A stretch of 34,523 bases of DNA from a virus (taxonomy: Duplodnaviria > Caudoviricetes): the IMG/VR virus record IMGVR_UViG_3300023293_000006, positions 1 through 34,523 of that record; one strand, 5' to 3'. Both the position numbers and the translations under genes were made by a program. Positions 1 through 34,523 of this stretch are shown piece after piece. The notes below the pieces were generated by a model. The model was not told where the DNA came from. It made no database searches and saw only the letters and a list, made by a program, of their open reading frames with translations. Position 1 is the stretch's first letter. The number at the start of each line of letters is the position of its first letter.

Positions 1-127
1 CGGGCAGGAGCGGCGGGTCCAGCTCGACCAGCTCGCCGCGCAGCTTCTGGAATTTCTCGGGCGATACCTCTGTGCCGTCGTGTAAGCTGTAGCGGCACAT
101 GCTGCCGCCATGCGTCGGGGCGCTGAC
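1..127. repeat. Terminal direct repeat (copy 1); circular assembly overlap
   Basis: Bases 1-127 are identical to 34397-34523. The length matches a common assembler k-mer, and a gene reads intact through the junction. Confidence 0.95.
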
Positions 128-178
128 ATAGAGGGGCTCCCCCCCCCTGATGCGGTCCTTGATAAGATCGAGCTTCAT
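1..178 (-). CDS. Hypothetical protein (72 aa) spanning the circular junction, 5' part (continues 34396 down to 34356)
   Basis: ATG at 178 overlaps the upstream stop (ATGA). Manual translation gives MKLDLIKDRIRGGEPLYVSAPTHGG...SYKWKDKA*, whose TGA (34356-34358) overlaps the next ATG (34359). Confidence 0.75.
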   Translation of the reverse strand, partial: MKLDLIKDRIRGGEPLYVSAPTHGGSMCRYSLHDGTEVSPEKFQKLRGELVELDPPLLP

Positions 179-537
179 GCCTTCGGTGCCTTCTGCTGGA
201 ACTGTTCCCGGCGCAGCGTGACCGCGCCGCCTTCGCCAATGTCCGGCGCTTCCTCTGCAAAGCGCATCGCCGTGACGCGGGACCGGCTCAATATGATCGT
301 GAGATATGCCGCCAGGCGCTCCTCGGTGGTGTGCGTCTTGGTTGGCGCGAACTCCTCCACGATCCACCGCGCGACCCTGGGCTTGACCGGGATCGTCACC
401 GTGAAGTCAGAGGGCACGCTCGGCTTGGGTGCCAGCTCATCCTCGGCGCGGATCATGGCGTCCGTCAGGCTGATGCCCCGCTCTGCCTTGATCTCTTGCG
501 CCCTAACCAGGATTTTTTCGTCTGTATTGTCAGTCAC
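175..537 (-). CDS. Hypothetical protein, first gene of the leftward arm
   Basis: 120-aa ORF with a GTG start preceded by AAGGAG; translationally coupled to the next gene. Confidence 0.75.
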   Translation of the reverse strand: MTDNTDEKILVRAQEIKAERGISLTDAMIRAEDELAPKPSVPSDFTVTIPVKPRVARWIVEEFAPTKTHTTEERLAAYLTIILSRSRVTAMRFAEEAPDIGEGGAVTLRREQFQQKAPKA

Positions 538-658
538 TTGTTCACTCCTTGCTAAATATACCGCTTATAATTGCAAAATATCTATTGCAAAGGCAAGCGC
601 GGTCTGATTTAACCATTGTTGCAGGGCGTCGAGCCCGAGCGAAAACGGAGGTTCCCAG
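538..658. promoter_or_regulatory. Divergent promoter/control region
   Basis: AT-rich gap between the two divergent arms. It contains TATAAT (566-571), TTGCAA-N8-TTGCAA (571-590) and TTAACCAT (609-616). Confidence 0.7.
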
Positions 659-1513
659 ATGCAATTTGACCTGTTCGACCAAGGCAGCGACAGCCAGCCC
701 GGCGGGCGGCAAACTGATCTGGAGATGCTGATAGAGGAGAAACGCATGAACCCTTACGAACAGAAACAGGAAGCCCGGCGCGAGCGGTTGTTTGCAGCGG
801 CCGACCGGGCAGAGGCCCAGAGCAACGCGGCTTACAAGCGGGCCGACATGCGCGAGGAGGTTTCCGGTATCCCTTTCGGCCAGCCGATCTTGGTCGGCCA
901 CCACTCCGAGGGTCGGCACCGGGCAGCGATCCGGCGCGCCGATAACGCCATGCGGGCCAGCGTCGAGGCCGACAAGCGGGCCAAGGAATTGCGCGGCAAG
1001 GCGGCAGGCGTCGGCACCGGCGGGATCAGCTCCGACGATCCCGAGGCGATCCAGAAGCTCCAGGCCGAGATCGACGCGGCGCAAGAATACCAAGACGCCA
1101 TGAAAGCCGCAAACGTCAAGTGGCGCAAGGAAGGCAACAAGGCAGGTCGCCAAGCTGACGGCACCTGGGTTGAACCTCCCTGCGCGCCATACCAGCTTTC
1201 CAACAACAGCGCGAACATCAAGCGGATGGAGAAGCGGATAGCCCAGCTTCGCGCCGCCGAGGCTGCACGGATCGCGGCCGGTGGTGAGGAGAAGCGCACC
1301 GCCTACCAGGGCGTTTGCGAGGTGGTCGAGAACTTCGAGGAGAACCGGCTCCAGATCGTTTTCGACGGCAAGCCCAGCGCCGAGGTTCGGGCCGATCTGA
1401 AAGGCAACGGGTTTCGGTGGGCACCAAGTCAGGAAGCATGGCAACGGCAGCTCAACAATGGCGCGCGCTATGCGGCCACCAGGTTCCTGCGGTCTCAAGG
1501 TGTTGAGGTCTGA
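659..1513 (+). CDS. DUF3560 domain protein
   Basis: IPFGQPILVGHHSEGRHR signature; C-terminal FDGKP...LKGNGFRWAPSQEAWQR segment; GGAGG SD. Confidence 0.8.
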   Translation: MQFDLFDQGSDSQPGGRQTDLEMLIEEKRMNPYEQKQEARRERLFAAADRAEAQSNAAYKRADMREEVSGIPFGQPILVGHHSEGRHRAAIRRADNAMRASVEADKRAKELRGKAAGVGTGGISSDDPEAIQKLQAEIDAAQEYQDAMKAANVKWRKEGNKAGRQADGTWVEPPCAPYQLSNNSANIKRMEKRIAQLRAAEAARIAAGGEEKRTAYQGVCEVVENFEENRLQIVFDGKPSAEVRADLKGNGFRWAPSQEAWQRQLNNGARYAATRFLRSQGVEV

Positions 1514-1575
1514 CACATCGGTGAGGGGCGGCAAGCCCGCCCCCATCCCATGCGCCAGAAAGACAGGAGGACAGC

Positions 1576-1836
1576 ATGAAAATCGCAAACGGAATGTTGA
1601 TCGAGGGCCGCAATCGGTGCGGCGTCCAGATCACCGATGGCCCTTGGATCGCAAGCGTGCCCGAGGAGCTGATAAAGCTCCGCGCCAAAACCTCCCGCGG
1701 ATTTCCCGCCTGGGTGCGCGCGGCTTTCGAGGTCGAGAACAACAGCGACGGCCGGACTGATTACTTCGAGAACGACGTGATCCGGCTCATGCCTGGCGAC
1801 CCGTTCTATGACCAAGCCGAAGCGGCAATTTCTTAG
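1576..1836 (+). CDS. Hypothetical phage protein
   Basis: 86 aa, AGGAGG SD, protein-like composition. Confidence 0.75.
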   Translation: MKIANGMLIEGRNRCGVQITDGPWIASVPEELIKLRAKTSRGFPAWVRAAFEVENNSDGRTDYFENDVIRLMPGDPFYDQAEAAIS

Positions 1837-1845
1837 GAGATCGAG

Positions 1846-2106
1846 ATGCAATGTATCAAAACCGGGGCGCACATTTACATCGCCCAATATGGCGAGTTTG
1901 CGATCTGCGACGTGTTCGAGCTGAAAGGCGTGAACCTGTTTCGGATCGCCGGGACCAGCCGCGAGCCGATGCGCGACGTGATCCACTTCTACGTCGTTGA
2001 AGTGGCCCAATGGTTCGACCGCGAGGCCACCGACGGCCGCAGCTCCACCATGACCTCGGCCTGTGCTGAGAACTTTGGCTATGACGGAAAGGCGGTGCAG
2101 GCATGA
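1846..2106 (+). CDS. Hypothetical phage protein
   Basis: 86 aa, AGGAG SD, packed in the operon. Confidence 0.7.
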   Translation: MQCIKTGAHIYIAQYGEFAICDVFELKGVNLFRIAGTSREPMRDVIHFYVVEVAQWFDREATDGRSSTMTSACAENFGYDGKAVQA

Positions 2107-2231
2107 GCCGCAAGCCGACGATCTGGGAAGCCCTGGCCAGAAAGCTCGGCCGGGAACCCACGCACCGCGAGGCGTGCGACGATGTAAAGCGCATCCTTCG
2201 GGAAGGCGCAGAGGAAAGGGCAGGCGCATGA
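2103..2231 (+). CDS. Small hypothetical protein (42 aa, MSRKPTIWEALARKLGREPT...)
   Basis: Not in the ORF track; ATGA overlaps at both ends fill the gap exactly. Confidence 0.65.
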   Translation: MSRKPTIWEALARKLGREPTHREACDDVKRILREGAEERAGA

Positions 2232-2458
2232 GCCACGGCAACGAGATAACCGACGCACTGGCGGGCGGGACTATTCCACCACCCTATAAGGCGTCCAGCT
2301 TCAAGAACCAGCACGGAAAACACATCGTGCGGATGCAATTCAACAGCCCCTCGGAGCTGGAGAGCTTCTTCATTCACGAGCTGATCGGCTCCGACATGAT
2401 GGAAGGCAGCGCCTCGAAAGTGATCGGCACGACGCTGCTGATCTGGGACCGTAAATAA
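2228..2458 (+). CDS. Hypothetical protein (76 aa)
   Basis: 3' part of ORF 2063..2458; ATG at 2228 is coupled to the previous stop. Confidence 0.6.
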   Translation: MSHGNEITDALAGGTIPPPYKASSFKNQHGKHIVRMQFNSPSELESFFIHELIGSDMMEGSASKVIGTTLLIWDRK

Positions 2459-2478
2459 AACCACGAAAGGAAAGACCT

Positions 2479-2892
2479 GTGGACAACCTGTTTAAGAAAA
2501 TGACCGCGACCTGTGACGAGCTGGCCAATCTGATGGCAGATCGCGGGATCATCACCCCGTCGGCCGTAATCGAAGCGCGCAGCGGGCACCGCACCGCTCG
2601 CGTGACGCTCAACTTCGCCACCGCCAGCGGATCCTACGCTGACCAGTATGAGTTTCTGTCCGGCGACACCATCGAGGAGGCCGTGGAGAAGGCCGAGGCG
2701 TGGGTGATGGCCCAGCCGACGGCCGACGAGCGCGCGCTCCAGGATGCCCTGGAACTGACCGCCAAGGCGCTGGAGGCCAGCCGCAAGGCCGGGCTCGACA
2801 CCGGCGAGGGCGCGGCGTTCGTCGCCCAGCTCGAAGCAATGATGAAGCGCTTGAGCGAGAACGCGATCACCGACAAAAGCGACGCGAGCTGA
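2479..2892 (+). CDS. Hypothetical phage protein
   Basis: 137 aa, GTG start after AAGGA, helical composition. Confidence 0.75.
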   Translation: MDNLFKKMTATCDELANLMADRGIITPSAVIEARSGHRTARVTLNFATASGSYADQYEFLSGDTIEEAVEKAEAWVMAQPTADERALQDALELTAKALEASRKAGLDTGEGAAFVAQLEAMMKRLSENAITDKSDAS

Positions 2893-3143
2893 TGGCACGC
2901 GGAACAGCGAGCTATACCGGCGAGGAGGTGGAGGTGGCGTTCAGCGCCACCGGCCAGCTCACCGACTATGGCGTGCCAGGATCGCCGCGCTGGATCGAGT
3001 GGGAGGATATCGAGATCGAGGAGTTGACGATCCTCGGCCACAAGGTCGATCCGAAAATCCTGTCCGCAAAGCTGGTGGAAACGATCCGCGAGCTGGCCGA
3101 CGATCTCGAATTTGAACAGCAGGAGAACGACCATGAAAATTGA
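2892..3143 (+). CDS. Hypothetical acidic protein (83 aa)
   Basis: TGATG overlap; MARGTASYTGEEVEV... Confidence 0.7.
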   Translation: MARGTASYTGEEVEVAFSATGQLTDYGVPGSPRWIEWEDIEIEELTILGHKVDPKILSAKLVETIRELADDLEFEQQENDHEN

Positions 3144-3327
3144 AGTTGAGAAATACGACATGCACCGGATGATTCTGCTGCTTGACGCGGCAGACGACGC
3201 ACTAACCGCTGCCGCCAAAATTGAAAAGCGCCAGCAACAGAATAAGTCCATGCGTCAAATCACGGCGCAAGAACGGGCCAAGGCGACCCGGCTGCTGGTT
3301 GCTGAAATGATGGCGAAGTATTCATGA
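3133..3327 (+). CDS. Hypothetical protein (64 aa)
   Basis: AGGAG SD before ATG 3133. Confidence 0.65.
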   Translation: MKIEVEKYDMHRMILLLDAADDALTAAAKIEKRQQQNKSMRQITAQERAKATRLLVAEMMAKYS

Positions 3328-3373
3328 CAGGCCGCACGCGCCGGGGACCACACACCAACCGGAGACACCGACT

Positions 3374-3595
3374 ATGACTGATCGAGCAATCATCCCGAGC
3401 GTTAAGCTCGTCGCTTTTGTCCAGGACGGTGGCGGCACCACACCAGCCACGATCCTGATCGAAGGCAGCACGCCCCTGGGGGCACTCACGGCCATGACGA
3501 TGCGCGCCATTGCGAGCCAGCACCCACACCTGAGCGGCAAGCCTATCCTGTCGCTGCGCTACGACGTGCGGGCGCAGACGAGGGCGGCAGGGTGA
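3374..3595 (+). CDS. Hypothetical protein (73 aa)
   Basis: GGAG SD; coupled to the next gene. Confidence 0.6.
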   Translation: MTDRAIIPSVKLVAFVQDGGGTTPATILIEGSTPLGALTAMTMRAIASQHPHLSGKPILSLRYDVRAQTRAAG

Positions 3596-3813
3596 AGCAC
3601 TGCGCCTGGCATGAGTGCGGCCGGGCTTTCGAGCCCGCCGACCCCCGACAAGAGTTTTGCCGTCCCGACTGCCGCAAGGCACGGGGCGCATGGAAGGCCA
3701 GGCGCGGCGGTCCACTGGTGGACATGCTGCTGTCTGGAGACGTGGAGGCGCTGATGGAAGCGAAGCGCCGCATCAAAGAGGAGATCAAGGATGCAACTGC
3801 CAAAGCTGATTGA
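3592..3813 (+). CDS. Small Cys-rich (zinc-finger-like) protein
   Basis: C-x4-C...FC-x3-CR motif; GTGA overlap. Confidence 0.65.
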   Translation: MKHCAWHECGRAFEPADPRQEFCRPDCRKARGAWKARRGGPLVDMLLSGDVEALMEAKRRIKEEIKDATAKAD

Positions 3814-4780
3814 GAACATGGATTTTGCCACCTACCTGGGCGATCCGATGCCGGACCCAAGCCTGACCAGCTCGCTTGTGAAAGACCTGCTGGGCACCGC
3901 CCCGCGCAAGGTCTGGCAGAACACCGCCAGGCTCAACAAGGACGCCGAGAGCGAGGAGAAAACGATCTTCGATCTGGGCTCGGCCGCGCACCGGCTGTTC
4001 ACCGGCACCGGCGCTCCGATTGTCGAGATCGACGCGGCCGACTTCCGCTCCAAGGCGGCAAAAGAGGCGAAGGACGAAGCCTATGCCCAGGGCAAGACGC
4101 CGATCCTGGCGAAGAACATGCCGCGCGTGCGGAACATGGCAAAGGCCGCGCTCGACCAGGTGCGGGATAACCCCGAGATCGGGAACCTGTTTTCGGCCGA
4201 GAACCAAGCCCAGCTCCTGCGCGAAGCCACAATCCTGTGGCAAGAGGCGGGCGTGATGTGCCGGTGCCGCCCCGACTTCTACTCGCCCGAGGAGAACGTG
4301 GTGATCCACTACAAAACCACCGGCACCAATATCGCGCCGGTATCACTGGCCAAGTTTGCCGCCAGCTCGGGCTGGGACATGACGGCCGCGCACTATCACC
4401 AGGGCGCGAAGCTGCTGACCGGCAATGCGCCGCGCCAGTATTTCGTGGTGCAGGAGACGGCAGAGCCGCACCTCCTGCTGACGGCCGAGATCGACAGCAC
4501 GTTCCTAGAGACGGCGCTGATGCGCCGCGAGCGGGCGCTGATGATCTGGGGCCGGTGCCTGCGCGAGAACCGCTGGCCGGGCATGATCTCCAAGACGATC
4601 AAGCTGGAGTGCCCCGAATGGCATGAGCGCAACCTGATCGCGGAGAAAGACGCCGAGGAAGCTGCAAAAGCAGCAGGCACCGATCTCCTGGAGATGATGC
4701 GCACCTGGCAGGCACCCGAAGGTTGGCAACCGGCAGCGGTCCAGGGCTCGCGCCGCGACGAAAAGGACGTGATCGAATGA
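3791..4780 (+). CDS. RecE/exonuclease VIII-like PD-(D/E)xK nuclease (DUF3799-like)
   Basis: SLTSS..K, GSAAH and CRCRPD motifs, then HYKTT (normally D/ExK); adjacent to an annealase-like ATPase. Confidence 0.8.
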   Translation: MQLPKLIENMDFATYLGDPMPDPSLTSSLVKDLLGTAPRKVWQNTARLNKDAESEEKTIFDLGSAAHRLFTGTGAPIVEIDAADFRSKAAKEAKDEAYAQGKTPILAKNMPRVRNMAKAALDQVRDNPEIGNLFSAENQAQLLREATILWQEAGVMCRCRPDFYSPEENVVIHYKTTGTNIAPVSLAKFAASSGWDMTAAHYHQGAKLLTGNAPRQYFVVQETAEPHLLLTAEIDSTFLETALMRRERALMIWGRCLRENRWPGMISKTIKLECPEWHERNLIAEKDAEEAAKAAGTDLLEMMRTWQAPEGWQPAAVQGSRRDEKDVIE

Positions 4781-5667
4781 GCTTCACCTTCGCAACGGCC
4801 GAGCGCCGCAACACGCACATTCTGGTGGCCCTTGCGGGGGCCTCCGGTAGCGGCAAGACGTTCAGCGCCATGAACCTGGCAACGGGTATCTGTGGCGACA
4901 AGCCTTTCGCCGTGATCGACACCGAGGCAGGACGGGCGCTGCACTATGCCGATCAATTCAATTTCAAGCACGCCGACTTTGCCCCGCCATTTACGCCCGA
5001 GCGATACCTGGAGGCGGTGAAGGCGGCAGAGAAAGCCGGGTTCGAGGCCATCGTGATTGACAGCATGAGCCACGAATTTGACGGACAGGGCGGGATCATG
5101 GAAATGGCCGAGGCGTCCAACGTGAAAGGCCCCGGCGCATGGAAAGACCCGAAGATGCGCCACAAGAAGATGATGAACGCCTTTCTCCAGGTGCGCGCGC
5201 ATCTGATCTTCTGCCTTCGGGCCGAGGAGAAGATCGACATGAGCAAGAAGGATGATCGAGGGCGCGTGATCGTGGAGAACGCGGGCTGGTTCCCGATCCA
5301 GGAAAAGCGGTTCATGTATGAAATGACCGCGAGCTTCACGCTCAACCCCAGCTCGCCAGGCGTGGTTGATCTCACGTTGCCGCACAAGGTTCAGGATCAG
5401 CACCGCATGAGCTTCCTTCCAGGCCGTCACATCACGGCCGAGGCCGGGGCCAAGCTCGCAGCCTGGGCGCGCGGCGACACGATCACGACGCCCGACAAGG
5501 AGCTGTGGGACCGGGCTCGGCGTATCTCGCACGACGGGATCGAGAAGATCACGACGTTCTTCCAGAAGGTCGCCACCGAGGAGGAGCGCGCGGCTCTCCA
5601 ACCCATCAAACGGGAGCTATGGGAGACTGCCCAAAAAGCGGACAAGAACCGTGGCGAGCTGGGCTGA
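4777..5667 (+). CDS. sak4: Sak4-like AAA ATPase / single-strand annealing protein
   Basis: Walker A GASGSGKT, IDTE, Walker B IVIDSMSHE; follows the RecE-like nuclease with an ATGA overlap. Confidence 0.8.
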   Translation: MSFTFATAERRNTHILVALAGASGSGKTFSAMNLATGICGDKPFAVIDTEAGRALHYADQFNFKHADFAPPFTPERYLEAVKAAEKAGFEAIVIDSMSHEFDGQGGIMEMAEASNVKGPGAWKDPKMRHKKMMNAFLQVRAHLIFCLRAEEKIDMSKKDDRGRVIVENAGWFPIQEKRFMYEMTASFTLNPSSPGVVDLTLPHKVQDQHRMSFLPGRHITAEAGAKLAAWARGDTITTPDKELWDRARRISHDGIEKITTFFQKVATEEERAALQPIKRELWETAQKADKNRGELG

Positions 5668-5732
5668 TGCGATCCGCCAGATCGGCGGGCCGTCCATGAT
5701 TTACCACCCACCAAGCCACAAAGGAGAACCCC

Positions 5733-6020
5733 ATGGCTGACAAGACCCAGACCGAGAACCAGGACGACGACGGCGGTAACAGCTTCGCCGCAATCGACAT
5801 GACTAAACCCGTGTTCATCGTGTTCCACCAAACCGAGACGCGGAACAACATCGAAGTGTTCCAGGGACCGGACGCCGAAGCCAACGCCAAGGCGCGAGCC
5901 AGCCAGAAGGCGGTGCGCACGAAAGCAAAGGTCGCCGTACTCGGCCCCCAGCGGGCTGTCTACGAGCCGCCCGAGCCGTCGAAGGCGAAGGAAGTCCAGC
6001 TCGATTGGACGGCGCAATAA
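5733..6020 (+). CDS. Hypothetical protein (95 aa)
   Basis: AAGGAG SD. Confidence 0.7.
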   Translation: MADKTQTENQDDDGGNSFAAIDMTKPVFIVFHQTETRNNIEVFQGPDAEANAKARASQKAVRTKAKVAVLGPQRAVYEPPEPSKAKEVQLDWTAQ

Positions 6021-6027
6021 TAACCAG

Positions 6028-6052
6028 GCGGGCGCAAGTCACTTGCGCCCGC
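6028..6052. repeat. 25-bp perfect palindrome GCGGGCGCAAGT-C-ACTTGCGCCCGC (operator or hairpin)
   Basis: 12-bp arms around a 1-nt centre, intergenic, no U-tract. Confidence 0.75.
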
Positions 6053-6078
6053 TGTATTGACCGAGGAGAGGGGTAGTC

Positions 6079-6372
6079 ATGTCACGAGCGCCGATGGAGG
6101 CGAAAGCCTCAATGCCGATCCAGCTCGGCCTGTGTGACTGGTGCGGCGGCACTACGGCCGAGGGGCGCACCTACTGCGGCAAGGAGTGCCGCGTGGCCTA
6201 TAACAACCTTCTGGCCCGTCAGGGCAAGGCCGTGATGCAGATGCTCAAGGTCTGGAGAAAGCACCGGGGCGCGAGGGGATCACCCGGCGAAGGAATGATT
6301 AGCCAGGTCGCATCGCGTGTCGATCAGATGTTGATTGAAGATCGAGAACGCAAAGCGAAGCTGCGTCAGTGA
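6079..6372 (+). CDS. Cys-rich zinc-finger-like protein
   Basis: CDWC...YCGKECR; GAGG/GGAG SD; last rightward gene. Confidence 0.7.
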
Positions 6373-6689
6373 TCGTTCCGACTGGCAATCGCAGACAGGA
6401 GCGCATCAAGCCGAGCGTTGGTGTCCTTGGTAGACTGCCGATGCTCGTCGCGCATCTCGCGCATGTCGCTTGATAGCCTTAGCAAGTGCCCGTCGAGATC
6501 AGTTTTCTGCACCGCATCCTCGCGCACACGGCTGATCCTGGCGTGCAGCTCCCTGTTGCTACCGTCCACCTCGTCCTCCACCCGCCGGATCATCGAAACC
6601 AGACGCCAAAACGCGCCGATCAGGATCGTGCCCCAGCCAAGCGTCAACGTCACGGCGATGCCGATAGCCCATTTTAAGTCCTCACCCAT
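6366..6689 (-). CDS. Single-TM membrane protein with coiled coil, possibly lysis-associated
   Basis: N-terminal hydrophobic helix [22 protein letters not shown]; TGATG-coupled to the o-spanin. Confidence 0.65.
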
Positions 6690-6907
6690 CAACGCCCCCG
6701 GCACACTCTGATCTCATTTCGCACGACGCCATAGTGTCCGATCATCACAGACAGCGCCGATCCTTCCGGCAGAGCCTCCAGCTCGTCGGCTGCTTGGTCC
6801 TGCACCTCTTGCGGGTAGCTGTAGAGCGTGGGGCACGCATCAGAAATCGCCGTCGCGCATCCGCTCAACGACACCATCCCGATCAGTCCTAGTATTTGCC
6901 ACCGCAT
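6689..6907 (-). CDS. o-spanin (Rz1-like lipoprotein)
   Basis: Signal peptide with lipobox LSGC; overlaps the 3' end of the i-spanin in another frame. Confidence 0.75.
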
Positions 6908-7058
6908 CCCGCATCCTTTCCTTTACCTGGTCGCGTGCCTCGGCACGGTCCAGCCTTTCCGTGAGCCTTCCATTGCGCCGTCCGGTCAGCACCAGGGCAA
7001 CAATGCCCAGCGCTCCCAGGATCAGCGGCCAGAGCTTGCGCAGCCAGCCCCAGATCAC
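6840..7058 (-). CDS. i-spanin (Rz-like)
   Basis: GTG start overlapping the endolysin stop; N-terminal TM followed by a charged helix. Confidence 0.7.
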   Translation of the reverse strand: MIWGWLRKLWPLILGALGIVALVLTGRRNGRLTERLDRAEARDQVKERMRDAVANTRTDRDGVVERMRDGDF

Positions 7059-7900
7059 CGCAAGCCCCTTTCGTGATCGTCCACCCGAGCCTCCTCGATC
7101 CGATCCGACATGACCCGCTGCACCACTGTAGCGGCCAAGACCACGCCGATCAGGCCGAGGGCCAGCCAAGGAAGCCAATCGGCCAGCCCGCCAACGACAG
7201 GGATCGCCGCGATCTGTTCGTGCGCTTGGGTCGCGGCAGCGGCAACACCGGCGGCAACGCCGCTCTGTGCCTGGACCGCCTGGGCGTGGCGCTGCGTCTC
7301 GGCCGCGCGGATCGTCCGGCTTTCGGCCAAGTTCGAGCGCGGGAAGCTCTGCCATGCCTCGGCCGCACCACGCAGCACCGCATCCGCCAGGCGCTCCTGT
7401 TCCGTCTCCTCGTCGGTCGCGCGCGTGCCTTCCGTCGAACTTCCGAAGAAGGGCTCGATCAGGATCGCAGGAGCCCGGCCGGAGTGCAGAGAACCGCCGC
7501 CACGATCCGAGGAGGCGCGTGTCTTGATGCCGCGATCCCGCAACCCCAGTGCCACCACCATCTCGCGCTGGACGCTTTCCGCCAGTCTAAGGGACAACGC
7601 GGTGCCGCTCGACAAGGTTTCAGTGCCGGTTGCCTGGGGCGATGCCGCGCCGTTGAAGTGCAGCTCCACGCTCGCATCCGCGCGCCAGGCGTCCACCTCG
7701 GAATAAACGCGATCAATCTCGCGCGTGTAGCCCCCGCCGGGAGTGCGCATGAAGGTGCGAACCTGGATGCCGTATTCTCCGGCCAGACGCTCGATCCGGC
7801 GCGCAAGTCGTCCGTTCCACACGAACTCGCTTTCCCCGGTGTCTTGCCGAACCGCGCCCTGGCTGGCGCTGTTGTGCCCTACTACGACTGCAAGTTTCAT
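7055..7900 (-). CDS. Endolysin: N-acetylmuramoyl-L-alanine amidase (Amidase_3) with C-terminal hydrophobic segments
   Basis: Zn ligands and catalytic residue in VGH, E..WN, ELHFNG and ILIEPFF; C-terminal WLPWLALGLIGVVLAATVV. Confidence 0.85.
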   Translation of the reverse strand: MKLAVVVGHNSASQGAVRQDTGESEFVWNGRLARRIERLAGEYGIQVRTFMRTPGGGYTREIDRVYSEVDAWRADASVELHFNGAASPQATGTETLSSGTALSLRLAESVQREMVVALGLRDRGIKTRASSDRGGGSLHSGRAPAILIEPFFGSSTEGTRATDEETEQERLADAVLRGAAEAWQSFPRSNLAESRTIRAAETQRHAQAVQAQSGVAAGVAAAATQAHEQIAAIPVVGGLADWLPWLALGLIGVVLAATVVQRVMSDRIEEARVDDHERGLR

Positions 7901-7910
7901 GGCCTTCTCC

Positions 7911-10550
7911 TTACTGGCGCGGCAGGCGCTTGAGGCGCAGCGTGGTTTCCGCCAGGTCCACGGCGCTGCCGGTGTTGTTGGTGATAGTCACTCTCACGCC
8001 GCCGGTGTAGGCGCTGGCCGAAACCGAAAGCCCCGCCGTGTTGTTCTCCAGCGTGGCGATCACGAAATCCCCCGGCCGCGTGCCGGTGAATGTGTGCGGT
8101 GTCGTGTTGCTCGCGCCGTCGGCAATCGAGGGCGCGTTCCAGGTTTTTTCCAGCTCGCCGTAGAACGTGCCGTCGTTCACCATGCAGTCCATGGCCCTGA
8201 CATTGGTGCCGCCGATCACAAGGCTGCTGGCATTGTCGGCCCCCGCGTCCTTGCAACGAGCGCCAACGACCAGACTGTCCGTAACCGTATTTTCAAGGAC
8301 AAGCCCCGAATTGGACGGGTAGACCAGATCATTGCGCACGACAATTCCCCGAATGAGCATCCCCGTTCCGCGCTGGAAGCGCGTCGCTCTGTTGCCGCTG
8401 TGCCCACAATTCAAAACCATGTCGCCGTCGCTCTCCACCTGCGATCCGCTTAAATTCAGGCCCTCGCCGCCGAAGCCGTAGATGCGATTTTTTCGCGTCG
8501 AAACCTCGGAACAAACACCAATGTTGATACCCCGCCCTACACTGGTGGACAGGACGGCAGGCTGGCACCTGTTCTTTTCTGCCCGCACGTTCTGCGAATA
8601 TGTCACCCCGATTGCCGTGGTTGTGCTGGCCGTCACTATGTTGCTGTCAATGATGACGTTCACCATCTGCGAGAGCTTGATCTGAGAGTTGGCGCTACCG
8701 TTTCCGAATACCGTGTTTCGCCGGATCGTCATGTTGGAGTTATTGCCAGCCCGGTAAACATAAAAGTGCATGTCAGATACGGTCGGGTCTTTGTCGAGCG
8801 TTCCCGTGCCTGAACCCGTCACCGATGTGATCGTGCCATAGTCGAAATCTGTGCTGATCTTAAAGCTGAACTGATCGGCAGAAATCTCATTGACGATGTA
8901 ATAGGTGGTGCTGAAAGCCGAGGGCCAGGAGGCCCCGCTTTCTGTGCGGCGAGCAACAACGGTTCCGACCTCGATCCCAAGATCGTCCGTCAGAAGGTTC
9001 GTGTCCTCCACGGTGATCCACCCATCTGCCGCGAAAGAGATCACACCGAGGCGGTCGCCCGTGCGGTAGATTGCGTCGTCAAACTGCGTGCCGCCCGCTG
9101 CCGATCCAATGCCGTCTCCAGCGTTGCCGTAAACCTCGTTATCCTCAATGATGCAGTCGTCGCCAAAGACGCTGACAATTCCGCTGTCGCAGCTATGGAC
9201 TTTGTTGCGCCGAATAACCCCGCGACGGATCGCAGAGGTGCCGTCGGTCTTGTAAAGGTTGGCCTCCAGGTCGATACCGGCCCCCGGCGATCCGGTGGCG
9301 TTCCAGAACTCGCAGCCCTCGATCAGATACCCGTCGCAAGCCACAACAGATACACAGTTGCGCGTGCCTGCCCCCAGCCCTTCTCCCTTGCAGTCGATGA
9401 TCTGGATATTCTCGGGAATAGCACCAGTTGCCACGTCGCCGCCGATGTAGAAACAGTCGTCTCCACTGTTGCCGCTGCCCTTTGCGTGCAGTCCTCGGAC
9501 CGAACAATTTTTTGCGATATTAGAACCGCCGCCCGAAATCAAAACGGCATGGCTATTCTGGCTCCCGTTTAGCTCAACTCGCGCCCCATATCCCCAAACG
9601 TGAACATTCTCTTGCTGAATTTGAATTGCCCGAGTGCCGCCGGTCTTTGCCTTGTAAACTGTGCCAGGCTCGAACTTGATAGTGGTGTTCGCGGCTGGGA
9701 TAAGGCGATCCCCGATATATGCCGCGACGTTGAAATTGATTACCAGCGTTCCGTTTGCAGCCTTTGCCAGTGCCGCATAGAATTTAGTGGTTTCATCGAC
9801 GCCGGGGGAAATGCCCCATGCGTCAGTGTGGTAGGCCCCATCCCCATCGGGAAGAACGTCAAGCTCAACGCCGCCTGCCGTTGTGAGATCACCGCCGCTG
9901 GCAACCTCAAGGTATAGGTGCCGCCCAGCGCGCCAGATCGCATCGACCCCGCGCGATGCCTCGGACGCGGCGAGCATTGCCGTCGGTGTTTGGTAGATGA
10001 TTTGCGCGCCGGTTTCCGCGTAGATGTTATACGGAAACGAGGCCAGCGCGCCGCTGTCGGTCAAGCCGATCAGCCTGGAATTTTCAGGAGTGAATAGATA
10101 CGCTCCGAGCGGCCCGAACCCGAGAATTTGCGTGTCGCCGGATGGATTGAGAATGGCCGGATTGCCGTCGTTCCTTCCGACGCCGAACTTCTTGTTGATA
10201 AGGGTGAAGTGGTGCTGGAGGCGCTGCCAGATGCGATCCATCTCGACGTTGAAGGGGTCGCTCTTGAACTCGCCGCGAAGCTGCATGTCAGAGCTGCGCT
10301 GGAGCGGCACCACCAAGTAGACTGAATAGGCGTCGGTGCCGCTCGCTGCCGTCGTCAGCGTCACCACCCCAGAGTTGCTGCCTGCGCCAGTGACAGTGTA
10401 ATCCGTATTCAGCACAAGCGGCGTTTCCGAGCCCGACTTGTACACCTCAAGCCAAGCGGCTTGCTCAAAATAGAAATCGAGCGAGATCGTCTTGACGCCC
10501 GCCGCAGGAGTGAGTGGCCCCACAACAAGATCGTTTTCCGAAACTGCCAT
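7911..10550 (-). CDS. Tailspike / receptor-binding protein with parallel beta-helix (putative depolymerase)
   Basis: Podovirus fibre-type N-terminal adaptor (LVLNTDYTVTGAG...MDRIW), pectate-lyase-like repeats (IEDNEVYGNAGDGI), located after the internal virion genes. Confidence 0.85.
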   Translation of the reverse strand: MAVSENDLVVGPLTPAAGVKTISLDFYFEQAAWLEVYKSGSETPLVLNTDYTVTGAGSNSGVVTLTTAASGTDAYSVYLVVPLQRSSDMQLRGEFKSDPFNVEMDRIWQRLQHHFTLINKKFGVGRNDGNPAILNPSGDTQILGFGPLGAYLFTPENSRLIGLTDSGALASFPYNIYAETGAQIIYQTPTAMLAASEASRGVDAIWRAGRHLYLEVASGGDLTTAGGVELDVLPDGDGAYHTDAWGISPGVDETTKFYAALAKAANGTLVINFNVAAYIGDRLIPAANTTIKFEPGTVYKAKTGGTRAIQIQQENVHVWGYGARVELNGSQNSHAVLISGGGSNIAKNCSVRGLHAKGSGNSGDDCFYIGGDVATGAIPENIQIIDCKGEGLGAGTRNCVSVVACDGYLIEGCEFWNATGSPGAGIDLEANLYKTDGTSAIRRGVIRRNKVHSCDSGIVSVFGDDCIIEDNEVYGNAGDGIGSAAGGTQFDDAIYRTGDRLGVISFAADGWITVEDTNLLTDDLGIEVGTVVARRTESGASWPSAFSTTYYIVNEISADQFSFKISTDFDYGTITSVTGSGTGTLDKDPTVSDMHFYVYRAGNNSNMTIRRNTVFGNGSANSQIKLSQMVNVIIDSNIVTASTTTAIGVTYSQNVRAEKNRCQPAVLSTSVGRGINIGVCSEVSTRKNRIYGFGGEGLNLSGSQVESDGDMVLNCGHSGNRATRFQRGTGMLIRGIVVRNDLVYPSNSGLVLENTVTDSLVVGARCKDAGADNASSLVIGGTNVRAMDCMVNDGTFYGELEKTWNAPSIADGASNTTPHTFTGTRPGDFVIATLENNTAGLSVSASAYTGGVRVTITNNTGSAVDLAETTLRLKRLPRQ

Positions 10551-10553
10551 CTG

Positions 10554-13025
10554 CTAACCTCCGAAAGCGTTTGAAATATCTGGTGCCCGCAGGGAGCCTT
10601 TTCCCTGTATAGCAGAAGAACCAGGTGGTGCGAAGAATTGAGTGTCATACTGCCGCGCGCTCTGGATGCGACGGCGGAACGATTGCGATGCCTCCGGGTC
10701 GATCACCTGCTGGAGCTGATCCAGCACCTCGCGCTCGTAGGCCAGGCGCAGATACCAAAGTGATCCGCCCGGCGTGTAATTCCGCAGGAGCCCGACCAGC
10801 TCGCGCCCGGCCCGCGTCTCCTCGCCAAGCGCCAGCTCGCGCGCATTTCCGACTGTGAAGCGCAGCATGTCGTCTAGGAAGCCCACGCCAGGCCCGGCCA
10901 GCGTCTCCGCAATTCCGCCGCCAAAGCGGTTCACGTCGGAGAAGAAGAAATCCCCGAAGATGCCAGCGCCGCCGCCCTGGGCAATCGCGGCCGTCCAGAA
11001 CTCGCCGCTGGTCATGTCGCGCGGATCGCGCCCCTTTGTTGTTTCCTTCATCTGGATCGCCAGCGCGCCCAAGATCGTGTTGCCGACCAGCATCCCCGCC
11101 GCGTAGGACAGCGCCGAGCCCGGCCGTCCTTGGTAGGCTTCCGCCATAATCCGGCCGAACTGCGTGACCAGCATCGTAACCGGGAAGCTCTTGAACTGGA
11201 GCCCGAAACGCAGGAACTCGCCAGAGATTGAGCCTGGCTGCGTGCGCCCGAGAACCATCGCCTTGCCAAAGATGTTGGTGCTGGGCACCGCGAACTCGGT
11301 CAGGCTTGTGATCGCCTCCATGTAGCGATCCGCGAGGCTTGCCCCGCCCACCTCCTCGATCTCCTGTGATCGCAAAAGTTGGAGCCCGCTTTGCGTTTCA
11401 TGGACGCGCGCCCTCTGAATTGCTGGCCAATCGTTTTCCCCGATCCCGTAGCTCTTGAACATGCGCTGCGTGCGTGCGGGCAGCTCGCCCCAAGAGCCAG
11501 ATTGCCACTTTACTGCCTGCGACATGAACTCCAGCCCGAAGGATTGACGTTGCACCTCTGTCAGCCATCCCAGACCCGAGGCGCGGATAGTGAAGTCAGC
11601 TAGGCGCGCCGCGCTTTCGACGTGCATCTCCTCCAGCTCATAGCGCGCCACAGCATTGCCGATATCCACCGCGTTCTCAAAGATCAGTCCGGCCTCATTC
11701 GCCTGGGCGCGCATGTCAGTTGATGTGGCCAAGCGCGAAAGCTGGCGCATGAACCCGAGCTTGGACATTCCGACGAAACCCGAAGCGATCCGCTGGGTGT
11801 TGAAATCCGTCACGCTGGAGATCACCGCAGAGCCCAGGTGCGCGCTCGTCAGGTAATTCCGCAGGGCAGACGCACCGCGTGCCAGCTTGGCGTTCTGGGG
11901 CATGTTGGAGCGGCCGGTGAAAAGGTCCATCATGTCGTCGGCCACCTTCGACTTGCGCCGCGCCCGGTCCAGAGCATCAGGTTCCGCTGATCGGCTTGCA
12001 AGCTGCTGCGCCGCGTCGGACAGATACCGGAACGTGTGGAACGGGTTTGGCCCCAGCTCCTCCATCATCGAGATATCCATCGCCATGTTGTCGAGGTGGC
12101 CCATCATCACCCGGAACGCATCCTGCCCGCTGCCAAAGCGCTCTGAATACCCCATCCAGTCGTCGGCGCTTTTGAACTTGAAAAACCGATGATCGGCCCG
12201 GCGGTTATACATGGCAGAGCCATGACGTGCGGCAGGAGAACGGCGCGAATAGCCATCAGTGCGAATTGCCTCGAAGGCGTCTTTCATCAGCACCTCCAGC
12301 GTCTCATTTGTGAAGGCCAGGCCGTTGTTGAAGTCCCGGCCCATCGCGTCGAGATCGAGCCGCGGCATGATAAAGCTGCGCCAGTCCTCATAGCTTGCCT
12401 TGCGCACCTTCGCGCTGTCATGCGCCTGGGGAAGCCCCCAATCTGCCCGCTTACCAACATGGCCACCGGCCGCATTGAAGCGAAGCCGCGCCTTCTCGGA
12501 TACCCCTGACCAAGATTGTGCAATGGCACGCGCCGCCGCGTCTCCGGTATCCTCTCCGAAAACCTCACGCACCACCTTGCGCAGCATCTCCGGCTTTCGC
12601 CGTTGCCCGGCCAGGTTCGCGCGAAACGCTTGCACAGCGCCGGTCAGATCGCGCCGAAAGCTGCGCCGCACAGCCTCATATTTCCCTGCCAGCGTCGATC
12701 CTTCAGCGCCTCGCGTGTTCGATACCAAGTCTTGCAGGTATTGCGCCGGGTCCAGATCGCCGCGAATGTTTCGATGCCTCTGCAACCGCTGACCTTGGCG
12801 CTGACTTGCCGCCGCCTGGAGCTGCATCACTCGGCGCTTTTCTGCTGCCTCTGCGCGCGCCTTGCCCTGGACCGCCCGAGCGGCCTCGATCTCGGCTTGG
12901 GTGTGCCCCATGCTGCGCTGAAACTCGCGGAAAGAGTTGTCATACTCGCGCAAGATGCGCTCGGCCCGGTCGCGGTCCATCTCGCCACCGGCCACCGCCC
13001 GATTGATACAGTCTCGAAGCGTCAT
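10554..13025 (-). CDS. Large internal virion (ejection) protein
   Basis: 823 aa, helical, QFKSFP motif and hydrophobic C-terminal segments; position equivalent to T7 gp16. Confidence 0.7.
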   Translation of the reverse strand: MTLRDCINRAVAGGEMDRDRAERILREYDNSFREFQRSMGHTQAEIEAARAVQGKARAEAAEKRRVMQLQAAASQRQGQRLQRHRNIRGDLDPAQYLQDLVSNTRGAEGSTLAGKYEAVRRSFRRDLTGAVQAFRANLAGQRRKPEMLRKVVREVFGEDTGDAAARAIAQSWSGVSEKARLRFNAAGGHVGKRADWGLPQAHDSAKVRKASYEDWRSFIMPRLDLDAMGRDFNNGLAFTNETLEVLMKDAFEAIRTDGYSRRSPAARHGSAMYNRRADHRFFKFKSADDWMGYSERFGSGQDAFRVMMGHLDNMAMDISMMEELGPNPFHTFRYLSDAAQQLASRSAEPDALDRARRKSKVADDMMDLFTGRSNMPQNAKLARGASALRNYLTSAHLGSAVISSVTDFNTQRIASGFVGMSKLGFMRQLSRLATSTDMRAQANEAGLIFENAVDIGNAVARYELEEMHVESAARLADFTIRASGLGWLTEVQRQSFGLEFMSQAVKWQSGSWGELPARTQRMFKSYGIGENDWPAIQRARVHETQSGLQLLRSQEIEEVGGASLADRYMEAITSLTEFAVPSTNIFGKAMVLGRTQPGSISGEFLRFGLQFKSFPVTMLVTQFGRIMAEAYQGRPGSALSYAAGMLVGNTILGALAIQMKETTKGRDPRDMTSGEFWTAAIAQGGGAGIFGDFFFSDVNRFGGGIAETLAGPGVGFLDDMLRFTVGNARELALGEETRAGRELVGLLRNYTPGGSLWYLRLAYEREVLDQLQQVIDPEASQSFRRRIQSARQYDTQFFAPPGSSAIQGKGSLRAPDISNAFGG

Positions 13026-13029
13026 GCCT

Positions 13030-16000
13030 TTATCCTTTCACGCAGAGATCGAGGACGGCCACCGCCTCGTCGTCAGCATCCAATTCGGCCGCAAGATCGG
13101 CGCGCGACTTTACCACCGCGATCTCGTTGCCTTCGCTATCAAAGCCACGGGCCACCGGCACCGCATCGAATAGATCAAACCGTCCTGGATCGTTCGGATC
13201 GAACAGCCCGCCGATCTGGCTATCATCGGCCGCAGCTCCACCCCGGCCCATCGGCTGCGACAGTCTCTGGTCCAAGCGAGTGCGCTCTGTGATAGGCTCG
13301 ATCCCATCGAACAAGCTCTGTTCCCCGGCGCTGGTCCGCTCCGTGTTGACAGTGCGACCATTGTTGCTTACATCAGGAGAGGAGGTATCCCCCATGCGAT
13401 TTTTTCTTGTAGACCGATCCATCCCAGCGCTGGAGCCGGAACCCGGTGCCATGCTGCTGCTTGGAGCCAACGGAACCTGGTCGGACATATCCCCGTCCGA
13501 GGTTCTTGCCGATGAAGGCTCGCCCGAGGTGTCCGAGGAGGTGTTTGTCTCCGTCGTGGCGCGGCTCGGCGCTTCCATGCCAGGCGTTTCCTGACCCAAG
13601 ATCGAGCGCCATTGCGGTGGCAACTTGTCCATCACCCCAGCATAGAGCGCTTCCATCTCGGCCAGCGCCTGCATCCGCTCACTCTCTGGGCGTGACAGGT
13701 CGCGGTAGACCTCATAGAACTTGTGACCGCGTGCCTCCTTTACCTCGAACATGCCGGGCACCCAGAGCTGCACCTCCCCGAGCTGTCCATCATCAAAAAC
13801 GACGGTCAGCTTGCGGTCGAAGTATCCACCCTCAACCACATTCCAGCCTTCATCGAGAACACGATAGCGCCGTGCCAGGATCGCCACGAACTCCTCGGCC
13901 GCTTCCGGCGTCGGTGCGTCCACACCACCACGCGCCACGTCAGTGACGCGGTTTGGATCGCCCGCATATTTGTCCTTGATCTTCTGCTCTGTGCGATCAC
14001 GCCCCTTGAGAGGTGCCGGTCTAGCCGTCACGCCAGCATCCCTGGCGGCAAGCTCGATTTCCTGTGTCAGCTCCAGGTGGTTGCGCTGGCCACGCGCCAT
14101 GAGATCATCCACATCACGGAAGGCTTGCGCCGCCTTGAGCCCGGCTTCGAGCTGCGCCGCCTCGGCTGGGTCGAGGTCTGGCAATCGCTCAATCCTGGGC
14201 TCGGCCACTGGCTCGATCCTGGTGTTGGCGATCTGGGCGCGCACGCCATCACCATTTACCGGGTCCGCGAAGCCTTCGAGGGGATCAGGTGCCGCTGCGC
14301 TCGAACGCGCAGGTTCTGCATTGCGTCCAGGAACGCCAGCTCCTGCCCCAGCGAGGCCATTTCGCTCAACCTCTTGTCGGACAGCATCTGCAACTCGCTG
14401 GGCGGCGTCTTTGAGACGGCCGGTTTCTTTGTAGCCTTTCGCGCCATCGTTCAACGCCTCCGATATTGGCCCGGCTCGGTGCGCCAGTTTCTGCACCGCC
14501 GCGAGGGCTTGTTCAACTTGTTGCCTGGTCTGCTTGTTGGTCGCCGTGTCCAGCCGGTTTGCTCCCGTTCCCTGGATGCGGTCGGCCCGCTCGTCCAGTG
14601 TGCGGAAAACGCTGCGATCATCTCGCATAATCCTCATGGCACTTTCCAGAACTTTGGCGCGCTCCAGGTAAAGACTTGCCACGATCTCCTGTTCCCCGAA
14701 TAGGTCGGACGTTACCTCGCGCGACACCGGAGCCTGGAGGGCTTGGGACAGGATGCTTTCAGCCTGGGCCGTGGTGTCTGGCCCGGTTCGCTTGAGGAGC
14801 TGCATCATTGCGCCGTGCATCTCTGGGTTATCCACCATCCTGCCCACAAGCTCGGCAAAGCGCTCCGGCACTACCTGATTGATGAACATATCGAACGCTT
14901 CATCGGACAGCCGCGCCAATGATTGCGCCCGAGCAATGCCAGGACCGGCAGGCAGTTGCGTGATTGCATCCGGCCGCACGCGCAGCACCCGAGCCGCATC
15001 TCGCGCCATCGCTGTTGACATGCCGTCGCTGGCCTCCGCGATATTCTTGAGTGCCGCCAGGACGCGGATATCTTCTGGCGAGAACCCGTCAGTCTCACGG
15101 AACACACGCGCCGCCATCGTGATCTCTTGGCCGGTTTGTTCCATGATCCGCCGCGCGAGGCCGGTGCGCTGGTGCCCGTCAGCGATTGCCCGCGATCCGT
15201 CGCCGTATTCATAGACGATCACGATCCCCGCGCGCTCTGGATACCACTCGGTTACGTCAAGGAGGCGCTGGGTTTGGCCACCCTCGGCCACGACATTAGA
15301 GCGGAACTGAAAAACGTCCGGCTGCACCAAAAGCTCGCGCGGGTCCACCTCCTCGATTTCGCCGTTGAGGATAGAGGATCGCGGCCGAGCGAAGATCGGT
15401 CGATCCGGCATGTCCGGCGTGCCGCCCTCGTGCGCCGCCAGAGCGGCCGTCTGGGCGCGCTCCAGGTGTTCGCGCACCTCCGGCCCGTCGCCACCGTCGG
15501 TTGCCGCCTCCTCGTCCTCCAGGTCGCGCCGGAGCTGCTGCGCGATCAAGCCCGCCTCTGCATCACCTGTCGCCTCTGCTGCCTCGATCAGCGAGCGGCG
15601 CTCGCCGCGCAGAAGGTGGCCAAGCCTGGTCGCCTGGTTTACGCCGCCACGAAACGCCTCGGGGCCATACATCGTGCCCGCGCGGATCGTGCCCCCGAGC
15701 GTGGCACCGACGGCAAAACCGAACGCGGCGTTCTCAAAGATGCTTTCCTCGGGAAGTCCGAGCTGGCGCAGGAAGGCATTGCGCGTCGGCGTGGTTCCGG
15801 CCTCCAGCGCAGCGTTGAGCACGCCCTCGATCAGCGCCGTGGCCAAGATGCCAGCGCGAGAAGCCGCACCGAAGGGAAGCGTTGCAATCGTCTCGATGTT
15901 GTCGAAACCGGCCACGAAACCGCCAGCCAGTTGCCCGCCAAGACCGCTCACGCCCCGCCCCCGAGACATGATCTCGTCGGATCGCTCGACACGCTCCAGG

Positions 16001-16389
16001 AGCGCCCCGGTGATTTCGTCGCGCCGCGCTGCCAGCGTCTCCGGCGTCACGTCCTCGGGAAGCTCGATGCCGCGCTGTTCCAGCTCCGCGAAAAGATCGG
16101 TCAGCGTGGCGTCGTCTGGGGCGAAGCGCTGCGAAGTGAGCCGCCCCGCCATTTCCAGGGAAAGCGCCTGCCCTTGGACGCGAACGCGCGCTGGGCCTGG
16201 GACTGAGATGTCGATCTCCATCTGGTCGCGAAGCGGCTGGAATATCTCGCGCTCTGTTCTGGGTCGGCTGGTTAGCTCGCCCACCTCTTGCTCGCGGCGA
16301 AACGCTGCACCGGCCACCTCGCCAAAGGTTGCGCGTGGCCCGCGCGTGGCGACGGGATCAACCGGCTGGAGCTGCACAAGTCTGGCCAT
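13030..16389 (-). CDS. Polyvalent internal virion protein with ParB-like and RelA/SpoT-like synthetase domains
   Basis: ParB-like VDP..L...FQFR...IADGHQR (~15000-15360). RelA/SpoT-like motifs PLKGRDRTEQK, TDVARG, GGYFDRK, GEVQL and GHKFYE (~13700-14020). Confidence 0.8.
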   Translation of the reverse strand: MARLVQLQPVDPVATRGPRATFGEVAGAAFRREQEVGELTSRPRTEREIFQPLRDQMEIDISVPGPARVRVQGQALSLEMAGRLTSQRFAPDDATLTDLFAELEQRGIELPEDVTPETLAARRDEITGALLERVERSDEIMSRGRGVSGLGGQLAGGFVAGFDNIETIATLPFGAASRAGILATALIEGVLNAALEAGTTPTRNAFLRQLGLPEESIFENAAFGFAVGATLGGTIRAGTMYGPEAFRGGVNQATRLGHLLRGERRSLIEAAEATGDAEAGLIAQQLRRDLEDEEAATDGGDGPEVREHLERAQTAALAAHEGGTPDMPDRPIFARPRSSILNGEIEEVDPRELLVQPDVFQFRSNVVAEGGQTQRLLDVTEWYPERAGIVIVYEYGDGSRAIADGHQRTGLARRIMEQTGQEITMAARVFRETDGFSPEDIRVLAALKNIAEASDGMSTAMARDAARVLRVRPDAITQLPAGPGIARAQSLARLSDEAFDMFINQVVPERFAELVGRMVDNPEMHGAMMQLLKRTGPDTTAQAESILSQALQAPVSREVTSDLFGEQEIVASLYLERAKVLESAMRIMRDDRSVFRTLDERADRIQGTGANRLDTATNKQTRQQVEQALAAVQKLAHRAGPISEALNDGAKGYKETGRLKDAAQRVADAVRQEVERNGLAGAGAGVPGRNAEPARSSAAAPDPLEGFADPVNGDGVRAQIANTRIEPVAEPRIERLPDLDPAEAAQLEAGLKAAQAFRDVDDLMARGQRNHLELTQEIELAARDAGVTARPAPLKGRDRTEQKIKDKYAGDPNRVTDVARGGVDAPTPEAAEEFVAILARRYRVLDEGWNVVEGGYFDRKLTVVFDDGQLGEVQLWVPGMFEVKEARGHKFYEVYRDLSRPESERMQALAEMEALYAGVMDKLPPQWRSILGQETPGMEAPSRATTETNTSSDTSGEPSSARTSDGDMSDQVPLAPSSSMAPGSGSSAGMDRSTRKNRMGDTSSPDVSNNGRTVNTERTSAGEQSLFDGIEPITERTRLDQRLSQPMGRGGAAADDSQIGGLFDPNDPGRFDLFDAVPVARGFDSEGNEIAVVKSRADLAAELDADDEAVAVLDLCVKG
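13346..13374 (+). promoter_or_regulatory. Internal antisense sigma70-type promoter
   Basis: TTGACA (13346-13351), 17-nt spacer, TACATC (13369-13374), then AGGAGAGGAGGT and an ATG. Confidence 0.7.
13394..13594 (+). CDS. Nested antisense small acidic protein (66 aa), candidate immunity protein/antitoxin
   Basis: GGAGGT SD 7 nt before ATG 13394 and a dedicated promoter. Protein MRFFLVDRSIPALEPEPG...EVSEEVFVSVVARLGASMPGVS. The host frame here is a Ser/Thr-rich linker. Confidence 0.65.
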   Translation: MRFFLVDRSIPALEPEPGAMLLLGANGTWSDISPSEVLADEGSPEVSEEVFVSVVARLGASMPGVS

Positions 16390-19181
16390 CAGTCGAACTC
16401 CCGCAGATCAAAGGTCAGGATGCCGCGCTGGTCGCCGTTATCGGTCAGGAACACGGCGCCCTCGGCGTCCACCGGCACCAGGATATTAGGATCATCAGGC
16501 GACGGCCGCAGGCCCTCAATTGAGCGCTCCAGTGCTTGCGCCGTGAACATGCGGCCAGAGCGATCCACCACCATGCCCCGTGCAAGCTGTGTGAGCTGTT
16601 CTTCTGTGATGCCTCGAATTGCCCGGTTTACGCGGCGCTCGTCCCAGCCAGGAGGCAGGAGCGTGGCACCGTAGCGGGTTTCTGCCATCCCTCCGGTCCC
16701 GTCGGATTGCTCGCCCAAAGCCATGCGATAGCCCGCCTCCAGGTCGCCCGCCTCGATTGCCCGGCCCCCTTCTGCCATCGCCAGGCCGCGCGCATAGGCC
16801 AGCGCCGTGGTGTCCAGGTCGGCAATCCCCTCCGGTGCGATCATGTCTGCCTCTAGGAGAGGCGCAAGGATCGTCTCGCGCGCCGCTGCCAGATCGGTAG
16901 CCCCGCCACCTTCCAGCCGCGTATCCACAGCCCCGCGCAGGATTACGCCTGCCGCCTGCTGGTTGCCCATCGCATAGACTGCACCGGCCGCGTAGATCAC
17001 CGGCTCGGATTTACCGATCCGCGAGAATATCGCCATCGCCTGATCCTCACCCATATCTGCTACTGACCCCAAGAACGCGGCACGCTGGCTGCGCGAGCTG
17101 GTCTGGAACACCTCCGAGATGCCGTCCAGCTCTGCCTGTGTCAGCGGAACCGGATAATCGACGCCTTCCGGCCGAGTGTGGGGTGCGAGGAGATCGACGC
17201 GCTGGGCGATAATGCCGCCCACCTGCTCCATGTCCTGCGCGTCTGCGAGGCTGGGCAGCTCGACGCCAACCGACCGGGCAAAGCGTACGGGATCACTGGT
17301 GGCCATAGTCCGGCGATGCTCCGACCACGCGCCCAGGCGCTCTATTACGCGCTGCGTGGTCAATGCTGGAGCCCCGTAGCGTTCCCCCTGTGCCGCCAGG
17401 ACAGACAGCGATGCCCGAGCATCTTCCAGCACCGCGTCTCGTTCTGCCGCGCTCATGCCCCGCAGTGTCTCCACATCGCGGTGAAAAGCCTCGACCTCGT
17501 TGATCGCGTTCAGCACGTCCTGATTGCCAGCCGCCTGCGCCCGCAGCCCGTCGTAGTCCACGTCCTCGGCTCGTGCGCCGTTCATGGCCAGTTGCTCAAT
17601 CAGGGGCAGGCCGACCGTTTCAGCCGAAACCGCATCCTGCACTTGTTTGATCCGGTCTTGCAGGCTTTCTATGATCGCCGCCCCGCCCAGGTCCAGATCG
17701 CCCCGGTCGGCCGCGTCAGTCATGTCTCCCCTGACGCGCTCGACGTAGCGCATCAGCTCGTCGCCCGTCATGCCGTGCGTTGCCACCTGTGCATCAGCCA
17801 CCTGGAACTCAAGCTGCGCCTCGCGCTGGAGATCAGGGTAGGGAGAGAGCGCCAACATGATGCGCGCGCGCTCCTCTTGTGGGATCGCCACCGGCACGCC
17901 CGCCTCACCCATCGACACATAGGCGTTGATCGTATCCGTCATGCCTTGCTCAAGCCGACGGCGCTCGGCCTCGGCCGCAGTCCGGCGCGCGCTTTCGGTC
18001 GAGCGCGCCCGGCTTTCCATCGAACGCAGCATCTCCAGGCTGTCACCCGCAGGCAGCGGCGAGTTGCCAGAGAACACCTGCTGGCGAAACTCATCGACAT
18101 ATTGCCCAGGCGCGGCAGACCGCATGAAGTCGGCCTCGATCATCATGCGGCGCGCGCCCATTGTGATCTCTGCCATGTTAGAAGCGATAGCGTCCGGCGT
18201 CATGGAACCGGCGCGCGTTGGGTCTGCCGGATAAGTCCGGCCTGCAATCGTGAACTCCTCGCGCGGCCCGAACTGCGCCAGCGTGTCGGTCGCTTGGGCC
18301 ATGTGATCTGCCAGCTCCGCACCCGTCGCGCCGGTTAGCGCCAGCCGCTCGGCCTCGGATCGCGTTGTGGTCACGATCTGGCCAAGGGCCTCCTCTTGCC
18401 GTGCCATCACGCGCCGCTGGGAAAGCTCTACTGCCTGCCGCTCTGCTGCGATCCGGCCCCGGTCGAACTGCGATTGCAGCTCCGTTGCCAAGCCCGGCAT
18501 TTCCTGGGGAAGCTCGGACATAACTTGTGCCCGCACGTTCTCCATTTCCTCGCGCAGCTTGCCGATATCTCCATCTGCCCGCTGCATCGCAGCGCGCATC
18601 CCCTCCTCCAGCGCAGAGGTTGCACGGGCAGTAATCACCCGATCCGCTGCACGGTTGAACGCCGCATCGCGCACCGTGAACGGAAGTCTTGGCTCGAATG
18701 TCGAGCTGTTCAGCGTTTCCAGCTCATATTCCGGCGTGCCCGGCACGCTGACAGTGATCCCCTCGCGCCCAGCGCGAGCTTCTGCCTTGCTTATCCAGAG
18801 GTTTGCAAAGTCCTGCGCCGACATTGTGTCAGGATTGCCCCCGTTAAGACGAACCGCATCACGGCCGACCACCGACGAAGCCAAGCGTGGGCCCGCCGTC
18901 AGGAGGTTGATCGCGCCCTGTGCGCCCATGGTGACGGAGGTATCCTGGCCACGAAGCTGCCGGAGGCCCCATTGAGGCCCGCGCTCGTCAACTGCCGCTA
19001 AAGCCTCCTGCTCGCCCCGTGCGGTCTGCACTTGCTCGACGGCGGGGCGGATGAATTTGTTTGCCGATCCAAGGATATCCTGGAACGCTGCGAAGGTCTG
19101 TTCGCGCCCGCGACCAAGCTCCGCGCGAGGGGAAACCTGGGGCGTGACAAGGGCAGGGCCGTAGCGGCGAATTGATGGCAT
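16389..19181 (-). CDS. Internal virion (ejection) protein with a vestigial lytic transglycosylase segment
   Basis: 930 aa, helical; position equivalent to T7 gp15; GAQGAINLL...DAVRLNGGN...FANLW fragment. Confidence 0.7.
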   Translation of the reverse strand: MPSIRRYGPALVTPQVSPRAELGRGREQTFAAFQDILGSANKFIRPAVEQVQTARGEQEALAAVDERGPQWGLRQLRGQDTSVTMGAQGAINLLTAGPRLASSVVGRDAVRLNGGNPDTMSAQDFANLWISKAEARAGREGITVSVPGTPEYELETLNSSTFEPRLPFTVRDAAFNRAADRVITARATSALEEGMRAAMQRADGDIGKLREEMENVRAQVMSELPQEMPGLATELQSQFDRGRIAAERQAVELSQRRVMARQEEALGQIVTTTRSEAERLALTGATGAELADHMAQATDTLAQFGPREEFTIAGRTYPADPTRAGSMTPDAIASNMAEITMGARRMMIEADFMRSAAPGQYVDEFRQQVFSGNSPLPAGDSLEMLRSMESRARSTESARRTAAEAERRRLEQGMTDTINAYVSMGEAGVPVAIPQEERARIMLALSPYPDLQREAQLEFQVADAQVATHGMTGDELMRYVERVRGDMTDAADRGDLDLGGAAIIESLQDRIKQVQDAVSAETVGLPLIEQLAMNGARAEDVDYDGLRAQAAGNQDVLNAINEVEAFHRDVETLRGMSAAERDAVLEDARASLSVLAAQGERYGAPALTTQRVIERLGAWSEHRRTMATSDPVRFARSVGVELPSLADAQDMEQVGGIIAQRVDLLAPHTRPEGVDYPVPLTQAELDGISEVFQTSSRSQRAAFLGSVADMGEDQAMAIFSRIGKSEPVIYAAGAVYAMGNQQAAGVILRGAVDTRLEGGGATDLAAARETILAPLLEADMIAPEGIADLDTTALAYARGLAMAEGGRAIEAGDLEAGYRMALGEQSDGTGGMAETRYGATLLPPGWDERRVNRAIRGITEEQLTQLARGMVVDRSGRMFTAQALERSIEGLRPSPDDPNILVPVDAEGAVFLTDNGDQRGILTFDLREFD

Positions 19182-19184
19182 GGT

Positions 19185-19739
19185 TTACCCCGTCAGTTGA
19201 AACGCATCGACGCCGATCTGTGCCGCGCGACCGAAGCCGCCCAACATTGAGGATCGCGCCTCGGACATGAGGCCCCGCGCACGAAGGCGGGACATTGCGG
19301 CGCGGTTGTCCGCGTTGCTCCTGGTCACGTCCAGGTTCCGCTCGGCCAGGCGCTTCGTGCTTTCGGCCACGTTCACCGGCGTGCCCACGCCAATGTCGAG
19401 CCCGTTGGCAAGCTGGATCACTTTTTGCTCGCCGGTCAGCTCTGCATACTCACGCGCCAGATCACGCGCTTGGGCAGCGCCTTGGGCTTGCTCTTGCAGT
19501 CCTTGCGCCGTGGCGAACGCGGCCTGGTCCTTTGCGGCCCGGCTTGCAGCCACGCCCTGCCCGATTGCAGCCAAGGCAGAGCCTGCGCTCAACACTTGGG
19601 ACAGCGTGACGACACCAGAACCTGCCGCAGCGGCACCAGCTCCTGCCGCTGCACCAGCGCCAGCCCCCGCAGACATTGTGCCGACGGAGGCCGCAGCGCT
19701 GGATACTGCCGTTCCGATTGCCATGAAAACTGTTGCCAT
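19185..19739 (-). CDS. Small internal virion protein (T7 gp14-like position)
   Basis: Ala/Gly-rich hydrophobic N-terminus, NGLDIGVGTP motif; directly follows tail tube B. Confidence 0.7.
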   Translation of the reverse strand: MATVFMAIGTAVSSAAASVGTMSAGAGAGAAAGAGAAAAGSGVVTLSQVLSAGSALAAIGQGVAASRAAKDQAAFATAQGLQEQAQGAAQARDLAREYAELTGEQKVIQLANGLDIGVGTPVNVAESTKRLAERNLDVTRSNADNRAAMSRLRARGLMSEARSSMLGGFGRAAQIGVDAFQLTG

Positions 19740-19749
19740 GCCCGCCTCC

Positions 19750-22700
19750 TTAAAACCGGATATCGTAGGTTATCGACCGCAGAAGGAATGGCATAGGCTC
19801 GATCTGCGTGATTTCCACTGTCGGCTCCTTCTGCCAGCGCCCGAGCCCGCCGATCCGCTTTGGTCCCGTGAATAGCACCTCCTCCAGCGTTGGGTCCATC
19901 AGTCCGCTTTCGTAATTCTGGAGCGATACCTGCCGCGCCCGCCCGCCGTCGTGTCCTGTGATCGCCACCGCGCCCGTGCGTTCGAGCTGGAGAAGCGCGC
20001 GGAAGATACGCATGTTCTGCATGGTCGGAGAAAGCTCGCCCCGGCCCTTGTAGGGGTGCAGCACGATCCTCGGAACCTGCTTGAGCCCGACCTCGGCCGA
20101 GGTGGCAAAGGACGCCGCGCCCAGGTCGATTGAGCCCGAGGACACCGTGAACGCGCCAAGCGGCAGGCCGTCACCATGCACCTCGACCACCTGCCCCTCA
20201 AGCCACGGATAAGGCGACACGTCGATGGTCGCGCCAGCGCCCGAGATCGAGACGCTACAATCAGACATGAACGCATCATCGAACTGCTCAAGGAAGTGCC
20301 ACGTTGCGCCGGTCAGATCGCGCTCGACCATTGCGAAGGCGTCACCGGCCTGCGTCGAGGAAAACTCCAGAGGCGTGCCTTGCGTCTTGACGCGGAAAAA
20401 GCCCGTCACCTGCTGCGCGCGGTCAATCACAACCATGGCGGCTGGCACCTGGTTGCCGTTCCGGTCAGTCCCGGTGTTGGCAACCAAAAGGATAGTCGGC
20501 TCGTCCACGTCGCGCGCCCGGCGCAGCACCAAGGATCGCGGCGACGACATGAGGTGCCCGGCCAAGAGCGACACCGGCTCTGCCGAATAGCTCTGCTCGG
20601 TGTCGGTGAACAGATACTCGCGCAGCGCTCGACCGTTGCGATCCACGAACAGCGTGCCACCCTGCACGTCCACCGGCTTTACGTTTGCGCTGGAGCCATG
20701 GCGGCTCGTGACCTTGAGTGCGATATTGTCGATGGTGATTGGCTCGTCGGGCACATAAAGCTCGGCCGAGCTGGTGAATACTTGCAGGTGCCGTCCAGGG
20801 TAAATGTTCTGGATTGTCACCTGGTCGTCAATGTTCGGTGCGACCACAATCGGAGACGCTGCCACCGGGTCTGCATCCTCCTTGAAGTCGAACAGCGCGC
20901 CCGCCCGGCTGGCCACAATCACATCAGATCGAGCCTTGAAGCCGCCCATCCAATGCCGTCCCTGATAGAACGTGCCGCAGCTCGGATAGCCGCGCGTGGC
21001 GCTCCATAGCGCGTCAAAGTCTTTCTTGCCGAACTGCTTGCGGGACAGCACCACCGTGCCGTCGCCGGTCAAAATGTCGATCACCAGGATCGGCCACGAT
21101 ATCTTGCCATCCTTGCCGGTGAATTCGACCTCAAGCTCTGCGTTCGCGTCCGATCCCTCGTTGATCCGCACGGTCACGGAGGTGATATCTGGCAGGCTTT
21201 CGATTGCCGTCTCCAGGTTCGCGGCGTTGGTCGAGGCCGTTGTTGTCCAGGTGATCTCGTCGCTGGTGGTGCCGTTGTATTCCACCAGGAGCTTGTGCCC
21301 ATTCGCCATGTCATCAAAGCGCAAGAACTGGATTTCGTTCTCGCCCCCGCCGGTGTCCTCGTCGTCAAAGGAAAACTCGGTTATGGTGTCAAACTCCAGA
21401 GGGCTTGACCGCCAGTCCTGGTCGCCACCAAGGCGCTGCACGATGTAAGGCGGCTGGTCCTGGTGGTAGAGGATCAGGGTGTCGAGGTTCGGCGCGGCCT
21501 TGATCGAGGCCACCTGCGCGGCGGTGTGCGGGATCGGTGTTGCCGCCATCCATGCGCCGCTCAATCCGTCGAACACGTCGCAGCACCCCCCGATCATTAC
21601 CAGGACATACTCGTCCTCTATGCTTGCCGTCAGGCGGTGCATGGAGAACGCCTCGACCGTGCCGCCAGAGCTGTAGCCTGCCTCGATCTGCATTTCCACG
21701 CCGGACAGCTCGACTGTGGCACCCTTGAGATCGAGCGCCGCAGCATTGTCTACGATCACACGCCAATAGCGCGCCGTTCCCAAGAGCGTGTCAGGAGCTG
21801 CGCCGAAACGTCGATCATAAGCGATATTGCCAACGGAGATGGATGCCACATCTGACCAAGTAGAGCCGTCCGAGCTGGTCTGGAGCGTGAGATTTGCCGT
21901 TGAGATACCGGCCGGGAAGCTGACGATCCGAAGATCGCGCGTATCAAACAAAGACACCGCCTCCTCGCTGCCCAAGTCCAGCCTAGCGATCTCGTATTCC
22001 GTCGCTGTGCCCACGCCTTTGGTGGCTGTCCCGCCGGAACTGTAGGCTCCAAGCGCCGAGCTGTCGAAACCGTCAAGCTCGAAGGTGTTGGCGGTCAGAA
22101 CCGTGATTGCGCCTTGGTGCCCATTGACCGAGCTGGCGAGTATTTCCTCGGCCGAGCCGCCGGTTGAATATGCGGTGAACCCGCTACTATCGGTCCCATT
22201 GAGAGAAAAGCTGTCCACGCTGATTACTGTGATCGTGTAGGTGTCGTTGTTCAACTCCGTCATACCGGAGACGCCGGTGATCTCGATCTTGTCTCCAGTC
22301 GAAAACCCATGCGCCGCAGCGGTGATAAGGCACGGATTTGCCTGCGTGGCGTTGGAGATCGACGCCGTTGATCCGCTGGGCGATCCCATGCCCTCGATCC
22401 CCTCGATCCGTACGCTGTCGCCTGTGGTGTAGCCGTGGCCCGTGGCCGTCACCACCGCGGGGTTGGCATTGCTCACGCCCGAGATCGTCGCATCCGATCC
22501 AGTCTCCAGGAGCGTGTTGCGGTCGCCGTCGGTCAGATTACCAGGCGTTCCGCCGTTCACGGCCGTGACAGTTGCGCCGCCTAGACTGATCGAGGAGATC
22601 GGGCCGCGCTGGAGTGCGCGAAACCGCCAGCCCTCGCGCCGCTTTGCCCCGCCTTGGGGCAGAGGCACCGCGTTCTCAATGATGCGCGCCGAGTTGTAGA

Positions 22701-22785
22701 AAAACGCCACATCTTCGCGGCTCCAGAGAAGCGGATCGAACTCACCGGCCGAAAGGCTTGTCTGCACATGGCGGCTGGTTGGCAT
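19750..22785 (-). CDS. Tail tubular protein B (nozzle) with inserted accessory domains
   Basis: N-terminal QTSLSAGEFDP...N..P.PQGGAKRREG and WS..RGYPS..TFYQGR motifs; TAATG overlap gives a start at 22785. Confidence 0.85.
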   Translation of the reverse strand: MPTSRHVQTSLSAGEFDPLLWSREDVAFFYNSARIIENAVPLPQGGAKRREGWRFRALQRGPISSISLGGATVTAVNGGTPGNLTDGDRNTLLETGSDATISGVSNANPAVVTATGHGYTTGDSVRIEGIEGMGSPSGSTASISNATQANPCLITAAAHGFSTGDKIEITGVSGMTELNNDTYTITVISVDSFSLNGTDSSGFTAYSTGGSAEEILASSVNGHQGAITVLTANTFELDGFDSSALGAYSSGGTATKGVGTATEYEIARLDLGSEEAVSLFDTRDLRIVSFPAGISTANLTLQTSSDGSTWSDVASISVGNIAYDRRFGAAPDTLLGTARYWRVIVDNAAALDLKGATVELSGVEMQIEAGYSSGGTVEAFSMHRLTASIEDEYVLVMIGGCCDVFDGLSGAWMAATPIPHTAAQVASIKAAPNLDTLILYHQDQPPYIVQRLGGDQDWRSSPLEFDTITEFSFDDEDTGGGENEIQFLRFDDMANGHKLLVEYNGTTSDEITWTTTASTNAANLETAIESLPDITSVTVRINEGSDANAELEVEFTGKDGKISWPILVIDILTGDGTVVLSRKQFGKKDFDALWSATRGYPSCGTFYQGRHWMGGFKARSDVIVASRAGALFDFKEDADPVAASPIVVAPNIDDQVTIQNIYPGRHLQVFTSSAELYVPDEPITIDNIALKVTSRHGSSANVKPVDVQGGTLFVDRNGRALREYLFTDTEQSYSAEPVSLLAGHLMSSPRSLVLRRARDVDEPTILLVANTGTDRNGNQVPAAMVVIDRAQQVTGFFRVKTQGTPLEFSSTQAGDAFAMVERDLTGATWHFLEQFDDAFMSDCSVSISGAGATIDVSPYPWLEGQVVEVHGDGLPLGAFTVSSGSIDLGAASFATSAEVGLKQVPRIVLHPYKGRGELSPTMQNMRIFRALLQLERTGAVAITGHDGGRARQVSLQNYESGLMDPTLEEVLFTGPKRIGGLGRWQKEPTVEITQIEPMPFLLRSITYDIRF

Positions 22786-23423
22786 TAGAAAACACCCCCA
22801 AAGCGGGCGTTCCAGATCGGATCGTGATCGTCCAGGAGTGATCTGGTCGGATCGCCGGTTGCGTCGGCCTCGGTGGCAGTGCGGAATAGCCCGCCCCGGC
22901 CAAACTCGCTTGGGTTGCCGTATGCAATCTGGCGGTGCAGTTGTTCCTTGCTCGCGTTTTCCGTGACTGGCAGCGCCAGGGTTGCCGCGACGGCCTCGAT
23001 TGCGAGCGTGTGGAAATAGCCAGGCCATTGGCTTTCCGGCACGCGCCAAATGTATTCGATCACCACCTGGTCATAGTCACAGAACAGCCAGCGCTCTTGA
23101 ATTTCGTAGAGGAACACATTGGCCGCGCGCTGCCTGGTGGTGTTGAACACGGACAGCGGCTTGCCCACGCGATCCGTGCGCAGCGTCGGCATGAGGAAAG
23201 CCCGCTTCCATTCGTTGATCGGAGTGCCAGCCGCATCCTCGGCCAGCACCTTGCGCCGCGTAGCAAAGCTCCAGTCATGCGAGCCAAGAAGTTGCAGGAT
23301 GGTCGGCTCGTAGAGCTGGTTCACCTTCTCGGCTGTATCGCTGTCCTCCTCAAACGAGGAGATCGCCGGTTCGCCCAGGCGAGCCAGTGCTTGCGATGCA
23401 ACGTCCACTCTGCTGTCGGTCAT
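22785..23423 (-). CDS. Tail tubular protein A (adaptor/gatekeeper)
   Basis: ASQALARLGE..ISSF and HDWSFATRR motifs; synteny. Confidence 0.85.
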   Translation of the reverse strand: MTDSRVDVASQALARLGEPAISSFEEDSDTAEKVNQLYEPTILQLLGSHDWSFATRRKVLAEDAAGTPINEWKRAFLMPTLRTDRVGKPLSVFNTTRQRAANVFLYEIQERWLFCDYDQVVIEYIWRVPESQWPGYFHTLAIEAVAATLALPVTENASKEQLHRQIAYGNPSEFGRGGLFRTATEADATGDPTRSLLDDHDPIWNARFGGVF

Positions 23424-23434
23424 GTAAGCCCCCT

Positions 23435-23469
23435 AAGAAAATGGGCCGAGGCCATGACAGCCCCGGCCC
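23435..23469 (-). terminator. Intrinsic terminator after the capsid/decoration genes
   Basis: On the minus strand, the hairpin GGGCCGGGGC-TGTCATG-GCCTCGGCCC is followed by ATTTTCTT. Confidence 0.6.
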
Positions 23470-23495
23470 GCCCCTCGCATCCACACCCCAGCGGA

Positions 23496-23747
23496 TTAGG
23501 CGAAGGCGTCGATTGCCGCGATGGTCACGACACCGGCACCGCTGATGGCCGAGACGTGTGCATCGAAGTCGGCGTCCGATCCGTGGATCAAGATACGATC
23601 CCCGATGCGCAAAAGGCCAGCGGCCGAGTTGAAATAGCCAGCGCCCTTGATGGCGGCTTTGGCGTCGGTCCCGGCATTGTAGCTCCAGATTTTCACGCCA
23701 CCGCCGGAGCCGCTGTGGTTCTCCAGTCCTTGCAGGTTGAAAGCCAT
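23496..23747 (-). CDS. Putative capsid decoration/cement protein
   Basis: 83 aa directly after the capsid gene; AGYFN...LRIGDRI; GGAG SD. Confidence 0.6.
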   Translation of the reverse strand: MAFNLQGLENHSGSGGGVKIWSYNAGTDAKAAIKGAGYFNSAAGLLRIGDRILIHGSDADFDAHVSAISGAGVVTIAAIDAFA

Positions 23748-23809
23748 GATGGTTCTCCAGTTTTGATTTCAAAAGAAGGCGAGCATCATGCCCGCCCCCC
23801 TGGTGGCGC

Positions 23810-24658
23810 TTATGCGCCGTCCTCGTCGCAGGTGATCTCGACCACGCCACCGGCGTCAATCTCAATCGAACCGGCCGAGAACAGCATGTTTGCAAGCCAG
23901 CTTGTCTTGGTCGGAATGTAGTTGACCTCCATCCGCTGATCCATGCCGATGGCGTGGCCGATGGCCGACTTCGCATAGGCAAAGGTGGTTCGGTCGCCGC
24001 CGGTCAGGTCAAGACCGCCCTCTGCACGGCTTGCGATCCACTTGAACGACATGCCCAGGAAGCTGGAGATATCGCCATTCACCAAGGCGCGCACCGTGTT
24101 GAAGTCTGCACTGGTCGCCTCGGTTTCACCCAAAAGACCCTCGCGGCCGACATAGGAGCCGACATAGGTGATGTTTTCATCCTCACCCACACCACCGTCG
24201 CCCAGAAGGCGCGAGGCGCGGCGCAGCTTGTCCACGTTGAGGTTGGTGCTTGCCCCGCCGATGGAGCTTGCCACGGTCAGAGTGGTTGCAGTCGCTTCCA
24301 GCGCGTCGATGATAAGCTGATCCTCGCGGCGGCTGATTGCCTTGGCGATGGAACCGGCCAGCTCCTCGCGCTCGGAGATGTTGGTTTTCGCATCATCGAA
24401 CACGTCGGTGTATTCGGCAGCGTTCCAATCTTCGAGCGTGGCCGTCGCGTTGGTGTGCGCCAGTTTCATCGGCACAACGTCGGTCTGCTTGACGCGACGG
24501 GTTGCCAGGCCAGCGGCCAGTTTCGGGAAGCGGTGGGTCGAACCCACGACGCCAGTTTTCACGCGCGTGGTGTCGCGCAGCTTACCCATATCCTGATAGG
24601 CGTGCTTCACATCAGCGTCAAAGCTGGCGATTGCTGCGGTAGAGAGAGAGGTGGACAT
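23810..24658 (-). CDS. Major capsid protein
   Basis: FDADVKHAYQ and AISRREDQLIIDAL motifs; follows the scaffold gene; AAGGAG SD. Confidence 0.85.
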   Translation of the reverse strand: MSTSLSTAAIASFDADVKHAYQDMGKLRDTTRVKTGVVGSTHRFPKLAAGLATRRVKQTDVVPMKLAHTNATATLEDWNAAEYTDVFDDAKTNISEREELAGSIAKAISRREDQLIIDALEATATTLTVASSIGGASTNLNVDKLRRASRLLGDGGVGEDENITYVGSYVGREGLLGETEATSADFNTVRALVNGDISSFLGMSFKWIASRAEGGLDLTGGDRTTFAYAKSAIGHAIGMDQRMEVNYIPTKTSWLANMLFSAGSIEIDAGGVVEITCDEDGA

Positions 24659-24766
24659 TGTGTCACTCCTTCAAGGTTTCAATCGGGGGAGATCGAGGGC
24701 CTTGAGGGTCACGGGCCTGTCGCAAAAGCCGGGTGCCGTTCCTCGCGGGTCTGCATCTTGTGGTGC

Positions 24767-24795
24767 AATATGCCACCAGAGGGACGATCTGGCAA
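24767..24795 (-). promoter_or_regulatory. Putative capsid-gene promoter
   Basis: Minus strand TTGCCA, 17-nt spacer, CATATT, immediately after a terminator. Confidence 0.5.
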
Positions 24796-24803
24796 GCGCG
24801 CAT

Positions 24804-24842
24804 AAAAAAACGCCCCGGCGGAAAGAGGTTGCCGGGGCGTTT
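24804..24842 (-). terminator. Intrinsic terminator between scaffold and capsid
   Basis: AAACGCCCCGGC, 11-nt loop, GCCGGGGCG followed by a T7 run on the minus strand. Confidence 0.8.
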
Positions 24843-24882
24843 AGGTCAGGGAGGTTTCACACAGAGCTTGCGCCCTGTGATC

Positions 24883-25878
24883 CTATAGCACGCCAGACTT
24901 GATCGAGCCAGTGGGTTGCGGCGAGTTGCCAAATGCCTTCTGCATCAGGCGTTGAGCTTCTGCCATTGCTCCGTCCTTTTCAGAACCGGCTGGCATCCGG
25001 CTTGCGGCCGCGTGTTTGGCGTATGCCTCTTGCGGCGTCACCGATCCATCTGCTCCGTCTGCCATCGGGATCGGCTTCTCGCCCATCTCGCCGGTCAGGA
25101 TGCGGTGGAAGATGCGTGCCGCCCGGCCAGTCCCGACCATTTGGGAAAACTCCGCCACGTCCGCATCGTCTTTCAGCACGCCGCGCTGCACCAGTTTTTC
25201 GGCATAGGTGCCGATGGTGTTGACGATGGTGCTGGCTTCCTTCTGGCCAACCTCTTTGACCAGCGATTGCATCTCATTCTCGCCGCTGATCTTCTGCGCC
25301 TCTTCATTCGAGACACCCATCGGCATCCCGCTTTCGGCAATGCCTCCCAGGCCATCACGCATAAGCTGGGTGAAAGCCTTGTCAGGGATACCGAGCTTGT
25401 GCGCCGCTTTTCGGAAGGCATCGACATAGGGCTTGGAGGCTTCGCTGTTCAACTCGGCCGCGATCTTGTCGTCTTTGCCATCTGCATCGAACACATATCC
25501 GTCAGGCTTCTCGGGAACGGAGCCTTCCAGCTTGCCCTCGCCTTTGCCCTTCTGGGACAGCTCACGCCGCGCGCCCTGGTAAGCCTTCGTTACTTTCGCC
25601 AGCGTGTCGTCAGCCGACGAACCCACGAGATGATCCGGTAGCTCCATCCCTTCCGGCATCTTCCAGGCATCGCCGTCTTTCGACTTGCCCTTGCTGGCAA
25701 AGTCCAGGATCGAGGAGCCGCCCTGTTCCGATCCAGCTCCTTCGCCATCTCCACCTTCGCCGCCAGCGCCTTCGCCCTGGTCGCCGCTGTCACCGTCTCC
25801 GTCGCCTTCGCCCGAACCACTCTTGCCTTCATCGGCTGGGCTCCAAACGGGGGCGTGATACTGCCAGAATTTCCACAT
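24883..25878 (-). CDS. Capsid assembly scaffolding protein
   Basis: Acidic Gly-rich N-terminus, PEKPDGY motif; lies between portal and capsid. Confidence 0.75.
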   Translation of the reverse strand: MWKFWQYHAPVWSPADEGKSGSGEGDGDGDSGDQGEGAGGEGGDGEGAGSEQGGSSILDFASKGKSKDGDAWKMPEGMELPDHLVGSSADDTLAKVTKAYQGARRELSQKGKGEGKLEGSVPEKPDGYVFDADGKDDKIAAELNSEASKPYVDAFRKAAHKLGIPDKAFTQLMRDGLGGIAESGMPMGVSNEEAQKISGENEMQSLVKEVGQKEASTIVNTIGTYAEKLVQRGVLKDDADVAEFSQMVGTGRAARIFHRILTGEMGEKPIPMADGADGSVTPQEAYAKHAAASRMPAGSEKDGAMAEAQRLMQKAFGNSPQPTGSIKSGVL

Positions 25879-25918
25879 GCACGTCGTCTCCTTGTTCGCT
25901 GGGGTGTGGGTTTTCGTG

Positions 25919-26272
25919 TCAGCCCGCGAGGAGCTGGTTCACCTGGTCGCCTACTTCGATTTTGGCTTCTCGCAGTCGGGTGACGGCGGGCCATTCTCCG
26001 GTGCGGTTGCCGTCCTCGTCAGCAATGAACGCCTGCATGTCCAGCTCCTTGATAGCGGCGTCGATCTCCTCGTTGAGCTTGGTGATCGCCCGTTCGATCC
26101 GGCGGCGCGAGCCACGATTGACCTTGGATCGCTTCACCTCCCCCTCGATCAGTGTGGGCTGGTTGGCTTTCGCTTCCGCGATCTTCGCCTCCAGGTCGGC
26201 CACGGTCTCGTTGCTGTCCAGCTCGATCCCAAGGCCCTTGGCCTCCTCGATCAAATCATCCTTCTTGGCCAT
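25919..26272 (-). CDS. Hypothetical protein with N-terminal HeH/Rho-N-like helical motif
   Basis: KDDLIEEAKGLGIELDSNETVADLEAKI; AAGGAG SD. Confidence 0.65.
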   Translation of the reverse strand: MAKKDDLIEEAKGLGIELDSNETVADLEAKIAEAKANQPTLIEGEVKRSKVNRGSRRRIERAITKLNEEIDAAIKELDMQAFIADEDGNRTGEWPAVTRLREAKIEVGDQVNQLLAG

Positions 26273-26579
26273 TGCCATCTCCTTCTTGCGCCAGGGTGAT
26301 GTTGTGAACGATATCGAACACGACTTGCGCCATGCCCTCACGGTAGAACGCTGCATCGGCCCCCTGGCCCGGCACGCAGCGCGTCAAGTTGACGTAGCGG
26401 TTATACATATCCGCCAGAACCTCGCGCCCGGCAGGCGTCGAGAACACCACCGCGTAAAGCTCGGGATCGAGCCCCTGCTTGACGGGTGCCTGTGCCTCTG
26501 TGCGGCGCATGAGATCGCGCCAGGCGTCACTGTCCGCGTTCTGGAATAGGGCGTCGAGCCCGGTATCACCGTCTGCCAT
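26256..26579 (-). CDS. Bbp19-like head protein
   Basis: YAVVFSTPAGREVLADM...AFYREGMAQVV motif directly after the portal, as in BPP-1-like phages. Confidence 0.7.
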   Translation of the reverse strand: MADGDTGLDALFQNADSDAWRDLMRRTEAQAPVKQGLDPELYAVVFSTPAGREVLADMYNRYVNLTRCVPGQGADAAFYREGMAQVVFDIVHNITLAQEGDGNGQEG

Positions 26580-28188
26580 TCTGTTGCGCCCCCTGCGCGT
26601 CTACGGCCGCTTCCGCCACGTTTGGATCAGCCCCTTGCTGCGCCGCGCCTTGTGCTGCCGCCGCCTTCATCAGCTCGGCCTTGCGCTCCTTGGTGGTGCG
26701 GACCGCCATCGGCACGTTCATCAGGTCGCCCAAGAGTGGTGTGGCTTTCTCCAGGTCCACCTCGAACGCCATGAGCTGATCGCCGCCAATGGCCTTGAGC
26801 ATTTCCATGAAGCGCACAATGTTCTCGACCTCCTGCATGGCCTCGCCCCGAGCGAGCGGGCTTGTCATGCGCACCTCGATCAAGAACTGGTCAATCTGGA
26901 GCCCCTGCGTCGGCAGGATTTGCTTGCTTTCCAGGATATCCACGACGCGCTGCACGGCTGGGATCACGAACTCCGCATAGAGACGGCCCAGACCACCAGC
27001 TTGATCTGCCACCAGCTCGCGGGCACGCTGCACGAACTCGGTCGCGGTGCGGATCGGGCCAGCCTCGGGCGGCAGGCTGTTGTCACCGATCACCTTGCGA
27101 ATGTTCATGTGGAGAGTGTCCAGCACCAGCTCGCCAAAGTCGATCCGTTGGGGATTGTCGAGGCGCTGGAGGCTGGGACCGTCCGGCCCGCCGTTGCGGC
27201 GCACCTTGATGATCGAATAGGGCTTGATCGAGATAGGCCCGTTCAGCCCGTTCTCGGTCGCGGTGTAAACGCCAGCCACGGCCACGGCCACGGCGCGGAG
27301 CGTCAGCTCCACGATCTTGTTGGCGGTGCGGATATCGGGCAACGCGAACAGCACCGGACCCCGCCCACGGTTTTCGCCCGGCAGCTTGGAGTATCGCGGC
27401 GTCACGAAAGGCGATGTGCGGCTCTGGCGTTCGACCAGGCGAGCCTTGTCCGCGCCCTTCTGCCAGAACACCTCGTAGCGGAACGGCCGCTCCTTCTCGT
27501 CATAGTCGCGGTAGACCACCGAGGCGAGCTTGACCATGCCGGGCGTCGGCTTCTCGGCCTCCTCTTTCAGCTTCTCGGGCAATGTTGCGTCTGTCCACTC
27601 GGCCATGATCGCATCAGCGCGGATTTCGTGCCAGAAGAACCAGCGATCCAGCCGCCCGTTCGGCCCCTCGTAGGCGTAGAAGTGCGAGAGAGGCATGGCC
27701 TGAAAGATCACCGGCTCGCCCAAGAAGTCGTCGTTCGGCATCACCTTCATGCCGCCCTGGCCATAGTGCCAGTCGATGTATGTCTCATTGGAGGCGGTCG
27801 GAAAGCCTGGCCCGTTAAACACGGCCTGCACGATGTTGGTGACGGCCTCCAGCTCTGCCTTGGCCTCGTCTTTCGCCTTGCCCACGGCCTCCTTGAAAGC
27901 CTCGTCCGGCATCTGTTTTGCAGCCGGTCCCAGGCCAATCTCAAACCAGTCCTGAAATTGTGGGGTGAAGTCCGAGGAGAGACGGTTGGCGGCTCGGATC
28001 ACCGACACCTGTGGCGTGCTGTCCCAGTTGTAAGCGGCCTTGTTCTGGCCCTCTTTGGTCTTGGTGAAGTTCTCGCGGTCGGGAAACGTCAGCTCCATCG
28101 CCTCGCGGTAAATCTCGTCCGAGCCTTCCTTGTCGCGCTTTGCGGCAGAGATCGCCTTCCACGCTTTGTCGATGGGCCACTGTGCCAC
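26566..28188 (-). CDS. Portal (head-tail connector) protein
   Basis: 540 aa with WDST, GRGP..ALPDI, RTATE and SPLAR motifs of T7/BPP-1-like portals. Confidence 0.9.
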   Translation of the reverse strand: MAQWPIDKAWKAISAAKRDKEGSDEIYREAMELTFPDRENFTKTKEGQNKAAYNWDSTPQVSVIRAANRLSSDFTPQFQDWFEIGLGPAAKQMPDEAFKEAVGKAKDEAKAELEAVTNIVQAVFNGPGFPTASNETYIDWHYGQGGMKVMPNDDFLGEPVIFQAMPLSHFYAYEGPNGRLDRWFFWHEIRADAIMAEWTDATLPEKLKEEAEKPTPGMVKLASVVYRDYDEKERPFRYEVFWQKGADKARLVERQSRTSPFVTPRYSKLPGENRGRGPVLFALPDIRTANKIVELTLRAVAVAVAGVYTATENGLNGPISIKPYSIIKVRRNGGPDGPSLQRLDNPQRIDFGELVLDTLHMNIRKVIGDNSLPPEAGPIRTATEFVQRARELVADQAGGLGRLYAEFVIPAVQRVVDILESKQILPTQGLQIDQFLIEVRMTSPLARGEAMQEVENIVRFMEMLKAIGGDQLMAFEVDLEKATPLLGDLMNVPMAVRTTKERKAELMKAAAAQGAAQQGADPNVAEAAVDAQGAQQNGRR

Positions 28189-28190
28189 GA

Positions 28191-28400
28191 TCAGCCCCCG
28201 AGTGTTTTCTTGAGGCGGTCTGACAGGTTGCCGATCAGCATGTCCCGGCCCCGAGTGCCTGCACCGCCGCCGCCGCCACGTTCGCCACGCTGTTGCGCGC
28301 GCCCGGCTTCCTCGTTTGAGTTTTGCCGCTCACGCCGAGCCTGCGCAGATTGCTTCTCCGCTTCCTTGCTGGCCCCGCCGCCTCCAAACATTCCGCTCAT
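28191..28400 (-). CDS. Small Gly-rich putative virion protein (69 aa)
   Basis: MSGMFGGG...KKTLGG just upstream of the portal; ATGA overlap; GGAGG SD. Confidence 0.65.
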   Translation of the reverse strand: MSGMFGGGGASKEAEKQSAQARRERQNSNEEAGRAQQRGERGGGGGAGTRGRDMLIGNLSDRLKKTLGG

Positions 28401-28861
28401 GGTCGCCTCCATAGATATAAGCTCATATCGCGGCCCGTCGGTGAAAACGCAGTCGCTGGCCCGCAATCTAGCCGAAAACCAAACCATTCGGCAAACCTTA
28501 TCGCTCTTTCGTCGTCAGAGGCCACCCAAGCGCGCAGCTCATCATACACCGCGCCGCTGTTGCGGAAGATCGTGTATAGCCGGAACAGCGGGCGAAGCTC
28601 GGCCGAGGATCGGATTGCGGCGCTGGGATATGATACGAACCAGCCGCGCCGGTTTACGTCGGGCATGATTGCCATGCTGGCCACAAACTCGCCGTGATCG
28701 TCCTCCAGCGTCCAGGCCCACTTAGCCGTCGTCGCCACCATCTCTGGCAAAAACGGTTGAGCCAACGCTTCCGCTTGTTCCTCGGGCCTTAGCCTCTGCA
28801 ACATCTCGTTCAACGTCCTGTTGCCGGTGATCCCCGGATGGAGCATTGCCATAGCCATCAT
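28397..28861 (-). CDS. GNAT-fold protein (T7 gp13/DUF2833-like)
   Basis: LRAWVASDDERAIRFAEWFGF resembles the C-terminal GNAT motif. Confidence 0.6.
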   Translation of the reverse strand: MMAMAMLHPGITGNRTLNEMLQRLRPEEQAEALAQPFLPEMVATTAKWAWTLEDDHGEFVASMAIMPDVNRRGWFVSYPSAAIRSSAELRPLFRLYTIFRNSGAVYDELRAWVASDDERAIRFAEWFGFRLDCGPATAFSPTGRDMSLYLWRRP

Positions 28862-29213
28862 CTCCCTGTGTTCGCCCTGCCCAATCGGCCTTTACCACCG
28901 CACGCGCCGCCGCTCGTCGGTTGCCCCCCTCTTGATCGCTCGATCCCTGGAGGTGGTGCGGCTTGAGATCGAGGTGGAACTCCTGAACGTCGATGCGGTG
29001 CCAGATACCAGCGAGGATCGGCAGCTTGCCGGACACTGTTCGGATGAAGGTCGAGCGGCGCATGTGGATGCGGCCCTTGCTGTCGGTCCTGACCACGCCA
29101 GAACGCGGCCACACGTCGTCGTCATGCACCATGAAGCTGGGCAACATCGCCACGTTGCCTTTGCAGGCGCGCATTAGCGACGGGATGGACAGGTCAAGAT
29201 CGGGTTCGGTCAT
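28722..29213 (-). CDS. Hypothetical protein (3' end uncertain)
   Basis: ATGA-coupled to VRR-NUC; the last 140 nt overlap the next gene. Confidence 0.5.
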   Translation of the reverse strand: MTEPDLDLSIPSLMRACKGNVAMLPSFMVHDDDVWPRSGVVRTDSKGRIHMRRSTFIRTVSGKLPILAGIWHRIDVQEFHLDLKPHHLQGSSDQEGGNRRAAARAVVKADWAGRTQGDDGYGNAPSGDHRQQDVERDVAEAKARGTSGSVGSTVFARDGGDDG

Positions 29214-29626
29214 GTAAGCCCCCATTGTTTCAAAATGTCCTCGGCGTCGGTCACGGATCGCACCACGGCATAAGGCGCACCGGCCCGCGCCAGATCACGC
29301 TGGATATCCTTTTGCGCATCGCTCTGTCGGCTCTTGGCCTTGATCTCCAGGAAGAACGCGCGGCCCTGCCAGATGATCTCGATATCCGGCCAGCCTGCCT
29401 TGGTGCCCAGCTTGCGCGCCTTGGCGATCTGGCGAGCCGCCTCGGGTCCGGCCATGTCCAGCTCGTTCGGGCTGTGGTGATAGATCGCGTCGGCCGGTAG
29501 CGCGAGATCTAGGAGCTGGAGGATCGCCTTGTGGATCGGCCCCTCGCGGTCCTGGCGCGGCGCGCTGTGGTCGCCGTCGGCCTTGTAGAACGCCTGGAGC
29601 TGGGCGGCTGTCATTCGGTCAGCCAT
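29210..29626 (-). CDS. VRR-NUC domain nuclease
   Basis: HHSPNE...GTKAGWPDI...FLEIK...QSDAQ...VVRSV. Confidence 0.85.
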   Translation of the reverse strand: MADRMTAAQLQAFYKADGDHSAPRQDREGPIHKAILQLLDLALPADAIYHHSPNELDMAGPEAARQIAKARKLGTKAGWPDIEIIWQGRAFFLEIKAKSRQSDAQKDIQRDLARAGAPYAVVRSVTDAEDILKQWGLT

Positions 29627-29957
29627 TGGACACCGCCAGGCGCAAGCGCCGATGCGTGCGGCGTTTCTGGTTCTCCAGGTGCGTTACCAGCTCCAGGTGG
29701 TTCGGGTTGCAGCACAAGCGATTGTCGCAGAGATGATCCACCTGCTTCTTGCCATGGATGAAGCCGTGAAAGTGGACGTAGGACACCAGATGCACCGCGA
29801 CGGTCTGGCCATCCAGGCACATGCGGCCATATCCGCCACCGCGCCCATTGCCCGAGGTTGGCCCTTGCCATTCCCAGCATCCGGTTTGCTCGTTCATCTC
29901 AACGCGCGCCATGATCTTGCCGATCACCCGTTCGCGCCTTCCCTGGTCTGGCGTCAT
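29619..29957 (-). CDS. HNH endonuclease
   Basis: CWEWQG...GYG...VHLVSY...VDHLCDNRLCCNPNHLELVTHLEN. Confidence 0.9.
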   Translation of the reverse strand: MTPDQGRRERVIGKIMARVEMNEQTGCWEWQGPTSGNGRGGGYGRMCLDGQTVAVHLVSYVHFHGFIHGKKQVDHLCDNRLCCNPNHLELVTHLENQKRRTHRRLRLAVSNG

Positions 29958-30232
29958 GCTCTATACCCCAACTCCCAACGGCGATACTTCGCCAGGTTCC
30001 TGATCTGGATCGCCATTGTGCGAGCATCACCGCCCGCCTGGTCAAGAAGCGCCACTTGCTGCCCGTAGTGCCGGGCGGTGTGGTTCACGTCGGCCACGGT
30101 CGGGCTGTCTCGCAGCGCCTGCATGATCTGATCCACGGTCACGCCCCGCCCGTGGCCGCGATCTGGACACGTCGGGCAGGTTTCTGGGTAGACCTTGCTG
30201 CACCCGCCGCAGATGAACGTGCGGAGCGTCAT
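29954..30232 (-). CDS. Hypothetical protein with CxxC...CxxC (92 aa)
   Basis: ATGA overlaps at both ends; CGGC and CPTC. Confidence 0.6.
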   Translation of the reverse strand: MTLRTFICGGCSKVYPETCPTCPDRGHGRGVTVDQIMQALRDSPTVADVNHTARHYGQQVALLDQAGGDARTMAIQIRNLAKYRRWELGYRA

Positions 30233-30381
30233 GCCGACACCGCCGCGAAGCATTGCACCGCCACCCCGAGGAGCCCGGCGAAGTAATCCGTCGCCTCGGC
30301 ACACTCCAGCGGCGTGGGATACGCCCCCAGCTCGGGCAGGCCCGGCAGCATGGCAATGGCCCTCCAGATCGCCTCGCTCAT
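30229..30381 (-). CDS. Hypothetical protein (50 aa)
   Basis: ATGA overlaps at both ends. Confidence 0.55.
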   Translation of the reverse strand: MSEAIWRAIAMLPGLPELGAYPTPLECAEATDYFAGLLGVAVQCFAAVSA

Positions 30382-30578
30382 TCTTTCCCCTCCGCTCTGC
30401 GCATCCGGCGAATTGCCCGGTGCATGATCCTGGTTCGCTCGTTCTGATCCCATCCGAGGATCGCTTTTCTTCGCTCGATCCGGCCATCTAAAACCTCAAG
30501 CCGTTGATCTTCCTCGGCTTTTGTAAATCGCTTCCAAGGCGGCGTCACGTCGTCTCGCTGCACGTCGCCCTTCGCCAT
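30378..30578 (-). CDS. Hypothetical basic protein (66 aa)
   Basis: MAKGDVQRDD...; AAGGGA SD after the putative promoter. Confidence 0.6.
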   Translation of the reverse strand: MAKGDVQRDDVTPPWKRFTKAEEDQRLEVLDGRIERRKAILGWDQNERTRIMHRAIRRMRRAEGKE

Positions 30579-30607
30579 TGTTACAATTCCCTTATTTCGT
30601 TCGGAAT

Positions 30608-30637
30608 TGCATACACCTCGCCCCGCTGCACCGTCAA
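30608..30637 (-). promoter_or_regulatory. Putative promoter downstream of terL
   Basis: Minus strand TTGACG, 18-nt spacer, TATGCA; overlaps the terL stop. Confidence 0.45.
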
Positions 30638-32271
30638 GCGAACACATCAAAGTCGCCGTCAGCCTGGAACGATCCCCCGCCTTTTCCGTCAGTCCTGCGC
30701 CCGCCGAGCCGGTCGAACTCACCCACGCCGAGGAAGCCATAGCCAGCCCCGTCGCAAATGTGGCTTTCGTCGTTCTTCGAGGGCTTGTCGGCATAGCGAT
30801 CCTCGCCCGTGACCGCCAGACGCTTGAAGTGCCACGCCCCCATCAGCCCCTTGTGCAACATCGGGCAGTGTCGCTTGTTCAGCAACAGCCCAGGCTTGCC
30901 GTCGATCATCCGCTCGCATGGCCCGGCCAGCGCCGCGATCCGCATCTTCGGGTCTTGCGTCGGAGCGGGTTGCAGGTTGATCCCATGTTGCGTTCGCAGC
31001 CAGTCGAAGCTGGCTGTCTCGAATATCTCGTCACGCTTTCCGCCTGCTGGATCGCCCCACCCTGTGCCAGTCAGCCCTCTGGCCACATGATCCGGGAAGT
31101 GCTTGACCAGCGCCTCACCGACCAGCTCGCCAAATCTCTTGATCCCCATGTCGAAGCACACCACCTCGCGGTGCGCGAGCAATGGCCCCCGAGGATGCTT
31201 CTGGAACAGGAGCGCCGATGGCTGGAGCGTGCCGCCGCCAATGTCTGCCCCGATGAACACCCTCTCGTCAGGCAGGATCGGCAGGTGATCGACGCCATGC
31301 ACCTGGCCGTTGTATTGCGGGACCACGCGCCGCCCGTCCGTCACGAACGTGTAGACGCCCTGGAGATAGCTTTGGATTTCCTCCAGCGTCTTACCTGCCA
31401 GCGCGCGGCCGTAGTAGCTCCGCACTCCAAGCGGGTTTGATCCAGCATCGACGCGGGACAGTGCCACCAGGTTCTCCTGCCAATGGTTCACGATCCAGAA
31501 CCGATCCGCAGCACGGATCACCTCAATCGGACACTCGACCCGGCGCGTCTTGCCTCGATAGTAGATCAGCACCTCGGCCGATGTGAGGCGCACGCCTTGG
31601 TAGTCTGGGAAATTCTCGTCGATGATCTCGGCACCGTTGCCACGCGGCCGCACCTCCAGGACGCCGGGCGGTTGCTGGTGGAAGTGATAACCTTCTGGCG
31701 TCTCGCGGTGGTGCCAGCCATAGAGCCAATGATCTGCGTCCGGCGGGTTGGTGTCGCCCCATATGCCGCTCCATGTGGTTGGCCGCTCGTTCACCCCGAA
31801 CCGGCCCACGCGCTCGGTCAGCCGGGTGATAACTGATCTGGGCACCTCGCGCATCTCGTTGATGAAGGCCCCGGTCAGCTCCAAGGAGAGGAGCTTCTTC
31901 ACGTCCTTTGGCTTGTCGAGCGCGATAAGGTTGACCTCGATCTCCAGGCCGGAGTTGCGCGGCTGGATCATGTGCGTTGCCGGTGATCTCCAAATGATAT
32001 CCCCGAACGCATCCGATGGATAAATCTGTTGATAGGTCACGGCCGTCGTTGATCGCAGCTCGGGCATGGTGTTTCGGATCACCGCGAACCTGGAGCGGCG
32101 CTTGCCGTCCTCGCTGGGCGCTTGCTCTTGGCCTAGATCAAGGATGCGTTGAAGGCTGGGCACCGACTTGCCGGAGCCGACCGGCCCGATGATGAAGCTC
32201 GCAAAGCTGCGATCCTGCTTGTAGGCCCACGCGACTGGGCTCGTCTCGTAGGTCCAGGTTTGGTTTACCAT
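30634..32271 (-). CDS. terL: Terminase large subunit
   Basis: Walker A GPVGSGKS, VIRNT, SLELTGAFINE and DTNPP; nuclease GADIG, GDPAG and SHICDG motifs; GGAG SD before ATG 32271. Confidence 0.92.
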   Translation of the reverse strand: MVNQTWTYETSPVAWAYKQDRSFASFIIGPVGSGKSVPSLQRILDLGQEQAPSEDGKRRSRFAVIRNTMPELRSTTAVTYQQIYPSDAFGDIIWRSPATHMIQPRNSGLEIEVNLIALDKPKDVKKLLSLELTGAFINEMREVPRSVITRLTERVGRFGVNERPTTWSGIWGDTNPPDADHWLYGWHHRETPEGYHFHQQPPGVLEVRPRGNGAEIIDENFPDYQGVRLTSAEVLIYYRGKTRRVECPIEVIRAADRFWIVNHWQENLVALSRVDAGSNPLGVRSYYGRALAGKTLEEIQSYLQGVYTFVTDGRRVVPQYNGQVHGVDHLPILPDERVFIGADIGGGTLQPSALLFQKHPRGPLLAHREVVCFDMGIKRFGELVGEALVKHFPDHVARGLTGTGWGDPAGGKRDEIFETASFDWLRTQHGINLQPAPTQDPKMRIAALAGPCERMIDGKPGLLLNKRHCPMLHKGLMGAWHFKRLAVTGEDRYADKPSKNDESHICDGAGYGFLGVGEFDRLGGRRTDGKGGGSFQADGDFDVFA

Positions 32272-32366
32272 CCGAACAGCTCCAAAGCGGTGGCCCCGAG
32301 CAACCAGGCCCCGGCAGCGCATGACGCCACCAAGACAGCCCGCCCGATGATCCGATATCCAGTCAC
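32265..32366 (-). CDS. Small membrane peptide (33 aa, MTGYRIIGRAVLVASCAAGAWLLGATALELFGW)
   Basis: Not in the track; GTGA overlap with the upstream gene, GAGGAGG SD, stop overlaps the terL start. Confidence 0.55.
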   Translation of the reverse strand: MTGYRIIGRAVLVASCAAGAWLLGATALELFGW

Positions 32367-32623
32367 CGCCCCCTCCTCTTGATCGCCAGATAGTCCACGA
32401 TCCGCTCGCCTTCGTTGCTTCGATCCGCAGTGATCCGCTGCGTCAGGAGGCAGAGCCCGCGTTCGTGCAATCTCATGGCAGCTTCTTTGACCGACCTCGA
32501 CGCGGAACCAGCCGAGCCCCGATGATACACCACCAGGTCGCCGGGCTCCACGCGGTCGAGTGCCTGGGCGATCACCGCTTCCTCGCTGCCCGATGCAATC
32601 TTCTCGATGCGCAGCTCATTCAT
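32363..32623 (-). CDS. Hypothetical phage protein (86 aa)
   Basis: EPGDLVVYHRG...LLTQR...YLAIKR; ATGA coupling. Confidence 0.7.
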   Translation of the reverse strand: MNELRIEKIASGSEEAVIAQALDRVEPGDLVVYHRGSAGSASRSVKEAAMRLHERGLCLLTQRITADRSNEGERIVDYLAIKRRGR

Positions 32624-32850
32624 GGCCTGCGCTCCGGCCAAACCGTGATGAAGCCATCATCTTCGATATCGCAAGGCAAGTCACTTGCGCTCTCTGTGCT
32701 GGCCCGTGAGTGCCCTTGTGCCTTTTCGGCACCCACCATGCCCGAAACACCCTTCTCGGCATCCTGCGGCCGCTCCTCGCGCGGCTGTCGCTGCAAATGC
32801 TCCACGTCGAAGTCACCATTCGCGCGGTGGTGGATTTGAAAGTCATTCAT
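32620..32850 (-). CDS. Hypothetical protein (76 aa)
   Basis: AAGGAG SD; overlaps the terS stop and the next start. Confidence 0.5.
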   Translation of the reverse strand: MNDFQIHHRANGDFDVEHLQRQPREERPQDAEKGVSGMVGAEKAQGHSRASTESASDLPCDIEDDGFITVWPERRP

Positions 32851-33316
32851 CGTCGTCTCCTTCCGGTTGCCATTTAGGGATCGCTTTCAAAGCCTCCCCT
32901 GCTGCTGGCGGGATCACCGCAACGTGGAAGCCGTCGCCAGTGCCGCCTTCCCGATCCTCTCTGCCGTAGCCGTGGTTCACCTCCAGGGCGAACTTTGCCC
33001 CGTTCGATGCCTCCCTGACATACAGCGCTTCCTCTGCAAATTCTGCGATCCGCATCTTGGCGCGTGCGATGATCGGGACAAATGCCGGATCACGTGGCTC
33101 GTCTCCCCTGCCATATGCCAAGAGGGTTTGCCTGGTGGTGTCCAGTGCGAGTGCCAGCCCTGCCATGGTTGGGGGAACTTGGTAATCTTCCTCGTATGGC
33201 TCGCCATCGCGGGGATAGATTTTGCGCTTGCGCGTTCTGCTTTGGAAATAGTCCTCAATCCGATCTTCCAAATCTTCGGGGTCAGTGAAGGCGAGGTGTC
33301 CGCGCATTGCCATCAT
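32843..33316 (-). CDS. terS: Terminase small subunit (P22 gp3-like DNA packaging protein)
   Basis: LEDRIEDYF...PPTMAGLALALDTTRQTLLAY...GAKFALEVNHGY pattern; upstream of terL. Confidence 0.8.
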   Translation of the reverse strand: MMAMRGHLAFTDPEDLEDRIEDYFQSRTRKRKIYPRDGEPYEEDYQVPPTMAGLALALDTTRQTLLAYGRGDEPRDPAFVPIIARAKMRIAEFAEEALYVREASNGAKFALEVNHGYGREDREGGTGDGFHVAVIPPAAGEALKAIPKWQPEGDDDE

Positions 33317-34152
33317 TTTGTCCCTCTGCTTTTTGCGCCCAGCTCTGCGATTATGCGCTGGGTTTCTTCGCTCACCTTGCGCCCCGACCGACCGCTATCA
33401 GCGGGCGGGGAGGGAGGGGCGCTTGAGGCGTTTCGCCTGATATTTTCGGTTCGGCCTACGTCTCCGTCTCCGTTGTCCGTGTCAGTCTCCATATCAGTAT
33501 CAGTTTCAGTTTCCTGTATCAGTTTCACGTGTTCTATGTCCCACAGGTGTGCCACACCGTGTCCTCCCACCGTGTATGACACCGTGTCTAACACGGTGTG
33601 CAGAATTGTGTTCGGCTCGGGCATTTGGTGCATGGATAGGGCGCGGCGCATGGCCGGAACATCGCGCTTTGTTTCCGACGCGATCAGGTTTTGCAGGTCT
33701 TTAATCATCTTGGAAAACGGCGCGCTGTCAGGGTTCCATCCCTCGGCCTTGGTCAATGTTGCTATGACCATCTCGACCAAGGCGTGCAGGCGCAGATCGC
33801 CGCGCTTGACCAGGCGAGTATCGTTGAACACTTTGCAGAACGCAGAGGCCGTGGAAGGGTTGTTCGCCCCTGTGTCATTCCAGAACCACTTAGTGATCCT
33901 GATCTGATCGTCCTTTCCGCGCTCGATCAGGTTGACGCGCTCCATGTCGTCCAGCATGTCCTCGGCCGTTTCCTTTTCCGTCCGGCGATCCGCAGCGAAG
34001 TAGCTGACAGGCAAGCGGAACACGCCGACGCTGTTCCCGTGCGGGCAGGCGATCAAATAAAGGTAGCCGAGACGGCTTGTGTCGTTCTCCAAGGACAGGA
34101 ATTTGTCGCTATCCCACACTGATGTGCCAATCGGTCCATATCTGCGAGACAT
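33313..34152 (-). CDS. Replication initiator (replisome-organiser-like)
   Basis: VWDSDKFLSL...LYLIACPHGNSVGVFRLP N-terminal domain, ETETDTD linker and internal iterons. Confidence 0.75.
   Translation of the reverse strand: MSRRYGPIGTSVWDSDKFLSLENDTSRLGYLYLIACPHGNSVGVFRLPVSYFAADRRTEKETAEDMLDDMERVNLIERGKDDQIRITKWFWNDTGANNPSTASAFCKVFNDTRLVKRGDLRLHALVEMVIATLTKAEGWNPDSAPFSKMIKDLQNLIASETKRDVPAMRRALSMHQMPEPNTILHTVLDTVSYTVGGHGVAHLWDIEHVKLIQETETDTDMETDTDNGDGDVGRTENIRRNASSAPPSPPADSGRSGRKVSEETQRIIAELGAKSRGTK
33542..33600. repeat. Iteron cluster, putative replication origin
   Basis: CACCGTGT at 33555, 33568 and 33580, an inverted copy at 33591 and a variant at 33542, all inside the initiator gene. Confidence 0.7.
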
Positions 34153-34359
34153 TCAAGCCTCCTTTGGCTCAAGAGCCCTGACCAGATCAACAATAGCATC
34201 GCCCTTTGATTTCCACAGGTGATAGCTGGCCCCGCTGGCACGCTTCATCTCTGTTTCGGATAGCCCGGAGCCACCGGCCAAGATGATCTTGACCGCAGCT
34301 CCCAGCACGTTGAGATCAGCAGCCATGACAGGCCCCGCGTTGTGAATGTGCAGGCTCAT
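34153..34359 (-). CDS. Hypothetical protein (68 aa)
   Basis: Abuts the initiator start; ATGA-coupled upstream. Confidence 0.65.
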   Translation of the reverse strand: MSLHIHNAGPVMAADLNVLGAAVKIILAGGSGLSETEMKRASGASYHLWKSKGDAIVDLVRALEPKEA

Positions 34360-34523
34360 GCTTTATCCTTCCACTTGTAGGAAAGCGGGTGACAGCCGGG
34401 CAGGAGCGGCGGGTCCAGCTCGACCAGCTCGCCGCGCAGCTTCTGGAATTTCTCGGGCGATACCTCTGTGCCGTCGTGTAAGCTGTAGCGGCACATGCTG
34501 CCGCCATGCGTCGGGGCGCTGAC
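34356..34523 (-). CDS. Hypothetical protein (72 aa) spanning the junction, 3' part
   Basis: Same gene as 1..178; it ends in an ATGA overlap with 34153..34359. Confidence 0.7.
   Translation of the reverse strand, partial: VSAPTHGGSMCRYSLHDGTEVSPEKFQKLRGELVELDPPLLPGCHPLSYKWKDKA
34397..34523. repeat. Terminal direct repeat (copy 2); circular assembly overlap
   Basis: Identical to 1-127. Confidence 0.95.

Follow-up and report, generated by a model that had tools for sequence, protein, structure and literature searches.

How might a phage carry a toxic enzyme in the middle of one of its virion proteins when no immunity gene is annotated for it? The question is raised by the virus record IMGVR_UViG_3300023293_000006 (Caudoviricetes), the whole 34,523-nucleotide stretch of which was analysed and is referred to here as the window. 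A preliminary description of this DNA had proposed that a RelA/SpoT-type toxin is neutralized by an immunity gene hidden antisense within the toxin's own coding sequence.

The host gene and its synthetase domain

The window is a complete, GC-rich virus record of 34.5 kb with terminal repeats. Salt-lake metagenomes are its best-matching sequencing runs and may be its source, and most of its relatives in bacterial genomes come from alphaproteobacteria. The gene content is podovirus-like, including a terminase, a head-tail connector, a capsid protein, tail proteins, an internal virion protein (phrog_418), a beta-helix tail protein, and an amidase, together with three large genes encoding 930, 1119, and 823 aa, of which the 823-aa one belongs to the virion structural family phrog_684. 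Elsewhere in the window, a tail protein (19750-22785) matches the E1_FCCH domain of ubiquitin-activating enzyme (E 1e-23), a DUF3560 protein is encoded at 659-1513, and two endonuclease-like genes (29210-29957) have the terminase on one side and the head-tail connector on the other.

The 1119-aa ORF (13030-16389, minus strand), hereafter the host gene, likely encodes an internal virion protein of the ejection type. Tail genes (phrog_394 and phrog_376) and phrog_418 come before it, and phrog_684 follows; the host gene likely occupies the ejection-protein slot, and it is this position that points to packaging of its product. Ejection proteins enter the cell together with the phage DNA. The conserved middle region of the protein (aa 342-661; 14407-15366, minus strand) matches phrog_10691 (E 1e-46) and phrog_21 (E 8.5e-22), and no Pfam match was obtained for the host protein, middle region included. 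Synthetase-bearing host proteins of other loci match PF18763 (ddrB-ParB), related carriers match ddrB-ParB, LPD22, LPD38, and ART-PolyVal (PF18763, PF18857, PF18760), and the middle region of the window's protein is probably a DdrB-like ParB region.

The RelA/SpoT-like domain, originally placed at about 14020-13700, is indeed present, although its actual extent is larger (13600-14127, minus strand; about aa 754-930). By both sequence and fold match to 6OX6_A, it is a Tas1-like small alarmone synthetase domain: comparison with Tas1 gave E 7.9e-10 by phmmer and E 7.2e-18 by profile, and 6OX6_A was the top Foldseek match (E 1.7e-9, TMq 0.68) of a model with a pLDDT of 95.5. Pfam contains no match for the domain. 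The synthetase motifs KxxxRxxxK, DxxR, acceptor Tyr, and ExQ are intact, aligned to those of Tas1, and conserved, and residues K42, K50, D64, R67, Y103, D105, K107, E119, and Y139 (domain numbering) are invariant in 52 rows, for most of which Y103, D105, K107, and E119 belonged to the search pattern. Putative roles of single residues are read from their positions. The domain is likely toxic, and its product may well be (p)ppApp. A profile search returned 1971 proteins at E <= 0.001, the best 150 of which were examined, and no cultured GenBank phages carrying the domain were found.

The nested antisense gene

The host frame continues past the synthetase domain as a Ser/Thr-rich linker, the opposite strand of which had been described as holding a complete expression unit, and each element of that unit was located. 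A sigma-70-like promoter (13346-13374, plus strand) is formed by TTGACA (13346-13351) and TACATC (13369-13374) at a spacing of 17 nt; a Shine-Dalgarno (SD) sequence, AGGAGAGGAGGT (13375-13386, plus strand), lies 7 nt ahead of the start codon; and a 66-aa ORF, encoding a predicted Tis1-like immunity protein with 10 D/E versus 3 R, extends from an ATG at 13394 to a TGA ending at 13594 (plus strand). The ORF is wholly within the minus-strand host gene, and its end is 5 nt from that of the synthetase domain, the small gene being located behind the domain and outside it. A standard promoter scan omits the nested promoter because its -10 box is without the last T, a feature that the available portion of PMC7703639 reports as common in alphaproteobacterial promoters.

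An open antisense frame is in itself no evidence of a gene, as a GC-rich genome has many. The genome contains a single spaced unit of promoter, SD, and ATG, and 0/100 shuffles contain one at <=2 mismatches, a result that shows rarity only since the pattern was written from the nested site; a looser two-strand scan of the genome also yields the nested unit only. Among the long ORFs of the sampled loci (~977 kb), all 31 nested antisense units with promoter/SD signals belong to this one small-protein family, and no other nested antisense family was found there. Among 40 non-redundant homologues, SD-like sequences accompany 37, as compared with 60/912 control antisense ATGs, a count inflated because starts were chosen partly by SD, and promoter-like sites accompany 26, mostly 19 nt ahead of the start, as compared with 27/912 control ATGs. 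No RNA dataset is listed among 24 runs, which says nothing about expression. At locus L016 (4284-4715), on the contig shared with L007, this virion protein has an in-frame insertion of a GNAT acetyltransferase domain immediately behind the nested promoter.

The 66-aa protein has no Pfam, PHROG, or NCBIfam family and is absent from a collection of 15 billion proteins in which the host protein is present. The expectation that gene callers would miss such a gene was correct for the window's locus, but 29 family members have been called elsewhere.

Selection was measured across the 40 non-redundant nested loci. In the register of the two frames, third codon positions coincide, so that GAN reads as TCN (Ser) in the host frame, in keeping with the origin of the Ser-rich frame given in the preliminary description; with wobble positions set on wobble positions, identity cannot separate the frames (0.33 vs 0.31). 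The nature of the substitutions is more informative, with mismatch BLOSUM values of -0.62 in the antisense frame against a background of -1.39, and of -0.87 against -0.94 in the host frame. When the alignment was made on the host frame instead, the values were still -0.75 vs -0.85, with conservative substitution enriched in the antisense frame. In addition, one Trp is invariant (40/40), which fixes C at the host wobble position although the host residue there varies among 10 amino acids (background 31%). The same antisense frame over the synthetase contains 203 stops in 6760 codons, affecting 40/40 sequences, and the small-protein family is itself diverse, with a mean identity of about 29%. 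The conservative substitutions and the invariant Trp favor the antisense frame over the host frame and uphold the proposal that the plus-strand ORF is under selection; the 66-aa ORF is almost certainly a real gene.

The opposite reading would treat the ORF as a shadow mirroring a conserved host linker, with only the promoter of consequence, as a source of antisense RNA against the toxin message. Such a reading draws on the nearly equal identity of the two frames and on the finding of no terminator-like site after the ORF within 13200-14300, so that a transcript could cross the synthetase. It is nevertheless very improbable, as homologues occur free-standing, on the same strand, or fused where the host frame is absent, the SD and start are kept, and the fold and co-fold are confident, all in addition to the Trp and the substitution pattern.

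Arrangement, linkage, and loss of the cassette

The gene is intact in 8/8 close loci, and a homologue was found in 17/19 loci with domain identity down to 37%, one of them cut by a contig end; the remaining two have a terminal domain. For a wider survey, a motif pattern was used since the diverse alignment A5 is too variable for locus scans, biasing the sample toward YxDRK...E[IV]QxW domains. It gave 118 viral loci, all true domain matches, of which 80 were scored and 38, with 663 bases each, were left out. Where the domain is internal, an antisense homologue in the same register was present in 65/65 scored loci, a count that includes near-duplicates and is partly circular because the small-protein profile was built iteratively from the same ORFs. 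Where the domain is terminal (15 loci), there were seven convergent free-standing genes, one same-strand gene (L115), and seven loci without a detected homologue, and the convergent loci have stops in the host frame in 7/7 cases. The seven partnerless viral loci keep the motif residues, and six of them form one long-branched clade. Terminal synthetases with motifs and no detected partner were observed at L051, L053, L059, L065, L084, L096, L174, and L088, mostly of one long-branched clade.

Bacterial genomes and bins gave 32 pattern matches, 30 of them with the synthetase: 23 nested, three convergent, two same-strand (L176, from the same prophage as L115, and L191), one partnerless, and one cut off (L181). 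L177 and L178 share one contig, and several members of the set duplicate viral loci or prophages; L182 and L197 were rejected as chance pattern matches. In-frame fusions of the small protein were also found, in P0091 (E 1e-10) and P0149 (E 3.5e-4). These un-nested forms, whether convergent with stops in the host frame, same-strand, or fused, are independent support for the small gene. Of the proteins that represent 50% clusters and have the domain internally, 94/103 match the linker profile, a generous figure as scoring was without composition correction. On a quick, unrooted tree, nesting needs nine changes, only two of them forced by strong branches.

Several individual arrangements merit mention. 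In a Pseudovibrio contig (L177:2633-4410), one long ORF contains two tandem synthetase domains with a nested antisense copy behind each, while in Aminobacter ciceronei (L194:603-1547, plus strand; also L074), two tandem, divergent small-domain copies occupy an open frame outside the host gene, much like an orphan poly-immunity gene. The synthetase is found at the C-terminus of portal or portal-like proteins at L033:1389-4204, assigned by eye, and L081:500-2746, which matches Portal_Mu. A same-strand 70-aa ORF overlapping the stop of L033 appears alike by eye and was not counted as a homologue (hhalign probability 0.5 and 2.7). At L187 (1927-2306), the synthetase is split over two frames and the antisense gene is intact, reflecting either an assembly error or a pseudogene.

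The two genes are closely linked. In 200 sequences, 173/177 small-protein matches lie within 400 nt of the synthetase, and the other four come from a single Aminobacter prophage that has two additional copies and was encountered twice. Loci that are more alike in one partner tend to be more alike in the other (Spearman 0.63 for pairwise identities), although kinship alone could produce the correlation. In agreement with the proposed pairing, the ORF is conserved beside the synthetase and is missing or destroyed where the synthetase is absent (L036-L038, L040, and phage SI2). Among relatives 93-96% identical in the middle region, the cassette has been lost in frame. In L036 and L038, 13527-14197 and 13201-13473 are missing with the frame kept, and the 53-nt scrap of the small gene left between these deletions (13474-13526), for which matching joints were found in run X11, shows that an intact cassette was once present. 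L037 encodes the same deleted protein, L040 retains none of the small gene, and the SI2 homologue has neither synthetase nor small gene. Both forms are present in run X11, at contig depths of 531-561 for the deleted one and 66-96 for the intact one, depth not being a share of cells. The 801-aa deleted protein represents 11/15 of the cluster members listed, indicating that the cassette is dispensable. The suggestion that toxin and immunity gene cannot separate was therefore overstated, and the existence of free-standing, same-strand, and fused forms points to nesting as one state of a mobile cassette.

Four cultured alphaproteobacteria have the cassette in prophage-like regions, ~13-14 kb from the same portal gene, with the nested gene as the sole small-gene copy in each genome. 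Cultured carriers include Roseobacter insulae, Salipiger marinus, Palleronia pelagia, and Pleomorphomonas koreensis. Such regions could be taken to mean that the cassette, though located in a virion gene, serves prophages as a toxin-antitoxin or abortive-infection module acting in the producing cell rather than delivered by the virion, an arrangement compatible with the immunity role and reminiscent of phage toxSAS such as PhRel, which defend lysogens (PMC8118318, available portion). This is unlikely, however: no separate synthetase promoter or start was noticed in the course of the other analyses, synthetase carriers range across portal, head, and polyvalent proteins, and no tyrosine integrase match exists in the window's record. 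Delivery of the synthetase by the virion is considered fairly likely.

Predicted binding and the proposed role of the pair

The 66-aa protein was modeled with a pLDDT of 92.8 as four strands and two helices. In a fold comparison against 48,161 chains, Tis1 (6OX6_B) ranked fourth (Z 3.8, rmsd 3.1, 57 residues aligned, 7% identity); no chain scored above Z 4.3, and the match is weak alone, being tied with unrelated folds, yet it is notable because Tis1's partner, 6OX6_A, is the synthetase's best match. Neither Foldseek nor sequence profiles found Tis1 from the 66-aa protein, Foldseek returned nothing from PDB and BFVD at E <= 0.001, no meaningful PDB sequence match was found, and the ESM Atlas gave only 0.76 hits.

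Co-folding of the 66-aa protein with the synthetase, a check suggested in the preliminary description, gave 0.74 versus 0.03 for the best control, with the mark reached by 116/157 solved complexes and 2/215 mismatched pairs. The runs share at least 98% of contacts, and the partner pLDDT is at least 89. The interface includes K50, K54, Y103, D105, K107, K131, Y139, and R143 of the synthetase, its basic patch among them, and acidic residues of the small protein, and D64, E119, and Q121 are not among the listed contacts. The small protein is thereby predicted to sit on the likely acceptor-nucleotide site, although the co-fold may owe its success to likeness to the solved Tas1-Tis1 complex (6OX6). 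It is probably an inhibitor of the adjacent synthetase.

Inhibition at the acceptor site, as opposed to the donor site, has reportedly been studied by Dominguez-Molina and colleagues. According to the available portion of PMC11782079, Tis1-like domains block the acceptor site of (pp)pApp makers, and for tRNA-modifying enzymes the block is at the donor site; the modeled complex would fit the former class. The same binding pair might instead involve an enzyme that makes (p)ppGpp, or a low, non-lethal amount of alarmone that tunes host transcription at entry, with the small protein serving as an off-switch and not as immunity. SaEAS (8VX3), the next Foldseek match of the synthetase, is almost level with Tas1, has a higher TM-score, and is a (p)ppGpp maker (PMC12691689, available portion), and Iyer et al. 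proposed that RelA/SpoT domains of polyvalent proteins trigger an alarmone-like response (PMC5512222, available portion). The association of acceptor-site occlusion by Tis1-like proteins with (pp)pApp makers speaks against a (p)ppGpp product, and a lethal activity would accord with the near-obligate partnering and the co-loss; this alternative is rather improbable.

Several known systems resemble the pair in part. The closest is Tas1 (Apk1)-Tis1 of Pseudomonas aeruginosa PA14 (6OX6), with Tas1 the top sequence and fold match of the synthetase, Tis1 among the small protein's top folds, and acceptor-site binding predicted in common. Tas1, however, is a type VI effector that begins with PAAR, ends with the toxin, and has its immunity gene expressed along with it, and Tis1-like immunity genes follow their toxins on the same strand, an order seen here only at L115/L176 and L191, whereas in the window the domain is internal to a phage protein, with 189 aa beyond it, and its partner is encoded antisense inside the host gene under a separate promoter. 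The Apk2-IapK/BcTis1-Aph1 MuF polymorphic toxins of prophages likewise pair a phage head-associated synthetase with a small protein inhibitor, but, in the available portions of PMC10083569 and PMC12226406, Apk2 is C-terminal with its immunity genes after it, while the window's protein is without MuF and has no hydrolase gene seen beside it. Neither PAAR (Apk1) nor MuF (Apk2) domains were found in the host protein by Pfam, PHROG, or NCBIfam, and its domain architecture sets it apart from both Apk1 and Apk2. Those polyvalent proteins of phages that carry RelA/SpoT and DdrB-ParB domains are similarly multidomain and thought to be delivered at entry; the available portion of PMC5512222 names no inhibitor, and its main text is without the terms "opposite strand" and "promoter". 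These carriers may already appear among the Apk1 homologues listed with PMC12691689 and in the polyvalent-protein supplements.

Genes within toxin genes also have precedents. The Rpn gene-within-gene antitoxins (10.1101/2023.05.02.539157, available portion; PMC10400984) place a small antitoxin inside the toxin gene, but RpnS is the toxin's own C-terminal piece in the same strand and frame (PMC10400984), while the window's product is unrelated in sequence and on the opposite strand. In P. aeruginosa, olg1 is a translated antisense gene within the toxin gene tle3 (PMC8850804, available portion); it is young and nearly species-restricted, and the paper is without the words "immunity" and "antitoxin", whereas the present family is diverse and also un-nested. 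No published nested antisense immunity gene was found in the literature searched, which covers few subscription papers.

Taken as a whole, conservation, antisense-frame selection, co-loss, and the co-fold support the proposed toxin/immunity pair with its antisense nested immunity gene, and it is probable that the 66-aa nested gene encodes a Tis1-like immunity protein that plugs the acceptor-nucleotide site of a Tas1-like domain, itself a toxic maker of alarmone, probably (p)ppApp. The synthetase would be made only from the late virion operon, with the immunity gene transcribed in the opposite direction from its own host sigma-70-type promoter; with this orientation and promoter, the antidote would be present before and during virion-protein synthesis, as well as in lysogens with a silent late operon. 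On entering a new cell with the virion, the synthetase would act until the injected DNA yields antidote. With third codon positions in register, translation of the host frame across the immunity gene can yield a Ser/Thr linker, and the cassette may have arisen by such read-through of a convergent antidote gene. Synthetase and antidote would then form an in-frame cassette, insertable mid-protein in different virion or polyvalent proteins and deletable without breaking them.

It is conceivable, though doubtful, that such virion-borne cassettes are widespread and turn infection into a timer, the poison traveling as protein and the antidote only as DNA. If the DNA enters and is transcribed, a brief alarmone pulse would serve takeover; if host defenses destroy the DNA, no antidote would be made and the cell would be poisoned. 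The antisense transcript, continuing unterminated, might in addition suppress toxin mRNA from leaky expression, and it would be nesting that allows these cassettes a mid-protein position in polyvalent proteins.

If the preferred reading of an immunity gene nested within its toxin is true, the locus represents a natural protein antitoxin encoded antisense wholly within its toxin's gene, in a large family, and would explain how toxic enzymes can occupy the middle of virion or polyvalent proteins for which no immunity gene is annotated. The lysogen candidates among cultured alphaproteobacteria make the role of virion-associated alarmone synthetases testable. Cloning such a synthetase domain would need the nested gene, which a recoded synthetic copy would lose, and "low-complexity linkers" behind enzyme domains would become a signal for hidden genes. 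Sequence other than this linker was also observed after the synthetase: P0017, P0056, and P0153 continue without the linker signature, and in P0100 a zeta-toxin/AAA domain follows directly.
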